The position numbers and the translations under genes were made by a program. 54,072 nt of DNA. It comes from a bacterium (lineage in GTDB: Bacteria > Patescibacteriota > Minisyncoccia > Phycocordibacterales > UBA12079). The stretch spans positions 1 to 54,072 of the forward strand of contig JAGYLJ010000004.1 in the NCBI GenBank assembly GCA_018401295.1. Direction: 5' to 3'. Below, in pieces: positions 1 to 54,072 of this stretch; position 1 is the first letter of the stretch; the number at the start of each line of letters is the position of its first letter. The notes under the pieces were generated by a model. That model saw only the letters and a list, made by a program, of their open reading frames with translations. It was not told the DNA's origin and searched no databases.

Positions 1-81
1 TAACAGGGTAAATTAGGTTTTTTGCTTAGAAGCTCGGCTTCTAAGTGGGTTTTTTGTGGTTTTGTTAAATTTGGTGTCTTT

Positions 82-102
82 TTGACATTTTTCTGTTATA
101 AT
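82..102 (+). promoter_or_regulatory. candidate promoter (extended -10 TGTTATAAT) of the efflux operon
   Basis: TGTTATAAT at 94-102. A TTGACA at 82-87 is only 9 nt upstream, so activity would rest on the extended -10. Lies ~170 nt upstream of ATG 270. Confidence 0.4.
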
Positions 103-130
103 GCCTCGGTAATTTTTATAAAAACAAAGG

Positions 131-262
131 GCTAAAACATCTTCGATGTTCGCCCGATCAAAAAAATGCTTTGATTTAGGACTAAAACATCTTCGATGTT
201 CGCCCGATCAAAAAAATGCTTTGATTTAGGGCTAAAACACACTAAAGAATGTTTGCCTAAAG
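131..262 (+). repeat. 2.5 tandem copies of a 50-bp hairpin-rich unit in the efflux-operon leader
   Basis: 131-180 and 181-230 are identical except for the first base. 231-262 is a degenerate third copy running into the RBS. Confidence 0.9.
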
Positions 263-269
263 GAAAAAT

Positions 270-1913
270 ATGTCAAATTTCAACAATATTCAATCTGATA
301 CAAGGAAAATTAAGACCTCTCGTCGTAATGGGGTGATTTTAGTGTTGGTTATTCTAACTATTTTGACTGTTGTTTTTTATCAGCAAATGGTAGCTAAAGA
401 AAGTCCTGTGGATAATTCAACCCTTTCTGATATTAGACAGGTGTTTCTTGCTTCTGTTGGAGACTTATCTTTAAATAAAGACCCTCTTCCTCTTTTGGGA
501 GAAGTTCAATCTCAATCTTCTGCTACTCTCCATTCTCAAACCTCTGGAGAAATAATTGGAGTTTATAAAAAGATAGGTGATTTAGTTTACGCTAACCAAG
601 TTATTGCAGAGATTGAAAATAGGTCTCAAAGAGCTACCGTATCCCAAGCTGATGCAAGTGTAGAAATTGCTCAGGCTAGTTTAGATAAAATAAAAAAGGG
701 CGGAACAGACACCCAAACTTCTATTTTAAAGACTACTTTAGATAATGCCCAAAAAACTTTGGACCAAACAAAAGCATCTGCTGTTAGTGTTTTAAATGAT
801 ACCTTTGCTAAAGCAGATGATTCTGTGAGGAATAAAGTGGATATTATGTTTAGAGATTCTCGTGGAGATAATCCGCAAGTGCTTTTTTCTGTGGCTGATT
901 CCCAATTAGAGATTGATATTGAATGGAGTAGATTAATTATAGAAGAGATGTTGAATAAGTGGGGTAGTGTTTTAGCTACTTTGGATGCTTCTGATGATTT
1001 AATTAGTGAATTAGATGTAAGAAAAGCTGATATGAATTCTATTAGAGTTTTTCTTGATAATTTGGCTTTAGCGGTGAATGTTTTAAGTCCGAATTCTAAT
1101 TTATCAGAGACAACTATTAGTCTTTGGAAGGCTAATATTAGTGCTACTCGAGCCGTGGTTAACGGAGCTATTACGGCTTTGTCTGCTGCAAAAAGTAGTT
1201 TAAATGGGGCACAATCAGGTTTAGAAATTGCTCAATTAAATTACGACCAAGCTCAAATAGGAGGAAGATCAGAGGATGTGACTACAGCAGAAGCTCAGTT
1301 AAGACAAGCTGAAGCAGGTTTACAATCAGCCTACGCTAATCTAGAGAAAACTATTATTCGAGCTTCTATTAGCGGGACTATTAATACTTTAAATTTGGAG
1401 AAAGGAGACTTTGTGTCAGCTTTTGCACCTGTTGCGAGTATCGCTAATAATAAATCTCTTGAAGTGATTACCTACATAACAGAAGAAGATAGGAACGATA
1501 TAAAAATCGGTTCCAAGGTGGCTGTTGGTTCTGAATGGCAAGGAGAGGTTAAAAATATTTCTCCTGCTATTGATGCTAAAACAAAAAAAATAAAAGTTGA
1601 GATAAGTGTAAAAAGTTCAGATGCGATTTTGACCAATGGACAGTCAGTTGCTTTGTTGGTGGAAAGAATTTCTCAAAAAGGTGAGGAGGAATTAGTTGAT
1701 TTTTCTATCCCTATTTCAGCTATCAAAATTGGCTCTGGTGATTCAGTTGTTTTCACAGTGGACGAAGAAAATAAATTGGTTTCCCACCCTGTGGTTTTAG
1801 GACCAATTTTGGGTGAAAAGATAATTATAAAAGAGGGGTTAACTGCTGAGATGAAAATTGTGGTAGATGCGAGAGGGTTGAAAGAAGGGGAAGTAGTTAG
1901 CATTATTGAGTAG
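270..1913 (+). CDS. HlyD/AcrA-family periplasmic adaptor (membrane fusion protein) of an efflux system
   Basis: N-terminal TM anchor, lipoyl-like SGEIIGVYKKIGDLV..VIAEIE, long coiled-coil hairpin, IRASISGTINTLNLEKGDFV barrel motif. Immediately upstream of an RND pump gene. Confidence 0.8.
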   Translation: MSNFNNIQSDTRKIKTSRRNGVILVLVILTILTVVFYQQMVAKESPVDNSTLSDIRQVFLASVGDLSLNKDPLPLLGEVQSQSSATLHSQTSGEIIGVYKKIGDLVYANQVIAEIENRSQRATVSQADASVEIAQASLDKIKKGGTDTQTSILKTTLDNAQKTLDQTKASAVSVLNDTFAKADDSVRNKVDIMFRDSRGDNPQVLFSVADSQLEIDIEWSRLIIEEMLNKWGSVLATLDASDDLISELDVRKADMNSIRVFLDNLALAVNVLSPNSNLSETTISLWKANISATRAVVNGAITALSAAKSSLNGAQSGLEIAQLNYDQAQIGGRSEDVTTAEAQLRQAEAGLQSAYANLEKTIIRASISGTINTLNLEKGDFVSAFAPVASIANNKSLEVITYITEEDRNDIKIGSKVAVGSEWQGEVKNISPAIDAKTKKIKVEISVKSSDAILTNGQSVALLVERISQKGEEELVDFSIPISAIKIGSGDSVVFTVDEENKLVSHPVVLGPILGEKIIIKEGLTAEMKIVVDARGLKEGEVVSIIE

Positions 1914-1986
1914 TTTGGAGGGTGAGCGGGTTAGCAACCCCAGTGAAATATCATCTAAATTAAAAATTTAGATGGTTCAAATTCTG

Positions 1987-2045
1987 ACTAAAACATTTTT
2001 TTAAAAAAATGTTCGTCCGACCAAAACTTTGTTTTGATTTTAGGA
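1987..2045 (+). repeat. fourth, diverged copy of the 50-bp leader unit, between the adaptor and RND genes
   Basis: ACTAAAACAT...TGTTCGTCCGA...TTTTGATTTTAGG keeps the outer closure and linker of the 131-230 units. Both internal hairpins differ in sequence but still pair. Confidence 0.8.
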
Positions 2046-2066
2046 GGAATTTGAATTTCACGGGGT

Positions 2067-2105
2067 AATATTTTACTAATTCGCTTCGCTCATAAGAAAA
2101 ATATT
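2067..2105 (+). promoter_or_regulatory. leader hairpin abutting the start codon (copy 1 of the GAGCGAAGCGAA-loop hairpin, seen here as its complement)
   Basis: AATATTTTACT / AGAAAAATATT arms around AATTCGCTTCGCTCATA. ATG follows directly. Near-identical to 7845-7883 and 40697-40735. Confidence 0.7.
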
Positions 2106-5100
2106 ATGGAAAAATTTTGGATTTTTTTTATAAAGAAAAAAAGCTTTACGATATTGTTAATTACATCCTTGATTCTTTCTGGTGTTTTTTCATTGGTAAA
2201 TATTACAAAAGAATCAGCCCCTGAGATACAAATTCCGTTGGCAATTGTTTCAACATTTTTGCCTGGATCTTCAGCGTTGGACACAGAAAGATTGATTACT
2301 AATAAGATTGAAGATCAATTAATTAATAATTTAGATTCTCTAAATAAGATCACATCTACTTCAGGGGAAGGGTTTTCTTCTATTGTTGCTGAATTTAATG
2401 CCGATGCTGATATTCAATTGTCTATCCAAAAGGTAAAAGACGAAGTAGATAAAGTGAAGTTTGAGTTACCCTCTGAAGCAGAAGATCCTGTTATTTCAGA
2501 TATAAACTTTGCCGATCAACCTATCTTGATGTTATCTATTTCTAGTGATTTACCAGCCACTGAATTCATTAAATTATCTGAAGATGTGAAGGATGGATTA
2601 AAATCTATCAGTGGTGTTTCAAAGATAAATTTAAGTGGAATTTCTGAGAGGGAAGTTCAAGTGATTGCTAATCAATCAGCGTTATCTAAATTTAATTTAT
2701 CAATTTCTGATCTAGTTAGTGCTATTTCTCAAGCCAATTCTTCTTTACCAATAGGTAATATAGAAATACAAGGGATTAAATATCCGTTAAAATTTAAAGG
2801 TGATGTTATTGACCCTGAAGAGATTAAAGATATTCCGGTTTCAAATATCGGCGGGCAAGTTATTTATGTTAGGGATTTAGCTTTCGTTTCCAACGGCGTA
2901 AGTCAAACATCTTCATTTTCTAGAGTGAGTGTAAATGGACAACCTTCTCAACAGGCTGTTTCATTATCGGTTTTCAAAAAAAGAGGTAGTGATATTACTG
3001 GTATTGTGAATAAGGTGAAAGCAGAGCTAAAAAGTATGCAGGAGGGTGGGATTCTAGAGGGGACTGATGTATTGATTTCAATAGACATGGCTGAGTATCT
3101 GAATGATGATTTGAAGAATTTGTCCATGTCTGGTTTAGCAACTGTTTTATTGGTTACCTTAATTTTATTTTTTGCCATCGGTTGGAGGGAAGCTTTAATT
3201 GCCGGTTTGGCCGTACCCCTTTCATTTTTAGTAGCTTTTTCTGGATTATATTTTACTGGCAATACTCTTAATTTTATTTCATTGTTTGCTTTGATTTTAG
3301 CTGTGGGAATTTTAGTTGATTCCGCTATTGTGGTGACTGAAGCGATGCACGTCAAAATAAAACAGGGAATGAGTGGAAATGATTCAGCTATCAATACTAT
3401 TAAAGAATTTTATGTTCCGCTAACTTCTGGGATGTTGACCACCGTAGCTGCTTTTTTCCCTTTGTTTTTCTTATCTGGGATAATGGGGGCATTTGTTAAA
3501 GGTATTCCCTATACTTTAATTTTCGTTTTGTTTGCTTCTTTGTTTGTGGCTTTAGGGATAGTGCCTTTGATTGCTTTGGTTGTTCTAAAAAGAAATGGGA
3601 ACAGCAATGGTAAATTGTTTCAAAAACAGAAAAAGTATAATGAATTGTTGAGAGAATGGTATAGAGGTAAATTAGAATATATTTTGAGTAACAAAAAATT
3701 TCAGAAAGGTTTTTTGTGGCTGATGGCGGCGGCTTTAATTTTTTCCTTTGTCTTACCTATTTCCGGTTTATTAAAAACAGCATTATTTCCTCTGGAAGAT
3801 TCAAAATTTATTTATATAGATGTGGAGACGTTGCAGGGGACGGTCTTGGCTGAAACAGATTTAGCTGTGAGAGCTGTGGAAGAAATTCTATATGAACAAC
3901 CTTATATTGAGTCTTTTGCTACTTCGGTGGGTTCTTCTAACGTTTTTAGCAATTCAGGAAGTGGTTCTGGCGAAAAACTTGGGAATATTACTGTCATTTT
4001 AAAAAAGGAGAGAGATAAGGGTAGTTTGGAATTGATAGAGGATTTAAGAGTTGAGTTAGCTGGTATAAAAATGGCTAAGGTAACTGTGGCTCAACCAAGT
4101 AACGGTCCTCCTTCTGGAGCTCCTGTTTTGATAAAGTTTTTTGGAGAAAACTTAGATGATTTGGAGAAGGTGGTAATTAAAGCTGAGGATATTCTGAAAA
4201 ATATTCCTGGAACAGTTGATACGACCAATAGTATGAAGGATAATATCACTGAATTTGTTTTGAAAATAAATAGATCTAAATTAACAGAGAATAATTTGTC
4301 ACCTGTTAGAGTGGCTTCAATTTTGAGAACTGCTGTTTATGGGGTGGATGCTACTACTATCAAAACAGGAGGTGAAGATATCGATGTTTTAGTTAAATTA
4401 AATCTTAATACAGATAGCGTTGATCCAAATTTAACTTCTAGAACGACAGTTGATTCAATTAGACAGATGGAAATTAACACACCTAGCGGAGTTGTTTTGT
4501 TGGGTTCTTTGGTGGATGTTACCATCCAGAAAAATAACGCCTCTATTAGCCATGAGGAAGGCGAAAGGATCGCCACTGTGTCAGCTCAATTGAAGAAGGG
4601 GGCTAATGCTGTTGAAATTAATGGAGCATTTCAATCTGAGATGAAGAAAGATCAAACATTTCTTCCTGAGGGAATTTCCTTGAAAACAGGTGGTGAAAAT
4701 GAAGATATTGCGAAGACATTTACAGAGATGCTAATGGCCTTGGTGGCTGGCTTATTGTTGGTGATTGTTGTTTTGATATTACAGTTTAATTCCTATCGTC
4801 AGACTTTCTTTATTGTGGTAGGAGTGTTGATGTCTTTAATTGGTGTTTTGTTTGGTTTGACGATTATTGGGAGTACTTTTTCGTTTCCTTCTTTTATTGG
4901 GGTGATAGCTTTGGCGGGGATTGTGGTGAATAACGCAATTATTTTGATTGATACTATGAATACTATGAGAAAAGAAAAGGTGGGGGTTAGTCTTAGAAAT
5001 ATTGTGATAGAATCTTCGGTTCTTCGTTTAAGACCGATTCTCTTAACCACTTTGACTACAGTTATTGGAATGGCTCCTTTGATTTTTGCTTCCGGTATGT

Positions 5101-5201
5101 GGGGTCCTTTGGCCTATTCAATTATTTTTGGTTTATCTTTTGCAACGGTGATTACTTTGATTTTGATTCCTATTTTGTATTTGAGAGCGTATTCAAAATA
5201 G
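2106..5201 (+). CDS. RND (AcrB/AcrD/AcrF family) efflux permease
   Basis: 1031 aa with a 12-TM layout and two large periplasmic loops, typical AcrB-like sequence throughout. Paired with the upstream adaptor gene. Confidence 0.9.
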   Translation: MEKFWIFFIKKKSFTILLITSLILSGVFSLVNITKESAPEIQIPLAIVSTFLPGSSALDTERLITNKIEDQLINNLDSLNKITSTSGEGFSSIVAEFNADADIQLSIQKVKDEVDKVKFELPSEAEDPVISDINFADQPILMLSISSDLPATEFIKLSEDVKDGLKSISGVSKINLSGISEREVQVIANQSALSKFNLSISDLVSAISQANSSLPIGNIEIQGIKYPLKFKGDVIDPEEIKDIPVSNIGGQVIYVRDLAFVSNGVSQTSSFSRVSVNGQPSQQAVSLSVFKKRGSDITGIVNKVKAELKSMQEGGILEGTDVLISIDMAEYLNDDLKNLSMSGLATVLLVTLILFFAIGWREALIAGLAVPLSFLVAFSGLYFTGNTLNFISLFALILAVGILVDSAIVVTEAMHVKIKQGMSGNDSAINTIKEFYVPLTSGMLTTVAAFFPLFFLSGIMGAFVKGIPYTLIFVLFASLFVALGIVPLIALVVLKRNGNSNGKLFQKQKKYNELLREWYRGKLEYILSNKKFQKGFLWLMAAALIFSFVLPISGLLKTALFPLEDSKFIYIDVETLQGTVLAETDLAVRAVEEILYEQPYIESFATSVGSSNVFSNSGSGSGEKLGNITVILKKERDKGSLELIEDLRVELAGIKMAKVTVAQPSNGPPSGAPVLIKFFGENLDDLEKVVIKAEDILKNIPGTVDTTNSMKDNITEFVLKINRSKLTENNLSPVRVASILRTAVYGVDATTIKTGGEDIDVLVKLNLNTDSVDPNLTSRTTVDSIRQMEINTPSGVVLLGSLVDVTIQKNNASISHEEGERIATVSAQLKKGANAVEINGAFQSEMKKDQTFLPEGISLKTGGENEDIAKTFTEMLMALVAGLLLVIVVLILQFNSYRQTFFIVVGVLMSLIGVLFGLTIIGSTFSFPSFIGVIALAGIVVNNAIILIDTMNTMRKEKVGVSLRNIVIESSVLRLRPILLTTLTTVIGMAPLIFASGMWGPLAYSIIFGLSFATVITLILIPILYLRAYSK

Positions 5202-5253
5202 TCAAAAGTCTATAAAGTCTATAAAGTCGAAAGTTTGTCTAACGACAAGTTGA

Positions 5254-5310
5254 CCCTGTTAGAGATCACAGAAGTCTTTAACTTCTTATCTCTAACGGGG
5301 TTGACTTTTT
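5254..5310 (+). terminator. Rho-independent terminator after the RND gene
   Basis: CCCTGTTAGAGAT (5254-5266) pairs with ATCTCTAACGGGG (5288-5300), with inner AGAAGT/ACTTCT pairing. Followed by TTGACTTTTTG. Confidence 0.6.
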
Positions 5311-5384
5311 GTGGGGTCTTGTTAATATGTAGATATAAGTGGCTTCGGCCTCCACCCTCGTAAGAGGGCGAACAGAAAAAACCG

Positions 5385-5768
5385 TTAGAATAAATTTCTA
5401 ACGGTTTTTCTTAATATCGAATAATTATCTTTATTTAAAACCCCTATTTTTTCAAGTAGTCTTTTTGTGTCAATTACTTTTATTTGCGATAAAACAGCGA
5501 CAGCCTCGTTGTTTTCAACTTTCCCAATGGAGACTCGCAGAGGATGTTTTTTGGTAGATTTGGTCAAAGGGACTATTAGACAAGAAGACGGACCAAAGTC
5601 ACGAATAATAATAACGGGTCTTAAAAATTTTTTTTCACTTCCATCTTGTTCGCATCCTACATTTAAACCTAAATAACACCACCAGATTTCTCGCGGGTGG
5701 TAATATAATTTAACTTCTTTTATATGAATTTCTTTTTTCTTTATGTTCCAATTATCGAAATCTTTCAT
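5385..5768 (-). CDS. MazF/PemK-like toxin-fold protein (solitary)
   Basis: REIWWCYLGLNVGCEQDG...RPVIIIR...LIVPLTKS pattern typical of the PemK/MazF SH3-like barrel. No partner ORF upstream. Confidence 0.65.
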   Translation of the reverse strand: MKDFDNWNIKKKEIHIKEVKLYYHPREIWWCYLGLNVGCEQDGSEKKFLRPVIIIRDFGPSSCLIVPLTKSTKKHPLRVSIGKVENNEAVAVLSQIKVIDTKRLLEKIGVLNKDNYSILRKTVRNLF

Positions 5769-5783
5769 AATGGAATTATAACA
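5769..5783 (-). promoter_or_regulatory. extended -10 (TGTTATAAT) placed 6 nt from the ATG: near-leaderless promoter
   Basis: minus strand reads TGTTATAATTCCATTATG, with no Shine-Dalgarno. Confidence 0.45.
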
Positions 5784-5933
5784 TTTTTATTGAAGAACTA
5801 TTATTTTTGGGTTGTTTCGCTAGACGTTCTCCCATGGTGGACAGGTTTGGGCGGTGGTTCTAAGAAAGGTACCTCTATTAATAGGTACGACCTAGCTGGC
5901 GGTAAAAGAATACTTTATGAGCTTTTGAATTGT

Positions 5934-6761
5934 TTAAACTATATCAGCGAAGTATCTTTCGGTTTTTTTGAAAAAGATAAAACCGATTATTAGAATAACA
6001 AAACAAGTAGCTCCAGAGATAAGTAGTAACGTCCAGTTTATCGGAGCATTACCTAGGAGGGCAGCGCGGGCTGCTTTAATAACACCTGTCATTGGGTTGA
6101 GGGCTAGGATCCAAGAATATTTACCAGCCAAACTAGCAGGATAGATAACTGGAGTTAGATACATCATGATTGAAATGAAGAAAGGTAAAGCATAACGGAC
6201 GTCACGGTATTTGACGTTGATGGAGGCTAGAAAAAGTCCACCACCTACGGAAGCCATAAAGGTAATCAAAAGGAGGAGGGGAAGAATTAAGAGTCCCATT
6301 AGGTTAGGGGTGTATTGATAATAAACCATCATTGCTACTAAAATTGTAGAAGCAATAGCAAAATCAACAAACTTTGTAATAGTTGAGGAAATTGGTAAAA
6401 GTAGACGAGGAAAATATACTTTAGTGATTATCCCTTGATTACTAATAAGACAACTACTGGTGTCAGATAAAGCTCCTGAGAAAAATTGCCAAAGTAAAAG
6501 ACCTGTATATACGAAAATTGGATAGGGAACGCCATCCGATGGCATTTTAGCTAATCCACCAAAGAAGACGCTAAAGACTACCATGGTCATAAATGGTTGA
6601 AAGAGTGCCCAAAGGATTCCGATGGCGGTTTGTTTGTAGCGAACTTTGATGTCTCGCCAAGTAAAGAAATAAAGCAATTCTTTAAATTTCCATAGTTCTT
6701 TGATGTCGTCCCAGCTGATGGTTTTCTTTGGCTTGATAACTGTTACTTTTAAATTTTCCAT
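5934..6761 (-). CDS. ABC-2 type (Wzm/TagG-like) polysaccharide/teichoic-acid export permease
   Basis: 6 TM, KVRYKQTAIGILWALFQP and VYFPRLLLP signatures of the ABC-2 permease family. No ATPase partner in the window. Confidence 0.8.
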   Translation of the reverse strand: MENLKVTVIKPKKTISWDDIKELWKFKELLYFFTWRDIKVRYKQTAIGILWALFQPFMTMVVFSVFFGGLAKMPSDGVPYPIFVYTGLLLWQFFSGALSDTSSCLISNQGIITKVYFPRLLLPISSTITKFVDFAIASTILVAMMVYYQYTPNLMGLLILPLLLLITFMASVGGGLFLASINVKYRDVRYALPFFISIMMYLTPVIYPASLAGKYSWILALNPMTGVIKAARAALLGNAPINWTLLLISGATCFVILIIGFIFFKKTERYFADIV

Positions 6762-6875
6762 TGTTATTAATCTTATCTAATTTTTCATTTTTTTGCTACC
6801 TTTTTTACTTGCTTTTCTAAAAGGGTTTGTTATACTAATAGTAGATTAGTTCTTGTTTTAAAAGAAGGAAAAATT

Positions 6876-6975
6876 TTGAGTTACCACTCAACCCGCAGCC
6901 TTGGAGAATCGTTCTCCACTCATTACTCATTCTTTTCCTCCTTAAGGGCCTTTCTTCGGAAGGGCCCTTTACTTA
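6876..6975 (+). ncRNA. candidate small RNA antisense to the ABC-2 permease 5' region (alternative: 31-aa minus-strand leader ORF 6835-6930)
   Basis: hairpins TTGAGT-TACC-ACTCAA (6876-6891) and GGAGAA-TCG-TTCTCC (6903-6917), then a single-stranded UUUUCCUCCUU stretch. Final hairpin GGGCCTTTC-TTCG-GAAGGGCCC (6946-6967) has a C(UUCG)G loop and a G.U pair that works only on the plus strand. Confidence 0.3.
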
Positions 6976-7027
6976 TTACTTTTTTCTTGTTCACCCTGTA
7001 TAAATAGCTTTAAATTCTTATAGAGAT

Positions 7028-7207
7028 ATGTTTTACTTATATGTGTTACAATTATGGCAAGATTTGAAGTTTTATACATAGGTTATACCAAAAATTTAAA
7101 GTTAAGATTTGACAGAAGTAGCAAATAAAAATAAAGTAATTAAGAAAAATGTATTTAATAATTAAGTTGTTGATTAAGTAAATGCCAAATCTTATTTAAC
7201 AGGGTAA
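7028..7207 (+). pseudogene. decayed GIY-YIG nuclease gene
   Basis: MFYLYVLQLWQDLKFYT then stop/frameshift, then GYTKNLKLRFD, all matching MFYVYVLQSQQDKKFYTGYTKNLKLRFD of 11174-11428. Terminal KSYLTG-stop (7187-7207) matches its KSYLIG-stop. Confidence 0.8.
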
Positions 7208-7213
7208 ATAAAC

Positions 7214-7651
7214 ATGCAAAGAAGATATTTTATAATTATTCTTGTTTCTCTCGTTTATCTGATATTTATTTTGGATATTTTTGCTGCTCAATATTTTTTG
7301 TATTGGCGTTTTTGGTGGATGGATATGGTTATGCATTTTTTAGGTGGTCTTTGGATCGCTTTGCTATCCTATTATGTTTTCTTTTTGTCTGGGTATTTTA
7401 AGAAAATATCTGAGAGACTTTCTTTATTTTATACGTCTTTGTTTTTCTTGTTGTTCGTAGGTATTTCTTGGGAGATTTTTGAATATGTAACAAAAGTTTC
7501 TGTGGCTCAGCCAAATTATATTTTAGATACCTATTTAGATTTATTGATGGACATGATCGGTTGGTTGGTGGCTTATTTTTTCCTTTTAAGGTTCCATAGA
7601 AAAGAGCTTATGGTTGCTAAAGGTGAAAAAATTGATATTATTATAGAATAA
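7214..7651 (+). CDS. hypothetical integral membrane protein (about 4 TM)
   Basis: hydrophobic segments throughout, no recognisable motif. Confidence 0.6.
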   Translation: MQRRYFIIILVSLVYLIFILDIFAAQYFLYWRFWWMDMVMHFLGGLWIALLSYYVFFLSGYFKKISERLSLFYTSLFFLLFVGISWEIFEYVTKVSVAQPNYILDTYLDLLMDMIGWLVAYFFLLRFHRKELMVAKGEKIDIIIE

Positions 7652-7692
7652 ACGTAAATTATAAATTATTGGGTTTAGTGTTTTTATGAAAT

Positions 7693-7883
7693 GACCCATG
7701 TTAAATACCATTTGAGTTTTTAGAACTCAAATGCAAAAGATTTCAGTACTACGACTACTTTAGATTAAAGATCTTAATCTTTAGGTAAAGTCATGTTAGT
7801 GTAAGTTTAGTAGTCGGAGTACTGAAATCTTTTATTAACAGGGTAATATTTTTCTAATTCGCTTCGCTCATAAGAAAAATATT
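7693..7883 (+). promoter_or_regulatory. three-hairpin leader module shared with 40623-40735
   Basis: hairpin 7709-7733 (CATTTGAG..CTCAAATG) and long hairpin 7738-7759/7809-7830, then TTATTAACAGGGTAAT. Final hairpin 7845-7883 ends at the ATG. Confidence 0.7.
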
Positions 7884-8507
7884 ATGGATGACAAAGGAAT
7901 TTATTTAAAACCCAAACTTTGTGTTTCTGGTGCAGCTGACACAACTCATCTAACTCCCGATGCTGTTGTAAAAACAGAAATATTAGGAGAAGAAATTATT
8001 AAACAAGGTGGTATTTTGGTAACAGGGGCTACTACGGGGTTACCTCTCTGGGCGGCTAAAGGGGCTAAAAGTGTCGGAGGGATGTCCATTGGTTTTTCAC
8101 CAGCTTCCACTGAAGTTGAACATATTCATTCATATAAATTACCAACAGAACATATGGATTTAATCATCTATACTGGTTTTGGTTATCCAGGGAGAGATTT
8201 AATTTTAACTAGATCCGTTGATGCTGTCTTTATTACAGCAGGAAGAGTCGGTACAATCCATGAGTTTACCATTGCTTTCGAGGACGGTAAACCACTCGGC
8301 ATTTTGGAGGGAGATTGGGCTACTGACGAAATTATTCAGCTTATTATAGAAAAAGCCCATCGACCAAACGATAAAATTGTATTTGATTCTGATCCTAAAA
8401 GATTAGTTGAAAGAGTTTTAGAAATTGTAAAGGCAGATAAAGAGGAGGTTTATAAGAATTATAAGAAAACTATCCTAGAGGATCCTAGCGGTGGTAATAA
8501 AGAATAG
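7884..8507 (+). CDS. LOG/SLOG-type Rossmann-fold protein (TIGR00725/DprA-related-like)
   Basis: VTGATTGLPLWAAKGAKSVGGMSIGFSP and AGRVGTIHEF resemble the GGxxGxM..GA..GG..IG and PGGxGTxxE motifs of LOG-like proteins. Confidence 0.6.
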   Translation: MDDKGIYLKPKLCVSGAADTTHLTPDAVVKTEILGEEIIKQGGILVTGATTGLPLWAAKGAKSVGGMSIGFSPASTEVEHIHSYKLPTEHMDLIIYTGFGYPGRDLILTRSVDAVFITAGRVGTIHEFTIAFEDGKPLGILEGDWATDEIIQLIIEKAHRPNDKIVFDSDPKRLVERVLEIVKADKEEVYKNYKKTILEDPSGGNKE

Positions 8508-8530
8508 AATTCTTTTAAATTTTAGAGTTA

Positions 8531-10057
8531 TTAGCGGTTTCTATCTTCTTCAAATTGTTTTTTTAGAGAAGACTTGATGTGTCTTTTTGCATCAGCAGTT
8601 TTTGCTATATTTAACCATTTGGCTGTGGGAGTAATTTCTTTTTTTGTAATTATATCTACAATATCACCGTTTTTTAACTTGGTATCAAGTGAGACTAGTT
8701 TCCCGTGGACTTTAGCTCCAGACATGTGGTTACCTATATCTGAGTGAACTGCGTAGGCAAAATCAATCGGGCTTGAATCCACAGGTAAGTCAATAACATC
8801 TCCATTAGGGGTAAAGATAAAAATTCTATGTTCAAAAAAATCTTTTTTTAATTCTTCTACAAATTCTTGTGATTGAACATCGTTTGGATTTTCGGCTAAT
8901 TTTTTAATCCAAACTGGGACATCAGCTAAGTTTTGGTTTTTTCCGTTATTGTTTAGTTTTTGGATATTAGGGAGGAGTTTCTTAATCCAAATATTATTAG
9001 TAGGGATGAATCCATTCTTTGTTTTTTTTGTTTTATATGATAAATGGGAAGCAATTCCATATTCGGCGTTTCCATGCATTTCGGCTGTTCTTAGTTGAAC
9101 TTCCACTACGTTTCCAAATCTAGTAAAAATTGTGGTATGAATACTTTGATAGCCATTGGGTTTTGAAAAAGCAATATAGTCTTTTATTCTTCCTGGCATT
9201 GGTCTTCTAAAACTATGAATAATCCCGAGAGCTTTATAACAATCATTGACAGTTGGAACGATGATTCTGAGAGCAAAGATATCATAAATTTTATTAACAT
9301 CCCAATCTTTTCTTTCAAGTTTTTTGTATAAACTGTAGGCACCTTTTTTCCTATAGCTTGTCTCTATGTTTGTTATACCTTCCTTGGCTAATTTTTTTAT
9401 AATAGTCTGATTTACTTTCTTTAATAATTCTATATCCTCATTGTTTTTTTCTTTTACAATCGCTAATACTTTTTCGTGTTCCTTTGGGTAAACAAAAGGA
9501 AAAGATAGGTCTTCTAACTTTCGATTTAATATCCCCATTCCAAGCCGATAGGCTAGGGGGGCAAAAATTTCTAATGTTTCCGTGGCAATACGTAGTTGCT
9601 TTTCTTCGGGTACGTGTTTTAGCGTTTCCATATTATGAATACGGTCGGCTAATTTGATGATGATTACCCTGATATCTTGTGATGAAGCTATGAATAGTTT
9701 TCTTAAACTTTCCGCGTGTCGTTTAAGACCGTGGAAACGTATTTTACCTAATTTTGTTACGCCGTTAATAAGGAAGAGAATTTCATCACCAAACTCTTTT
9801 CTGATTTCTTCTTCATCAATATCTGCATCTTCGATGACATCGTGTAAAAGACCTGCAGTAATAACGGTTGCCCCCATACCTAAGAGAGCTAAGTTTTTGC
9901 CTGTTTCATAGGAGTGAATAAAATAGGGTTCACCTGAGTAACGTAATTGGTTAGAATGGGCTTTTTGAGCGAAATTAAAAGCTCGAGTTATTAGCTCGAT
10001 GTCTTCTTTACTAGGTGAATCCATCATGTTCGTAAGTTCTTTGATGCTTCCAATCAT
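8531..10057 (-). CDS. rel: bifunctional RelA/SpoT-homolog (p)ppGpp synthetase/hydrolase
   Basis: HD hydrolase motif LHDVIEDA, synthetase core YQSIHTT, C-terminal TGS domain (FTPNGDVIDLP..GDIVDIIT). The ORF extends to 10111, and start choice among 10111/10057/10027 is uncertain. Confidence 0.9.
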   Translation of the reverse strand: MIGSIKELTNMMDSPSKEDIELITRAFNFAQKAHSNQLRYSGEPYFIHSYETGKNLALLGMGATVITAGLLHDVIEDADIDEEEIRKEFGDEILFLINGVTKLGKIRFHGLKRHAESLRKLFIASSQDIRVIIIKLADRIHNMETLKHVPEEKQLRIATETLEIFAPLAYRLGMGILNRKLEDLSFPFVYPKEHEKVLAIVKEKNNEDIELLKKVNQTIIKKLAKEGITNIETSYRKKGAYSLYKKLERKDWDVNKIYDIFALRIIVPTVNDCYKALGIIHSFRRPMPGRIKDYIAFSKPNGYQSIHTTIFTRFGNVVEVQLRTAEMHGNAEYGIASHLSYKTKKTKNGFIPTNNIWIKKLLPNIQKLNNNGKNQNLADVPVWIKKLAENPNDVQSQEFVEELKKDFFEHRIFIFTPNGDVIDLPVDSSPIDFAYAVHSDIGNHMSGAKVHGKLVSLDTKLKNGDIVDIITKKEITPTAKWLNIAKTADAKRHIKSSLKKQFEEDRNR

Positions 10058-10207
10058 TCTAATAGAATAGCTCTTTGTTTTTAAAAAAACAACATGGGAG
10101 GTTATCCACATACAAAGGGTTGATAAATACTGGGAGAGGTAGATACTTAAATTGGGTAGTTCTTTATGTTAATTTTTATTAATTTCCCCTAGGGAGGAGG
10201 AAGAATT

Positions 10208-10345
10208 ATGGACATAAGACGGAGGTGTGAATTGTGTAATACTCGGCTAGTGTTTGCATCAGAATATCAAGATAAAGACGTTGAATGTTTGTGTTGTGTC
10301 TGTCCAAAATGTGGACAAGTTGTTGTTTTTAAGAATCAAGGATGA
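10208..10345 (+). CDS. 45-aa zinc-ribbon protein (not in ORF track)
   Basis: GGGAGGAGG SD 7 nt upstream. MDIRRRCELCNTR...CLCCVCPKCGQVVVFKNQG with CxxC ... CxxC. ATGA overlap with the next ORF. Confidence 0.5.
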   Translation: MDIRRRCELCNTRLVFASEYQDKDVECLCCVCPKCGQVVVFKNQG

Positions 10346-10368
10346 TTCTTGTGATAGGAGGGGATAAA

Positions 10369-10629
10369 ATGGAAAGGAAGGTTTTGATTATTGCTAAAGA
10401 GAAAACATCTCGGATTGATGATTTGGCTAAGGCTATTGAAGGCTGGTTAGGTCAGGAAAATTTCGTCTCAGTTGATGTCAGCGTTACGACAGATGAAACT
10501 GTCAAAAGAATGTTGTCTCACGGGTATGACAAAATTGTCTCGGTTTTTTTCAAACCGGATAGCTTTTCTCCTCAGGAGGTATCTGCTAAAATTTTTGCAG
10601 GAGGAACTCAAACATGTTTTGTTATTTAG
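10369..10629 (+). CDS. hypothetical protein
   Basis: ATG 10369 preceded by GGAGGGG. The track ORF starts at 10342. No motif recognised. Confidence 0.5.
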   Translation: MERKVLIIAKEKTSRIDDLAKAIEGWLGQENFVSVDVSVTTDETVKRMLSHGYDKIVSVFFKPDSFSPQEVSAKIFAGGTQTCFVI

Positions 10630-11170
10630 AACCAGTGTTTTTGGAGCGGATCGACTTTGTCGATTCGCTCCTCTTTTTTTGTAAAAACCAAAAGATTAAA
10701 GGTATAACTATTCCGAGAATAGACCCTGCTAAAATATCAAGTGGCCAATGGATACCCACAATAACACGGGACAAGCTGATTAAAATTGCGCTGATGAAAA
10801 GTAGAATTCCAATTTTGTAGCTCTTAAAAAGAGAAACTGCCATTGCGAGAGCAAAAGTAAATGTTGCGTGTCCAGAAGGGAATGAGTCATTAAGCCCGTG
10901 GTTGAAGAGCATTTTAACATCGTCTAGTAAGACGAAGGGGCGAGGACTAAAGTAAAAATATTTGATAATTTTGGAAATTAACCAAGCCAAAAGTGTGGCA
11001 ATAAGAATTTTTGTAATTAATTTCAAAGTTATTTTTTTTAGAAAAAACAAAACAACTACATAAAAAATAACCCACCAAATTAACCAGTCAGCTAGAAATA
11101 TAAAAATAGTATCAAGGGATTCACTATTGAGTGCAAAGTTATTTAAAAAATAAAAAATGTCTTGATTCAT
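10622..11170 (-). CDS. PAP2-family phosphatase (undecaprenyl-diphosphatase-like)
   Basis: PAP2 motifs SPRP, PSGHAT and SRVIVGIHWPLD, multi-TM. Confidence 0.85.
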   Translation of the reverse strand: MNQDIFYFLNNFALNSESLDTIFIFLADWLIWWVIFYVVVLFFLKKITLKLITKILIATLLAWLISKIIKYFYFSPRPFVLLDDVKMLFNHGLNDSFPSGHATFTFALAMAVSLFKSYKIGILLFISAILISLSRVIVGIHWPLDILAGSILGIVIPLIFWFLQKKRSESTKSIRSKNTGSK

Positions 11171-11172
11171 GG

Positions 11173-11465
11173 TTCACCCTATTAAATATGATTTGACTCT
11201 TTTTTTGATAAATGTTTTTCCATGGTAAGTTTTTAAGTATTTTTCTCTGTGTGTTGCATCTTGTTGATTTAAACAAGCTTCATAATAAATTAATTTCATT
11301 GGCAGTCTTTCCTTTGTTGAACAAATTTTTCCTTTATTATGGCCGTCAAATCTTAACTTTAAATTTTTAGTATAACCCGTATAAAATTTCTTATCTTGCT
11401 GTGATTGTAACACATATACGTAAAACATATCTCTATAAAAATTTAAAGTTATTTAACAGGGTAAA
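11173..11465 (-). mobile_element. GIY-YIG gene bracketed by 16-bp imperfect inverted repeats
   Basis: TTCACCCTATTAAATA (11173-11188, covers the last codons and the stop) versus TATTTAACAGGGTAAA (11450-11465): 14/16 complementary. Confidence 0.45.
11174..11428 (-). CDS. GIY-YIG nuclease family protein
   Basis: FYVYVLQS...KFYTGYTKNLKLRFDGHN...ATHREKYLK = GIY..YIG..R..H.. E/N core. Confidence 0.85.
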   Translation of the reverse strand: MFYVYVLQSQQDKKFYTGYTKNLKLRFDGHNKGKICSTKERLPMKLIYYEACLNQQDATHREKYLKTYHGKTFIKKRVKSYLIG

Positions 11466-11492
11466 TTATAACACAATTTTATTTTAAGAAGA

Positions 11493-12845
11493 TTAAGAGC
11501 CGTTGTGAGAGATAAGAGTTTTGATAGTTTTTAAAGCAATTTTTAAATCAATAAGAAATGATTGATTTTTTATATAAAATAAATCATAGGAAAGTTTTAC
11601 TTTGGTTTGTTTAACATCTACAGCGTGACGAGGAGCTTCTTGGTGATAAATTTGGGCCCAACCAGACAATCCTGGTTTGATTAAATGGCGAATACCATAG
11701 TGTGAAATTTTCTTTTCGTATTGTTCTACTGCTGCTAGAAATTCAGGACGAGGACCAATAAGGGATATGTCTCCTTTTAAAACATTTAAAATTTGAGGTA
11801 ATTCATCGATTCTCCATTTTCTTAGAAAACCTCCAACTCGAGTAATCTTATTTTCCCCATTTCCCCAGATCCCTCCATCTGATGGAGTCTGTGTCATCGT
11901 ACGGAATTTAATTAATTTAATGATGCTGTTGTTTCTCCCAACTCTTTCTGGGAAATAAAATAGAGGACCTTTGCCATCTGTTTTCATTGCAAACCAAACG
12001 AATGGGGTAATGATGATAAGTATTAAGGTCAAAGGTAAAGCAATAAAAATATCCATCAGCCTTTTTGAAAACATATAAAAGTGTCTTTTTGAGGAGTTTA
12101 TGTTTTCTAAAAACCAATGGTATTTGATGAGAGAAATAGGAATTCTGTCAAAAATATCTTCGTAGGTTTTATGAATATCTAGAAATTTGATTTTAGAAAA
12201 GATGAGATTATAAAAATAAGGAATAGTTGTTTGTAATTCAGAATCATTTAGGTCTGTCACGATGGTTGATACGTTGTGTTCATAGATTGGGTTGAGGATA
12301 TCTTTTTGAAAATCTATTTTGGTTGTTTTGTCTAGATTGATTGATAGAACAAACTGGAGATTATACCAAGGGTTGTTATTAACTTCTTTTTTAATTTTGG
12401 ATAACTCTTCATCTCTTCCTATAATCATTGCATTCGTCTTGTTTTTTACTCCTAGGGAAGGAACAATATAGGTTCTCCATAGAAGAATTAGAGTTAAGGA
12501 AATTATTAGATAGATGAAAATAATTGTTTTTGGTGCTAGTCCAAATATTGGTATAAGATAAAAGAAGATGATAGCAATAATACTATTAACAATTTGAGTA
12601 TTAATAATATTTGAAAAAAAGGATCTACGCCGTACCAGTGCCTGTCTCTCATAAAGACCTGCTATAAAGAAAGAAATTATCCAAAAAAAGAATAGAATGG
12701 AAAACGGTATTAAGTGTTCTATAAAAAAAGACTGACTTGGGATTTTTGCGTAACGAATAAGAAGGGTTAACCAAAGGGAGATTGTAAAAAACAAAACATC
12801 ACCAATGAAAAGGAATATAGGTTCTTTTTTGTTTAAAATTAGCAT
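11493..12845 (-). CDS. polyprenyl glycosylphosphotransferase (bacterial sugar transferase, WbaP/EpsB-like)
   Basis: N-terminal TM bundle and C-terminal DELPQILNVLKGDISLIGPRPE sugar-transferase signature. Confidence 0.9.
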   Translation of the reverse strand: MLILNKKEPIFLFIGDVLFFTISLWLTLLIRYAKIPSQSFFIEHLIPFSILFFFWIISFFIAGLYERQALVRRRSFFSNIINTQIVNSIIAIIFFYLIPIFGLAPKTIIFIYLIISLTLILLWRTYIVPSLGVKNKTNAMIIGRDEELSKIKKEVNNNPWYNLQFVLSINLDKTTKIDFQKDILNPIYEHNVSTIVTDLNDSELQTTIPYFYNLIFSKIKFLDIHKTYEDIFDRIPISLIKYHWFLENINSSKRHFYMFSKRLMDIFIALPLTLILIIITPFVWFAMKTDGKGPLFYFPERVGRNNSIIKLIKFRTMTQTPSDGGIWGNGENKITRVGGFLRKWRIDELPQILNVLKGDISLIGPRPEFLAAVEQYEKKISHYGIRHLIKPGLSGWAQIYHQEAPRHAVDVKQTKVKLSYDLFYIKNQSFLIDLKIALKTIKTLISHNGS

Positions 12846-12959
12846 TGTTTTTTATTTTGAACAAATTATACAATAATTTACTAAAAAAGCGATAGCTCTA
12901 ATAGAGTTCCATCTGAGATGGTCTATTGATTTTTTTATTTAAATTGTTAAAATTGTTCT

Positions 12960-13140
12960 AGAGCCTATTCAAGATTTCACCGCAAATTAAAAAATAGAGG
13001 CTTGTCGATCGAAATTCCGAAATTTTTGCTACAAATTGTCTTTTTTCCCTCAACATACTTAAGTATGTTTCGTCAAAAAAGAAAATTTTCGCTAAAAATT
13101 TAGAAAATTTCAGTCAGACATGAGATATTGAACAGGCTCT
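12960..13140. repeat. 181-bp imperfect palindrome (MITE-like) in a divergent intergenic region
   Basis: ends AGAGCCTATTCAA / TTGAACAGGCTCT. Perfect 18-bp centre AACATACTTAAGTATGTT (13052-13069). Arms are alignable with one ~24-nt indel. Confidence 0.7.
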
Positions 13141-13216
13141 TGGCAGTGGTCGACAACTGCTTTTGTTTTAAAAGATTATGAATTATTGTTAATAAATCCT
13201 GACCTGCCTCAGGCAG

Positions 13217-13579
13217 ATGGATAAGATAATTATGTCAGAAGTTAAAGATGTAGAGTTTTTGGAATATGTCGTCAAAGAATTAGTTGATGTCCCAGAAGCA
13301 GTAAAAGTTGATAGAAAAGTAGATGAGATGGGAGTTTTAATTACTCTTGATGTTGATCCAACAGATATGGGTAAAATTATTGGTAAGAGTGGAAACACCG
13401 CTAAAGCTATTAGAACCCTACTAAGAGTAGTTGGAATGAAAAACAATTCTCGTGTTAATTTAAAAATTAACGAACCAGAAGGAAGCAGTAGACCTATGCC
13501 AAATATGTCTTCTGAGAGTTCTTCAAGAGAGAGTTTCAGTAGCGTTGACGACGCTATAGAAGATCTTAAATCATTGTAA
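13217..13579 (+). CDS. KH-domain RNA-binding protein (UPF0109/KhpA-like) with acidic/Ser-rich tail
   Basis: VKELVDVPEAVKVD...LDVDPTDMGKIIGKSGNTAKAIRTLLRVVG with the GxxG KH signature. Confidence 0.8.
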   Translation: MDKIIMSEVKDVEFLEYVVKELVDVPEAVKVDRKVDEMGVLITLDVDPTDMGKIIGKSGNTAKAIRTLLRVVGMKNNSRVNLKINEPEGSSRPMPNMSSESSSRESFSSVDDAIEDLKSL

Positions 13580-13610
13580 TTTAAAATTTTTAAAATAAAC
13601 AAAATAAAAA

Positions 13611-13640
13611 ACTGTTGGGTCTAGTCCAGCAGTTTTTTAT
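13611..13640 (+). terminator. Rho-independent terminator of the KH gene
   Basis: ACTGTTGG-GTCTAGT-CCAGCAGT followed by TTTTTT. Confidence 0.65.
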
Positions 13641-13652
13641 TTTTGGTGTTTT

Positions 13653-13681
13653 TTAACTTTCAATTTAATGTTGTTTAGAAT
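13653..13681 (+). promoter_or_regulatory. sigma70-type promoter now driving only a 14-codon stub (likely native ychF promoter)
   Basis: TTAACT (13653-13658), 17-nt spacer, TAGAAT (13676-13681). ATG at 13695. Confidence 0.5.
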
Positions 13682-13694
13682 ATACTAATTCATT

Positions 13695-13739
13695 ATGTTA
13701 TCAATCGGCATGGCTGGAACGCAAGACAACATAATTTGA
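13695..13739 (+). pseudogene. ychF: orphaned 5' stub of ychF (MLSIG...) left at the element junction
   Basis: ATG TTA TCA ATC GGC AT.. encodes MLSIG(M), versus ..VLSIGIVGLPNVGKST of the ychF ORF at 39036. Joining 13695-13711 to 39065 onward gives MLSIGIVGLPNVGKST. Confidence 0.55.
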
Positions 13740-13866
13740 GGTTTATAAAAATACCCTTTGAATTTAAGATTAAATTACCTGCACCTAAAAAGAGATTTGG
13801 GAATAAGTGAGTTTGTTTGTGTTGTTTGTAGAATCTTTAATACTTTAGTGTTATTATTTTTGTATT

Positions 13867-14715
13867 ATGAATAATATTCCCACAATAACCGTAATTAAAG
13901 ATTTGGAAAAAGAAGCGGATGTTTTCGTTAGTTTTTTGAATCATCCACATTTTCCTCAACATCGTCTAAACATTTTTAAGATCTATCCAAAACTGGAGGA
14001 ACAAATTGCTGAGAGCCAAGATGAGAAAATGGCAGTGGTTGAATTTATCAAGTCTTTTTATCAAAAACATCAAGATAAATTAAACATAATTGTAGATGAA
14101 AGTGAGAAGTCATTAGATGAATCGGGTGAGGCATTGAAGCAGTTAGGTGAATTGATGGAATATCAATGGGCGGAAAATACAAATTATAAAGCGTATCCTA
14201 CAATTCTGCCTTTTTCTCCTTTCAATGGAGATGAGTTTTTCTTTTCTATATTGAATTCTTTGTTCAAAAATGAGCCTGTCGATGTTTTGTATGTAGCAAT
14301 TCACGAGATATCTCACTTTATCTTTTTTGATCAAATGGCGGTGATTGAGAATAAAAATAATGTTAAATTTAATGATGACATAGTCTATTATTTCAAGGAA
14401 TCTTTGACGGCAATGATTCTTAATCAAGCCCCCCTTAAAGTGCTTTTGGGTAAAAAAGATATCTTGGGAAATCCAAATATTCGTGATATTCGAGTAAAGA
14501 CAGGGGAGGAGGAAATAAGTTTGGTTGAATTTTTAAGGAAAGAATTTGAAGCTAAAGAAAATTTTGTTGATTTTTTGGAAAAAACTTTGCTGTTATTAAG
14601 AAAATCGGAAGCGGAATTTAATAATAAAAGGGACTTTTGGAATAAAAACGGTCCAAAAATTTTTGAATCTAAAGAAATGTTAGATGAGTATCGAGCACCT
14701 ATTTTAATAAAATAG
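13867..14715 (+). CDS. hypothetical HExxH protein (putative zinc metallopeptidase)
   Basis: single VAIHEISHFIFF HExxH motif, no other recognisable domain. Convergent with the RiPP cassette. Confidence 0.4.
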   Translation: MNNIPTITVIKDLEKEADVFVSFLNHPHFPQHRLNIFKIYPKLEEQIAESQDEKMAVVEFIKSFYQKHQDKLNIIVDESEKSLDESGEALKQLGELMEYQWAENTNYKAYPTILPFSPFNGDEFFFSILNSLFKNEPVDVLYVAIHEISHFIFFDQMAVIENKNNVKFNDDIVYYFKESLTAMILNQAPLKVLLGKKDILGNPNIRDIRVKTGEEEISLVEFLRKEFEAKENFVDFLEKTLLLLRKSEAEFNNKRDFWNKNGPKIFESKEMLDEYRAPILIK

Positions 14716-14739
14716 CCCCCTTACATAAGTAAGAGGGCT
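14714..14739 (-). terminator. terminator of the RiPP cassette (shared convergent hairpin)
   Basis: AGCCCCCTTAC-ATAA-GTAAGAGGGCT. The one non-Watson-Crick position is G.U on the minus-strand RNA but C.A on the plus strand. U-rich tail on the minus strand. Confidence 0.6.
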
Positions 14740-14762
14740 GGTTTGATGTGACCGCTTTGGTT

Positions 14763-14897
14763 TTAAGAGCTGTCACATTCTTCGCAGTTGAAGTCGCAAT
14801 CGTAACAGCCACCCAAAGAATCAGCATGTCTTGATTCCTGAGAGTCATCAGCACTGAATGCTGACATGTCCAATATGCTTTCAAATCCTGCTGGCAT
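14763..14897 (-). CDS. 44-aa RiPP precursor peptide: MPAGFESILDMSAFSADDSQESRHADSLGG-CYDCDFNCEECDSS
   Basis: GGAAGGAGG SD 8 nt before the ATG, 20 nt after the rSAM stop, terminator after it. Double-glycine junction followed by a 14-aa core with 4 Cys and 6 Asp/Glu/Asn. Too short for the ORF track, which lists a wrong-frame 61-aa ORF here. Confidence 0.75.
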   Translation of the reverse strand: MPAGFESILDMSAFSADDSQESRHADSLGGCYDCDFNCEECDSS

Positions 14898-14917
14898 TAT
14901 AATCACCTCCTTCCGTT

Positions 14918-16240
14918 TTAGTTTGTAGATGGCATCATAACCTTTTTATGAACCAAACCTTCTGCAAAGCCCTCTCCGATGATGTTACATTTTTCAATGA
15001 ACACTTCTCGAGTTAGATCTTTGTATTCGGCTAATTCAGTAAAAAGTTTGATGCCATCGTTGTTTAGGTAACACGCAAGGCGCGTACCTAAGAACATAGC
15101 TGCACCGAATGATTCGGGACGCCAACGTATCTTGGGGTTAACTTTAACTTTTGGTGGAATTTCAATTTCTTCCACCTTTCTTTTTTTAAGGAGGTTGTAC
15201 ACCGTATCGGAGTTTTCTGGTAATGAGTATGGATCTAATTCAGAAAGTGACCCAGATCGCATTTTTGCCTCCATACGACATCCACCACCACACCAGGGTA
15301 ATACTTTACATGCTTTGCATATACTTGGAATAAGAGAACCGTCTCTCCATTCAGTCATCCTGTCCCAGATTTCATCCAGATTTTCAGCAAGCATATTTCC
15401 ATAATCCTTATCAAGATGTGTGCAAGGGCGGACATCCCCAGTTGCTGAGATAGCCACTGTGTTTATACCAGCCATACATCGGCGTTTTGACAAATTTTTG
15501 TACTCATCTATTTCCTTTACTCCACAAAACGGGTAACTGCTTAGGGCATCCGTATTCAAACCTTCTTCAAGACCATAAGATCTTAAATCTTTGAGATATT
15601 GACGAAATTCCGTCACATCCAATGAATACTTATTGAAATCTTTACAGTTACCTGGGCAACCAGCTCTGGTACAGTTGAAACTTTTTAGTCCCAACTCTTT
15701 AGCAAGATGCATAGTTTCTAATATATACATCTTGTTCTTTTTGGTTACAACCATGTTTATGGCCACAGGAACATTGAACTTTTGCAACAAATTGATTCCT
15801 TCTACAGTTTGTTGAAAGGCACCGTGTTTCTCAACCAACTGGTCGTGAATTCCTGGGTTAGGGCCTAGAATAGAAGTCATAACGATGGACACTTCTAATT
15901 TTTTAAGCTTGGCACAGTCCCTGTCATTCAAAGTAGTCAAAGTTGAATTAATAGATGTTGTTATTCCGTTTTCTTTTGCTTTCTCGATTGCTCGGAAGAG
16001 AACATTCTTATTGAGAAGAGGCTCTCCTCCAGTTAAGATGATATGGAATATACGATACTCGATTAATTGATCCATGATTGCTTCAATTTGGTTGATTGAC
16101 ATATTTGGTGAACCTTCCAACGAGCATCCCTTGTTGTCTCCTTTGTTTCTCCAAAAATTATAGCAATGCTGACAATTATTGGGGCATAAGGATGATAGTT
16201 CAATCTGAACTACTTGTGGCGCACTTAATTTTTTGTACAT
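14918..16240 (-). CDS. radical SAM / SPASM-domain peptide maturase with C-terminal PqqD-like (RRE-type) extension
   Basis: CPNNCQHC (Cx3Cx2C) at residues 19-26. SPASM cysteines CMAGINTVAISATGDVRPC and CKACKVLPWCGGGC. Tail RWRPESFGAAMFLGTRLACYLNNDGIKLFTEL resembles PqqD-family peptide-binding domains. Confidence 0.85.
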   Translation of the reverse strand: MYKKLSAPQVVQIELSSLCPNNCQHCYNFWRNKGDNKGCSLEGSPNMSINQIEAIMDQLIEYRIFHIILTGGEPLLNKNVLFRAIEKAKENGITTSINSTLTTLNDRDCAKLKKLEVSIVMTSILGPNPGIHDQLVEKHGAFQQTVEGINLLQKFNVPVAINMVVTKKNKMYILETMHLAKELGLKSFNCTRAGCPGNCKDFNKYSLDVTEFRQYLKDLRSYGLEEGLNTDALSSYPFCGVKEIDEYKNLSKRRCMAGINTVAISATGDVRPCTHLDKDYGNMLAENLDEIWDRMTEWRDGSLIPSICKACKVLPWCGGGCRMEAKMRSGSLSELDPYSLPENSDTVYNLLKKRKVEEIEIPPKVKVNPKIRWRPESFGAAMFLGTRLACYLNNDGIKLFTELAEYKDLTREVFIEKCNIIGEGFAEGLVHKKVMMPSTN

Positions 16241-16282
16241 GTTTATTCCTCCTTTTTATTTAAAGGTACATATCTACAAATC

Positions 16283-16310
16283 ATCATACAATAAGTTTGG
16301 AATTAGTCAA
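16283..16310 (-). promoter_or_regulatory. sigma70-type promoter of the rSAM-precursor cassette
   Basis: minus strand TTGACT, 16 nt, TATGAT. AAAGGAGGA SD before ATG 16240. Confidence 0.5.
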
Positions 16311-16386
16311 TGTTTGTGTGACAGCCTAAATTTAATAAATAACTTGCCCTTTTTCTTTTTATGAGGTTTTGATAGAATCTTTATAT

Positions 16387-16548
16387 ATGATATTTATTAA
16401 AGAAGCACGAGAAATACTTGGCAAGGATTATGAAAACTGCTCTGATGAAGAAATAGAGAAAGTAATAGATGGAGCTTATATGTTCGCTGATATTTTTTTG
16501 GAAGGAGTAATAGACAAAGAAGAAAGATCATCTAATGATTTAACTTAA
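16387..16548 (+). CDS. 53-aa acidic hypothetical protein (not in ORF track)
   Basis: open frame MIFIKEAREILGKDYENCSDEEIEKVIDG..., no SD. Confidence 0.3.
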   Translation: MIFIKEAREILGKDYENCSDEEIEKVIDGAYMFADIFLEGVIDKEERSSNDLT

Positions 16549-16595
16549 TTAAGTATATCAAGACCTATTTTTGTGGTATATTTAATTTAAATATC

Positions 16596-17234
16596 ATGGC
16601 GACAACAACTGATTTAATTTTATTGCAATATTTAGAGATTTTAGAGAAGACTAATCAGCAGTTAGGTCTTTGGACTAATCCTTATGGGGTTATGGTAACG
16701 GTCTTATCTTTTATAATTGCTGTTTTGGCTGTGGTGTTTGCTTTTTATTTATGGAAACAAAGTAAGGATTACCAAGAAAAATTTGATAGTTTTTTGAAAA
16801 AACTACAAAACAATTTTGATGTTGAAATTAAGAAAAATTTAAAACTTAGATCTAAGCAAAATAAACAGTTAGAAAAAATTATGTCTGAAAAGAAGAAAGA
16901 AATGGAAGATTTAACAGGAGAAGCTAAAAATAAGGTAGAAAAGGAAGTTAAAGAAATTCAAGAAATAAAAAAAACTCTAAACAGACAGTCTATAGTCCCT
17001 CTTTCTTCGGTAGGTGAATACGGAGATCGTTTTTATGGGGAAGATATAAATATTCGTTCTTCGTGTGGTTTGGAACCAATAATTGGCTCTTCTTTAAATA
17101 CTTCATGTGTTAAAAAATGTGAAAAATGTGGGAATATTTATTTGGATCCTAGTACCAACTGTGGACCTGGTATTGCTCTTGTTTCTTTAGAAACAAAAGA
17201 ATCAAAATGTCCTTATTGTGGCAATCTAAATTAA
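16596..17234 (+). CDS. membrane-anchored coiled-coil protein with C-terminal Cys4 zinc ribbon
   Basis: one TM (VMVTVLSFIIAVLAVVFAFYLW), K/E-rich coiled coil, CVKKCEKC...CPYC. Confidence 0.55.
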   Translation: MATTTDLILLQYLEILEKTNQQLGLWTNPYGVMVTVLSFIIAVLAVVFAFYLWKQSKDYQEKFDSFLKKLQNNFDVEIKKNLKLRSKQNKQLEKIMSEKKKEMEDLTGEAKNKVEKEVKEIQEIKKTLNRQSIVPLSSVGEYGDRFYGEDINIRSSCGLEPIIGSSLNTSCVKKCEKCGNIYLDPSTNCGPGIALVSLETKESKCPYCGNLN

Positions 17235-17241
17235 ATAATTA

Positions 17242-17424
17242 ATGATAGAACTAAGTAAAAAAGCAAAGGATGATTTGAAAAAAGTTTTGATTAAAGATGC
17301 TGGTTTAGATGTAGTTAATAAGCTTACAGATGAACAAATGAATAGGTTTGGTGTACTTTGTTTGACTGCTGTTAGAGAGGGCATAAAAATAGATGCTCAA
17401 GGAGAGGATTCAGAAGGAATTTAG
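17242..17424 (+). CDS. 60-aa hypothetical protein
   Basis: ORF tightly follows 16596-17234, no motif. Confidence 0.4.
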   Translation: MIELSKKAKDDLKKVLIKDAGLDVVNKLTDEQMNRFGVLCLTAVREGIKIDAQGEDSEGI

Positions 17425-17461
17425 TTTTTCATGGTTTTTGGAGTAAAATTAAAATAATAAA

Positions 17462-18058
17462 ATGCACAAGCGAAAGATAATAAAAAAGTTAACAGGGAAA
17501 GAGCAATTCAAGAATAGCGGGAATAAAAGTTTCTCTGTGGTTGATTTTTGGCAGTACGGATTCTCAAATTTAAATTCTAATATTCTTAGAGGAGTATTAG
17601 CAGAATTTTTGGTTGAAAACGCTTTGAAAGATAAAAGAGATATTAATATTAGAAATCCTTGGGATGATTATGATGTATTATCACCTCAAGGGAAGAAAAT
17701 AGAAGTGAAATGTTCTTCTTATCTCCAAGATTGGGATCAAGATAAATTATCGAAAATAGTTTGGTCTGGTTTAAAAGCTCGAGAACTATATTGCTCCTCT
17801 ATTGTAGAAGAATCTCCAAAAAACGATAAAGATTATAAAGCTGACATTTATATTTTTGCTCTCTTAAAAAACAAAGACACGGAAACTTTAGATATCCTCG
17901 ATATGGATCAGTGGGGATTCTTTGTTTTATCTAAAGACGAAGTTAAAAAGATTACTAAAAATGGAAGTAGTTTATCTTTAAAGACTTTGGAAAAAACAGA
18001 TATTAGAGAAGTTCATTTTAATGATTTGGTTGAGAGTATCAATAAGCTTTTAATTTAA
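17462..18058 (+). CDS. PD-(D/E)xK-fold nuclease-like protein
   Basis: WDDYDVLSPQGKKIEVKCSS fits D-x(n)-E-x-K. DIYIFALL strand follows. Confidence 0.5.
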   Translation: MHKRKIIKKLTGKEQFKNSGNKSFSVVDFWQYGFSNLNSNILRGVLAEFLVENALKDKRDINIRNPWDDYDVLSPQGKKIEVKCSSYLQDWDQDKLSKIVWSGLKARELYCSSIVEESPKNDKDYKADIYIFALLKNKDTETLDILDMDQWGFFVLSKDEVKKITKNGSSLSLKTLEKTDIREVHFNDLVESINKLLI

Positions 18059-18197
18059 TTGAAGATAAAAAATAAGTCTATATACTCCCGTGACTATTCA
18101 TGTTTGGTAAGTTTATCTCTTGTGAGGTAAAGGCAACTAATTCAATAGTCGTGGGAGTATGTAGGTTTATATAAGTGTAATATTTAATTATAAACAA

Positions 18198-18953
18198 ATG
18201 CTAAGTAAAGAATTAATTCAAAACAGAATAAATAATTTTTGGGGATATGGCAGTTTAGAATCTCCTGTCTGGCTTGTTGGTATGGATGAACGTTTTGATC
18301 CATCAGAAAGTCAAGAAATGCTTGAGGATCAATTCCTTTATGCAGAAGCCAATATGGTTGATGGAATGTTAAATGCCAGTCGTTCTAAAATTGACGAGTG
18401 GAGACATCTTGCTAATATGGAGCCGTTTCTTGTGAACGGTGATTTACAATCAACATGGAAATATCCAATCGCCTTGTATTTGTATCTCCATTCTGGCATA
18501 CCACTTACAATAGACGAGCGAAGTAATGTAATAAAAGAATATCAAAGAAATATACTTGCGGATGCAAACAAAAGGGAAACAGCGACATTAGAATTATCGC
18601 CACTTCCTTGTCCAAGCACAAAAGAAGAAGATTGGATTTATGGAAGTTTAGATATTGAGGGGATTTCTTCTCGTAAGGAATATGAAAAGAATTATTTGCA
18701 GGGCAGAGCAGAAAAATTAAAAGGATTGGTACAAAGACATAAACCAAAACTTGTTATTTTTTATTCAATGAAATACTTGAATTATTGGGAAAAGATTATC
18801 GGAGAAATGCCACAAATAGTTACTGTCCGAACACGGTTTGCATCAAATAAAGATACAGCTTTTTGTGTTATTCCAAATGGTGGTCAATCAGGTCTATCTT
18901 ACAATGAATTGTATGAATATGCTGATAGAGTTAAAGATAGAATCAATTTATAA
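18198..18953 (+). CDS. hypothetical protein
   Basis: 251-aa ORF. SPVWLVGMDERF faintly resembles UDG-fold motif A, but this is not supported further. Confidence 0.5.
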   Translation: MLSKELIQNRINNFWGYGSLESPVWLVGMDERFDPSESQEMLEDQFLYAEANMVDGMLNASRSKIDEWRHLANMEPFLVNGDLQSTWKYPIALYLYLHSGIPLTIDERSNVIKEYQRNILADANKRETATLELSPLPCPSTKEEDWIYGSLDIEGISSRKEYEKNYLQGRAEKLKGLVQRHKPKLVIFYSMKYLNYWEKIIGEMPQIVTVRTRFASNKDTAFCVIPNGGQSGLSYNELYEYADRVKDRINL

Positions 18954-18993
18954 AACTCTATTAAAACTGTTTTAGAACATGATAACGGCGTTT

Positions 18994-19251
18994 TTATTTT
19001 GAAGATTGTTTAGTAAATAATTTATATAGATATTCTCCGAAAACTATTATTCGATATTTAATGATTAAAATAATACGATAACTTTGTAGTATTTTCGTAA
19101 TTACATAATTTTGAATAATTCCGTGTATCAGGATAATACGTTTAGTGAATGTATCTTGTATACCTAATCTCCTATAGGCATCAGCCGGCATAATTTGTTT
19201 TTGTAATCTTTCGATTAAGGTTTGTTTTTTCATGTTAATTTTTATAGTCAT
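18994..19251 (-). CDS. hypothetical 85-aa ORF
   Basis: track ORF downstream of 19235-19417, very AT-rich and may be spurious. Confidence 0.2.
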   Translation of the reverse strand: MTIKINMKKQTLIERLQKQIMPADAYRRLGIQDTFTKRIILIHGIIQNYVITKILQSYRIILIIKYRIIVFGEYLYKLFTKQSSK

Positions 19252-19417
19252 CTCCCATAATTCGTGAAAATGTTTCTGTTGGGGACTCGAAACTCTTTTT
19301 TGTTAACATTTCTTCTTTTATTTCATCTATTTTAGTAGAGTTATTTTTACATATTCTATAAATTCTCCATAAAGCAAAAACGATAAAAACTAGAATTATT
19401 ATTAAAAATGTCTCCAT
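19235..19417 (-). CDS. 60-aa single-TM protein
   Basis: METFLIIILVFIVFALWRIY TM helix, directly downstream of 19473-20726. Confidence 0.4.
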   Translation of the reverse strand: METFLIIILVFIVFALWRIYRICKNNSTKIDEIKEEMLTKKSFESPTETFSRIMGDDYKN

Positions 19418-19472
19418 AATTTTTTAATTTAAATTAAAAATAAAAATAAGTATCTTTATATTTGAGATTTTT

Positions 19473-20726
19473 TTATGGTTTTGTAATTTGAAAAGCCATT
19501 AGTGTCAGATAAATTTCTTTGTTGGGGTCTGATGGGTGCTCAAACTTGTAGCTAAAGATTGTATCTGACCCTTCCAGTTCTGCATTAGTCAAAGAATATT
19601 CTGATTTGAAGTTTGTATGAGTATTCAAAGTTTCTCTAGCCTTCTCTAAAATAGCCGATAGGTCATTTTGTTTGTTAAATAGAACAATTGAGGTTTTGGT
19701 ATCTCTCCAAGTCACGTATCCGAATAATTGCTTTATTGTTTCCTCCAAATTCCTTTTTCCCTTCCAAAATTTACATTCAGCAATAAAGGCGTTCGCATTC
19801 TGGTGACGAATAAGTATGTCTGTTTTACCTATACCATTGAATGTCTCACCTGTAGCTGTTCCTTTATAATGCCCATTGAGGAGTATCAAAAAGAAATCTC
19901 TTATTTCCTCCTCTGTCAGTTTAGAGAATGTGGCGGGACTACGTTCCATTGCGACTGCCATATCTTTCATAATAGTGAGAATATTTTCGTATTCTGAAAC
20001 ATCAAGTGTCGGTTCAGGTGTATATTTTTTTACCTTTGGAGGTAGTACTATTTTTGGTTTTCTTTGAATTTCTGGAATGCAATATGTTTCTGGTACGTTA
20101 TCATGCTTCTTGATAGGTATTTTTAAAGACTGTATAAGGGTCTGGCTTTTTGAAGCAGTGTTCCGTCTCTCATTCAATTTTTCCTTTATAATGCCTGGTA
20201 TTTGAGCATTGAGCCTACCTATGTCAGCATTCAACCTCTCCGCATTTGTTGAAATCATACTTACATCTTGGTTGTAGTGACCTTCCAAATTTGCGTTGTC
20301 TCCAGCTTCAACTCTGTATGGTAGATGTATTTCATTTCCATTTACAAAGCCATCCATTTTGCGACTCATATTCATTGCACGAGAGGTTGGCTGGATTTCA
20401 AACAATGAGGGGTCTCCTTCAAAAGGGACGTGCACTGTGAAGTTAATATAATTTCGGTTTATGTTGATGTATTCATTTTGCCATATTCGGTCTTGTACTC
20501 GCTCTCTTACACTTTCTTCGCGTGGATATTCTGGCAAGTAAACTTCATTGGATTTTATAACAATTGGCTGTACAAGAAATCGCTCCTCAAAATATTTTAC
20601 TAACTCTTCAACAGGGGTATTCAATACATCATCTGCATTGTATCCGTGAATAGCAGATATAAGAGAATTCTTTTTCCCTTGTTCAAAGTCATGAAAAGAT
20701 TGTCCAAAAAATAGTTCTCCCCTCAT
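19473..20726 (-). CDS. 417-aa protein with C-terminal PD-(D/E)xK (restriction-endonuclease-like) domain
   Basis: GKTDILIRHQNANAFIAECKFWKGK = D-x13-E-x-K. The N-terminal ~250 aa has no recognisable motif. Confidence 0.5.
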   Translation of the reverse strand: MRGELFFGQSFHDFEQGKKNSLISAIHGYNADDVLNTPVEELVKYFEERFLVQPIVIKSNEVYLPEYPREESVRERVQDRIWQNEYININRNYINFTVHVPFEGDPSLFEIQPTSRAMNMSRKMDGFVNGNEIHLPYRVEAGDNANLEGHYNQDVSMISTNAERLNADIGRLNAQIPGIIKEKLNERRNTASKSQTLIQSLKIPIKKHDNVPETYCIPEIQRKPKIVLPPKVKKYTPEPTLDVSEYENILTIMKDMAVAMERSPATFSKLTEEEIRDFFLILLNGHYKGTATGETFNGIGKTDILIRHQNANAFIAECKFWKGKRNLEETIKQLFGYVTWRDTKTSIVLFNKQNDLSAILEKARETLNTHTNFKSEYSLTNAELEGSDTIFSYKFEHPSDPNKEIYLTLMAFQITKP

Positions 20727-21020
20727 ATTTGTTTGAAGTTACCTTGTAAAAATTTTTTCATAAATTATTTTAATTAATTATTACTTACTGTAAAAGTATA
20801 ACTCGTAAAACTAATATAAATATTATATTATAATCTTATAACTTTTACGAGGGATTTATTATTAAAAAATAACGATAAAATGAAAGTAGAAAAAGATTTT
20901 TACACAATTCGAGATTTGGTTAAAAGTATTAATAAATTTGTATTGTGAGACAAGGGTTTTTGAGGTAAAATAGGGGGTAATTGATTTTAATAGTTTAATT
21001 CTATATTTCTCTTAAATAAT

Positions 21021-21878
21021 GTGAAAAAGATAATAGAACCTGAAAAAATAATATTAAAAAATAGTTCTGATATTTCTGAGAAAATTATACAGGATAAAAT
21101 AGCCTCTGACCCTTCGATTTTGGGTCTTGGCGATTTAATTTTGAAAGACAAAGAAAGAATCCAACCCAGAGCCGGTAGACTAGATTTATTATTACAGGAC
21201 TCAGATACCAAAAGAAGGTACGAAGTGGAAATTCAATTAGGCAAAACAGACGAGAGCCATATAATAAGAACTTTGGAATATTGGGATATTGAAAGAAAAA
21301 GGTACCCTCAATATGATCATTGTGCTGTTATTATCGCTGAGGACATAACAACTCGTTTTCATAATATAATAAGTTTATTTAACGGAAATATACCAATTAT
21401 TGCTATTCAGATGAATGCGTATAAATTTGGAGATGATATTGCCCTTATTTTTAATACTGTATTAGATGAGTTAACTCTTGGTTTTGATGATGAAGAAGAA
21501 AAAGAAGCCACAGATCGTAAATACTGGATTGGTGTAGGTAGTGAATTAACTGTTAAAATGGCTGATAGTCTTTTAGAAATTATTAACGAATTTTCAGAGG
21601 GCTATTCTTTAAAATATAATAAATTTTATATTGGGTTATCCAAAGATGGACAACCTAATAATTTTGCTGTTTTTCGTCCAAGGAAAAAAGCTTTAAGTAT
21701 AGAAATTAAACTTCCTTTTTTAGAAGAAATACAAAAAATCATTGAGGATAATGATCTTGATGATATGGGTTATTTGAAGAGATGGGGTGTTTTTAGATTA
21801 AGATTAGATAAGGAAGATATCGCTAAAAAAAGAGACGTTCTGAAAGATTTGTTACAGAGAGCTTATGAAAATAAGTAG
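21021..21878 (+). CDS. hypothetical protein with N-terminal nuclease-fold-like segment
   Basis: RLDLLLQDSDTKRRYEVEIQLGKTDESH resembles a PD-(D/E)xK core with Q in place of K. First gene of the co-directional RM block. Confidence 0.4.
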   Translation: MKKIIEPEKIILKNSSDISEKIIQDKIASDPSILGLGDLILKDKERIQPRAGRLDLLLQDSDTKRRYEVEIQLGKTDESHIIRTLEYWDIERKRYPQYDHCAVIIAEDITTRFHNIISLFNGNIPIIAIQMNAYKFGDDIALIFNTVLDELTLGFDDEEEKEATDRKYWIGVGSELTVKMADSLLEIINEFSEGYSLKYNKFYIGLSKDGQPNNFAVFRPRKKALSIEIKLPFLEEIQKIIEDNDLDDMGYLKRWGVFRLRLDKEDIAKKRDVLKDLLQRAYENK

Positions 21879-21950
21879 CTATGAACGATAATGTGTTTAT
21901 TTAGCTAATTGAGGAAGACAAGAAACAAAATTTTTAAATAAAATAAAATT

Positions 21951-23981
21951 ATGCAAATATCAGAACTTATAAAATCCAGCGGTAAATACGATTTAACCGT
22001 ATTTTCAGAAGAAAGTATAGACAGGATTGAGGAAAATATCCTTGAAGACAAGGGTAAATTTTTCATTAAATGTCTTGTCAGAGAAAGAGATATTCAAGTA
22101 AAACCAGAGGAGATTGTTCGGCAGTTGATGATAGACAAACTTATCAATGAATATAATTATCCAAAAGATTTGCTTAGGGTTGAACATACCGTTACTTTCG
22201 GAAAGGAAAAGAAATCGGCTGATATTGTTATCTTAAACAAAGCAGACAAAACCAGTGTTTATTGTGTGCTTGAAATCAAAAAATATAATCTCAAAGAGGG
22301 TAAAGAACAATTAAAAAGTTATACCAATGCCACAGGAGCACCTTTGGCAGTCTGGACGAATGGGACAGAGATAGATTTTTATGAAAGGCTTGATCCTAAT
22401 TACTTTGAACCACTTTCAGATATTCCCAAAGCAAATGAAACGATTGATGATGTAAAAAACGAAAGGTTTACCTACCTCGGCTTAATGCAAAAAGATAGGT
22501 TGTTAGAAGAGAGAAAAAGTCTTAAAGCGTTGATACAGGAAATTGAAGATGAAGTTTTGGCTAATGCTGGAGTAGATGTTTTTGAAGAAGTTTTCAAACT
22601 TATTTTTACCAAACTTTATGATGAAATGGAAAGTTCTGAAGACAGAGTTTCTATTGAAAGAGATTTTAAGAGAATTAAAAAAGATAATCCTGATTTAACC
22701 GATAAAGAAGTTTTAGATAAAATTGATAATAGTGATTTTAGAAAACTTGAATTTAGAAGTCGTGGAGATGCTTATCATACCAAAGAAGTTATCAATGAAT
22801 TATTCAAGAAAGCCAAAAACAAATGGCAGGGTATTTTTGATCAAGGAGAACCATTAAGGATAACAGATGTGAACCATTTACAAATTTGTGTTGGTTTTTT
22901 GCAGAATGTAAAACTTTTTAACTCTAATCTTCAAGTTATTGATGAAGCCTTTGAGTATTTGGTAAATAAATCAGCCAAAGGAGAAAAGGGACAATACTTT
23001 ACACCAAGAAATGTAATTGATATGTGTGTCTATATGATGAACCCGAAGCCGAGTGAATATATGATAGATACGGCTTGTGGTTCTTGTGGTTTTACCGTCC
23101 ACACCCTCTTTAATGTCTGGAATAAATTACAAAATCAAGGTAAAGCCAATTTTCATAACTTCTCAAACCAAAAATTGACCCAAGAACAGAAAGATTATGT
23201 TGTTAAGGTGTTTGGTATTGATTTTGACGAAAAGTCCGTGCGTGTCGCCAGAACCCTTAATATGATTGCAGGAGACGGGAGAACCAATGTTTTGCACCTA
23301 AACACCCTTGATTACACCCGTTGGGAGGAAAAAATAAAGGATAGCGAATGGGGCAGGACTTATCTTGAAGGTTTTTATCGTTTGCTTGATTTAGCCAAAG
23401 ATAGAAAAAATCCAAAAGAATTTAATTTTGATATGGTTATGGCTAATCCGCCTTTTGCGGGAGATATAAAAGATGGACGTTTGATCTCTGATTATAATGT
23501 GGCTTTTAACAAAGGGAAAAAAGTAAATAAAATTTCAAGGGATATTTTATTTATTGAAAGAAATTTAGATTTCTTAAAAGACGGTGGAAGAATGGCAATT
23601 GTTTTACCACAAGGCAGATTTAACAATACATCAGATGAAAGAATACGAGAATTTGTAATGGAAAAGGCACGACTTATTGCAGTGGTTGGTTTAGATGGTA
23701 ATACTTTCAAACCTCACACAGGAACAAAGACTTCTGTTTTGTTTGTCCAAAAATGGGACGATAAAATCAATCCAAAAGTAGAAGACTACCCTGTGTTTAT
23801 GGCTGTATCAGAAAATTCTGGTAAAGATAATTCAGGAGAGGAAATTTATGAAGTTGACGAAAAGACAGGAGAAAGAAAGGTAGATGAACATAACCACTTA
23901 ATGCAAAAACACGACTTAGACGATATTGCTTTTGCTTTTGAAAAATGGGCAAAGGAGAATAAATTGAGTTTTTGGAAATAA
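21951..23981 (+). CDS. N6-adenine DNA methyltransferase fused to an N-terminal HSDR_N-type PD-(D/E)xK domain (BcgI-A-like / HsdM-like)
   Basis: N-terminus PEEIVRQL...ADIVILNK..VYCVLEIKK...AVWTNGTEIDFYER. MTase motif I DTACGSCGF and motif IV NPPFAG. Confidence 0.85.
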   Translation: MQISELIKSSGKYDLTVFSEESIDRIEENILEDKGKFFIKCLVRERDIQVKPEEIVRQLMIDKLINEYNYPKDLLRVEHTVTFGKEKKSADIVILNKADKTSVYCVLEIKKYNLKEGKEQLKSYTNATGAPLAVWTNGTEIDFYERLDPNYFEPLSDIPKANETIDDVKNERFTYLGLMQKDRLLEERKSLKALIQEIEDEVLANAGVDVFEEVFKLIFTKLYDEMESSEDRVSIERDFKRIKKDNPDLTDKEVLDKIDNSDFRKLEFRSRGDAYHTKEVINELFKKAKNKWQGIFDQGEPLRITDVNHLQICVGFLQNVKLFNSNLQVIDEAFEYLVNKSAKGEKGQYFTPRNVIDMCVYMMNPKPSEYMIDTACGSCGFTVHTLFNVWNKLQNQGKANFHNFSNQKLTQEQKDYVVKVFGIDFDEKSVRVARTLNMIAGDGRTNVLHLNTLDYTRWEEKIKDSEWGRTYLEGFYRLLDLAKDRKNPKEFNFDMVMANPPFAGDIKDGRLISDYNVAFNKGKKVNKISRDILFIERNLDFLKDGGRMAIVLPQGRFNNTSDERIREFVMEKARLIAVVGLDGNTFKPHTGTKTSVLFVQKWDDKINPKVEDYPVFMAVSENSGKDNSGEEIYEVDEKTGERKVDEHNHLMQKHDLDDIAFAFEKWAKENKLSFWK

Positions 23982-23985
23982 AAAA

Positions 23986-25026
23986 ATGACTAATGAACAA
24001 ATAACAACTGAAAATGTATTAAGTGTTGATATAAAAAAGTTAGCACTAAATTCTGATTTTGGAAAAATGATTTTTGAAAATGCAAATATAAAATTAACAA
24101 AAATCCAAAATTGGCTAAAGGAAGCAAAAGATTTAGAATATGAAAAACTTCTTATTGAGAAAGATAAAAAACAAATAATTACATTTATAAATCAACTTAT
24201 AGAACACTTAGAGTGGCTACGAAATTTTGATATTGGGAATGTCTCAAACACTCAGGCAGAGCACGATAATTTTGATAATAGAATAAATAGTTATTACGAT
24301 ACAGTTTATCAAAATTTAGTAATGAAATACCTACCTTTTTTAAGAGAGGAAAAAAGGAGACAAAATCCTAATGAAAAAAAATTGGAAGAAGAAGTTCGTA
24401 ATGTATCACAACTCCGCAAGAATTTAGAGAAAGAATTAGAAAATGTAAAAATTGATATTGAAAAAATAAGAACAACAGGTAAAGAGGTTGGGTCGGCTAA
24501 AGGAACTCGTGCTACTTTAGATACAGGGAAACATTTTAATGATGAAGTAACTCGTTATGAAAAATTAGCAAAAGTGTGGTTAATATCAGCCGTGTTTTGT
24601 TATTTTGTAATTATAGTGGTTCTTTTTTGGTTAGGAAGCGAAACTTTTTCTTATTTAGAAAAATTGATTAAATCATCTAATAATCCAGAAACTTCTTATA
24701 TAAGTTCTATTTGGGGAGTTGTAGTTTCTAAATTAGTTATTTTGGCAACTTTATGGTATGGGCTTTCTTTTGTTATAAAAAATTATAATGTAAATTCACA
24801 TCTTGCATCTGTAAATAGACATAGGGCAACTGTGGCTAAAACTTTGGAGGATTTTATTTCAGCCGAACAACAACAGGAAAAACCAAGATTATCAGAAATG
24901 TTACAAAACGCCACAGAAGCGATGTTCAAAAATGCTCCAATAGGTTTTATTTCAAAAACAGAAAAAGAAACAGGAAACCCTGTTTTGCAAATAGTAAATG
25001 ATATTATGGGGGCTAACGAGAAATAA
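23986..25026 (+). CDS. coiled-coil protein with two C-terminal TM helices, embedded in the RM operon
   Basis: long K/E-rich helical N-terminal part, TM1 VWLISAVFCYFVIIVVLFWLG, TM2 IWGVVVSKLVILATLWYGLSFVI. 5-nt gap from the methylase stop. Confidence 0.6.
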   Translation: MTNEQITTENVLSVDIKKLALNSDFGKMIFENANIKLTKIQNWLKEAKDLEYEKLLIEKDKKQIITFINQLIEHLEWLRNFDIGNVSNTQAEHDNFDNRINSYYDTVYQNLVMKYLPFLREEKRRQNPNEKKLEEEVRNVSQLRKNLEKELENVKIDIEKIRTTGKEVGSAKGTRATLDTGKHFNDEVTRYEKLAKVWLISAVFCYFVIIVVLFWLGSETFSYLEKLIKSSNNPETSYISSIWGVVVSKLVILATLWYGLSFVIKNYNVNSHLASVNRHRATVAKTLEDFISAEQQQEKPRLSEMLQNATEAMFKNAPIGFISKTEKETGNPVLQIVNDIMGANEK

Positions 25027-25043
25027 ACTAAGTTTAATAATTT

Positions 25044-25601
25044 ATGTCAGATTTAGTAGAAAAATTAAATAAAAATCACTCAGAGGAATTAAAAAAGATG
25101 AGTATTTTATTTTATCTATTAAATAGAATTGAAAATAATCTTAATATCATTATAGAAATTTTCTTTTGTGATTTTAATCAACTGAAAAATGTTATCTTAA
25201 ATCAAATCCTCTTGAATAAAAATATGAAATTAGAGACGAAAAGAATGATGTTTTTGAAAATAATTGAACACACTACAAGATACGCAGAAGAAGGTAATTT
25301 TGAATTTGAAGAGGATAAGTGGTTAAAATTTTGTAAAGACTTACAAAAAATTCAAGAAATTAGAAATAAGTTGGCTCATAAGTTTTTAGGGTTTAACCAA
25401 AATGTTGTTTCCTATCAAGAAACCTTAAAGAACAATAATAATAAAAATTATTCCTTTAATAAAAAAGAAATAAATTTAGATGAGGAAATAAAAAAGTTTG
25501 ATAAAATTTTTGATGAAAGTGAGTTATTGCTTACTGATTTTCTAAAACAGGTGTTGCCGATTGTTCGTGATTGTCAAAAATGTAATTTATCTGATATATA
25601 A
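25044..25601 (+). CDS. small HEPN-like protein (RNxxxH motif), embedded in the RM operon
   Basis: IQEIRNKLAHKF = R-N-x3-H in a predicted helical protein of 185 aa. 4-nt gap to hsdS. Confidence 0.5.
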   Translation: MSDLVEKLNKNHSEELKKMSILFYLLNRIENNLNIIIEIFFCDFNQLKNVILNQILLNKNMKLETKRMMFLKIIEHTTRYAEEGNFEFEEDKWLKFCKDLQKIQEIRNKLAHKFLGFNQNVVSYQETLKNNNNKNYSFNKKEINLDEEIKKFDKIFDESELLLTDFLKQVLPIVRDCQKCNLSDI

Positions 25602-25604
25602 AAT

Positions 25605-26945
25605 ATGCCACAAATAAGCACAGTTAAATACTCCGATATTCAAGAAGCAAAAAGATATGACGCTGAGTATTTTAAGCCTGAGTATATTGAAATATCAAAT
25701 AATTTAAAGAGATTAAAATCACAAGATTTAGAAAAATATTGTATTTTTGTAAAGAAAGGGATTTTTGACATATCCCCAACAAAATATAAAAATAAAGGGG
25801 TTCCATTTTTAAGAGTATCTAATACAAAATCATTTTTTATTAACAATGAAGATATGGTTTATCTTGATGAAGAAACGCACAATGAAAATAATAAAACTGA
25901 ATTAAGAAAAGGAGATATAGTTCTGTCTAAGGTTGGAACAATTGGAGATGCTGTAATAAATTTAGATTATGAAAAAATAAATTTTAGTCAAAATAATATC
26001 GGTATTAAAATTAAACAAGATGAAATTAACCCTGCTTACGTTATCGCTTTTTTCAATTCAAAATATGGGAGAAAACAAATTGAGAAACAGCAATCTGGTC
26101 AAGTTCAAGAAAAAATAGTCTTAGATGATATAAAATTTTTAAAAATTCCAAGGTTGAATAATGAAAATTTAATTGCATATAAAGTCTTAGAATCAAAACA
26201 AAAACAAAATAAATCAAAAGATTTATATAGGCAAGCCGAAGAATTGCTTTTGAAAGAATTGAATTTGCTGGATTATAAACTAAAACATAGTTTGTCTTTT
26301 GAAGCTACTGCAAAAGATATAAAAGAAGTTAAAAGGTTTGATAGTGAATATTTTCAACCAAAATATGAAGAAGTTATAAGTAAAGTTGAAAGTTATAAAA
26401 ATGGTTGGGATTTTGTTAAAAATCAGTTTAGCCAAAATAACTTTATTTTTAAAAGCGATAAAGATTATTATAACTATATAGAAATTAGTGATATAAACGT
26501 CTCAAATGGAGGAATAAGCCCCAACAAAGTCAGGACAGAAGACTTACCCGCTAATGCAAAAAGAAAACTAAACAAAGGCGATTTGCTAATTTCAAAAGTT
26601 AGACCTTACAGAGGGGCTGTATCTTTTATTGATTTTGAGTTAGAGAACCTTGTCGGAAGCGGTGCTTTTACTGTTTTGCGAGAAAAAACAAATTATAAAA
26701 AAGAAGTTTTGATGATTTTTTTGAGGACTTCTTTTATAAGGAATTTGTTGTTACGTTATAATTCAGGAACTTCTTATCCTGTGATTGTTGATAAAGATAT
26801 CTTGGATACGAAAATACCTTTGATTGATATAAAACTTCAAAAACAAATTTCAGAAAAGATAAAAGAAAGTTATGGATTAAGAAAAGAAAGTGAACAACTT
26901 CTTGAACAAGCCAAAAGAATGGTTGAGGAAGAAATTGAGAGGTAA
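25605..26945 (+). CDS. hsdS: restriction-modification specificity subunit (HsdS-like, two TRDs)
   Basis: duplicated architecture: RYDAEYFKPEY and RFDSEYFQPKY open each half, with conserved helical spacers (LYRQAEELLLKEL, LLEQAKRMVEEEI). Confidence 0.85.
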   Translation: MPQISTVKYSDIQEAKRYDAEYFKPEYIEISNNLKRLKSQDLEKYCIFVKKGIFDISPTKYKNKGVPFLRVSNTKSFFINNEDMVYLDEETHNENNKTELRKGDIVLSKVGTIGDAVINLDYEKINFSQNNIGIKIKQDEINPAYVIAFFNSKYGRKQIEKQQSGQVQEKIVLDDIKFLKIPRLNNENLIAYKVLESKQKQNKSKDLYRQAEELLLKELNLLDYKLKHSLSFEATAKDIKEVKRFDSEYFQPKYEEVISKVESYKNGWDFVKNQFSQNNFIFKSDKDYYNYIEISDINVSNGGISPNKVRTEDLPANAKRKLNKGDLLISKVRPYRGAVSFIDFELENLVGSGAFTVLREKTNYKKEVLMIFLRTSFIRNLLLRYNSGTSYPVIVDKDILDTKIPLIDIKLQKQISEKIKESYGLRKESEQLLEQAKRMVEEEIER

Positions 26946-26957
26946 TAATTAAACATT

Positions 26958-27431
26958 ATGGAAATAGGAATTTTATTTATAAGTGGCTTTGTAATCTTTC
27001 TTCTTTGGAAGATTGATAGCATTAAAAAAGTTGATTTAATAAAAAAAGATGAATATGTTAATGAATTGACGAAACATCCTGATTTATATCAGTCTTTTTT
27101 TGAAAAAATTGTGGGTGTCGCTAATAGTGAAGTTTGGGCTAGTTTAATTCTTAATCCTAAGTTTTTAACCTCTGATAAAAATGTTGTTATAATGAAAAAA
27201 GAAGAAGACAAAATTGGAAAAATTTATAAAGAAGCTACCAATAAAGGTCTTAATGAAACTGTTCTCATTATTTTATATTTACAATATGCGACATCAGATC
27301 CTTTGTTTGATCAAGGCAGAAGAGAGAGTGAGTGGGTTTCTGTTGTTATAAATAGACAAGAAATTGATTCTTTCCCTGATCATAATGCCATAGCAAGATA
27401 TCTGCAAAAAATAGATTATCTTGAAAAATAA
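26958..27431 (+). CDS. hypothetical protein with N-terminal TM anchor
   Basis: MEIGILFISGFVIFLLWKI, co-directional, 12 nt after hsdS. Confidence 0.5.
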   Translation: MEIGILFISGFVIFLLWKIDSIKKVDLIKKDEYVNELTKHPDLYQSFFEKIVGVANSEVWASLILNPKFLTSDKNVVIMKKEEDKIGKIYKEATNKGLNETVLIILYLQYATSDPLFDQGRRESEWVSVVINRQEIDSFPDHNAIARYLQKIDYLEK

Positions 27432-27494
27432 TTATGAGCAAACAAATAGACATCAAAAGATGTCCTGGGAAAATAAATTAAAAATAGATTTAAT

Positions 27495-27764
27495 ATGAAC
27501 GAAACACTCTTAATATTTATTATATTTATAATGTTGCCATTTGTATGGTTGATCATTAAGAAAGTAGAACATATGGAGTATGATAGGTTCGTTAAGGATT
27601 TGGAAAAAGCACAACAAATTGCTGATGGAAAAATTTTAGTAAGCAAAAAAGAATTGGATAAACTTTGTTCAAAAATTAAGTTAAAATTATATGTTCACCA
27701 ATACGATACAAAATATATGAATAAGGAATCGGCAGAAATCTTTTCTCAAGTTTGTTCTTTATAA
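27495..27764 (+). CDS. 89-aa protein with N-terminal TM anchor
   Basis: LLIFIIFIMLPFVWLII TM. Confidence 0.45.
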   Translation: MNETLLIFIIFIMLPFVWLIIKKVEHMEYDRFVKDLEKAQQIADGKILVSKKELDKLCSKIKLKLYVHQYDTKYMNKESAEIFSQVCSL

Positions 27765-27832
27765 AGTATAGATGGATTTGATGATTTTTAATTAGATGAT
27801 AATATAAAAAAACAGTTATAAATGAAATTATT

Positions 27833-28294
27833 ATGAGTAAGAGAGAAAAGAAAAATAAATTTCTAGAGCATCTTTCTTTAGAAGATAAGAAAAAAGCTGT
27901 AGACTCACAGCTTGATATATATAAATCTGCTGCTGAAAGAAAAATGGCAATTTTACCTCAGACAGCAGCTTTAACAGCAACTCTAATTATTGTTGCCACT
28001 TTAAATAAAAATTTAGTTCCTATAAACCTGATTGAATCAAAGGTGTTGTTATCTCTACTTTTGTTTCTTGTTCCTTTCGCCCTTCATATATATGCTTATG
28101 ATATAGAAAAATCTGGGTTTAATGCAGTTAAATCTATTAAGTCTTATCTTGGTGATGAAATTTTTAAAGATATTGAAAAAAATAAGTCATTTATAGATAA
28201 AGTGGTCGCATATTCGCCAATTTCAATTATTATCATTTTTGATTTAATAATCCTTTTCCTTATTTTTAAAATATGGATAGATCTAATTATGTAA
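27833..28294 (+). CDS. 153-aa membrane protein (3 TM)
   Basis: three hydrophobic helices, basic N-terminus. Confidence 0.5.
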   Translation: MSKREKKNKFLEHLSLEDKKKAVDSQLDIYKSAAERKMAILPQTAALTATLIIVATLNKNLVPINLIESKVLLSLLLFLVPFALHIYAYDIEKSGFNAVKSIKSYLGDEIFKDIEKNKSFIDKVVAYSPISIIIIFDLIILFLIFKIWIDLIM

Positions 28295-28357
28295 AAAAAT
28301 AAATTTAATTTAATTAAAGAAAGGAAATTTCTTTTGACATAGATTTACAAAAAAAAT

Positions 28358-28942
28358 ATGAAATGTTATCAATGTAACAACAATGCGATGTTTGAAGTTG
28401 GGCCACAAAAAATACCATTGTGTTTAAGTTGCAATACACTTTTTCAACAAGCCCTTAATAGACAAAATGAAATGTTGAGAGAAGAGATTAATTATATTCA
28501 AGATAGTGTTGACGCAATGTTTGGAATTAGAACAGGGGCTCGTTATCCTATTAAACAATCTGTGGTAGTTTCAGGCGGTACCGTGAATAACAACCATATC
28601 GCTATTAGTAATAGTCAAATAGGTATTCTTAACACTGGCACTATCCATAGTTTGAACCAGGTTATTGATAGCTTATACTCGACATCTCAAAAGGAATTGG
28701 CAGATGTATTAAAGAAATTCACTGAAACTATTTTGGCTGAGAATTCTCTTGCTAAGGATGAAAAAAGCGAGGTACTTGAAAGTTTAGATATAATTACAAA
28801 GGAACTCTATCAAAAGCCTGAAAATCGAAAAAAATCAGTCGTTAAAACTCTCATGATTGGTATTTCTAGTATGGTTGAAGTAACAGCAAACTCATTAACT
28901 GTCTGGAATATTTTGTCTCCATTACTTCAAAAATTTTTCTAA
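28358..28942 (+). CDS. 194-aa protein with N-terminal CxxC...CxxC zinc ribbon
   Basis: MKCYQCNN...CLSCN, remainder helical. Confidence 0.5.
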   Translation: MKCYQCNNNAMFEVGPQKIPLCLSCNTLFQQALNRQNEMLREEINYIQDSVDAMFGIRTGARYPIKQSVVVSGGTVNNNHIAISNSQIGILNTGTIHSLNQVIDSLYSTSQKELADVLKKFTETILAENSLAKDEKSEVLESLDIITKELYQKPENRKKSVVKTLMIGISSMVEVTANSLTVWNILSPLLQKFF

Positions 28943-29027
28943 TTATGAAAATAGCCAAAAATAAAAGTATCATAAAAAAAGCCCCTCAAAATGAATTGAA
29001 GGACTTTTTTAGATTATTTAATAATGT

Positions 29028-29609
29028 TTAACCTTTAAATTTTTGAATAGCTTCACTGGCTTCGATTCTGCTGAAGTCACTGATATTTGAAAGATAGCCC
29101 CTTCGCTCATCTTCATCGATATTACTGGAATCCAACAACTCTTGCAGATAAATTTTTTGTTTGGGAGTAATAGGTTCCGCCTTTTTCGCAACATACGCCT
29201 CTTCGATAAGGTCATCAGATTCTTTTTTGTTTGGATACAAGACGTCAGAAGTTTTAACTGTCTTGGCTACTGCGTCTAAAATTGCGGCATTAAAGGCATA
29301 GCGAACAGATCGTTCTATGTATCTATTGTTTTGATCTAAACAAGAAGTTCCTCTCCCTGTTCCGACAACTTTTTGCCCTATTTTTAGTAAACATAGAAAT
29401 GAAATTAAGCCAGGTGTTTTAAGTAAAGATAATGTTTCTTTGTCTTCTTCTATTGTTATATTAAGACTAAAGTTTCCAATATTCTTGTTTATCTCTTCTC
29501 GCACAGGATTTTTGGGATTTGAATAATCAAAGACCTTATCCTGCATCTTTTTATGAAAAGGAGATAAAGCACTTTTGTAATTTGAACGATAATTTGTTTT
29601 TGTTTCCAT
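29028..29609 (-). CDS. hypothetical protein
   Basis: 193-aa ORF, last gene of a three-gene minus-strand unit. Confidence 0.5.
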   Translation of the reverse strand: METKTNYRSNYKSALSPFHKKMQDKVFDYSNPKNPVREEINKNIGNFSLNITIEEDKETLSLLKTPGLISFLCLLKIGQKVVGTGRGTSCLDQNNRYIERSVRYAFNAAILDAVAKTVKTSDVLYPNKKESDDLIEEAYVAKKAEPITPKQKIYLQELLDSSNIDEDERRGYLSNISDFSRIEASEAIQKFKG

Positions 29610-29615
29610 ATTTTT

Positions 29616-29798
29616 TTAATTAATTTGTTTAGTAATAATAATTTGGTTATGTAAATAGTGAACTGTTATTTGATCACCAATTGAAAAACCACTTTTCCTT
29701 AAAAATTGGTTAGCTAAGGTTATCTTAGAAACAGATTGATAATCTCTTTTAACACCTGTTCTGTTTTGATAACCTACTGTCATTTGTTTTATTAACAT
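29616..29798 (-). CDS. SymE-family (AbrB-fold) toxin-like protein
   Basis: MTVGYQNRTG..DYQSVSKITLANQFLRKSGFSIGDQITVHYLHNQIIIT aligns with the SymE pattern TVsY..R...Y...P.ItLkG.WLe.aGF..G..v.V....g.ivLT. Confidence 0.65.
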   Translation of the reverse strand: MLIKQMTVGYQNRTGVKRDYQSVSKITLANQFLRKSGFSIGDQITVHYLHNQIIITKQIN

Positions 29799-29803
29799 CT
29801 TAA

Positions 29804-30127
29804 TTATTTGTCAGTGAGAGGTTCGACTGATTTGTAATAAAACAGATTGATCTTTTTGGGATAAGTTTCTATCACTTCTCCCTTATCATCCTTTTTCTCT
29901 ATGTAAGCAATGGTTTGCAAAGCCTTGCTACCTTTTTTAGGACGGTAACCTAAGCTAATCCATTTTGCGAAAGTGAAAGTCTTGTAGGGGTCATAATGTT
30001 TAACCTCTTTAGCTCCGTAGATGGTTCTAATTTGTTCTTTAACCATTTCTCTTGTCTTTTCTGATCCTTTGTAGGAAGAGATAATGGAATCATCTTCTAA
30101 GATCTCCTTAATACTTAATATGCTCAT
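29804..30127 (-). CDS. 107-aa protein, weak ArdC-N/ssDNA-binding-like motif
   Basis: start moved to ATG 30127 (MSILSIKE...). TFAKWISLGYRPKKGSKAL resembles the F..W..LGR.VkKGEKg motif of ArdC N-terminal domains. Confidence 0.35.
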   Translation of the reverse strand: MSILSIKEILEDDSIISSYKGSEKTREMVKEQIRTIYGAKEVKHYDPYKTFTFAKWISLGYRPKKGSKALQTIAYIEKKDDKGEVIETYPKKINLFYYKSVEPLTDK

Positions 30128-30478
30128 AATTAGTAGTTTGTTTAATGAATAAAAAGCACGAGAGACTAACTCGTGCTGTGAGAAGACTAATATCGACCTT
30201 GTCTTCATTAACTTAGTTTTAATTGTTTTGGATGTCGGGGGGGGAGTTGTTTGATTTAACATCCACCCATCAGAAAGAGATGTTAAGGTAACGGTATTAT
30301 CTGTGTCCGCGACTACTTTTTTGAAAAAGTTGGGGTTTTGAAAGAGAGGGACCTAAAAATTTTTCTCAAAAATTTTGAGGAAAATGGGCAGGTTGCGAGA
30401 TTAGATTAAACGGGATATTATTAAGATACAACTAAATATGACCTAACCCTTTTGAACTTCAAAAGGTATGGTTGAAAA

Positions 30479-30580
30479 ACACAAGCGAGATAAAAAACCT
30501 ATCATTAGGGCACTCGCTTGTGTTATACGGGGAAACCTGTATATGAGCTTCGGCTCTCCTAGTGGTAGGCTTTTTGTTTG
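30479..30580 (+). ncRNA. candidate ~100-nt structured small RNA or attenuator
   Basis: four consecutive hairpins. 30479-30523 is an 11-bp stem. 30524-30543 closes on a GAAA loop with a plus-strand-only G.U pair. 30545-30556 is GAGC-UUCG-GCUC. 30558-30569 is CCTA-GTGG-TAGG, followed by CTTTTTG. Confidence 0.4.
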
Positions 30581-30581
30581 C

Positions 30582-30601
30582 TACTAGATTAATACTAGTA
30601 G
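30582..30601. repeat. two TACTAG(A/T)(T/A) boxes upstream of gene 30629
   Basis: TACTAGATTAATACTAGTAG, same box as the 36433-36492 array. Confidence 0.6.
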
Positions 30602-30628
30602 TTTTATTTTTATGAATAAATTATTTTA

Positions 30629-31525
30629 ATGAAAACATATGATATCGAAAATAAAATAAAATCTTCTAAATGGAATGCTTTTTTGTTAAGACAAAAAGAT
30701 GTTGAGGAATATCTAGAAGACGGTAAATTTTCTCCGAGTGAAGGTTTTTTTTCTAGATTTTCTAAAATAAAAAAAGAGAATGATGCCAGAAGAAATAAAA
30801 GGATGGTTGATTTACTTACACCACGAATTATTGATGACAAAATAGAGTGGGAAGAATATGTAAAACATAATATAGTAAAACTAGACAAGGAAATTACTTC
30901 AATGATTATAGAGCCAATGAAGAATGTATTTAATCGTGAAGCATCTTTTATTTTTAAAGGTATAAAAGAAGATAACAATACAAAACTAAAAAAATTAGTT
31001 AATGAAGGCAAAATAGAATCGGGGGATATTGTGGCAATTTATCCAATTTCGGTTATTCAAAATGGAGTATCAAAAGGAGTGTTGTTTATAACAACAACAG
31101 GAATTTGTTTTGTTTCAATAAACGCAGGTAATAAATCCACAATTGCTCCTTATGCGGTAGCTAATGCTTTTGGTGGTTTAGGGGCTATTGCTATAGGAGT
31201 TTCTGCTATGGCATCAAAATACATTTCTCACTCTATTGAAAACTATAAAATGGATAAGGAGCAAAAAACAATCATTGAACTATCAGATAAATATTCACCG
31301 TGTCTTATTGCTAAATGTTTTGAGGATAGCCAATTTATTCCCTATAAAATGATTAATGCATTTATACATGGAACAAAAACGGAAAAAAATAAATTTGCAT
31401 TTATTTGCATATACCAAAATATTCAAAAGAAAGTTATCTTTGAAGTGGATCAAAATATAATGGATAAGGTTGTTAAAAATTTATCTGGAGATCTGCCCCC
31501 TAAAGCTAAAAAATATAAAAAATAA
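30629..31525 (+). CDS. hypothetical protein
   Basis: 298-aa ORF, Gly/Ala-rich hydrophobic segment AFGGLGAIAIGVSAMA. Confidence 0.55.
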   Translation: MKTYDIENKIKSSKWNAFLLRQKDVEEYLEDGKFSPSEGFFSRFSKIKKENDARRNKRMVDLLTPRIIDDKIEWEEYVKHNIVKLDKEITSMIIEPMKNVFNREASFIFKGIKEDNNTKLKKLVNEGKIESGDIVAIYPISVIQNGVSKGVLFITTTGICFVSINAGNKSTIAPYAVANAFGGLGAIAIGVSAMASKYISHSIENYKMDKEQKTIIELSDKYSPCLIAKCFEDSQFIPYKMINAFIHGTKTEKNKFAFICIYQNIQKKVIFEVDQNIMDKVVKNLSGDLPPKAKKYKK

Positions 31526-31529
31526 AATT

Positions 31530-32078
31530 ATGGGATTATTATATAATATGGCACTAAAAGGATTACTTAATCCTTTGATAAAAGAAAAAACTAAACTTAC
31601 TTATGAACAGCAAGAAAATATTAGTGAATATTGGATTTTTGTTGTGCCTTTTTTGAGACTATTTTTTCAAGGAATAATGAACGATGACAAATCTAAAGTT
31701 TTTTTAAAAGCATTAGCACAGTGTGATAAAAATATATTTAGAGAGATAGTTAATCTGTTTGTAATTTGGTTTTTTTATAATTTAGATAGAATAGTTTTAA
31801 GGGGGGTCAATGATTTATTTGATGAACAAAAATTAAGAACTTATCTTGTTAAAATTTGGTTTGTTGATTATGTTAATCTTCGCGAGATTACAGACTTACT
31901 TGATAATACAAAACTTGAAGAGAGACAACAAGTTTTTTGTAAATTAATTTTTGAAAAATTAAATAATCATGAATTGTTAGGTACTCTTATGGTGGTTTTT
32001 GTTTCTGCTCACATGTTTGGTAATTTAAAAATAGTATTGTCTTTAGATGAAGATAAGTTAACAAAAATTAGTTTTTAA
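31530..32078 (+). CDS. hypothetical protein
   Basis: start moved to ATG 31530 (MGLLYNMALKG), just after the upstream stop at 31525. Confidence 0.5.
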   Translation: MGLLYNMALKGLLNPLIKEKTKLTYEQQENISEYWIFVVPFLRLFFQGIMNDDKSKVFLKALAQCDKNIFREIVNLFVIWFFYNLDRIVLRGVNDLFDEQKLRTYLVKIWFVDYVNLREITDLLDNTKLEERQQVFCKLIFEKLNNHELLGTLMVVFVSAHMFGNLKIVLSLDEDKLTKISF

Positions 32079-32122
32079 TATAAAGCAATATTAAATTTAA
32101 AAACAATAATTAAGTAAAAAAA

Positions 32123-32332
32123 ATGACCACAAAAAAGTTCAAAATAATAACCATCTTAAGCAACTTAGCAGTTATAGTAGTTTTTGCATGGCTACTTATC
32201 ACAGATCCTTTTGAATCTACTTCAGGTGTTCTTCTCATCTTCATTGTTCTATCAATGTCTAATCTATACTTAATTTTGAAAGACGATGATTTTAAAGAAA
32301 GTAGGTTGTGTTTTTGGCGAAAAAGGAAATAA
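32123..32332 (+). CDS. 69-aa two-TM protein
   Basis: two hydrophobic helices. Confidence 0.45.
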   Translation: MTTKKFKIITILSNLAVIVVFAWLLITDPFESTSGVLLIFIVLSMSNLYLILKDDDFKESRLCFWRKRK

Positions 32333-32352
32333 AAAGGTAAGATATAAACATA

Positions 32353-33195
32353 ATGAAATTTAAACTATTTGACAGAGCAATGGATATAAAAATTATAAAA
32401 ATAATTATCGTTATCATTGTTTTAGTAGGTTGTTCTATTATCATTAAAGATGAAATTGTATGGCAATTTGGAAGTGATGATTATTACGATGATTCTTCCT
32501 ATTCCTCAGGCTATTCAGATTATCAAGATTGTAATGTAGCCAAGATAGATATTAAGAGCTTCATAGATGTAGAGAATTATGACGGAGAAAGCGTTTCTTC
32601 TAGCGAAGTAGTTTCTGCTATAGAGGATGCTAATTATTCTGAAAACATTCAAGGTCTTATCTTAGACATCGATAGTTATGGAGGTTTGCCTGTCTCAGCA
32701 GAAGAAATAGCTGATGCTTTAGTTCGTGCTGATATTCCAACAGTTGCTTTAATTAGAGGAACAGGTACTTCAGCTGCTTATTGGGCCTCTACTGGAGCAG
32801 ATGTCATCTTCGCTTCAGCTTTATCTGATGTAGGAAGCATTGGAGTTACTATTTCATATCTTGATAACGTAGCCCAAAATCAAATGGAAGGGCTTCATTT
32901 CAATCAATTAAGCACAGGCCAATACAAAGATATGTTAAGTTCAGATAAAACCCTCACTTATAACGAAAGACTTTTAGTTGAAAGGGATTTAGATATTACT
33001 TTAGATAATTTCATTCAAGCAGTTGCAGATAACAGAAACTTAGATATTGATAAGGTCAGATCTTTAGCAGACGGCTCAAGTTTTATGGGCCAAATGGCTC
33101 TTGATAATGGTTTAATAGATTATATTGGTAGTTTGTATGATGTTAAAGAATATCTCTCAAATTTAATAGGTGAAGAAGTGGTTATTTGTGAATAA
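32353..33195 (+). CDS. S49-family serine peptidase (SppA-like / prophage protease-like)
   Basis: N-terminal TM. RGTGTSAAYWASTGADVIFA (nucleophile Ser context), VGSIGV, GQYKDMLSS (general-base Lys context). Confidence 0.75.
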   Translation: MKFKLFDRAMDIKIIKIIIVIIVLVGCSIIIKDEIVWQFGSDDYYDDSSYSSGYSDYQDCNVAKIDIKSFIDVENYDGESVSSSEVVSAIEDANYSENIQGLILDIDSYGGLPVSAEEIADALVRADIPTVALIRGTGTSAAYWASTGADVIFASALSDVGSIGVTISYLDNVAQNQMEGLHFNQLSTGQYKDMLSSDKTLTYNERLLVERDLDITLDNFIQAVADNRNLDIDKVRSLADGSSFMGQMALDNGLIDYIGSLYDVKEYLSNLIGEEVVICE

Positions 33196-33402
33196 AACCT
33201 TTATTTTAGAACATAAATTGTAGGTTGTTTAACATTATAATGCATTATGTAGGAAGACATCTTTTGTTGCTAGATTTTTCTTGATTAACAATGTAGGGCA
33301 TTATGTGAGAAGGGTTTTTTTCGGATTTATCCGAAGGTGTGTTTGAACGTGTCTGGGGTTTTTGTATTGACCTCCTTAAATATTTTGTTATAGAATAAGT
33401 GT

Positions 33403-34119
33403 ATGGATGCATATACTAAAAGAGTACAAAATCAATTAAAGTGGTTTGTTGAAAAGATTTTGTCTTTAGAACCTATTATTTTTGAAATGTACGAAGAAGT
33501 TATTTTCTTTCCTTTTGATTTAGTGAAAGAACGTTCTGACCTATTTCCTTTAGGTAGATATGCTTCAGCAACTGATTTTCTAAATGAAGAAGACGAATAC
33601 GCTAGTTATTGTATAGAAATGTTAACACAGATTAAAAAAGATGTTTCTTTTTTAAATAAAGACTTGAAAGTTTTAGAATGGGATGAGGATGATGGTCGCT
33701 ATAGTTTGGGGAATATTTTTCTTATAGATAGTAAATTTAGACCAGTTTTTCAAGAATATCTTGAGTTTATGGAAAATAAAATAAGATCTACAAAAATTAT
33801 TAGTTTAAAAAATAAGAATATAGAATTTGATGATGTTGTCTCCTCTATTTTCATTGATGGGGTTGAATGTCCTTTGCCCCCGGCTAAAAATGAAGATTGT
33901 TTAGCTAAAGCTATGTTCAAAAGGGAAATTAATGAAACTGTTGACTGGTCTATCATTTATAAAGAAATGACAGGAAGTGAAGATGTTGTAGGAGAAGAAA
34001 AAAACCATAGAACTGTTAAAGATACTGTACGAAGAATAAACCAACGAGTAAAAAATAGATTTAAAACAAATGATGATTTAATTACTTGTGAGCTTAAGAT
34101 GGTAAGAAGAAATTTTTAA
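33403..34119 (+). CDS. hypothetical protein, possibly DNA-binding C-terminus
   Basis: 238-aa ORF behind TTGACC-17-TATAGA. Basic C-terminal TVKDTVRRINQRVKNRF segment. Confidence 0.5.
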   Translation: MDAYTKRVQNQLKWFVEKILSLEPIIFEMYEEVIFFPFDLVKERSDLFPLGRYASATDFLNEEDEYASYCIEMLTQIKKDVSFLNKDLKVLEWDEDDGRYSLGNIFLIDSKFRPVFQEYLEFMENKIRSTKIISLKNKNIEFDDVVSSIFIDGVECPLPPAKNEDCLAKAMFKREINETVDWSIIYKEMTGSEDVVGEEKNHRTVKDTVRRINQRVKNRFKTNDDLITCELKMVRRNF

Positions 34120-34142
34120 ATTGTTTTTATATAAAATCCTTA

Positions 34143-34178
34143 AGAGAGTGAGTCGCCAGTGACTCACTCTCTTTTTTA
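34143..34178 (+). terminator. Rho-independent terminator
   Basis: AGAGAGTGAGTC-GCCAGT-GACTCACTCTCT followed by TTTTTT. Confidence 0.75.
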
Positions 34179-34290
34179 TTAGGATAGCTTAAGAAGAATC
34201 TTAAGCTGATTTTTTTATAAAAATAGCAAACGAGATTTTTCTCTAACAAAGGTCGAAAAATATTATTAACAAATAATTAATTTAAAAAAA

Positions 34291-34548
34291 ATGAAAACAA
34301 TTAAAAACAACGACGAGTCAAAGAAAACTATAATTTTACCAGGCTTAAAAAATGATATTGAGGACATTAAGAAAAAAAGTTCTATTTCGGAGGATCTTAT
34401 TATTCTCCATTTTTATTCAGTTGAGAGTTCTCTCATATCAGGAGAGTTAACCTTAGACGACACTTTTATAAGTGGAATCGGTGACTTGCACGCTATCAAA
34501 CAGTATCTATCAGAAATAGCTGGTGAAGAAGTTGTGCTTTTTTGGTAG
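34291..34548 (+). CDS. 85-aa ORF whose C-terminus duplicates the S49 peptidase C-terminus
   Basis: LDDTFISGIGDLHAIKQYLSEIAGEEVVLFW versus LDNGLIDYIGSLYDVKEYLSNLIGEEVVICE of 32353-33195. Confidence 0.45.
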   Translation: MKTIKNNDESKKTIILPGLKNDIEDIKKKSSISEDLIILHFYSVESSLISGELTLDDTFISGIGDLHAIKQYLSEIAGEEVVLFW

Positions 34549-34580
34549 GTATCTCTTATTAGAAATTTAAGTAAAAAAAT

Positions 34581-34772
34581 ATGAAAACACTAAAAGTAAA
34601 AAAAATTTATAAAAAATATTCTCTGAAAGACACTTCTTTGTTCGGTAAAGAATTGAAAAAAGGAGATACGATGTTCGAAGTTATAAAGTATTTTGAAAAA
34701 CACAATCAAAGAAGAAATAAAGCTACTGACGACATCTTAAGGGCAATAGCAACAAAAATGGGAGCATTATAA
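34581..34772 (+). CDS. 63-aa basic hypothetical protein
   Basis: track ORF, no motif. Confidence 0.35.
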   Translation: MKTLKVKKIYKKYSLKDTSLFGKELKKGDTMFEVIKYFEKHNQRRNKATDDILRAIATKMGAL

Positions 34773-34842
34773 TTAAAAAAATCAGTGATTCTGTAAAAAA
34801 CAATGAGAAGAAGAAAGGATCACTAAAACTAATTCAAAAAAA

Positions 34843-35091
34843 ATGAAATCAATTAAAGCTCGTTACGAGCAGGTTAGGAGAAAACTTTCAGAATCTTACT
34901 CAACTTATATTTGTTTTTCTAGGACGATAGAAGGACAAAAATTTAGTTATGAATCTATAAGTAAAAACTTTAGTTTTTTGGTCGACAAAGATGATTACGC
35001 TAAAAATGAAAGAAACCAGATTTTAAGACACTTGCATTGTCTTTCAAATACCCTTGAGGAGCACGAGTTAGGGCAAAAAAATCGTTTATAA
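34843..35091 (+). CDS. 82-aa hypothetical protein
   Basis: track ORF, no motif. Confidence 0.35.
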   Translation: MKSIKARYEQVRRKLSESYSTYICFSRTIEGQKFSYESISKNFSFLVDKDDYAKNERNQILRHLHCLSNTLEEHELGQKNRL

Positions 35092-35246
35092 GAGCCTAAA
35101 ACACTGAAGGTCATAGATTGTGTTATGTCACTAGAAAGCACCATTAAAAATAGAAAAAATGCTGTAAAAACTGGTTTTGACATAAACCACTTGAATAAGG
35201 TTTTGATTTGAACAGATTATTAGAACTAAATTAAAAATAATTTATT

Positions 35247-35514
35247 ATGGAAGAAAAAATAAAAACACCGGAGGAGTATTTAAAACTCTTTCCTAATACG
35301 CGGCTTCGTTACCTTCATGATGTTAATAAAACAGTCATACAAGGTAAGTGACAAACTTGACATGTCGTGGAATGAAAAAGGATATGGGGTTTTCTTTACT
35401 GTTAATGGATTTCCACCTACAGGTAAAACAGACCAAGCCCATCTTTTATCTTTGAACGGTAATTATGTTGATTTTGATACAGATGATGCTTTGGAGATTT
35501 TAGAATGTTTGTAG
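35247..35514 (+). pseudogene. frameshifted, truncated primase-polymerase (AEP/prim-pol) gene remnant
   Basis: MEEKIKTPEEYLKLFP... (35247-35351), then a +1 frame gives KGYGVFFTVNGF...KTDQAHLLSLNGNYVDFD (the GxxFTxNxF ... hhhhDxD motif I region). Stop after ~65 aa. Confidence 0.5.
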
Positions 35515-36432
35515 AGTTATTTTATAAACAAAAAAGGGACTGTGTTATAATGGAAAAGTTAGTTAATTTGACTAACCAGGATGAAGAGTTATGTGAGCAT
35601 CTAGAAAACCTTTTCAAGATGTTCTCATAACTCGGGAACATCCTGAAAGGGTTTTTTATTTAAATAGTAACTTGCTTTCAAAAAAGTTTAAAACATTTAA
35701 ATTTACCCATTGAAAATTGAAAAATGTTTGAACCTCTGGACTCTTATCTAAAAGCCTTCGGGCCCAGTTCAAACTACATACAAAGAACCCTTTGCTGGAA
35801 GGTTGAGGTAATTCTTTAACAATTAGCGGTAATAAGAGAGTCCGTAGTGGCAAAGATACGGCAAGATTCGGACTTAAATCTTTAGACAATATAGCGAAGC
35901 ATTAAACAGGATCTTCTAATGTAATTTTTCTCAAACTATATTGAATGGGTTACAAATTGTAACCAAGTCACCAAGATTGATGTTTTTACATCACATCCTT
36001 CGTCGCCGAGAAAACTTAGACAGCGAAAAGGAAGAGGAACTATGATCCTCCTCAATAAAACACTGGAAATTTACTAGTCAATAGGTTGTACTAACAAAAT
36101 TGACCAAAAACACTGCTAATTGGACAAACCCGAAAAAAGGGAGTCATTTTTAAATTGTTTTATTTAAACCAATTTAATTTAGACCAATTTATCTTTTTTA
36201 GATGATTTGGTCTAAAAAAAGAATGGCCCTCCGGGCTTGTCCGTTCAAAGACTACTTAGAACTTAACAAGTAGCAAGTAAATGATTGATACAATGTTATA
36301 TTTTTGTAGTTTCTTGTTCGCAACTATCAAATGTATGTTTATTGTTAGTTGTTAATTTGAAATAATAAATAAGTTTTATATTAATGCATTATACATAATG
36401 TTTGGGCATATCTATTGGTTTATGGTCATTTA

Positions 36433-36492
36433 TACTAGTATAAATACTAGTATTGATACTAGTATAAATAGTAGTATCAATACTACTAAGAA
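36433..36492. repeat. five 12-bp-periodic boxes with palindromic core TACTAGTA (iteron/operator array)
   Basis: TACTAGTAT at 36433, 36445 and 36457, TAGTAGTAT at 36469, TACTACTAA at 36481. Exact 12-bp spacing. Confidence 0.85.
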
Positions 36493-36724
36493 TAAAGAAT
36501 GAAGGAAGGTAGAATTCTCAAATGCCATAGCCAAATTCCAGCAATAGAGATTATTAAATAATTTAAAAAGGCAGTTGTTCTAATTTCAGAATGACTGCCT
36601 TTTTTTATGGATAGAGGTATTTTTTTATTTAAATAGTTATCCCACAGACGAAAATTGGGACTGGCGTATACTGTAGTAAACAATATGATATGAAATTCCT
36701 TATTATTAATTTAAGAAAACGAAC

Positions 36725-36934
36725 ATGTCAGAAAATAAAAAGACTGTGGTTTCGTTTAAGGATAAAGATAAAGTTAAAGATGAGCATAAGTTTAGAGATA
36801 CGGTTATGTTAAGAGTTAGTCGTAGTTTAAGGGATGAATTAAAAAAAGAATCGGAAAGAACTTTTATAACTATGTCGCAATTAGGAGACTGGGCATTAAA
36901 AGATTATCTTGATTCAGTTAAATCTTTAGATTAG
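36725..36934 (+). CDS. ribbon-helix-helix (CopG/Arc-like) DNA-binding protein
   Basis: VMLRVSRSLRDELKKESERTFITMSQLGDWALKDYL = beta-strand plus two helices, the RHH pattern. Confidence 0.55.
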   Translation: MSENKKTVVSFKDKDKVKDEHKFRDTVMLRVSRSLRDELKKESERTFITMSQLGDWALKDYLDSVKSLD

Positions 36935-37098
36935 TAGGTTGTGGAGTTTTGTAAACAAAATTTCTCTACAAAGCTTCATTTAAGAAGGATTTTTCTTAAA
37001 TGATATCTTGTCTACCTTTGATCTATTTCGGGCATAAAAACCTGATTTTGGCTCTCCGGGAGGGATAAGATACTTTTTTAGGAAAAATAAAAACAGAA

Positions 37099-37187
37099 TT
37101 ATATGAAGCGAGCATATAATTTCATCATTCGGATTATATAAAAACATATTATTACTTAATCGTTTTTATAAATCCTCACTCGAAATT
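37099..37187 (+). repeat. ~90-bp conserved upstream region, copy A (copy B at 48335-48424)
   Basis: TTATATGAAGCGAGCATATAATT...TTCGGATTATATAAAAACAT..TTATTACTTAATCGTTTTTATAAATCCTCACTCGAAATT-ATG. Roughly 85-90 percent identical by eye to copy B. Confidence 0.85.
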
Positions 37188-37403
37188 ATGAACAAAATTA
37201 ATGAAAAAGAAGAAAATCCGACTCTTTCCATCAATGTATTTGATACTTTGAAGATACAGGCCAAAATGACTTTTGATACTTGTTTTGTTGATGGCATTCA
37301 GTTTACTTATTGGATGGAAGACGAAGACCAAATTAAAGAACGCATAGACGGTATTTTTGATATTCTTTTTGATGAGATAATTAGAGGTGAAAATAGTAAT
37401 TAA
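37188..37403 (+). CDS. 71-aa acidic hypothetical protein upstream of the recombinase
   Basis: track ORF, possible recombination directionality factor by position only. Confidence 0.4.
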   Translation: MNKINEKEENPTLSINVFDTLKIQAKMTFDTCFVDGIQFTYWMEDEDQIKERIDGIFDILFDEIIRGENSN

Positions 37404-37432
37404 TCAGATAACGGGGTAAAATAAAAATAAAT

Positions 37433-39103
37433 ATGGAAACTAAAATTGAAAGAGAAATAAAGTTTATTGCTACTTATTCGAGGGTGTCTACTTCTGCACA
37501 GGAAGTGCAAGAAACAATTCAAAATCAGATTAACTCTTTAAAAGAATATGCTAAGAAAAATAATTGGGAAATAATTCATGAGTATAAAGATGAGGGTTGG
37601 AGTGGGGATGTTCTTAAACGTCCCGGATTAGATCAATTAAGAATCGATGCTAAAAGAAAAGTTTGGGATGCTGTTCTCATTTATGACCCTGACAGATTAG
37701 CGCGAAGATATTCTTATCAAGAGTTAGTGATGGATGAATTAAAAGAAGCGGGAGTGCAAGTGCTTTTTGTTACTGTCGGAACTCCTCAAAATAGTGAGGA
37801 TAAAATTCTTTATGGAGTGAGGGGGCTGTTTGCTGAATATGAAAGAACTAAGATTGCGGAGAGGTTTAGATTAGGGAAGGTCAGTCGAGTAAAGAACGGA
37901 CATATTTTAACCACAGAGGCTCCTTATGGTTATACCTATATTCTCAATCAAGGAAAAAAAGGAGATGCTAATTATATACCAGGCCATCTAGAGATTAATG
38001 AAGATGAAGCTAAGGTAGTGAGAGAAATATTTTCTTGGGTAGCAGATAAAGGGCTGACTGTTCGAGGTGTGGTGAAAAAATTGCAGAAATTAGGCATTCA
38101 GCCAAGAAAAAGTAAGCGAGGAGTGTGGAGCACCAGCTCTCTCAGCACAATGTTACGAAGAGAAACATATATCGGGACGGCTTATTGGAGGAGATCAGAG
38201 GCAATAATACCTGCACATCCTTTAAAGGATGAGAAGTATAAGAAAGTGAAAAAAACTAGTAGACGCTTGAGATCTAAAGAAGAATGGGTCCCGATAACAG
38301 GTATTCCCAAAATTATTGATGAGGATTTATTTAACAGAGCGGGGGAAAGATTAAAAAGTAATTTTGCTACTTTAGGGAGGAATCGGAAATATGAGTATTT
38401 GCTCTCAGGGAAAGTGCGTTGTGGTTGTGGTTGTACAAGAACCGGGAGCGCTACCCAAAAAGGTAAGCATTTGTATTATTGCTGTTCTAATAGGGTCCAT
38501 TCTTTTCCTTTACCTCCCACTTGTTCAGATAGGGCTGTCAATGCCAAAATAACAGATAGAGAATTATGGCACAGGGCTAAATTATTATTGACTTCACCAG
38601 ATTTAATCTTGCGACAAGTTGAGATATGGAATGCAAAATGTAAAAATATTAAATCCGGTGCTGGGTTGCTTGATATAAAGGACCTTCAGAACAAGATAGA
38701 TAAATTAAAAGCAGAAGAAGGTCGAATTGTGGATTTGTATTCTAAAGAAATGATTTCGTTAGAAATGTTTAAAGAAAAGGTTAAGCCAATTAGAGAGAAA
38801 ATTAAAGGGTATGAGGGACAAATCATTAAAGCTAAATTAGAGAAAAATTCTAAAGAAGATTTGTCGGTGGTGGTTAGTGAGAAAGATATTAAAACTTTTA
38901 CGGAGGGGATAAAATCTAAGTTAAACAACTTGAGTTTTACTGCAAAACAAGATATTGTTAGACGTATTACTAATGAAGTAACTATTAGTCACAATTCATT
39001 ACAGGCTTATGGTTGCTTTAATCTAAAAGAAATTTATGACGCGTTGTGTTCTAAGTATAGGAATTGTGGGGCTACCCAACGTTGGGAAATCGACCTTGTT
39101 TAA
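37433..39103 (+). CDS. large serine recombinase (integrase)
   Basis: resolvase catalytic domain ATYSRVSTSAQ...DAVLIYDPDRLAR, recombinase domain, Cys-rich zinc-ribbon CGCGCTRTG...YYCCSN, C-terminal coiled coil. The last ~22 codons overlap ychF out of frame. Confidence 0.9.
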   Translation: METKIEREIKFIATYSRVSTSAQEVQETIQNQINSLKEYAKKNNWEIIHEYKDEGWSGDVLKRPGLDQLRIDAKRKVWDAVLIYDPDRLARRYSYQELVMDELKEAGVQVLFVTVGTPQNSEDKILYGVRGLFAEYERTKIAERFRLGKVSRVKNGHILTTEAPYGYTYILNQGKKGDANYIPGHLEINEDEAKVVREIFSWVADKGLTVRGVVKKLQKLGIQPRKSKRGVWSTSSLSTMLRRETYIGTAYWRRSEAIIPAHPLKDEKYKKVKKTSRRLRSKEEWVPITGIPKIIDEDLFNRAGERLKSNFATLGRNRKYEYLLSGKVRCGCGCTRTGSATQKGKHLYYCCSNRVHSFPLPPTCSDRAVNAKITDRELWHRAKLLLTSPDLILRQVEIWNAKCKNIKSGAGLLDIKDLQNKIDKLKAEEGRIVDLYSKEMISLEMFKEKVKPIREKIKGYEGQIIKAKLEKNSKEDLSVVVSEKDIKTFTEGIKSKLNNLSFTAKQDIVRRITNEVTISHNSLQAYGCFNLKEIYDALCSKYRNCGATQRWEIDLV

Positions 39104-40166
39104 CGCTTTGACAGAAAAAGCTGTTTCGGCCGAGAATTATCCTTTTTGTACTATTGATCCTTCAATAGGTGTGGTGTCTGTGCCTGACGATCGTTTAGAA
39201 AAATTAAGTAAATTTTCAAAATCAGCTAAGACCGTTCACGCAGCGGTTGAATTTGTGGATATTGCTGGTTTGGTAAAAGGGGCTCATTCAGGTGAAGGGT
39301 TGGGTAATAAATTTTTAGCTAATATTAGAGAGGTGGATGCCATTATTGAGATGGTGCGTATTTTTGAAGATGGGGAAATTATTCATGTGGATGGGAAGAT
39401 CAGTCCAATGGATGATATTGAAGTAATTAATTTAGAGTTGATAATGGCTGATTTCCAAACAGTTACGAAGAGAATTGCTAATCTCTCTAGAGATATTAAG
39501 AGACAGGATAAAAAGGCGGTGGCTGAAAATAATGTTTTAGTGAAAATTGAAAAAACTCTTGATGCTGGGCAGTTGGCTTCATCTTTAGCTTTGAGTGAAG
39601 AAGAATTAGTAATAGTAAAAAGTTTACATCTTTTGACCATGAAGCCAATTTTGTATGTTTTTAATAAAAAAATGGGAGGAAAAAACTTGGATGAGTTAGA
39701 CCCTAACCCTCCGGACGGGCAAAGTGATCCTCGTTGGTTGGAAGTTGAGGATTTTTTAGAAAAAAGTAATTCTAAATGGATAAAGGTTGATGCTCAAATT
39801 GAACATGAGCTTAAAGGATTACCTGAGGATGAGAGAGATGATTATAAACAAACATTGGGTGGGTCTTGTGATGATGTTGATTATTTGATCAGGAAGGGTT
39901 ATGAGCTTTTGGACCTTATTACTTATTTTACAACAGGGGAGGATGAATCAAGGGCTTGGAATACCAGAAGAGATTCTACTGCTCCAGAAGCAGGGAGAGC
40001 TATTCATAATGATTTTAAAGATAAATTTATAAAAGCAGATGTGATTAATTGGCAGGATTTGTTGAATGCTGGTTCTCGGGGTAAAGCTCGTGAGGAAGGT
40101 TTAATTCGAACGGAAGGGAAGGGTTATGTTGTTCAGGACGGTGACGTGATTGAGTTTAAAATATAA
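39036..40166 (+). CDS. ychF: ribosome-binding ATPase YchF (Obg-like GTPase family), N-terminus supplied by the element
   Basis: GIVGLPNVGKSTLFNALT P-loop, DIAGLVKGA, coiled-coil insert, C-terminal TGS-like YVVQDGDVIEF. Confidence 0.93.
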   Translation: MTRCVLSIGIVGLPNVGKSTLFNALTEKAVSAENYPFCTIDPSIGVVSVPDDRLEKLSKFSKSAKTVHAAVEFVDIAGLVKGAHSGEGLGNKFLANIREVDAIIEMVRIFEDGEIIHVDGKISPMDDIEVINLELIMADFQTVTKRIANLSRDIKRQDKKAVAENNVLVKIEKTLDAGQLASSLALSEEELVIVKSLHLLTMKPILYVFNKKMGGKNLDELDPNPPDGQSDPRWLEVEDFLEKSNSKWIKVDAQIEHELKGLPEDERDDYKQTLGGSCDDVDYLIRKGYELLDLITYFTTGEDESRAWNTRRDSTAPEAGRAIHNDFKDKFIKADVINWQDLLNAGSRGKAREEGLIRTEGKGYVVQDGDVIEFKI

Positions 40167-40277
40167 ACATCTAGTGGTTGACTTAATTATTTTTATGCCG
40201 TATAGTTTTATTAGTGTAATTCGCTAGTGGGGCGGATAAATTTGTTCTTTTTGTTTTTTCTAGAAAGGAGAATGAAA

Positions 40278-40499
40278 ATGGTAGAGACGGAACTACAGAA
40301 AGGTGATGAGTTCAGGGGAGATTGCTTGGGTAATATTAGACTTTTTAGGAAGGGAGGGAATATGGGGGTTCTTGCCTCGGGGATGAGGATAACCCAGAAC
40401 CTCGAAGGTTTCCATTGTTTTGCCGAAAAACTCGCAAAAAGGTTTGGTCCTTTCAACGTCCGTCCTCGCAAGGATCCTTGGATCCTGGAACTGGAGTGA
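40278..40499 (+). CDS. 73-aa hypothetical protein in a G+C-richer patch
   Basis: AAAGGAG 7 nt before ATG 40278, strong terminator after the stop. Long ORFs on both strands here, so coding status is uncertain. Confidence 0.4.
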   Translation: MVETELQKGDEFRGDCLGNIRLFRKGGNMGVLASGMRITQNLEGFHCFAEKLAKRFGPFNVRPRKDPWILELE

Positions 40500-40512
40500 C
40501 ATTCCACTTTTG

Positions 40513-40546
40513 GCCTCGTGCGCTGTTTGCACGAGGCTGTTTTTTT
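40513..40546 (+). terminator. Rho-independent terminator
   Basis: GCCTCGTGC-GCTGTTT-GCACGAGGC followed by TGTTTTTTT. Confidence 0.8.
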
Positions 40547-40622
40547 GTATTGTGTTTAAAATTGCCACTTGCTATCATTAATATATAGATATTAATAATT
40601 AATAAAAGTTAATTAGAGAAAA

Positions 40623-40735
40623 ACCCATATTAAATATCATTTGAGTTTAAAAAACTCAAATGATTCAAATTTCTACGAAATTTGATTTAACAGGGTAATA
40701 TTTTTCTAATTCGCTTTGCTCATAAGAAAAATATT
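40623..40735 (+). promoter_or_regulatory. three-hairpin leader module (second full copy)
   Basis: hairpin 40638-40662 and hairpin 40666-40684, then ATTTAACAGGGTAAT (40685-40699). Hairpin 40697-40735 ends at ATG 40736. Confidence 0.7.
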
Positions 40736-41293
40736 ATGCAAACCAAACAAATTTTAAAGTGGCCGTTAATAATTGGGATTGTAGTTGTTCTCAATTTATT
40801 CTTTTTGTACGCGGTCAAAGTAGTTTATCCCACTCCAGAATATACTAATTTCTGTGAAGAAAAGCCTATTGTCAAAGATATAAATAATCAAGACGAATGC
40901 TTAACTGAGGGGGGACAATGGGTTGAGGATAATTATAGGTTAAAACCACCTGTTTCCCAGGTGATAAATGAAGAATTGGTGGTGACCGAGCCGAACGGTT
41001 ACTGCAATCAGCGATTTACTTGTAGTCAAGAATATCAGACGGCTCGAGAGGATTATGAAAGAAATGTTTTTATTGCTTTGATTATTTTTGGAGTTATTTC
41101 GGTAGTGATTGGTTTCGCAACTATGGGTAAAGAAGTTATTTCAGTTGCCATGTCTCTTGGTGGAGTTTTATCTTTTATTATCGCTTCTGTTCGTTATTGG
41201 CAATATGCCAGTGATTGGTTGCATTTAGGGATATTAGGATTAGGTTTGGCTGTTCTAATATATCTTGGGATAAAAAAGTTCACTGATAATTAA
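40736..41293 (+). CDS. hypothetical membrane protein (N-terminal TM, Cys-containing ectodomain, 3 C-terminal TM)
   Basis: hydrophobicity pattern only. Confidence 0.6.
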   Translation: MQTKQILKWPLIIGIVVVLNLFFLYAVKVVYPTPEYTNFCEEKPIVKDINNQDECLTEGGQWVEDNYRLKPPVSQVINEELVVTEPNGYCNQRFTCSQEYQTAREDYERNVFIALIIFGVISVVIGFATMGKEVISVAMSLGGVLSFIIASVRYWQYASDWLHLGILGLGLAVLIYLGIKKFTDN

Positions 41294-41422
41294 TTTAAAA
41301 TTAGCGTAGAACTTCGTTGATTTCGAAAAAATTATTTTCGTCGTATGCTCGATACACCTCAAATAATTTTTTCTTATCGCCTCGTTCTACATCTAATTTA
41401 AGATTAATTAAGTATAAAAAAA

Positions 41423-41457
41423 GGGTGGCTCGCGTAAGCGAGCCACTCTTTTTTTAT
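41423..41457 (+). terminator. Rho-independent terminator
   Basis: GGGTGGCTCGC-GTAA-GCGAGCCACTC followed by TTTTTTT. Confidence 0.85.
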
Positions 41458-41490
41458 TTCCATTTTTTAGGTATGATATTAGTTAACTTT

Positions 41491-43911
41491 ATGAGAAAAT
41501 ACAATCATAAAAAAATAGAGGAGAAATGGCAGAAAAAGTGGGAAGACGACCATGTTGTTAAGATAGATAAGGATGACACAAAGAAAAAATTTTATATGTT
41601 AGACATGTTTCCTTATCCTTCTGGAGAGGGTTTGCATATGGGACATACTGAATCTTATACTGCCAGTGATGTTTTTACACGTTTTAAGACTATGCAGGGT
41701 TTCAATGTGTTACATCCACAAGGTTTTGATGCTTTTGGATTGCCGGCAGAGAATTATGCGATTAAAACTGGAATTGATCCTAAAACTAGTACAGCCCAGA
41801 ACATTAGTAACTTTATTGTACAGATGAAGTCTTTGGGTTTGAGATATGATTTTGACGAAAAAGTTGTTACCTACGAACCAGAATATTATAAATGGACTCA
41901 GTGGCTGTTTGGAAAGTTTTTTGATAACAATTTGGTCTATAAAAAAACTTCTAAAATAAATTGGTGTGAATCTTGTCAGACTGGAATTGCTAATGAACAA
42001 GTGATTGGGGGAGAATGTGAAAGATGTGGAACTCAAATTGTACAAAAAGAAATTCCAGGTTGGTTTTTTAAGATTACAGATTTTGCCGATGCTTTGATAA
42101 ATGATTTAGATACGGTTGATTGGCCAGAGCATACTAAGAAAAATCAAAGAAACTGGATAGGAAAGAGTGAAGGAGCACTTATTAAATTTTCAATTTCTAA
42201 TTTTCAATTTTCAAAAGAAAAAACAGAAGAAAAACAAATCAAAGTTTTTACTACAAGACCAGATACACTTTTTGGGGCGACTTATATGGTGTTGGCTCCT
42301 GAACATCCGCTCGTGCAAGATTTGGTAATCGGATTACCAAATAAGGTTGAGGTAGAGAAATATATTTTAGATTCTCGAAAAAAGACAGAAATGGATAGAA
42401 TAGAAGGAAAAGAAAAAACAGGTGTAAAGTTGGAAGGAATTTTTGCCATTAATCCAGCTATTGCCCGATCCGAAGGATTTAGGGCCAATTCAGAAGAGAT
42501 TCCTATTTTTATAGCTGACTATGTCTTAAGTGGTTATGGAACTGGGGCGATTATGGCTGTACCAGCTCATGATGAAAGAGATTTTGAGTTTGCGACTAAA
42601 TTTGGGGTAGAAATTAAGGAGGTTATTTCTGGTGGAATTATTAAAGAAAGAGCTTATTCTGGTGATGGAATTTTAGTAAATTCAGGTCAGTTTGATGGGA
42701 TGGATTCAGAAGAAGCTAAAAAGAAAATTACTGAATTTGTGGGTGGGGAATTAACTACAAATTATAGGTTGAGGGATTGGTCAATGTCTCGTCAGAGATA
42801 TTGGGGATGTCCTATTCCGATTGTTTATTCACCAGAAGGTGAAGCTAAATGTATTCCTGAAGAACATTTACCTTGGTTGTTGCCAACTGATGTGGATTTT
42901 GTGCCATCCGGAAAATCACCACTAGAAAAATCCGTAGAATTTAGAGAACGAACGGAAAAGATTTTTGGGGAAGGTTGGACTCCAGAATTTGATACCATGG
43001 ATACTTTTGTAGATTCATCTTGGTATTTTTTGCGTTATCCTGATGTTCATAATGAGAAAGAATTTTGTTCAGAGAAACGTAAAGAATGGTTGCCAGTAGA
43101 TTTGTATATTGGTGGGGCAGAGCATACCTATATGCATCTTTTGTTTTCAAGATTTTTTGTAAAGGCGATGAATAAAATTGGTTTGTTAGATTTTAATGAA
43201 CCTTTTTTGAAATTACGACATCAAGGAATGGTATTGGATGGGGAAGGAAAGAAAATGTCAAAGTCAAAAGGGAATGTGACCAATCCCGACGAAATGGTGG
43301 AAAGGTTTGGCGCGGACTCAACTCGTACTTATATGTTATTTGCTGCGCCGTTAGAAGATGAAGTTATGTGGAACGAAGACAATATTGTCGGAGTGTATAG
43401 ATTTTTAGAAAAAGTTTTTTATCAAGTAGATAAATTAGAAAAAGAAAGTTCTAAAGAAGTTCAAAATTCTTTGCATAAAACTATTAGGAAAGTTGGGAAT
43501 GATATTGATGAATTGAAATACAATACTGCTGTTTCAGAGATGATGAAGTTTATGAACGTGGTAAAAAATTATCAAATTTCTCAAGAAGATTTTGAAAAAT
43601 TTTTGAAAATTTTAGCGCCATTTGCTCCGCACATTGCTGAAGAAATTTGGGAGAGCTTAGGTAATAAATCCTCGATTCATCTTGAAAAGTGGCCAGAATA
43701 TGATGTAAAATTAGCTAAGGATGATACTTATGTTATTGCTGTCCAGGTGAACGGAAAAGTTAGGGCTGAAATTGAGATTGGAGACGGAGCTTCCGAAGAA
43801 GATGTTAAGGAAATGGTTTTTTCTGACCTTCAAATTAAAAAATGGATTGGCGAGCATGAGGTTAAGAAAAGTATTTATATAAAAAATAAGATTTTTAATA
43901 TAGTGGTTTAA
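41491..43911 (+). CDS. leuS: leucyl-tRNA synthetase
   Basis: MRKYNHKKIEEKWQKKWE start, HIGH-type LHMGHTESY, KMSKS (GKKMSKSKGN), CP1 editing domain. The track ORF start 41317 reads through the upstream terminator and is rejected. Confidence 0.95.
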   Translation: MRKYNHKKIEEKWQKKWEDDHVVKIDKDDTKKKFYMLDMFPYPSGEGLHMGHTESYTASDVFTRFKTMQGFNVLHPQGFDAFGLPAENYAIKTGIDPKTSTAQNISNFIVQMKSLGLRYDFDEKVVTYEPEYYKWTQWLFGKFFDNNLVYKKTSKINWCESCQTGIANEQVIGGECERCGTQIVQKEIPGWFFKITDFADALINDLDTVDWPEHTKKNQRNWIGKSEGALIKFSISNFQFSKEKTEEKQIKVFTTRPDTLFGATYMVLAPEHPLVQDLVIGLPNKVEVEKYILDSRKKTEMDRIEGKEKTGVKLEGIFAINPAIARSEGFRANSEEIPIFIADYVLSGYGTGAIMAVPAHDERDFEFATKFGVEIKEVISGGIIKERAYSGDGILVNSGQFDGMDSEEAKKKITEFVGGELTTNYRLRDWSMSRQRYWGCPIPIVYSPEGEAKCIPEEHLPWLLPTDVDFVPSGKSPLEKSVEFRERTEKIFGEGWTPEFDTMDTFVDSSWYFLRYPDVHNEKEFCSEKRKEWLPVDLYIGGAEHTYMHLLFSRFFVKAMNKIGLLDFNEPFLKLRHQGMVLDGEGKKMSKSKGNVTNPDEMVERFGADSTRTYMLFAAPLEDEVMWNEDNIVGVYRFLEKVFYQVDKLEKESSKEVQNSLHKTIRKVGNDIDELKYNTAVSEMMKFMNVVKNYQISQEDFEKFLKILAPFAPHIAEEIWESLGNKSSIHLEKWPEYDVKLAKDDTYVIAVQVNGKVRAEIEIGDGASEEDVKEMVFSDLQIKKWIGEHEVKKSIYIKNKIFNIVV

Positions 43912-44015
43912 AATTATAAACATAAAAATTTGACTTTTCCCGAAAAAAATGCTAAAAATAGACATACGTTAATCCACCAGATAATCCTTAAAATTAAGCT
44001 TATATTGAGATAGGC

Positions 44016-45062
44016 ATGGTTTTAGAAGATAAAAATATGACAATCAAATTTAACCCAAAACAAATAAGTAGGAAACTTCTAGTTGAATTACCTGAGAGAT
44101 CTCAGGATATTATTATGCGTAGGTATGGTTTGGATAAGGATGCCAAAAAAAATACCTTAGACGCTATTGGTAAACAATACGGAGTTACTAGAGAGAGGGT
44201 TAGACAAATAGAGAATTATTCTATTAAAAATATAAAGAAATCAGATTCTTTTAAGAGCCCTGAAACGGAGGCTGTTTTTAATGAATTGGCTGAAGTCATA
44301 AAATCTCTGGGGGAAATTGTTTCTGAAGACCAATTGCTTAATCACTTATCAGAGGATAAACAAACACAAAATCATTTGTTGTTGCTGTTAATTTTAGGTG
44401 ATGCTTTTATTAGGGAAAAAGAAAGTTCAGAATTTAAAAGTAGATGGTTTGTTGATAAAAAATTATCTAAAGATATTCTTAATATACTAAAAAAATTACA
44501 CAAAGAATTTGATGAAAGTCGATTACTTCCAGAAAAAGAAGTTGTTGCTTTGGTTTACAAAAATGCTAAACATCGCGAAAGAAACGAGGATCACGTAAAA
44601 AGATGGTTGTCTTTGTCTAAAGTGATAGGTAAAAATCCTTTTGATGAATGGGGTTTGGCAAAATCACCAGACGTTAAAGTTAAAGGTATTCGTAGTCACG
44701 CCTATTTAGTTGTTAAACAAAATGGATCTCCAATGCATTTTAAGGAGGTGGCTAATATGATTCAAAAACATTTCAATAAGAAAGTACATGTAGCAACTTG
44801 CCATAACGAGTTAATAAAAGACAAAAGGTTTATCTTAGTTGGAAGAGGTCTTTATGCTTTGTCAGAATGGGGTTATACAGAAGGTATCGTAAAAGATGTT
44901 ATTAGAGATATTTTACAAAAAGAAAGTCCTCTTTCGAGGGAAGAAATCATAGATAGAGTATTGAAAGAAAGATATGTAAAGGGAAATACTGTTATTGTAA
45001 ACTTGCAAAATTCAGACTTTTTTAAGAGGGATGAAAACGGTTTATATTACATCTCTTCCTAA
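44016..45062 (+). CDS. sigma-70 region-4-like HTH protein with C-terminal HARE-HTH-like domain
   Basis: ERSQDIIMRRYGLD...TLDAIGKQYGVTRERVRQIENYSIKNI (r4 pattern). GSPMHFKEVANMI...GRGLYALSEWGY (HARE-HTH/RpoE-N-like). Confidence 0.6.
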   Translation: MVLEDKNMTIKFNPKQISRKLLVELPERSQDIIMRRYGLDKDAKKNTLDAIGKQYGVTRERVRQIENYSIKNIKKSDSFKSPETEAVFNELAEVIKSLGEIVSEDQLLNHLSEDKQTQNHLLLLLILGDAFIREKESSEFKSRWFVDKKLSKDILNILKKLHKEFDESRLLPEKEVVALVYKNAKHRERNEDHVKRWLSLSKVIGKNPFDEWGLAKSPDVKVKGIRSHAYLVVKQNGSPMHFKEVANMIQKHFNKKVHVATCHNELIKDKRFILVGRGLYALSEWGYTEGIVKDVIRDILQKESPLSREEIIDRVLKERYVKGNTVIVNLQNSDFFKRDENGLYYISS

Positions 45063-45136
45063 GCTAACTCCTGAAGTAGTTAAATATGATGAAAAAATAA
45101 AAAGTGCCCGAAGTGCTGTTATTTGGATATTATAAA

Positions 45137-45365
45137 AGAAAAATTATTAGATGTTGTCTCTCAAAACACTACTTATATAAACACAAAAGGAATAGAAAGA
45201 ACTATTCATCATATTGGGATTATTTATTCTGTTGAAGTAAAGTCTGATGAGGGTCAATTAAAAGAGTCTGCTGATGGGGAAGATTCCTTGGGAGCGGAAT
45301 GGGTGGAGATTTCTTCTTTGAAAAAGGAAGAGCTGTCGCCTTTTGCTGAAAGGGGAATTATTTGA
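45137..45365 (+). pseudogene. 3' fragment of a NUDIX hydrolase paralog
   Basis: EKLLDVVSQNTTYINTKGIERTIHHIGIIY...GEDSLGAEWVEISSLKKEELSPFA matches the C-terminal half of 51926-52339. Lacks the Nudix box. Confidence 0.8.
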
Positions 45366-45378
45366 TAGCATATAAAAT

Positions 45379-46119
45379 ATGATTTTAAAATTAAAACAAT
45401 TAGGGTTATCTGATAAAGAAGCTAAAGTTTATTTGGCAGCTTTAGAATTGGGGGAAGCGACTGTGCAAGAAATTGCCAAACAGGCGAGCGTTAATCGTCC
45501 TACTACCTATGTTCAGATAGAGAGATTGATTAAATTGGGATTAATGAGCTCGGTGGAAAAAAAAGGGAAGATACATTTTATTGCAGAAGATCCGGTTCAA
45601 TTGTCAAAATTGTTGGATGAACAAAAGAGAGAAATAGAAGAAAAAGTGAAGTTTTTTCAAAGAATATTACCAGAAATAAAGAATGTTTGTAATTTAGATG
45701 GAAAGAAATCAAGAGTGAGGTTTTTTGAAGGGTTAGAGGGTTTGAGATCAATAAAAGATGAAATATTAAAAACAAAAGATAAAGAAATTAAAGCTTTTTT
45801 TTCTGTGGATGACTTTAATAATATTTTCTCTGAAGAAGAAAGGAGTAAATATCTTAATAGAAGATTAAAAAAAGGAATAAAAGTAAAAGGACTTTATACG
45901 AGATCTGAAGGTCCTTTTGAGAAAATTACGAAGGGGGATGATGTGAGAATGATTCCGAAGAAGGATTTCCCGATTTCTTCTGATGTCACTATTTTTAGTG
46001 ATAGGGTAGCTATTTCGGCATTGAAGGACGAAATAGTGGGAGTTATTATAGAAAATAAAGAAATTGCAAATGTTTTCCGATCTATTTTTAATCTTGTTTG
46101 GGAAAATACAAAAAAATAA
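45379..46119 (+). CDS. TrmB-family transcriptional regulator
   Basis: LGLSDKEAKVYLAALELGEATVQEIAKQASVNRPTTYVQIERLIKLGLM winged-HTH typical of TrmB. Confidence 0.8.
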   Translation: MILKLKQLGLSDKEAKVYLAALELGEATVQEIAKQASVNRPTTYVQIERLIKLGLMSSVEKKGKIHFIAEDPVQLSKLLDEQKREIEEKVKFFQRILPEIKNVCNLDGKKSRVRFFEGLEGLRSIKDEILKTKDKEIKAFFSVDDFNNIFSEEERSKYLNRRLKKGIKVKGLYTRSEGPFEKITKGDDVRMIPKKDFPISSDVTIFSDRVAISALKDEIVGVIIENKEIANVFRSIFNLVWENTKK

Positions 46120-46153
46120 AATTTCTAATTTATTATTTTATTGTCAAAACTTA

Positions 46154-46183
46154 TTGACATAAATAATTATCTAAAAATAATAT
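46154..46183 (+). promoter_or_regulatory. promoter P1 of the G+C-rich islet
   Basis: TTGACA (46154-46159), 18 nt, TAATAT (46178-46183). The surrounding 27-nt box TGTCAAAACTTATTGACATAAATAATT is repeated at 46218. Confidence 0.5.
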
Positions 46184-46229
46184 ATTTAAACATCCAAATA
46201 GGGTGTTTTATTTAAAATGTCAAAATGTA

Positions 46230-46257
46230 TTGACAAATAATTTTGGATGTGTATACT
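46230..46257 (+). promoter_or_regulatory. promoter P2 of the G+C-rich islet
   Basis: TTGACA (46230-46235), 16 nt, TATACT (46252-46257). Confidence 0.5.
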
Positions 46258-46261
46258 ATGG

Positions 46262-46620
46262 GCAGTTCTTTGAAGAAGGTTCGGGGTCTTGAGAAGGGTC
46301 TCTTATCGCTCCTTCCTAATTAAGGGGGGTAAGGCTTTCCATGGTGGAAAGCAAGGAGCTGAACTAAGTTACAGCCTAAGTTAAGAGGCGTGCATGTAGC
46401 TTGATTCAGTAATCTAAAGTGGAAATTGCACTTTCCGTATTCTCGAAAAAGCCATCTATTCGGTGGATAGCTTTTAATAACAAAGCCGAAGGTGTGACGA
46501 GCCTCATGACGTCAAGGTCACTGCGACAGCCTAGGGATAAAGGCCGTCGTGTAAAACCAGTGGCCTCCCTTTCAGAGATTATTTAACTAAGTAGTTTCTG
46601 AAAGGGAAGTTGGTTCCCTA
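46262..46620 (+). ncRNA. ~360-nt ORF-free, G+C-rich structured leader or unclassified ncRNA
   Basis: starts just after P2, with no ORF of 60 aa or more on either strand despite higher G+C. Many local hairpins, e.g. GCTTTCC-ATGGT-GGAAAGC (46334-46352) and CCCTTTCAGA...TCTGAAAGGG (46567-46606). Confidence 0.35.
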
Positions 46621-46663
46621 AAGTTCTTTTTTAAAAAATCTTTAGAAGAAAGGAGGTGAGAAA

Positions 46664-46843
46664 ATGGGAGATGTAAAGGTCAAGACTTTTCATGTCGGAT
46701 TCGTTTGTGAGACGGCGTCCTCTTCGTTGAAGGTGCTGGATCGTCAGACGGAGGAGATTGAAGGGACGATTCTTCAGATTGAGGATACATATTGTCTGGA
46801 GAAAGACATCCTCGTCAGGGCTGTTGTGTATAAGCCTTGGTAG
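46664..46843 (+). CDS. 59-aa hypothetical protein (not in ORF track)
   Basis: AAAGGAGGTGA SD 5 nt before the ATG. MGDVKVKTFHVGFVCETASSSLKVLDRQTEEIEGTILQIEDTYCLEKDILVRAVVYKPW. Confidence 0.55.
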   Translation: MGDVKVKTFHVGFVCETASSSLKVLDRQTEEIEGTILQIEDTYCLEKDILVRAVVYKPW

Positions 46844-47101
46844 AGATGTTCGGTATAGTCGGTGCCTGCTGTGTCCGACGATAAATCTGCTGAAAACGCG
46901 GACTTCCATTCTGGAAGAAAACAGGCTAGAGGTGGTGAGACATTAGACCAGGCAAACCCACCCATAAGGATGAATCAATCCTTTCTTACCTAAGAGGAAG
47001 TCAAAAAAGATTTCCTCTCCCGTCAGAGTTCATAAAATATTTGTGAATTGTGACGGGAGAAGTTTGAAAATAAAATTTAATAAAGAAAGGAGGTGATTTC
47101 T

Positions 47102-47494
47102 ATGAAAGTCGAATGGAGTCGTTACTTTAGGGGCGACAGAAAAGGTCAGATTTTCGGAGCAAAGATTTGGGGAGATAACAGAGAATACCCCATTGCAGTA
47201 CTTTACTTCGGGAACGGGGCGACGGACAGCCACAGCTTCATTAAGGTAGAAGCTGTGCGAGCTCTGGGGCTTATAAGAAGACCGCAACGTACATGCTACA
47301 CTTGTACGGAGCCAGGTTCACATAATCTGGCGTATGGTCCTGTAGATCAAGTGATTTACAGTAAAGCTCCAGTTTTCGAAGGTGAGAAAGTTTCTTTACC
47401 AACTTTTTCTCTCTCAGAGATGAGGGATATCATAGAGAAAGAGTTTGGGCTTGAAGCTCCTCCTTTTGAAGCCGCTGACATCGGCCAGGAGTAG
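47102..47494 (+). CDS. 130-aa hypothetical protein
   Basis: AAAGGAGGTGA SD before ATG 47102 (MKVEWSRYF...), no motif recognised. Confidence 0.6.
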   Translation: MKVEWSRYFRGDRKGQIFGAKIWGDNREYPIAVLYFGNGATDSHSFIKVEAVRALGLIRRPQRTCYTCTEPGSHNLAYGPVDQVIYSKAPVFEGEKVSLPTFSLSEMRDIIEKEFGLEAPPFEAADIGQE

Positions 47495-47618
47495 ACCTTC
47501 CTGGAGCTTAGGGTTTGTGGAAGAGCCCTATTTGACAAAATCTTCTTTGGTACCGGAGATAAATATCCGGAAAAACAAAAAAATTTTAGCATAAGGTTCG
47601 GGATCCTTTAAAAAATCC

Positions 47619-47682
47619 TTCTGTTTCAGCCCAAGGCTGACTGATGAGTCTTCCGATTTAATATCGGCAAGACGAAACAGAG
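47619..47682 (+). ncRNA. hammerhead self-cleaving ribozyme, type III topology
   Basis: stem III TTCTGT (47619-24) / ACAGAG (47677-82), site GUU with cleavage predicted after 47625. Stem I TCAGCC-CAA-GGCTGA (47626-40). CUGAUGA (47641-47). Stem II GTCTTCCGAT-TTAAT-ATCGG(C)AAGAC (47648-73). GAAA (47674-77). Confidence 0.85.
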
Positions 47683-47720
47683 TGTTCTTTTAAAAAATAC
47701 AAATTAAATAGTTTTTTTAA

Positions 47721-47779
47721 AAATTCATTTATCATCTGAAGTAGTAGAAAGTTTGCTATTTGAGATGATAAATGAATTT
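47721..47779 (+). repeat. perfect 17-bp inverted repeat (hairpin) downstream of the ribozyme
   Basis: AAATTCATTTATCATCT (47721-37) / AGATGATAAATGAATTT (47763-79), 25-nt loop. Confidence 0.85.
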
Positions 47780-47827
47780 AAAACCTTTTGACCCACCTCA
47801 GGGGTAAAGCTGAGGGAGGAGGAAGTT

Positions 47828-48214
47828 ATGTCTAAGAAAAGGCTGGTGGATCAAGAGGGTTTGAAGTATGCGGTAGAAGGGATCGTTGCCTCTGGTAAAG
47901 TGGTAAACGGTCAACTTTTGGCCCGATTGATCGGGGTTAACAAATCAACCATCTGTCGGAATTTGAGGCAGATCGGGATTATCGTCCCGAGGGGTAAGGT
48001 TGGTTGGGTTGAACCCAGCCAAGATGATGAACCTCGTCATCACGACGAAATCGCACGCGCCATGCAAGAGGCCATCTCTATGGAGAACCCTTGTAAACCA
48101 CTATCTGACCCAAAGCTTATGGTGGCAATCGATTTCAGGGGCGAGGTTCGCAACTTCACAAAAATTCGCAATAAGTACGGTATCCCTAGTAGCCGTCAGC
48201 GGAAAAGGAGGTAA
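47828..48214 (+). CDS. 128-aa HTH protein with sigma-54 C-terminal DNA-binding-domain-like tail
   Basis: GGGAGGAGG SD. GQLLARLIGVNKSTICRNLRQIG HTH. KPLSDPKLMVAIDFRGEVRNFTKIRNKYGIPSSRQRKRR parallels the RpoN C-terminus (PLSD..i...L...G..iaRRTVaKYRe.lgIpsS..RK). Confidence 0.55.
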   Translation: MSKKRLVDQEGLKYAVEGIVASGKVVNGQLLARLIGVNKSTICRNLRQIGIIVPRGKVGWVEPSQDDEPRHHDEIARAMQEAISMENPCKPLSDPKLMVAIDFRGEVRNFTKIRNKYGIPSSRQRKRR

Positions 48215-48267
48215 AAATACTGGGACAATCGAAGAATTCACAAGGGTGGTTCTTCGAGTAGGTCGCG

Positions 48268-48307
48268 GGGCGGGGAGTGATTAGTTCAATCACCTCCGCC
48301 TTTTTTG
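48268..48307 (+). terminator. Rho-independent terminator closing the G+C-rich islet
   Basis: GGCGGGGAGTGATT-AGTTC-AATCACCTCCGCC followed by TTTTTT. Confidence 0.75.
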
Positions 48308-48334
48308 TTTGTCTAATTTTTTGATATAATTGAT

Positions 48335-48424
48335 TTATATGAAGCAAGCATATAATTCCTGCGTTCGGATTATATAAAGACATCTTATTACTATAATCGT
48401 TTTTACAAATCCTCATTTGAAATT
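48335..48424 (+). repeat. ~90-bp conserved upstream region, copy B (copy A at 37099-37187)
   Basis: TTATATGAAGCAAGCATATAATT...TTCGGATTATATAAAGACAT..TTATTACTATAATCGTTTTTACAAATCCTCATTTGAAATT-ATG. Confidence 0.85.
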
Positions 48425-49267
48425 ATGAAAAAAGATAATTCAATAGTTTTATTTAATCAAAAACGAATTCGTCGTCATTGGGATGATGAAAAAGAGCTGT
48501 GGTATTTTTCGATTATTGATATTGTAGCGGTTCTGACGGAGCAGATGGATTTTCAATTAGCAAGAAATTATTGGAAAGTTCTGAAAATTCGCTTAAAAAA
48601 GGAAGGAAGTGAAGTGGTTACAAAATGTAACCGGTTGAAAATGATGGCTCAAGACGGCAAGATGAGAGAAACCGATGTTGCCGATGTGGAAACTATTCTG
48701 CGGCTCATTCAATCAGTGCCAAGCAAAAAAGCAGAACCAATTAAGCTTTGGTTAGCCAAGGTAGGATACGAAAGAGTGCAGGAAATGAGCGATCCAGAAA
48801 AAGCATTGAACAGGTCACGCGATTATTGGCAGAGAATGGGACGAAGTCAAAAATGGATTCAACAAAGAATGATGGGGCAAGAAATTAGGAATAAACTCAC
48901 GGATTATTGGAAAGATAATAAGGTGAAAGAAAAAGACGAATATGCTATTTTGACCAACATTATTCATCAAGAATGGAGCGATTTGTCAGTTAAAGAACAT
49001 AAGAGTATAAAAAATTTGAAACGGGAAAATTTGCGTGATCATATGACTGATGCGGAATTGGTCTTTACCGCTTTAGCCGAACTTTCCACCCGCCAAATCG
49101 CGGAAACCATGGAAGCTAAAGGGTTGGAAGAAAATAAAATACCGGCGAAAAAAGGTGGACGAATTGCCAAAGACGCAAGAAAAGCACTGGAAGAAAAAAC
49201 AGGCGAGTCGGTTGTAACCAAGACAAATTATTTATCAAATAAAAAATCTGTTAAAAAATTGAAATAA
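48425..49267 (+). CDS. Bro-N domain protein (phage antirepressor / DinD-like)
   Basis: IRRHWDDEKELWYFSIIDIVAVLTEQ N-terminal Bro-N-like segment, basic C-terminus. Confidence 0.55.
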   Translation: MKKDNSIVLFNQKRIRRHWDDEKELWYFSIIDIVAVLTEQMDFQLARNYWKVLKIRLKKEGSEVVTKCNRLKMMAQDGKMRETDVADVETILRLIQSVPSKKAEPIKLWLAKVGYERVQEMSDPEKALNRSRDYWQRMGRSQKWIQQRMMGQEIRNKLTDYWKDNKVKEKDEYAILTNIIHQEWSDLSVKEHKSIKNLKRENLRDHMTDAELVFTALAELSTRQIAETMEAKGLEENKIPAKKGGRIAKDARKALEEKTGESVVTKTNYLSNKKSVKKLK

Positions 49268-49373
49268 TATGAAAACAATTTTAAAAATTAACCTCTAAAT
49301 TTTAAACCCTAACAACTAAAAAAGACTAATTTCAGATTTTGGTTGGTTTTTATTTTGTGATATAATTATTTCA

Positions 49374-50330
49374 ATGTTAAGAAAAAAGATTGCTGTATTA
49401 AGAGGTGGTCCTAGTTCTGAATACGAAGTTTCTTTAAAGACAGGGGCTGAAATACTAAAAAACTTATCTGATGATAAGTATGATTTGTCTGATGTTTGTA
49501 TTACTCGAGATGGAGATTGGTATTTGAAGGGTATGAAAGTTCGTCCTGCTGATATCTTGCCTCAGGTTGATGCGGTTTTTAATGCTATGCATGGTGAATA
49601 TGGTGAGGACGGAAAAGTTCAAAGAATTTTAGAAACTTTTGGGGTGCCTTTTACTGGTTCTCAATCGATTCCTTCAGCTCTGGCTATGAATAAAATGTTA
49701 GCTAAACAGGAATTTAAAAAAGGAGGAATTAAAGTGCCTATTGATATTGTTTTGAAGAGGGGAGATTATAATGTTGCTGAAATATTTAGGACCTTCCCGA
49801 TTCCGGCTATTGTAAAACCTATCAGTGCCGGTTCTTCTGTGGGAATTGGGTTAGCTAGAACAGCTCTTGAATTACAACAAGCTATTGAAAATGCTTTTGA
49901 GGTTTCAGACAAGGTCTTGGTTGAAGAATTCATTGGCGGGAGAGAGGCGACTTGTGGGGTGATTGATGATTTTAGAGGGGAAAGTATTTATACTTTATTA
50001 CCGGTTGAAATCAGGCCCAAATCAGTTAATAATTTTTTTGATTATGAGGCTAAATATAGTGGGGAATCTGAGGAAATTTGTCCGGGCAATTTTACCGAAG
50101 AAGAGAAGGGCCAAATACAAGAATTAGCTAGACAAGCTCACCAATTGTTAGGTTTGCGTCATTATTCTCGTTCGGATTTTATTATTTCACCTCGTAGAGG
50201 GATTTATCTTTTGGAAACGAATTCCTTGTCTGGTTTAACAGCCAATTCTCTTTTACCGGTATCGTTGAAGGCTATCGGTTGTGATTTATCCGATTTTCTT
50301 GATCACTTGATTCAATTAACTGAAAAGTAA
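49374..50330 (+). CDS. ddl: D-alanine--D-alanine ligase
   Basis: KIAVLRGGPSSEYEVSLKTG, HGEYGEDGKVQ, ATP-grasp EEFIGGREATCGVI, ...SRSDFII...LETNSLSGLT. Confidence 0.93.
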   Translation: MLRKKIAVLRGGPSSEYEVSLKTGAEILKNLSDDKYDLSDVCITRDGDWYLKGMKVRPADILPQVDAVFNAMHGEYGEDGKVQRILETFGVPFTGSQSIPSALAMNKMLAKQEFKKGGIKVPIDIVLKRGDYNVAEIFRTFPIPAIVKPISAGSSVGIGLARTALELQQAIENAFEVSDKVLVEEFIGGREATCGVIDDFRGESIYTLLPVEIRPKSVNNFFDYEAKYSGESEEICPGNFTEEEKGQIQELARQAHQLLGLRHYSRSDFIISPRRGIYLLETNSLSGLTANSLLPVSLKAIGCDLSDFLDHLIQLTEK

Positions 50331-50386
50331 AGGGATTTATTTACTTTTTGGTGTGGTTGTGTATAATTTACCTTGTATTTAGTTTA

Positions 50387-50709
50387 GGTGAGGGGCCAGT
50401 AGCCCCTCACCCAGAACCTTTATATTATGTTCTTTGTTTATATTTTAAAAAGTAAAAAAGATAACAGTATTTATATAGGTTATACAAGTGATTTGAAAAG
50501 GCGTTTTGAAGAACATAACGGTGGAAAAAATAAGTCTACCAAATTCAAGGTTCCTTTTGAGCTCATTTATTATGAAGCTTACAGATCTGAATCTGATGCC
50601 AAATATAGGGAGTCAAATTTGAAAAGATTTGCTCAGGCATATTCTGCTCTCAAGGGTAGAATTAAAAATAGTTTGGCATCATAAAGGTTCTGGGTGAGGG
50701 GCCAGTAGC
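50387..50709 (+). mobile_element. GIY-YIG gene cassette with 21-bp perfect terminal inverted repeats and a 17-bp direct duplication of the tRNA-Ala 5' junction
   Basis: IR CCCCTCACCCAGAACCTTTAT (50403-50423) / ATAAAGGTTCTGGGTGAGGGG (50681-50701). DR GGTGAGGGGCCAGTAGC at 50387-50403 and 50693-50709. Confidence 0.6.
50427..50684 (+). CDS. GIY-YIG nuclease family protein
   Basis: FFVYILKSKKDNSIYIGYTSDLKRRFEEHN...AKYRESNLK. Confidence 0.85.
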   Translation: MFFVYILKSKKDNSIYIGYTSDLKRRFEEHNGGKNKSTKFKVPFELIYYEAYRSESDAKYRESNLKRFAQAYSALKGRIKNSLAS

Positions 50710-50771
50710 TCACCTGGTAGAGCGCCGCACTTGCACTGCGGAGGTAGCGGGTTCGAGTCCTGTCTGGTCCA
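50699..50771 (+). tRNA. tRNA-Ala (anticodon UGC), no encoded CCA
   Basis: cloverleaf folded by hand: acceptor GGGCCAG/CTGGTCC with G3:U70, D arm GCTC/GAGC, anticodon stem CCGCA/TGCGG with loop CTTGCAC, T arm GCGGG-TTCGAGT-CCTGT (two G.U), discriminator A. Confidence 0.9.
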
Positions 50772-50778
50772 CAAAAAC

Positions 50779-50816
50779 ACAAAAGAACGCGAAAGCGTTC
50801 TTTTGTTTTGTTTTTG
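50779..50816 (+). terminator. Rho-independent terminator after tRNA-Ala
   Basis: ACAAAAGAACGC-GAAA-GCGTTCTTTTGT followed by TTTGTTTTT. Confidence 0.8.
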
Positions 50817-50836
50817 TGGACCAGACAGGACTCGAA
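50817..50836 (-). repeat. perfect 20-bp inverted copy of the tRNA-Ala 3' end
   Basis: TGGACCAGACAGGACTCGAA is the reverse complement of 50752-50771. Confidence 0.9.
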
Positions 50837-50906
50837 ACGAAGGAGTATATTTTTTCATAATGTAATGGAGAAAAAATACGACTGAGCGGGGTCGAGAGTT
50901 CTTGGT

Positions 50907-50932
50907 ATTTTAGGAGCGAAGCGAACTAAAAT
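50907..50932 (+). repeat. hairpin with invariant GAGCGAAGCGAA loop (plus orientation)
   Basis: ATTTTAG-GAGCGAAGCGAA-CTAAAAT. Second plus-orientation copy ATTTT-GAGCGAAGCGAA-AAAAT at 52582-52603. Confidence 0.8.
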
Positions 50933-51033
50933 AGTTAGAACTGGTGACCGAGTCCTGAGATATGTAGAATTCTCGCTGGGGTCATTTAGTTGAAAGAGTA
51001 GAGATTTTTGGAGGAGGAGTGTAGAATTAAGAT

Positions 51034-51795
51034 ATGTTTACTCCTAAAACAAAAAGAATAGAAAAACTTGCTGAACTGTATCCTGAAATTATTTCAGATT
51101 TGGAATGTATTTTTGACAAACCAACGAACATTTATATTGATTGGCAGAACGTTATTCATTGGCAGAAAAAATTAAGGTGGAATTTTGATTTGAAAAGAAT
51201 AAAACGGTTTTTTGATTCTTTTGACAATATAAAAACAGTAAAAATATATACAGGAACATTGGAGGGGAATGACAAATCAGAACAAAATATTCCTGATTTA
51301 GAATCTTGGGGTTATGTTGTTATAACAAAGCCAGTTAAAAAGATGAAGTTATCCGTTGATACTTCCAGTGTCTCTGATAATTCCCCAACTTTGTTGCAAC
51401 AATTTATTAAAAAATCTCTGTTAGACACTTTAGATATTTCTACTATCATCTCTTTAAATAAAAAACTTTCAGAGTTAAACGAAAAAAATATTTTATTTTT
51501 AACAGAAGAAAAGTGTAATTTTGATGTTGAAATGGGGAGGGATCTGCTAAAAGATTTTGAGTTTAATGGGATAGAGAATTTTATTTTGTGGACGACTGAC
51601 AGTGATTTTGAAGACCCGATAAAACAAATTAGAGATGATGGTAAAAAAGCGATTATTTTTGCTTTCTCAGGTAAAGTTGCACCTGAATTAGATGGCACTG
51701 GAGTTTATGTTTTTGATATAAAGAAAATAAAAGAATTTGTGTGTTGGTCTAAGCATTTACCAAAGGATATAAAGGATAGAGTTGATGAGGTATAA
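51034..51795 (+). CDS. NYN/LabA-like (PIN-fold) domain protein
   Basis: NIYIDWQNV... and ILWTTDSDFEDPIKQIRDDGKKAIIF match the D.N ... SgDsDF.p....r..Gk.v pattern of NYN domains. Confidence 0.55.
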   Translation: MFTPKTKRIEKLAELYPEIISDLECIFDKPTNIYIDWQNVIHWQKKLRWNFDLKRIKRFFDSFDNIKTVKIYTGTLEGNDKSEQNIPDLESWGYVVITKPVKKMKLSVDTSSVSDNSPTLLQQFIKKSLLDTLDISTIISLNKKLSELNEKNILFLTEEKCNFDVEMGRDLLKDFEFNGIENFILWTTDSDFEDPIKQIRDDGKKAIIFAFSGKVAPELDGTGVYVFDIKKIKEFVCWSKHLPKDIKDRVDEV

Positions 51796-51925
51796 AATGC
51801 CAAAGGGACTCCGTGAGGAGCCCCTAAGCATTAGTGATTTTTAACCTTTCGGTTACAGTTAATACTATACAAATTGTTAACTAAAGTCAATAACGGTTGG
51901 GGATAGAGTATAATATAACAAAAAA

Positions 51926-52339
51926 ATGGATAAATATACATATGTTGGCGTTTACGCCTTGATTAAAAAAGACGATAAAATACTTTTGATTAAAAAATCG
52001 AGAGGTCCGTATCTTGGTAAATTGGATTTGCCTGGGGGTGGTTTTGAATTTGGTGAGACTCCTTTGGAAACTTTACATAGAGAAGTGAAAGAAGAGACAG
52101 GTTTGGTTGTTTTGGAGGAGAAACTATTAGATGTCGCATCTCAAAATACTACTTATATCAATACAAAAGGGGAAGAAAGAACCATTCATCATATTGGGAT
52201 AATTTATGATGTTGAAGTAGAAGCTGGTGTGGAATTAAAAGGTAATAGTGATGGAGAAGACTCTTTAGGTGCTAAGTGGGTAGAGATTTCTTCTTTGAAG
52301 AAAGAAGAGTTGTCGCCTTTTGCTGGGAAATTTTTGTAA
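51926..52339 (+). CDS. NUDIX hydrolase
   Basis: Nudix box GGGFEFGETPLETLHREVKEETGL. Confidence 0.9.
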   Translation: MDKYTYVGVYALIKKDDKILLIKKSRGPYLGKLDLPGGGFEFGETPLETLHREVKEETGLVVLEEKLLDVASQNTTYINTKGEERTIHHIGIIYDVEVEAGVELKGNSDGEDSLGAKWVEISSLKKEELSPFAGKFL

Positions 52340-52460
52340 AATCAAAAACAGGTAGGCGTAAACCCTTGACGATAGCATACATATCCTTACTTAACTGATA
52401 CCACTCGCTTAATTCCTGTATGATTCGGTTCCAGTCAAAACCAATGAGGTCCACCATAAT

Positions 52461-52496
52461 AAAAAATACCCAATTTTCAAATTGGGTATTTTTTAT
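52461..52496. terminator. bidirectional Rho-independent terminator
   Basis: AAAAAATACCCAATTT-TC-AAATTGGGTATTTTTT. Confidence 0.75.
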
Positions 52497-52504
52497 TATT
52501 TATG

Positions 52505-52665
52505 CATCTGTCAGGACTCGAACGGTGATAGTAAACAGTCCTGTGGACTGTTTACGAGCCGCGACCAGCAGTACTTAGTAGATTTTGAGCGAAGCGAAAA
52601 AATATACTTAGTAACTGCGGGTCGAGTCCTGTGATTTTGTAGGACCAGACAGGAATCGAATATCC
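52505..52665. repeat. cluster of tRNA-Ala T-arm/3'-end-derived fragments in both orientations plus a GAGCGAAGCGAA hairpin
   Basis: CAGGACTCGAAC (52512-23, minus sense). GCGGGTCGAGTCCTGT (52617-32, plus sense, 16 of 17 versus tRNA 50747-63). AGGACCAGACAGGAATCGAA (52641-60, minus sense). Confidence 0.75.
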
Positions 52666-52832
52666 GTGATTATTTTTAAGAGGGTATCTTAGGAAAATGG
52701 TTTTAACATTTTTAATATTGTAATGATATCTATTTTGTAACGGCATAGGATATATCGTTTAAAACATAGATAAAAAGTCGATTATGTACAATTTATTAAT
52801 AAACCGTAAAAATTAATCTCTAAATAAAAAAT

Positions 52833-54072
52833 ATGAGGAAATTTAATAGAAGTTCAATAGTAGTCGTGTCAGCTGTTTTCTTGATGTTTTCTGTTTTTTC
52901 AATCACTACGTTTGCGGCTGGTCCAGCAACGGTCAATCTTGGTTCAGCGGGTGATTTTGTTGTTTTGGCAAAGTCTGGAATTTCAACAACTGGAACAACC
53001 CTAATTACTGGAGATATTGGAGTAAGCCCAATTAACGCGGTTGCTATAACTGGTTTTGGGTTAACGATGGATACCTCAAGTACATTTTCAACGTCAGCCT
53101 TGGTAAATGGAAAAGTATACGCAGCTGATTACACAGCTCCTACTCCAACTAAAATGACCACAGCTATAAGCGATATGGAAACTGCTTATACAGATGCTGC
53201 TGGAAGAACAAGTCCTATTGAGACTGGATTAGGTGCCGGAGACATTGGTGGAATGACACTCGCTCCAGGGCTTTATAAATGGGGTACTAACGTGATAATT
53301 CCAACGGATGTTACTCTCTCTGGTGGTGCGAATGATGTTTGGATCTTTCAGATAGCACAAAATCTTACCATAAGTTCAGATATAGAAGTTGTCTTGAGTG
53401 GTGGTGCACAGGCTTCTAATATTTTCTGGCAGGTTGCTGGTCAAACAACGCTTGGGACAAACTCTGTCTTTAATGGAAATATATTGGATCAAACAGCAAT
53501 TGTGTTGAACACGGGGGCAACACTAAATGGTAGGGCCTTGGCGCAGACTGCAGTTACGCTTGACGCTGATATTGTCTCCCTTCCTGTTGTTTCCGTAACA
53601 ACTCCAGTTAACGGTTCTTGTTCTACTACTCACTACAGTTGTAACACCGGCACCAGTGTGAGTAACGTTGATGGTTCTACTACTTGGACTTGGTCTTGTA
53701 CAGGTTTAAATAGTGGTACCACCGCTTCATGTTCAGAAACAAAACCAGTGACAACTACTCCAGTTAATGGTTCTTGTTCTACTACCCACTACAGTTGTAA
53801 TACTGGCACCAGTGCGAGCAACGTTGATGGTTCTACTACTTGGACGTGGTCTTGTACAGGTTTAGATGGTGGTACCACTGCTTCATGTTCAGAAACAAAA
53901 CCAGTGACAACTACTCCAGTTAACGGTTCTTGTTCTACTACTCACTACAGTTGTAACACCGGCACCAGTGTGAGCAACGTTGATGGTTCTATTACTTGGA
54001 CTTGGTCTTGTACAGGTTTAAATAGTGGTACCACTGCTTCATGTTCAGAAACAAAACCAGTGACAACTACCC
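52833..54072 (+). CDS. secreted DUF3494/ice-binding-like beta-solenoid protein with C-terminal Cys-containing tandem repeats (3' partial)
   Basis: signal peptide MRKFNRSSIVVVSAVFLMFSVFSITTFA. LGSAGDFVVLAKSGISTTGTTLITGDIGVSP typical of DUF3494. The ORF runs off the window end. Confidence 0.75.
   Translation, partial: MRKFNRSSIVVVSAVFLMFSVFSITTFAAGPATVNLGSAGDFVVLAKSGISTTGTTLITGDIGVSPINAVAITGFGLTMDTSSTFSTSALVNGKVYAADYTAPTPTKMTTAISDMETAYTDAAGRTSPIETGLGAGDIGGMTLAPGLYKWGTNVIIPTDVTLSGGANDVWIFQIAQNLTISSDIEVVLSGGAQASNIFWQVAGQTTLGTNSVFNGNILDQTAIVLNTGATLNGRALAQTAVTLDADIVSLPVVSVTTPVNGSCSTTHYSCNTGTSVSNVDGSTTWTWSCTGLNSGTTASCSETKPVTTTPVNGSCSTTHYSCNTGTSASNVDGSTTWTWSCTGLDGGTTASCSETKPVTTTPVNGSCSTTHYSCNTGTSVSNVDGSITWTWSCTGLNSGTTASCSETKPVTTT
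53598..54072 (+). repeat. at least 3 near-identical tandem repeats of 156 bp (52 aa, 4 Cys each)
   Basis: units start at 53598 (153 bp), 53751, 53907 and 54063. Each encodes TTPVNGSCSTTHYSCNTGTS.SNVDGS.TWTWSCTGL.(S/G)GTTASCSETKPV. Confidence 0.9.

What the first reader, a model, noticed from the sequence alone, without database searches (positions are those of the whole stretch)
50387..50709. GIY-YIG gene inserted at the 5' edge of tRNA-Ala with 21-bp perfect inverted repeats and a 17-bp target-like duplication
CCCCTCACCCAGAACCTTTAT (50403-50423) and its exact reverse complement (50681-50701) bracket the 85-aa GIY-YIG ORF; the downstream arm contains the stop codon. Outside them, GGTGAGGGGCCAGTAGC occurs twice in direct orientation (50387-50403 and 50693-50709). 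The second copy includes the first 11 nt of the tRNA. Small GIY-YIG genes of this type (the class sharing the UvrC/Slx1-type N-terminal domain) are usually annotated as static genes. TIR plus DR architecture suggests a minimal mobile cassette, or a long-range RNA/DNA stem that loops the ORF out. The upstream copy also forms a local 9-bp hairpin (GGTGAGGGG-CCAGTAG-CCCCTCACC).
Basis: seen in the sequence. Interest (0 to 1): 0.62.

Follow-up and report, generated by a model that had tools for sequence, protein, structure and literature searches.

The report
Tiny GIY-YIG mobile element in tRNA-Ala
A 306-bp piece of selfish DNA, whose only gene is an 85-residue nuclease enclosed by a 22-bp inverted repeat, has landed in the first bases of a tRNA-Ala gene and rebuilt that gene. 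It belongs to a widespread family of very small mobile elements in ultra-small (Patescibacteria) bacteria, for which I found no published description.

Summary
The interpretation as a minimal mobile cassette is supported.

- **Insertion.** Two species of the same genus have the same ddl-promoter-tRNA-Ala locus without the 306-bp unit, each with a single copy of the duplicated tRNA 5' end.
- **Family.** Close protein relatives lie 13-17 nt upstream of tRNA-Ala, -Val and -Ser genes, and 5 nt before one tRNA-Ile. All share one plan: a copy of tRNA nt 1-11, CCCCTCAC, a variable arm, the ORF, the complementary arm, GTGAG, then the intact tRNA.
- **Other states.** I found tandem copies, ORF-less mini copies, pseudogenes and solo-end footprints. 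The type is patchy, occurring in 7 of 151 genomes of the order.
- **Stem.** It is about 20 bp and covaries strongly. Its mismatches show no RNA-type G:U bias.
- **Protein.** It has a bare GIY-YIG fold, closest to UPF0213 and Slx1. It is under strong purifying selection (dN/dS about 0.07-0.11).
- **Second element.** The window holds a second element type at 11171-11464. It has an empty site in a congener and at least six ~140-bp MITE copies in this genome.

That the element was mobile is well supported. That its own nuclease moves it, probably on hairpin-folded single-stranded ends like the Ssn nucleases, is inferred and untested.

The parts
50340..50367 (+). Promoter-like site TTTACT-16 nt-TATAAT. 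It is the resident tRNA-Ala promoter, now also upstream of the nuclease ORF.
   Evidence: One search gives a 10 of 12 match. The same TTTACT...TGTGTATAAT box precedes the tRNA directly in the empty sites of G001 and G002, and precedes the element in G005, L119 and L120.
50387..50403 (+). Left direct repeat. It consists of GGTGAG plus a displaced copy of tRNA-Ala nt 1-11 (50393-50403).
   Evidence: The distance from the -10 box equals that of the real tRNA start in empty sites. This suggests it is the original 5' end of the tRNA gene.
50387..50411 (+). Local 10-bp hairpin, GGTGAGGGGC-CAGTA-GCCCCTCACC.
   Evidence: I6.
50402..50423 (+). Left arm of the 22-bp perfect inverted repeat. The outer 9 nt (GCCCCTCAC) are conserved across the clade and the inner part is variable.
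50427..50684 (+). ORF of 85 aa encoding a single-domain GIY-YIG nuclease.
   Evidence: Pfam PF01541 matches at E 2.6e-18. The AlphaFold2 model has pLDDT 92.3, and its best fold matches are UPF0213 BH0048, Slx1, I-TevI and UvrC. Y5, Y16, G18, R26, E50 and E62 are invariant in 53 relatives. dN/dS is 0.07-0.11.
50681..50702 (+). Right arm of the inverted repeat. It holds the stop codon, the conserved GGTGAG, and tRNA nt 1-4.
50693..50709 (+). Right direct repeat. It consists of GGTGAG plus nt 1-11 of the functional tRNA.
50404..50709 (+). The 306-bp inserted unit relative to empty sites. The register is arbitrary within the direct repeat.
   Evidence: The start-to-start spacing of the DR is 306 nt. 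G001 reads ...AAGGTGAG|GGGCCAGTAGCTCACC with one copy only.
50699..50772 (+). Intact tRNA-Ala(UGC), rebuilt downstream of the element.
50779..50806 (+). Terminator-like hairpin after the tRNA, embedded in a longer 36-nt inverted repeat (50752-50787 / 50801-50836).
   Evidence: I1.
11171..11464 (-). Second, different GIY-YIG mini-element in the same window. Its ends are TTTACCCTGTTAAATA / TATTTAATAGGGTGAA, and it sits between a -10 box and the ATG of the next gene.
   Evidence: The site is empty in G003 (TGTGTTATAAT|ATTTTATT|ATG). It is filled in G001 and G002. G000 holds at least six ~140-bp ORF-less copies with the same ends, plus longer (~200-bp) and 61-bp derivatives.

Best explanation
The 306-bp unit is a member of a family of very small IS-like selfish elements of Patescibacteria. 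Each element is one gene for a bare GIY-YIG nuclease, enclosed by a ~20-bp hairpin-forming inverted repeat.

Shown by comparison:
- This copy inserted into the first bases of the tRNA-Ala gene.
- The original 5' end (nt 1-11) was left behind upstream.
- An intact tRNA starts exactly after the element's right end, GGTGAG.
- The element has no promoter-like site of its own and lies downstream of the tRNA promoter, so the ORF is probably transcribed with the tRNA.

Inferred from the Ssn precedent and from the absence of any other linked enzyme:
- The nuclease recognises the element's ends when they fold as single-stranded DNA.
- It cuts beside them, or cuts a similar GGGC-N5-GC target.
- Host replication and repair functions complete excision, copying or insertion.

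The 20-bp stem may also insulate the insert at the RNA level.
For: - Empty and filled alleles: G001 and G002 (same genus) lack the unit at the orthologous locus. G005 (another genus) and the metagenome contigs L119 and L120 carry it.
- Architecture: 16 distinct loci of the clade show the same plan, next to tRNA-Ala (UGC, GGC), tRNA-Val (CAC, GAC) and tRNA-Ile (UAU). tRNA-Val(UAC) and tRNA-Ser loci seen share it. The duplicated 11 nt always match the local tRNA.
- Tree: the protein tree puts these in one clade (support 100/96) with the tRNA types interspersed.
- Other states: tandem identical copies (L043); full plus ORF-less mini copies in tandem, each followed by the same 11-mer (L120, L230; in L234 a mini copy follows a GIY-YIG ORF whose right end differs); pseudogenes (L229, L232); solo right-end footprints (L235, G001, G004).
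- Distribution: the right-junction pattern occurs in 7 of 151 genomes of the order, against 0 for the control pattern.
- Second site in this genome: a 132-bp ORF-less copy, whose arms share their first 15 nt with this element, sits in P12 of the RNase P RNA gene. G003 and G004 lack it there.
- Stem: pairing holds to position 20 and then collapses. Positions 10-20 show 3-5 Watson-Crick pair types. Pairing is 0.82 within loci and 0.50 between arms of different loci. Mismatches are 21 G:T against 22 A:C, so there is no sense-strand wobble bias.
- ORF selection: dN/dS is 0.07-0.11, while some copies elsewhere are pseudogenes.
- Other transposases: G000 has no rve or DDE_Tnp_1 match. Its single Y1 transposase carries its own, different palindromes.
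- Precedent: Ssn enzymes are 94-aa single-domain GIY-YIG nucleases. They bind a hairpin repeat only as ssDNA and cut a few nt upstream, and their genes are flanked by such repeats (PMC11893778).
Against: - No activity, excision product or recent transposition of this copy was seen. The type is single-copy with an ORF in this genome.
- The orthologous copies are old (dS 0.7-1.0). The locus history is therefore also compatible with one ancient insertion followed by vertical descent and losses.
- GIY-YIG nucleases hydrolyse DNA and are not known to perform strand transfer, so a complete transposition chemistry is missing.
- The duplication is not a fixed-length TSD. It is 11 nt in this clade, 9 and 7 nt in the sister clade, and absent at the RNase P RNA sites examined.
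- An earlier check within this scan priced 'its own enzyme cuts tRNA genes' at only 14/100.
- The 20-bp stem length also suits an RNase III substrate.
Confidence: 0.6

Rival explanations
1. Free-standing homing endonuclease gene, like the phage T4 Seg genes. The nuclease cuts unoccupied tRNA alleles, and the gene is copied in by double-strand-break repair. The inverted and direct repeats would be by-products carried along with it.
For: - GIY-YIG is a classical homing endonuclease fold. T4 SegB lies in a tRNA gene cluster and cuts tRNA genes of related phages (PMC2330249).
- The targets are among the most conserved genes.
- The same site is occupied in different genera.
- The ORF is less diverged at synonymous sites (pS 0.46-0.54) than the neighbouring ddl (0.67-0.75), which hints at exchange between lineages.
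Against: - The protein has no DNA-binding domain. It is 85 aa and consists of the catalytic domain only.
- Homing does not create a duplication that matches each new target, yet the 11-mer always equals the local tRNA.
- ORF-less mini copies with the same ends occur at unrelated loci, and tandem insertions exist. Both are typical of transposons and MITEs, not of homing.
Confidence: 0.15
2. A resident, no longer mobile nuclease gene co-transcribed with the tRNA. The 20-22-bp inverted repeat would work at the RNA level, as a processing stem (for RNase III) or an insulating stem. That stem would release the mRNA and let the tRNA, RNase P RNA or rRNA fold around the insert.
For: - The ORF lies between the tRNA promoter and the tRNA.
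- The stem closes exactly around the ORF. Its length is sharply about 20 bp, or two helical turns, in 16 loci.
- The predicted RNA fold forms the long stem (z = -7.9).
- Relatives sit at helix tips of RNase P RNA. GIY-YIG ORFs in non-intron insertions of CPR rRNA genes are reported in PMC11270868.
- Strong purifying selection over a long vertical history fits a useful gene.
Against: - Stem mismatches are 21 G:T against 22 A:C. An RNA stem should tolerate G:U and not A:C.
- Pseudogenised and deleted copies in other lineages argue against a host function.
- Multi-copy ORF-less derivatives show that the ends behave as mobile DNA termini.
- This reading does not explain the duplicated tRNA 5' end.
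- It is compatible with a mobile origin, so it is a rival only for the present-day role.
Confidence: 0.15
3. The inverted-repeat unit is mobilised by some other enzyme, such as a RAYT-like Y1 transposase or an integrase encoded elsewhere. The GIY-YIG gene would be cargo.
For: - G000 encodes one Y1_Tnp protein at C12:26534-27256.
- REPINs moved by RAYTs are also hairpin-forming inverted doublets (established knowledge, cited in PMC11893778).
- The genome is only 77% complete.
Against: - The Y1 gene is flanked by its own, different palindromes, TTTGGTAATCGGATTACCAAA.
- No rve or DDE_Tnp_1 match was found.
- Across 160 loci from many lineages, the only gene constantly enclosed by these ends is the GIY-YIG ORF.
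Confidence: 0.07

Closest known systems
Ssn nucleases with their NTS/SRM hairpin repeats (Chenal et al., Nat Commun 2025, PMC11893778)
   Same: - Both are single-domain GIY-YIG proteins of about 90 aa. The catalytic Tyr, Tyr and Glu spacing is similar: Y6, Y17, E64 in SsnA against Y5, Y16, E62 here.
- In both, the gene is flanked on both sides by hairpin-forming repeats.
- The authors themselves note that the layout looks like an insertion sequence.
- Site-specific ssDNA cutting next to a hairpin gives a plausible activity for this protein.
   Different: - The SRM motif of that paper has 0 matches in this genome.
- Here the two arms pair with each other across the ORF (20-bp stem, 257-nt loop) instead of each being a local hairpin.
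- Insertion into tRNA and RNase P RNA genes, rebuilding of the tRNA 5' end, and Patescibacteria are not mentioned in the paper.
- Membership in cd10448 could not be tested. The nearest solved relatives are UPF0213 proteins.
Free-standing GIY-YIG homing endonuclease genes of phage T4 (Seg family; SegB in the tRNA gene cluster, PMC2330249)
   Same: Both are selfish GIY-YIG genes associated with tRNA genes, and both are present or absent between relatives.
   Different: - Seg proteins carry a DNA-binding domain.
- Seg genes have no terminal inverted repeats, no target duplication and no ORF-less derivatives.
- Here the insert lies inside the tRNA gene, which is rebuilt.
Bacterial insertion sequences with their MITE derivatives, and REP/REPIN-RAYT systems
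   Same: - All have terminal inverted repeats and short direct repeats at the insertion.
- All show autonomous copies together with ORF-less miniature copies that share the same ends.
- All have a patchy distribution and a cycle of decay.
   Different: - At about 0.3 kb the unit is far smaller than known autonomous IS elements.
- It encodes no DDE, HUH, serine or tyrosine recombinase.
- Only the outer 9 nt of the repeat are conserved, while the inner part merely stays complementary.
- The duplication length varies with the kind of target.
Integron attC sites and IS200/IS605 ends (recombination sites recognised as folded single strands)
   Same: A conserved outer motif is combined with a variable but complementary inner stem. 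Structure appears to matter more than sequence.
   Different: Those sites are short local hairpins acted on by a tyrosine recombinase or an HUH transposase. Here the stem encloses the whole gene, and the only enzyme is a hydrolytic nuclease.
Intervening sequences (IVS) and GIY-YIG-encoding non-intron insertions in CPR rRNA genes (Tsurumaki et al., J Bacteriol 2024, PMC11270868)
   Same: Both are insertions at helix tips of stable-RNA genes in CPR bacteria, and some of them encode GIY-YIG proteins. They are probably the same element family in another host gene.
   Different: That paper records them only in rRNA genes. [quoted passage not shown]

Membership tests
GIY-YIG nuclease superfamily | Match to the GIY-YIG catalytic domain profile above the curated threshold | tested here: met
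   PF01541 scores 66.5 bits against a cut-off of 22.6 (E 2.6e-18), covering residues 1-67.
GIY-YIG nuclease superfamily | GIY-YIG fold with the conserved Tyr, Tyr, Arg and Glu catalytic residues | tested here: met
   The AlphaFold2 model has pLDDT 92.3. Foldseek returns UPF0213 BH0048, Slx1 (TM 0.63-0.68), I-TevI and UvrC. Y5, Y16, G18, R26, E50 and E62 are invariant in 53 relatives.
Ssn family (cd10448) with SRM repeats | Assignment of the protein to CDD cd10448, or clustering with characterised SsnA proteins | not testable with these tools
   No CDD library and no SsnA sequence were available, and the paper's supplements are not held. NCBIfam gives no family above cut-off. The nearest solved sequences are UPF0213 proteins.
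Ssn family (cd10448) with SRM repeats | Gene flanked by SRM hairpin motifs (HGTCWY...RNCYNB) | tested here: not met
   The published degenerate pattern has 0 matches in the whole 619-kb genome. The flanking repeats here are a different sequence family.
Ssn family (cd10448) with SRM repeats | Site-specific cleavage of ssDNA only, next to the hairpin | not testable with these tools
   This needs biochemistry.
Transposable element of the IS/MITE kind | Presence/absence polymorphism at orthologous sites with a clean empty site | tested here: met
   G001 and G002 are empty, and G000, G005, L119 and L120 are filled. For the second element, G003 is empty.
Transposable element of the IS/MITE kind | Terminal inverted repeats shared by autonomous and ORF-less copies at different loci | tested here: met
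   Type A is seen at the tRNA-Ala element, the RNase P P12 mini copy, and the L120 and L230 minis. Type C has 2 full copies, 1 pseudogene and at least six ~140-bp MITEs in G000.
Transposable element of the IS/MITE kind | Target-site duplication of constant length | tested here: inconclusive
   The duplication is 11 nt (tRNA nt 1-11; 10 or 12 in two further loci) in the type-A loci. It is 9 and 7 nt in the sister clade. None is seen at the RNase P RNA sites examined or at the type-C sites.
Transposable element of the IS/MITE kind | An element-encoded enzyme that carries out transposition | not testable with these tools
   The only ORF is a hydrolytic nuclease. No known transposase domain was found.
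Homing endonuclease gene | Nuclease with a sequence-specific DNA-binding module that cuts the empty allele | tested here: not met
   The protein is 85 aa and the catalytic domain takes up residues 1-67 of it, so there is no extra domain. Cleavage itself was not testable.
Group I/II or archaeal-type tRNA intron | Ribozyme or splicing motif, and a tRNA interrupted so that splicing is needed | tested here: not met
   Rfam finds only the tRNA in 50300-51100. The downstream tRNA is complete without splicing.

The most novel reading that the evidence does not exclude
These units are an undescribed class of autonomous prokaryotic transposon, about 0.29-0.31 kb long.
- The sole protein, a single-domain GIY-YIG nuclease of the UPF0213/Slx1/Ssn type, would be the mobility enzyme.
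- It would act on the element's ends and on GGGC-N5-GC-like targets as folded single-stranded DNA in highly transcribed stable-RNA genes.
- The element's terminal bases would rebuild the 5' end of the tRNA it interrupts.

This would be the smallest self-contained mobile DNA that I know of.
Probability: 0.4. Interest if true: 0.85.

Novelty: new variant of a known kind. Interest (0 to 1): 0.62.

Why it matters
- **A new mobility logic.** If the nuclease moves its own 0.3-kb element, this sets a new lower size limit for autonomous mobile DNA. It would also be a mobility mechanism that needs no recombinase, only a hydrolytic nuclease, a hairpin and host repair.
- **Biology of the Ssn-like nucleases.** It would give a biological context to the recently discovered ssDNA-specific Ssn-like nucleases.
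- **Annotation.** It would explain why small 'GIY-YIG nuclease family protein' genes are so numerous in Patescibacteria. It would also explain why tRNA, RNase P RNA and rRNA genes in these genomes are often interrupted and missed by annotation. In this genome the RNase P RNA scores below the Rfam threshold.
- **Genome evolution.** It shows how an insertion inside an essential tRNA gene can be made harmless by rebuilding the gene's 5' end.
- **Tools.** Enzyme and hairpin pairs of this kind are candidate tools for programmable ssDNA cutting.

Tried and rejected
- **Sequencing runs.** I could therefore make no read-level test for excision joints, population heterogeneity or RNA ends.
- **Alignment query.** The search for related loci with an alignment of all genome copies failed because no stretch was conserved enough. 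I used the single protein instead.
- **NCBIfam.** No family scored above cut-off, only weak GIY-YIG-containing models.
- **Rfam on 50300-51100.** Only the tRNA was found. The microRNA-like hits are the long hairpin after the tRNA and lie far below their thresholds.
- **SRM motif.** The published Ssn motif has no match in the genome, so I rejected direct membership in the Ssn/SRM repeat family.
- **RNA-stem test.** I compared G:T with A:C mismatches in 93 distinct stems and found 21 against 22. The RNA-only reading was marked down but not excluded.
- **tRNA intron or split tRNA.** Rejected, because the downstream tRNA is complete.
- **Upstream hairpin as the ddl terminator.** Rejected. It lies downstream of the tRNA promoter and has no T-run.
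- **P12 mini copy as a recent product of this element.** Rejected. G001 and G002 share the mini copy but lack the tRNA-Ala element.
- **Fixed 17-bp TSD.** Rejected, since the family constant is 11 nt.
- **Not done.** A 150-genome order survey used only the exact right-junction pattern. A profile-based census was not made.
Full report
**1. Observation**

- The 21-mer CCCCTCACCCAGAACCTTTAT (50403-50423) has its exact reverse complement at 50681-50701. No other match with up to 3 mismatches exists in the window, and shuffles give an expectation of 0.00. One further G:C pair makes the perfect stem 22 bp (50402-50423 / 50681-50702).
- The 17-mer GGTGAGGGGCCAGTAGC is repeated directly at 50387-50403 and 50693-50709, 306 nt apart.
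- tRNA-Ala(UGC) is 50699-50772. The right copy therefore consists of six leader bases plus tRNA nt 1-11.
- The 85-codon ORF 50427-50684 is a GIY-YIG domain protein (PF01541, E 2.6e-18). Its stop codon lies in the right arm.
- The left copy forms a 10-bp local hairpin.

**2. It is an insertion**

The genome is a 619-kb, 34% G+C Patescibacteria assembly. Its closest named relatives are Candidatus Niyogibacteria.

In two species of the same genus the tRNA follows its promoter directly after ddl:
- G001: ...TGTGTATAATTTAGATCACAAAATTAAGGTGAG|GGGCCAGTAGCTCACC
- G002...TGTGTATAATTTAAACTTGTTGAAGTATAG|GGGCCAGTAGCTCATC

The window has the same promoter (TTTACT-16-TATAAT, 50340-50367). It is followed at the same distance by the left copy of tRNA nt 1-11, then the 306-bp unit, then the rest of the tRNA. 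The left copy is therefore the original 5' end of the gene, and the tRNA has been rebuilt downstream of the insert.

Other states at the same locus:
- G005 (another genus) and two metagenome contigs of close relatives (L119 at 89% and L120 at 88% protein identity) carry the same element at the same locus. They show compensated changes in the arms, for example CACT.../...AGTG.
- G004 keeps only a small hairpin remnant plus AAGTGAG in front of the tRNA.

**3. It belongs to a large family with one body plan**

Searches with the protein gave 160 loci, from species genomes and metagenomes.
- In 113 of 155 ORFs an inverted repeat of score at least 12 brackets the ORF. Its left arm ends a median of 6 nt before the start codon, and its right arm begins at the stop codon.
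- The outer motif is conserved: (A/G)CCCC(C/T)(A/C)CAC on the left and its complement on the right. The inner part differs from locus to locus but stays complementary.

Within the window element's own clade there are 16 distinct loci.
- Pairing holds through position 20 (12-16 of 16 loci paired at each position) and drops to 4 of 16 at position 21.
- Positions 10-20 each show 3-5 different Watson-Crick pair types.
- Arms of the same locus pair at 0.82 in the inner part. Arms taken from different loci pair at 0.50, with a maximum of 0.66 in 1000 shuffles.

That clade has support 100/96 in the protein tree and is linked to tRNA genes throughout: Ala-UGC, Ala-GGC, Val-CAC, Val-GAC and Ile-UAU. 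A Val-UAC locus and a Ser-GCU locus seen show the same plan, the latter in a sister clade. The tRNA types are interspersed in the tree.

In the type-A loci the duplicated segment is tRNA nt 1-11, or 10 or 12 nt in two further loci. It always has the sequence of the local tRNA, for example GGGTGATTAGC, GGGCGGTTAGC or GGGCGCGTAGC. The junctions are TAGC|CCCTCAC and GTGAG|GGG. In the sister clade the duplication is 9 or 7 nt.

The extra GGTGAG in the window's left copy is not part of the constant duplication. L119, the closest relative, has the native leader TTTGTTTT there.

There is also an equivalent way to read the junctions. The element can be taken as the full 22-bp repeat, GCCCC...GGGGC. 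Its last four bases then serve as tRNA nt 1-4, and only about 5 bp (CAGTA) is duplicated. The sequence alone cannot decide between these two registers.

**4. Signs of a selfish life cycle**
- Two identical elements lie in tandem before a tRNA-Val (L043). In L120 and L230 a full element is followed by an ORF-less mini element, each followed by the same 11-mer; in L234 a mini copy follows a GIY-YIG ORF with a different right end.
- Pseudogenised copies occur in L229 and L232. Solo right ends lie in front of the tRNA in L235, G001 and G004.
- The exact right-junction pattern occurs in only 7 of 151 genomes of the order, which is 7 of 132 genera. The reversed control pattern has none.
- Other hosts of the family are helix tips P3 and P12 of the RNase P RNA gene, recognised by the flanks GAGGAAAGTCCG and GTGCCACAGAAA...TAAGGGTGAAA.
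- In this genome a 132-bp ORF-less copy sits in P12 of RNase P RNA. Its arms share their first 15 nt with the tRNA-Ala element (CCCCTCACCCAGAAC). G003 and G004 have an 18-nt native hairpin at that position, and G001 and G002 share the insert.

**5. The other GIY-YIG copies in the genome**

There are six intact copies and one pseudogene.
- Three intact copies lie directly upstream of a tRNA on the same strand: Ala in the window, Gln on C12, and Asn on C1. In the Gln and Asn cases the upstream copy of the tRNA 5' part reaches nt 22-27 and is interrupted in the D-loop by a G+C-rich hairpin. No long inverted repeat is seen there.
- Two intact copies and the pseudogene belong to a different type, with ends TT(T/A)ACCCTGTTAAATAA / TTATTTAACAGGGT(G/A)AA.
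- One of these lies in the window at 11171-11464 on the minus strand, between a -10 box and the ATG of the next gene. G003 has the empty site (TGTGTTATAAT|ATTTTATT|ATG). G001 has the element, and G002 has a copy with an internal deletion.
- At least six ~140-bp ORF-less copies with these ends lie at unrelated places in this genome, along with longer and shorter derivatives, and many more lie in G002. This second type has therefore clearly transposed.

**6. The protein**
- The AlphaFold2 model (pLDDT 92.3) has the beta-beta-alpha-beta-alpha core of GIY-YIG nucleases. It matches UPF0213 BH0048, the nuclease domain of Slx1, I-TevI and UvrC. The sequence profile gives the same order.
- There is no additional domain.
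- Y5, Y16, G18, R26, E50 and E62 are invariant in 53 relatives.
- Against the copies at the orthologous site, dN/dS is 0.07-0.11, with dS of 0.7-1.0. The gene has therefore been kept functional for a long time.
- Its synonymous divergence (pS 0.46-0.54) is lower than that of the adjacent ddl 3' part for the same pairs (0.67-0.75). This is a hint, not proof, of exchange between lineages.

**7. RNA stem or DNA ends?**

The transcript is predicted to form the long stem (z = -7.9). In that fold the upstream copy of the acceptor 5' strand pairs with the tRNA 3' strand. A sharp 20-bp length would also suit RNase III. Three observations point instead to a DNA-level role for the arms:
- In 93 distinct stems the transition-type mismatches are 21 G:T and 22 A:C. 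An RNA helix on the sense strand should keep G:U and purge A:C.
- ORF-less copies keep the arms and are found at other loci.
- Pseudogenes exist.

The two roles do not exclude each other. A stem that closes the insert would also make it harmless inside RNase P RNA or rRNA.

**8. Who moves it?**
- G000 has no match to rve or DDE_Tnp_1. Its single Y1 (IS200/RAYT-like) gene is flanked by its own palindromes, TTTGGTAATCGGATTACCAAA, which are unrelated to the element ends.
- The only gene constantly enclosed by these ends is the GIY-YIG ORF.
- The one characterised group of bare GIY-YIG proteins is the Ssn family. These enzymes bind a hairpin repeat only as ssDNA and cut a few nucleotides upstream. 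Their genes are flanked by such repeats, which the authors compare to an IS (PMC11893778).
- From this I infer, without proof, that the nuclease acts on the folded ends and on a similar target. In tRNAs the first 13 nt, GGGC-N5-GCTC, can themselves form a small hairpin. Host functions would do the joining.
- Insertion downstream of strong promoters may reflect exposed single strands, the need to borrow a promoter, or both.
- The published SRM motif is absent from this genome. The repeat family is therefore different, and membership in cd10448 could not be tested.

**9. Literature and earlier notes**
- Full-text searches found no description of tRNA-targeting GIY-YIG mini elements.
- Tsurumaki et al. 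2024 record GIY-YIG ORFs in non-intron insertions of CPR rRNA genes, without a mobility model.
- Earlier agents of this scan reached similar readings on other genomes. A later check rated the 'own enzyme' step at 14/100. I treated these notes as leads only.
  - the empty, footprint and remnant series at this locus;
  - the G:T against A:C test;
  - the 20-bp stem statistics;
  - the dN/dS and flank comparison;
  - the order-wide census with decay states;
  - the transposase check;
  - the second element with its empty site and MITEs.

**10. Verdict**

I put the probability that the unit is, or was, mobile DNA at about 0.85. I put the probability that its own nuclease is the mobility enzyme at about 0.45. 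The combined statement is given 0.6.

Noticed in passing
window 11171-11464 (-): A second GIY-YIG mini-element of another type sits between a -10 box and the start codon of the next gene. Its ends are TTTACCCTGTTAAATA / TATTTAATAGGGTGAA and its ORF is about 84 aa. The site is empty in congener G003. G000 has at least six ~140-bp ORF-less copies with these ends, and G002 has many more. Solo ends occur in the window at 7192-7205 and 40683-40696.
   Followed up: yes
window 50752-50836: The last 36 nt of tRNA-Ala plus its trailer (50752-50787) have a 92% inverted copy at 50801-50836, around a terminator-like hairpin (50779-50806). The same arrangement, more decayed, is present in G002 and L119. 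It is therefore independent of the GIY-YIG insert.
   Followed up: partly
window 50837-50975 and 52570-52635: A repeat of about 120-140 nt (…GGGGTCGAGAG…TTTTAGGAGCGAAGCG…GTGACCGAGTCCTG) ends with a partial copy of the tRNA T-arm. G000 has at least 9 relatives. Most lie just after tRNA genes (Val, Tyr, Phe, Arg), and one lies after the GIY-YIG gene on C3.
   Followed up: partly
G000:C2 about 7240-8100 (-) (L217 1740-2600): The RNase P RNA gene is stretched to about 850 nt by four insertions. Three are copies of a ~95-140-nt repeat that is highly multi-copy in all five relatives checked. The fourth is the 132-bp mini copy of the tRNA-Ala-type element, in P12. Rfam scores the gene at only 49.6 bits against a gathering threshold of 100, so standard annotation would miss it.
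   Followed up: partly
G000:C12:67103-67500 (-) and G000:C1:84467-84860 (-): Two further GIY-YIG genes lie directly upstream of tRNA-Gln and tRNA-Asn. In each, a copy of the tRNA 5' part (to about nt 22-27) lies upstream of the ORF and is interrupted in the D-loop by a G+C-rich hairpin of 16-29 nt. No long inverted repeat is seen. The tRNA-Glu loci L117 and L098 look the same.
   Followed up: partly
G000:C12:26534-27256 (+): A Y1 (IS200/RAYT-like) transposase homologue with an HUH-like NHYHF motif. It is flanked on both sides by perfect palindromes TTTGGTAATCGGATTACCAAA, which suggests a separate REP/RAYT-like system.
   Followed up: partly
G000:C1:2285-2643 (+): ARAGORN calls four head-to-tail, slightly overlapping 'tRNA-Ser(ACT)' genes of 92 nt with an 89-nt period, directly after a tRNA-Thr. 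This is an odd tandem array of tRNA-like units.
   Followed up: no
G000:C24:35436-35496 and 36782-36842: Two 61-bp palindromic mini units have ends like the second element type (CACCCTGTTAAATC...GTATTTAACAGGGC). Each is flanked by partial copies of the T-arm region of the nearby tRNA-Ile(UAU).
   Followed up: no
window 48425-49267 (+) and 51034-51795 (+): The neighbours of the locus are a Bro-N domain protein (weak, 24.7 bits against a 25.6 cut-off) and a NYN-domain (RNase-like) protein. Neither has an evident link to the element.
   Followed up: no

Follow-up and report, generated by a model that had tools for sequence, protein, structure and literature searches.

The window considered in this report, a stretch of 54,072 nt, is contig C22 of a genome from the Patescibacteria (G000; 619 kb in 27 contigs, 77% complete). 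It carries, among other genes, an hlyD-like and an acrB-like gene, a SLOG-family gene and a tRNA-Ala gene, and in the neighborhood of these a 12-nt motif, GAGCGAAGCGAA, occurs exactly at four places and with one mismatch (GAGCAAAGCGAA, where the apex is GCAAAGC) at a fifth (Table 1). An earlier note on this DNA had described five hairpins that present the motif as an invariant loop on covarying stems. The five hairpins are borne out: the count of motifs with at most one mismatch is 5, against 0.04 expected and with none of 100 shuffles reaching 5 or more, and inspection of the flanks places all five copies at the tip of a hairpin. The sequence of the GCGAAGC mini-hairpin (which fits GCGNAGC), said in the note to lie within the motif, is present exactly at the hairpin apex in 4 of the 5 copies.

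The same holds for the genome at large. The 9-mer core of the motif, GCGAAGCGA, has 27 sites there, compared with ~1 expected from base composition, and these are flanked by many, differing stems. By a strict criterion, which required an unbroken run of at least 5 Watson-Crick pairs within 5 nt and allowed no mismatch, the genome-wide enumeration that had been proposed in the earlier note finds 15 of the 27 sites to be flanked by a hairpin, versus 5.3% of 5000 random sites; the other 12, examined by eye, are mostly hairpins with a single mismatch or bulge. A motif at hairpin tips is thus both real and over-represented.

Two different elements, and not one family, hold the five hairpins of the window, and we refer to them as class A (the three minus-sense copies) and class B (the two plus-sense copies). 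The contention that the stems differ and yet always pair is correct over all of the genomic copies, but the minus-sense trio are parts of the same longer repeat (116-193 nt) and offer no independent covariation; recent duplication of such a repeat had been named as an outcome that would speak against the proposal, and for these three copies it is what we find. Nor does the stem at 2067-2105 pair throughout, as it has one mismatch, and the plus-sense stems, listed as 7 and 5 pairs, belong to hairpins of ~20-27 bp with the motif at their tips.

Table 1. Features of the window that carry or adjoin the hairpin motif
Feature	Position	Strand	Remarks
Class A element	1937-2108	+	Between hlyD-like and acrB-like genes; three-way junction P1-P3
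P4 of class A element 1937-2108	~2064-2105		acrB-like ATG at 2106; motif GAGCGAAGCGAA at 2080-2091(-)
Class A element, expanded P3	7694-7886	+	P4 abuts SLOG-family ATG 7884; motif GAGCGAAGCGAA at 7858-7869(-)
Class A element	40623-40738	+	R1 score 116.6 bits, best in the window; GAGCAAAGCGAA at 40710-40721(-)
ORF of 185 aa, no Pfam match	ATG 40736		Adjoined by P4 of class A element 40623-40738
tRNA-Ala(UGC) gene	50699-50772	+	Modules carry copies of its 3' end
Terminator-like bidirectional hairpin, GCGAAAGC tip	50779-50806	+	Between tRNA-Ala 3' end and its inverted copy
Inverted copy X' of last ~22 nt of tRNA-Ala	50815-50836	+	3' part is the 5' strand of P1 (50826-50833)
Class B module A	50817-50968	+	R2 score 109.8 bits
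P1 of module A	50826-50833 / 50950-50957
Hairpin 1 of module A	50838-50886
Hairpin 2 of module A	50890-50949
Top of hairpin 2, module A	50907-50932	+	Motif GAGCGAAGCGAA at 50914-50925(+)
Class B module B	52503-52642	+	R2 score 84.4 bits
P1 of module B	52512-52519 / 52624-52631
Hairpin 1 of module B	52523-52561
Hairpin 2 of module B	52563-52623		Motif GAGCGAAGCGAA at 52587-52598(+)

Class A elements and start codons

Class A is a repeat of 115-190 nt with a consensus fold in which a three-way junction (P1, P2 and P3) is followed by the motif-bearing hairpin P4, the final ~45 nt at the 3' end. Besides the copies in the window, G000 has two others, upstream of rplB (contig C27) and of trpS (C12), and a divergent copy on C8 from which the motif is absent. 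A covariance model (R1) built from five G000 copies matches in 21 of 41 related genomes, among them 14 of the 18 genomes of the same family, with 0-31 copies per genome; one genome of the same genus is without any match. In an alignment of 24 R1 matches from 14 genomes, which were fitted to the model and come from relatives that are not independent of each other, 94.5% of the cells are paired and 31 of the 47 pairs show compensatory changes, whereas none of 500 shuffles reaches this pairing and slid controls give 51.5% at most. P2 and P3 vary freely in sequence and length among the 24 copies. P4 is nearly constant, with 8 of its 15 pairs invariant, and is the most sequence-conserved part of the element.

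The position of P4 is equally regular: in 24 of 24 copies its 3' arm runs into the start codon of an ORF of at least 48 aa (ATG in 23 cases and CTG in one), and in one P4 variant the 5' arm opens with CAT and pairs with the ATG itself. The genes that follow, which were named by eye except for the ORFs that were scanned with Pfam, include those for EF-Ts, NusA, MurG, the ribosomal proteins S12, L2, L10, S14, L19, L31 and L9, RNase III, TrpRS and an AcrB-family pump. The starts led by class A are not preceded by any Shine-Dalgarno sequence. Some of the copies are intercistronic (hlyD-acrB, rplW-rplB and tyrS-trpS).

Several conventional assignments were considered for these hairpins and rejected. 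A promoter carried by class A was set aside on the basis of a consensus scan of two copies, within which the + strand yielded no sigma-70-like site, and a riboswitch or ribozyme, as judged by eye, on the grounds that the junction is almost without conserved unpaired nucleotides and no hammerhead-type core was seen in it. None of the five hairpins of the window was called as an intrinsic terminator (a G+C-rich hairpin plus a T run); in class A an ATG follows P4, and the class B tips are internal to longer hairpins.

Comparisons between relatives reveal that class A comes and goes at orthologous positions. At rplB the element is present in G000, G001 and G002 and absent from G003; G000 and G001 have it at acrB, where G002, G003 and G006 show an empty site; and at the SLOG gene it occupies the site in G000 and G002, with G001, G003, G005 and G006 lacking it. 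The 3' junction is always at the ATG in these comparisons, and the 5' junction is blurred, with no clean duplication seen. The inverted repeats of the element (P1 and P4) are internal and do not lie at its outer ends, and in G001 the element and rplB are set apart by a secondary insertion. Since the sites are filled in some genomes and empty in others, with the 3' junction at the ATG, class A is either mobile or, at the least, subject to gain and loss, and start codons constrain its position. It has in common with MITEs the polymorphism of presence and absence and the variable copy number.

Class B modules behind tRNA genes

The plus-sense hairpins had been placed by the earlier note inside modules derived from tRNA-Ala, and these modules do carry the 3'-end sequence of the adjacent tRNA-Ala gene; both are closed by CAGGACTC/GAGTCCTG, for which the source is the T-arm region of that gene. 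The tRNA-Ala gene is followed, in order, by a terminator-like hairpin, the inverted copy of the tRNA end, hairpin 1, a conserved GAG..GGGGTC junction, the long, motif-bearing hairpin 2, and GTGACC with a direct copy of the tRNA 3' end. Class B modules measure ~130-150 nt, and their P1 helix pairs the inverted with the direct copy of the 3' end of the adjacent tRNA. Other tRNAs are trailed by the same layout, each using its own 3' end, and the conserved core of the module is common to tRNAs of different identity. The copying of the adjacent tRNA into P1 might be explained by concerted evolution of nearby repeats or by site-specific recombination at tRNA ends.

Among the 35 ARAGORN calls for G000, a copy of at least a 9-mer from the last 22 nt of the tRNA is found within 700 nt downstream in inverted orientation in 9 cases and in direct orientation in 15; four of the 35 calls are tandem tRNA-like units, and four of the direct-copy cases belong to that array. 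Contig C23 carries a tandem array of three units. The motifs that come after G000 tRNAs lie on the tRNA strand in all but one case, and the exception is attributed to a converging neighbor. Behind some tRNAs there is only a palindrome of the tRNA end, a terminator and an inverted copy, with no module.

A second covariance model (R2), built from 14 modules, matches in 33 of the 41 related genomes. All 18 genomes of the family have matches, with 6-32 copies each in genomes of 0.5-0.9 Mb, and beyond the family the model matches in 14 of 22 other families of the order. For closer analysis we aligned 37 R2 matches from 23 loci of relatives, and for 31 of the 37 the 3-kb locus includes an upstream tRNA on the same strand; 19 of these 31 modules begin 47-54 nt past the tRNA, and the tRNAs ahead of modules include those for Tyr, Arg, Gln, Leu, Ser, Ala, Val, Asn, Glu and Gly. 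The alignment, like that of class A, was fitted to its model and draws on relatives that are not independent, and in it 95.3% of the cells are paired and 16 of 22 pairs show compensatory changes, as compared to none of 500 shuffles that reach this pairing and to 53% at most in slid controls.

The modules are not themselves recognized as tRNAs: in the window ARAGORN called tRNA-Ala only, with no cloverleaf in the modules, and the Rfam tRNA model matched the true tRNAs and not the modules. Two other assignments were discarded. The inverted copy of the tRNA end is no primer-binding site, as it runs on into the genomic trailer and not into CCA. TIGR arrays, as described in PMC12045711, consist of tandem units with two short variable spacers and box C/D-like flanks, and a Nop-domain gene adjoins them. 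The class B modules do not fit the TIGR-Tas type, being 130-150 nt long, linked to tRNAs and devoid of spacer bubbles.

Structure of the hairpin tip

GCGAAGC is the commonest version of the tip in G000, and in relatives GCGATAGC, GCAAAGC, GCTTGC, GTACGAAGTAC and other forms take its place, with compensatory changes inside the tip, so that the loop is not invariant as had been supposed. (The pattern used in the search of relatives, AGCGAAGCGA, reads the same backwards, and its reversed control was therefore uninformative.) To judge from these sequences, the 12 nt appear to continue the helix through a purine-rich internal loop and to end in a GC mini-hairpin; GAGCGAAGCGAA itself can be read as a 5'-GA and a 3'-GA(A) around a 2-bp GC mini-stem that is closed by GAA. 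It doubles as a direct repeat, (AGCGA)x2.

The tips of class B follow a pattern of 5'-(G/U)A, a mini-stem of 2-4 bp, a loop of 3-4 nt, the mini-stem partner and GA(A)-3', as in GAG-C-GAA-G-CGAA, GAGCGATAGCGAA, GAGCTTGCGAA, GAG-TAC-GAA-GTA-CGAA, GAG-TCC-ATA-GGA-CGAA and GTA-AC-GAA-GT-GAAG. At one of the tip pairs 19 sequences have C-G, 13 have U-A and 3 have U-G, and the same two tip pairs covary in class A as well (GC/GC, AC/GT and GT/AC). Selection on a displayed loop, which the earlier note had read from the constancy of the 12 nt, gives way here to a probable continuation of the helix, with a mini-stem that covaries and lengthens in relatives. The internal loop presumably resembles a tandem sheared G.A or a GUA/GAA loop-E-like arrangement. 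A K-turn or K-loop, which has a 3-nt bulge 5' of the tandem G.A and no bulge in the other strand, was ruled out by inspection: the class B tip is not bulged on its 5' side and carries a single additional A behind the second GA, on the 3' side, and class A has a symmetric 3x3 spacer.

The center of the motif is identical in sequence to the d(GCGNAGC)/d(GCGAAAGC) mini-hairpin of Hirao and co-workers, in which two G-C pairs enclose GAA with a sheared G.A. According to a review (PMC13037366), d(GCGAAGC) is exceptionally stable, with a Tm of 76.5 C; the RNA mini-hairpin, r(GCGAAAGC), with a Tm of only 39 C, is far less so; and related DNA mini-hairpins are found at the phage G4 priming site, at ssiA and at N4 promoters. 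Unlike that mini-hairpin, the motif of the current report caps the long hairpins of repeated elements that have an RNA-suggesting strand asymmetry, has an extra GA/GA(A) layer around it, and is replaced in relatives by other mini-stems.

Strand asymmetry

The two strands of a class B module are not equivalent. All 16 class B modules of G000 fold better in the tRNA sense, by 3-23 kcal/mol, and the tip pattern can be recognized in the sense orientation of 32 of 51 modules and in the antisense orientation of 0 of 51 (shuffles give a mean of 6.0 and a maximum of 11). One class B pair is G.U in 20 of the 37 sequences. Among all pairs of the class B model the ratio of G.U to A.C is 40:11, and in the junction helices of class A it is 32:13, which favors the gene sense, but the alignments counted were fitted to models built in the assumed sense, and this leans toward G.U over A.C. 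In P4 of class A it is the antisense (GA) strand that folds slightly better, in 21 of 24 copies and by a mean of 2 kcal/mol, because the conserved TC...TC flanks of the P4 loop can form a good tandem G.A on the antisense strand only. The mRNA sense of class A displays the complementary, UC-rich loop.

The earlier note had also called for a check of strand and replication-direction bias, and had considered a role in single-stranded DNA or protein recognition to be as plausible as one in RNA. GC skew is uniformly positive across the window and the motif lies on both strands; in the genome as a whole, 17 sites have it on the G-rich strand and 6 on the C-rich strand, and all four class A copies with an exact core use the latter. 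The orientation of the motif thus tracks the transcription unit, by class, and not one replication strand. A replication-linked role of the motif in single-stranded DNA is disfavored by these observations, and the strand asymmetry and conserved G.U pair of class B appear to favor an RNA on the tRNA-sense strand; a single-stranded-DNA or protein-recognition role retains some probability, most of all for the start-codon class.

Relation between the two classes

P4 of class A and hairpin 1 of one class B subtype, B2, share a single stem sequence, ATATTTTTCT/AGAAAAATAT, on which their loops are inverted relative to each other. When class A is taken in the mRNA sense and class B in the tRNA sense, P4 and the class B tips are complementary over 10-12 nt, and between P4 and hairpin 1 of B2 the complementarity, in the assumed senses, takes in the loop and both arms. 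For the leader at 7884 and hairpin 1 of the C23 array, the predicted co-fold has an energy of -37.5 kcal/mol, as against -20.3 kcal/mol for the pair when folded apart; duplexes with shuffled partners have an energy of -15.6 +/- 3.0. Such complementarity may reflect an antisense relation, or it may be the mere inversion of one DNA hairpin.

The distribution of the two classes limits what an antisense relation might explain. Class B is present in genomes without class A (G003, G007, G009 and G010), and pairing with class A can therefore not be the main reason for the tip. In G002 the class A loops and class B tips share the forms GCGAAGC and GCAAAGC, which does not discriminate between the possibilities, and the stems match less well. 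It is conceivable, but quite unlikely in our opinion, that the tRNA-trailing RNAs make up a trans-acting regulatory layer, in which they would mature like tRNAs by way of their acceptor/T-helix mimic and their purine-rich tips would kiss and then invade the UC-rich loop of the class A operator, coupling the translation of ribosomal-protein, translation-factor and other genes to the output of tRNA operons. The kissing partners CopA/CopT and RNAI/RNAII, which act in loop-loop antisense control, offer a parallel to the 10-12 nt of complementarity between P4 and class B tips; unlike CopA/CopT, the partners here would be unlinked repeats, for which complementarity follows automatically from the inversion of a hairpin.

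Proposed explanation and its rivals

The explanation that we favor, and to which we give somewhat better than an even chance, is that the supposed loop of 12 nt is a folded module at the apex of hairpins in two structured, non-coding elements, each present in multiple copies, with putative functions as an RNA in the tRNA sense (class B) and as a start-codon operator (class A). Class B would be made as RNA in the tRNA sense, its P1 would mimic the stacked helix of an acceptor and T-arm, and its maturation might resemble that of tRNA, with RNase P, 3'-end processing and possibly CCA addition; the tip would then be a purine-rich knob of the sheared-G.A type that docks a protein or an RNA. Class A would be a portable translational operator that works in cis within the mRNA, where P4 occludes the start codon. 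As the DNA hairpin is inverted in class A, the mRNA would show the complementary, UC-rich loop, and this P4 loop might receive the class B tips or a shared factor. A counterpoint is that the terminator-like hairpin between the tRNA and the module could stop their co-transcription; no clear promoter was seen ahead of class B modules.

The patchy copy number and insertion polymorphism suit selfish spread as well as they suit function. It might therefore be argued that both classes are selfish palindromic repeats (MITE- or REP-like DNA) with no host function, that their hairpins matter for mobilization at the DNA level only, and that the shared tip and stem result from descent, loop inversion and gene conversion. 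The 0-31 class A copies in close relatives and the filled or empty orthologous sites agree with such an origin, as do the tandem units on C23, the inverted loops on the one stem of P4 and hairpin 1 of B2, and the greater likeness of modules within a genome than of modules behind the same tRNA across genomes; P4, moreover, is the most conserved part of class A, as the ends of transposons are. We nevertheless consider this origin unlikely. All 24 class A copies sit exactly on start codons and in a single orientation, where random insertion at intergenic ATGs would by our rough estimate give about a fifth; the orientation of the loop is fixed for each class, where free inversion would mix it; and class B, with its conserved G.U pair, is matched in every one of the 18 genomes of the family and, elsewhere in the order, in 14 of 22 families. 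There is, in addition, no linked transposase: G001 has no Y1 hit and 10 class A copies, G007 has six Y1 hits and no copies, and a different palindrome, TTTGGTAATC-C/G-GATTACCAAA, flanks the one Y1 gene of G000, which has no motif elements nearby. These last facts also led us to reject a REP/RAYT link, despite the likeness that lies in multi-copy short palindromes within a genome that encodes a Y1 HUH enzyme.

A second rival would have the mini-hairpin act as DNA, with d(GCGAAGC) marking sites for a primase, an HUH (Y1) enzyme or another single-strand binder in replication or transposition. The greater stability of the mini-hairpin as DNA than as RNA and its kin at phage sites (PMC13037366) keep this a legitimate minority view, which is at its strongest for the start-codon class, and Y1_Tnp genes, common in the family, are present in 15 of 21 genomes. 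We hold it to be very unlikely all the same. The occurrence of both orientations under the uniform skew of the window, the uneven counts on G-rich and C-rich strands and the C-rich location of the exact-core class A copies do not agree with it, nor does the palindrome of the sole Y1 gene in G000; relatives often replace GCGAAGC by GCTTGC, ACGAAGT and the like, with the pairing kept. In the context Py-GA-Pu, tandem G.A pairs are stable in DNA too, which counts in favor of a DNA role, but the conserved G.U pair and the locking of class B to the tRNA strand suit RNA better.

It is likewise very unlikely that class B modules are relics or miniatures of integrative elements at tRNA 3' ends, with the direct copies as att cores and the hairpins as arm-type DNA sites: direct repeats of the tRNA 3' end do bracket the modules, C23 has its tandem units, and tRNA-Ala with module A on one side and module B on the other bracket a 1.7-kb NYN-NUDIX segment, but Pfam finds GIY-YIG, NYN, NUDIX and Ice_binding and no integrase in the ORFs from 50427 to 54071, modules number 6-32 per 0.5-0.9-Mb genome throughout the family, the same core stands behind tRNAs of different identity, and att sites leave the inverted copy X' and the covarying, G.U-containing helices unexplained.

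Comparison with known systems

At gathering thresholds, Rfam 15 yields in the window only LOOT and tRNA, with neither class matched, and an E-value search with Rfam 15 at 7 loci produced no match to either class near its threshold. In the literature, in which subscription journals were thinly covered, we found no description of tRNA-trailing modules or of MITE-like repeats in Patescibacteria. Both classes can be regarded as structured repeats organized about a hairpin cap that is already known. It seems that neither family has been described before, and the tRNA-trailing modules have the better claim to being new in kind.

Class A has features of two kinds of known elements. With Correia/NEMIS, ERIC, BOX, RUP and REPIN repeats it shares short length, multiple copies, strong folding, variable numbers in relatives and site polymorphism, and it resembles them further in being co-oriented and probably co-transcribed with neighboring genes. 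It differs from them in that each copy (24 of 24) terminates at a start codon, always in the one orientation, and in being without outer terminal inverted repeats, a clear target-site duplication or a linked transposase. Like the MS2 replicase operator and the leaders of ribosomal-protein genes, P4 pairs the region of the start codon and has a conserved loop, and many of the genes led by class A encode ribosomal proteins and translation factors; unlike operators of the MS2 type, class A is portable and stands ahead of unrelated genes, and its role as an operator is putative.

For class B, the nearest parallels are minihelix mimics of tRNA such as mascRNA, the tRNA-like domain of bacterial Y RNA and viral tRNA-like structures, in which the helix of acceptor and T-stem is likewise reproduced, as it is by P1, and the tandem class B units run from P1 into the same trailer and terminator. 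The differences are that P1 is specific to the adjacent tRNA and that a two-hairpin junction is found in place of the T-loop.

The genomes of Patescibacteria are tiny and have scant non-coding room, yet 6-32 tRNA-linked modules are kept throughout the family and across much of the order, and some members have up to 31 copies of an element that lies exactly on the start codons of core genes. If these are RNAs, they would represent two undescribed families, one that mimics tRNA ends and one that is a mobile translational operator, in a lineage whose regulation is barely known. If they are selfish DNA, they would be the first well-defined MITE-like repeats that our literature searches turned up for the group, with an unusual target in the start codon. 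On either reading gene calling, operon models and assembly are affected, and several of the copies are located at the ends of contigs.

Near-identical copies of the elements were also noticed in database records labeled Patescibacteria group, Candidatus Paceibacteria and Candidatus Saccharibacteria.

A Y1 gene with palindromes of its own

The genome carrying the window encodes a 231-aa Y1 (IS200-like/RAYT-like) protein, and at least eight copies of the palindrome TTTGGTAATC(C/G)GATTACCAAA lie around its gene, one of them inside the Y1 ORF itself. The palindrome differs from the 12-nt hairpin tip containing GCGAAGC that class A and class B share (the motif), and gene and palindromes together look like a REP/RAYT system with no relation to it. 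In the Rfam search of the window, a LOOT RNA (RF03000) scored 77.1 bits, the gathering score being 46.4; no family other than LOOT and tRNA exceeded its gathering threshold there.

Features of the window and of genome G000 (C, contigs; L, extracted loci)
Feature	Position
Y1 gene	C12:26561-27256 (L067 1062-1757)
LOOT RNA	window 30440-30557 (+)
NYN-domain and NUDIX genes	window 51034-52339
Ice-binding-like ORF	window 52833-54071 (+)
Expanded class B modules	C12:87200-87402, C23:8212-8400, C23:23330-23500, C25:36600-36760, C21:37690-37790
Tandem units behind tRNA-Thr	C1:2285-2643
tRNA-Gly and tRNA-Glu(CTC) palindromes	C4:1382-1530 and C21:18370-18520
Divergent class A copy	C8:758-879
Second leader	C1:100300-100360, C1:104500-104560
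rplB-upstream hairpin	L032 (C27) about 330-365; also L094-L098

Arrangements behind tRNA genes

Class B modules stand behind tRNA genes, and the window has two of them, module A and module B, each with a copy of the tRNA-Ala 3' end. The NYN-domain and NUDIX genes are flanked by tRNA-Ala with module A on one side and by module B on the other, a layout that is island-like, without an integrase. The ORF that begins immediately 3' of module B encodes an Ice-binding-like domain (PF11999, E=2.2e-79) and extends past the window end.

Elsewhere in G000 there are class B modules expanded by the insertion of a block of three hairpins with AGGAGG at its 3' end, and this block is also found behind a tRNA-Phe 5' fragment. 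A tRNA-Thr gene is followed by four 89-bp units in tandem, identified by ARAGORN as tRNA-Ser(ACT), and each unit has the T-arm and the acceptor 3' strand of tRNA-Thr at its end. The class B core is absent behind tRNA-Gly and tRNA-Glu(CTC); each is followed by a terminator hairpin and then an inverted copy of its own 3' end, thus forming long palindromes of ~100 nt.

Leaders and hairpins before start codons

A divergent copy of class A, the element whose final hairpin ends on a start codon, was found with its covariance model R1 (E=1.7e-10); that hairpin is without the GCGAAGC loop and keeps the ATGAC/GTCAT pairing at the start codon. A second leader, common to two start codons and directly abutting both, runs from a CCATCA(G/T)AGATGG hairpin through TCGGGCA and AGAAAAAATAT to the start codon. 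This lineage seems to favour AGAAAAATAT(T)ATG as a context before start codons, and the sequence also occurs at the start of the SLOG-family gene of G003, a site empty of class A. A small conserved hairpin (AATTAAAGTTCGCAATAGCTGA-AATTATTGC) lies 5' of rplB in G000 and the related genomes G001, G002 and G003, independently of class A presence, and in diverged form in G012.
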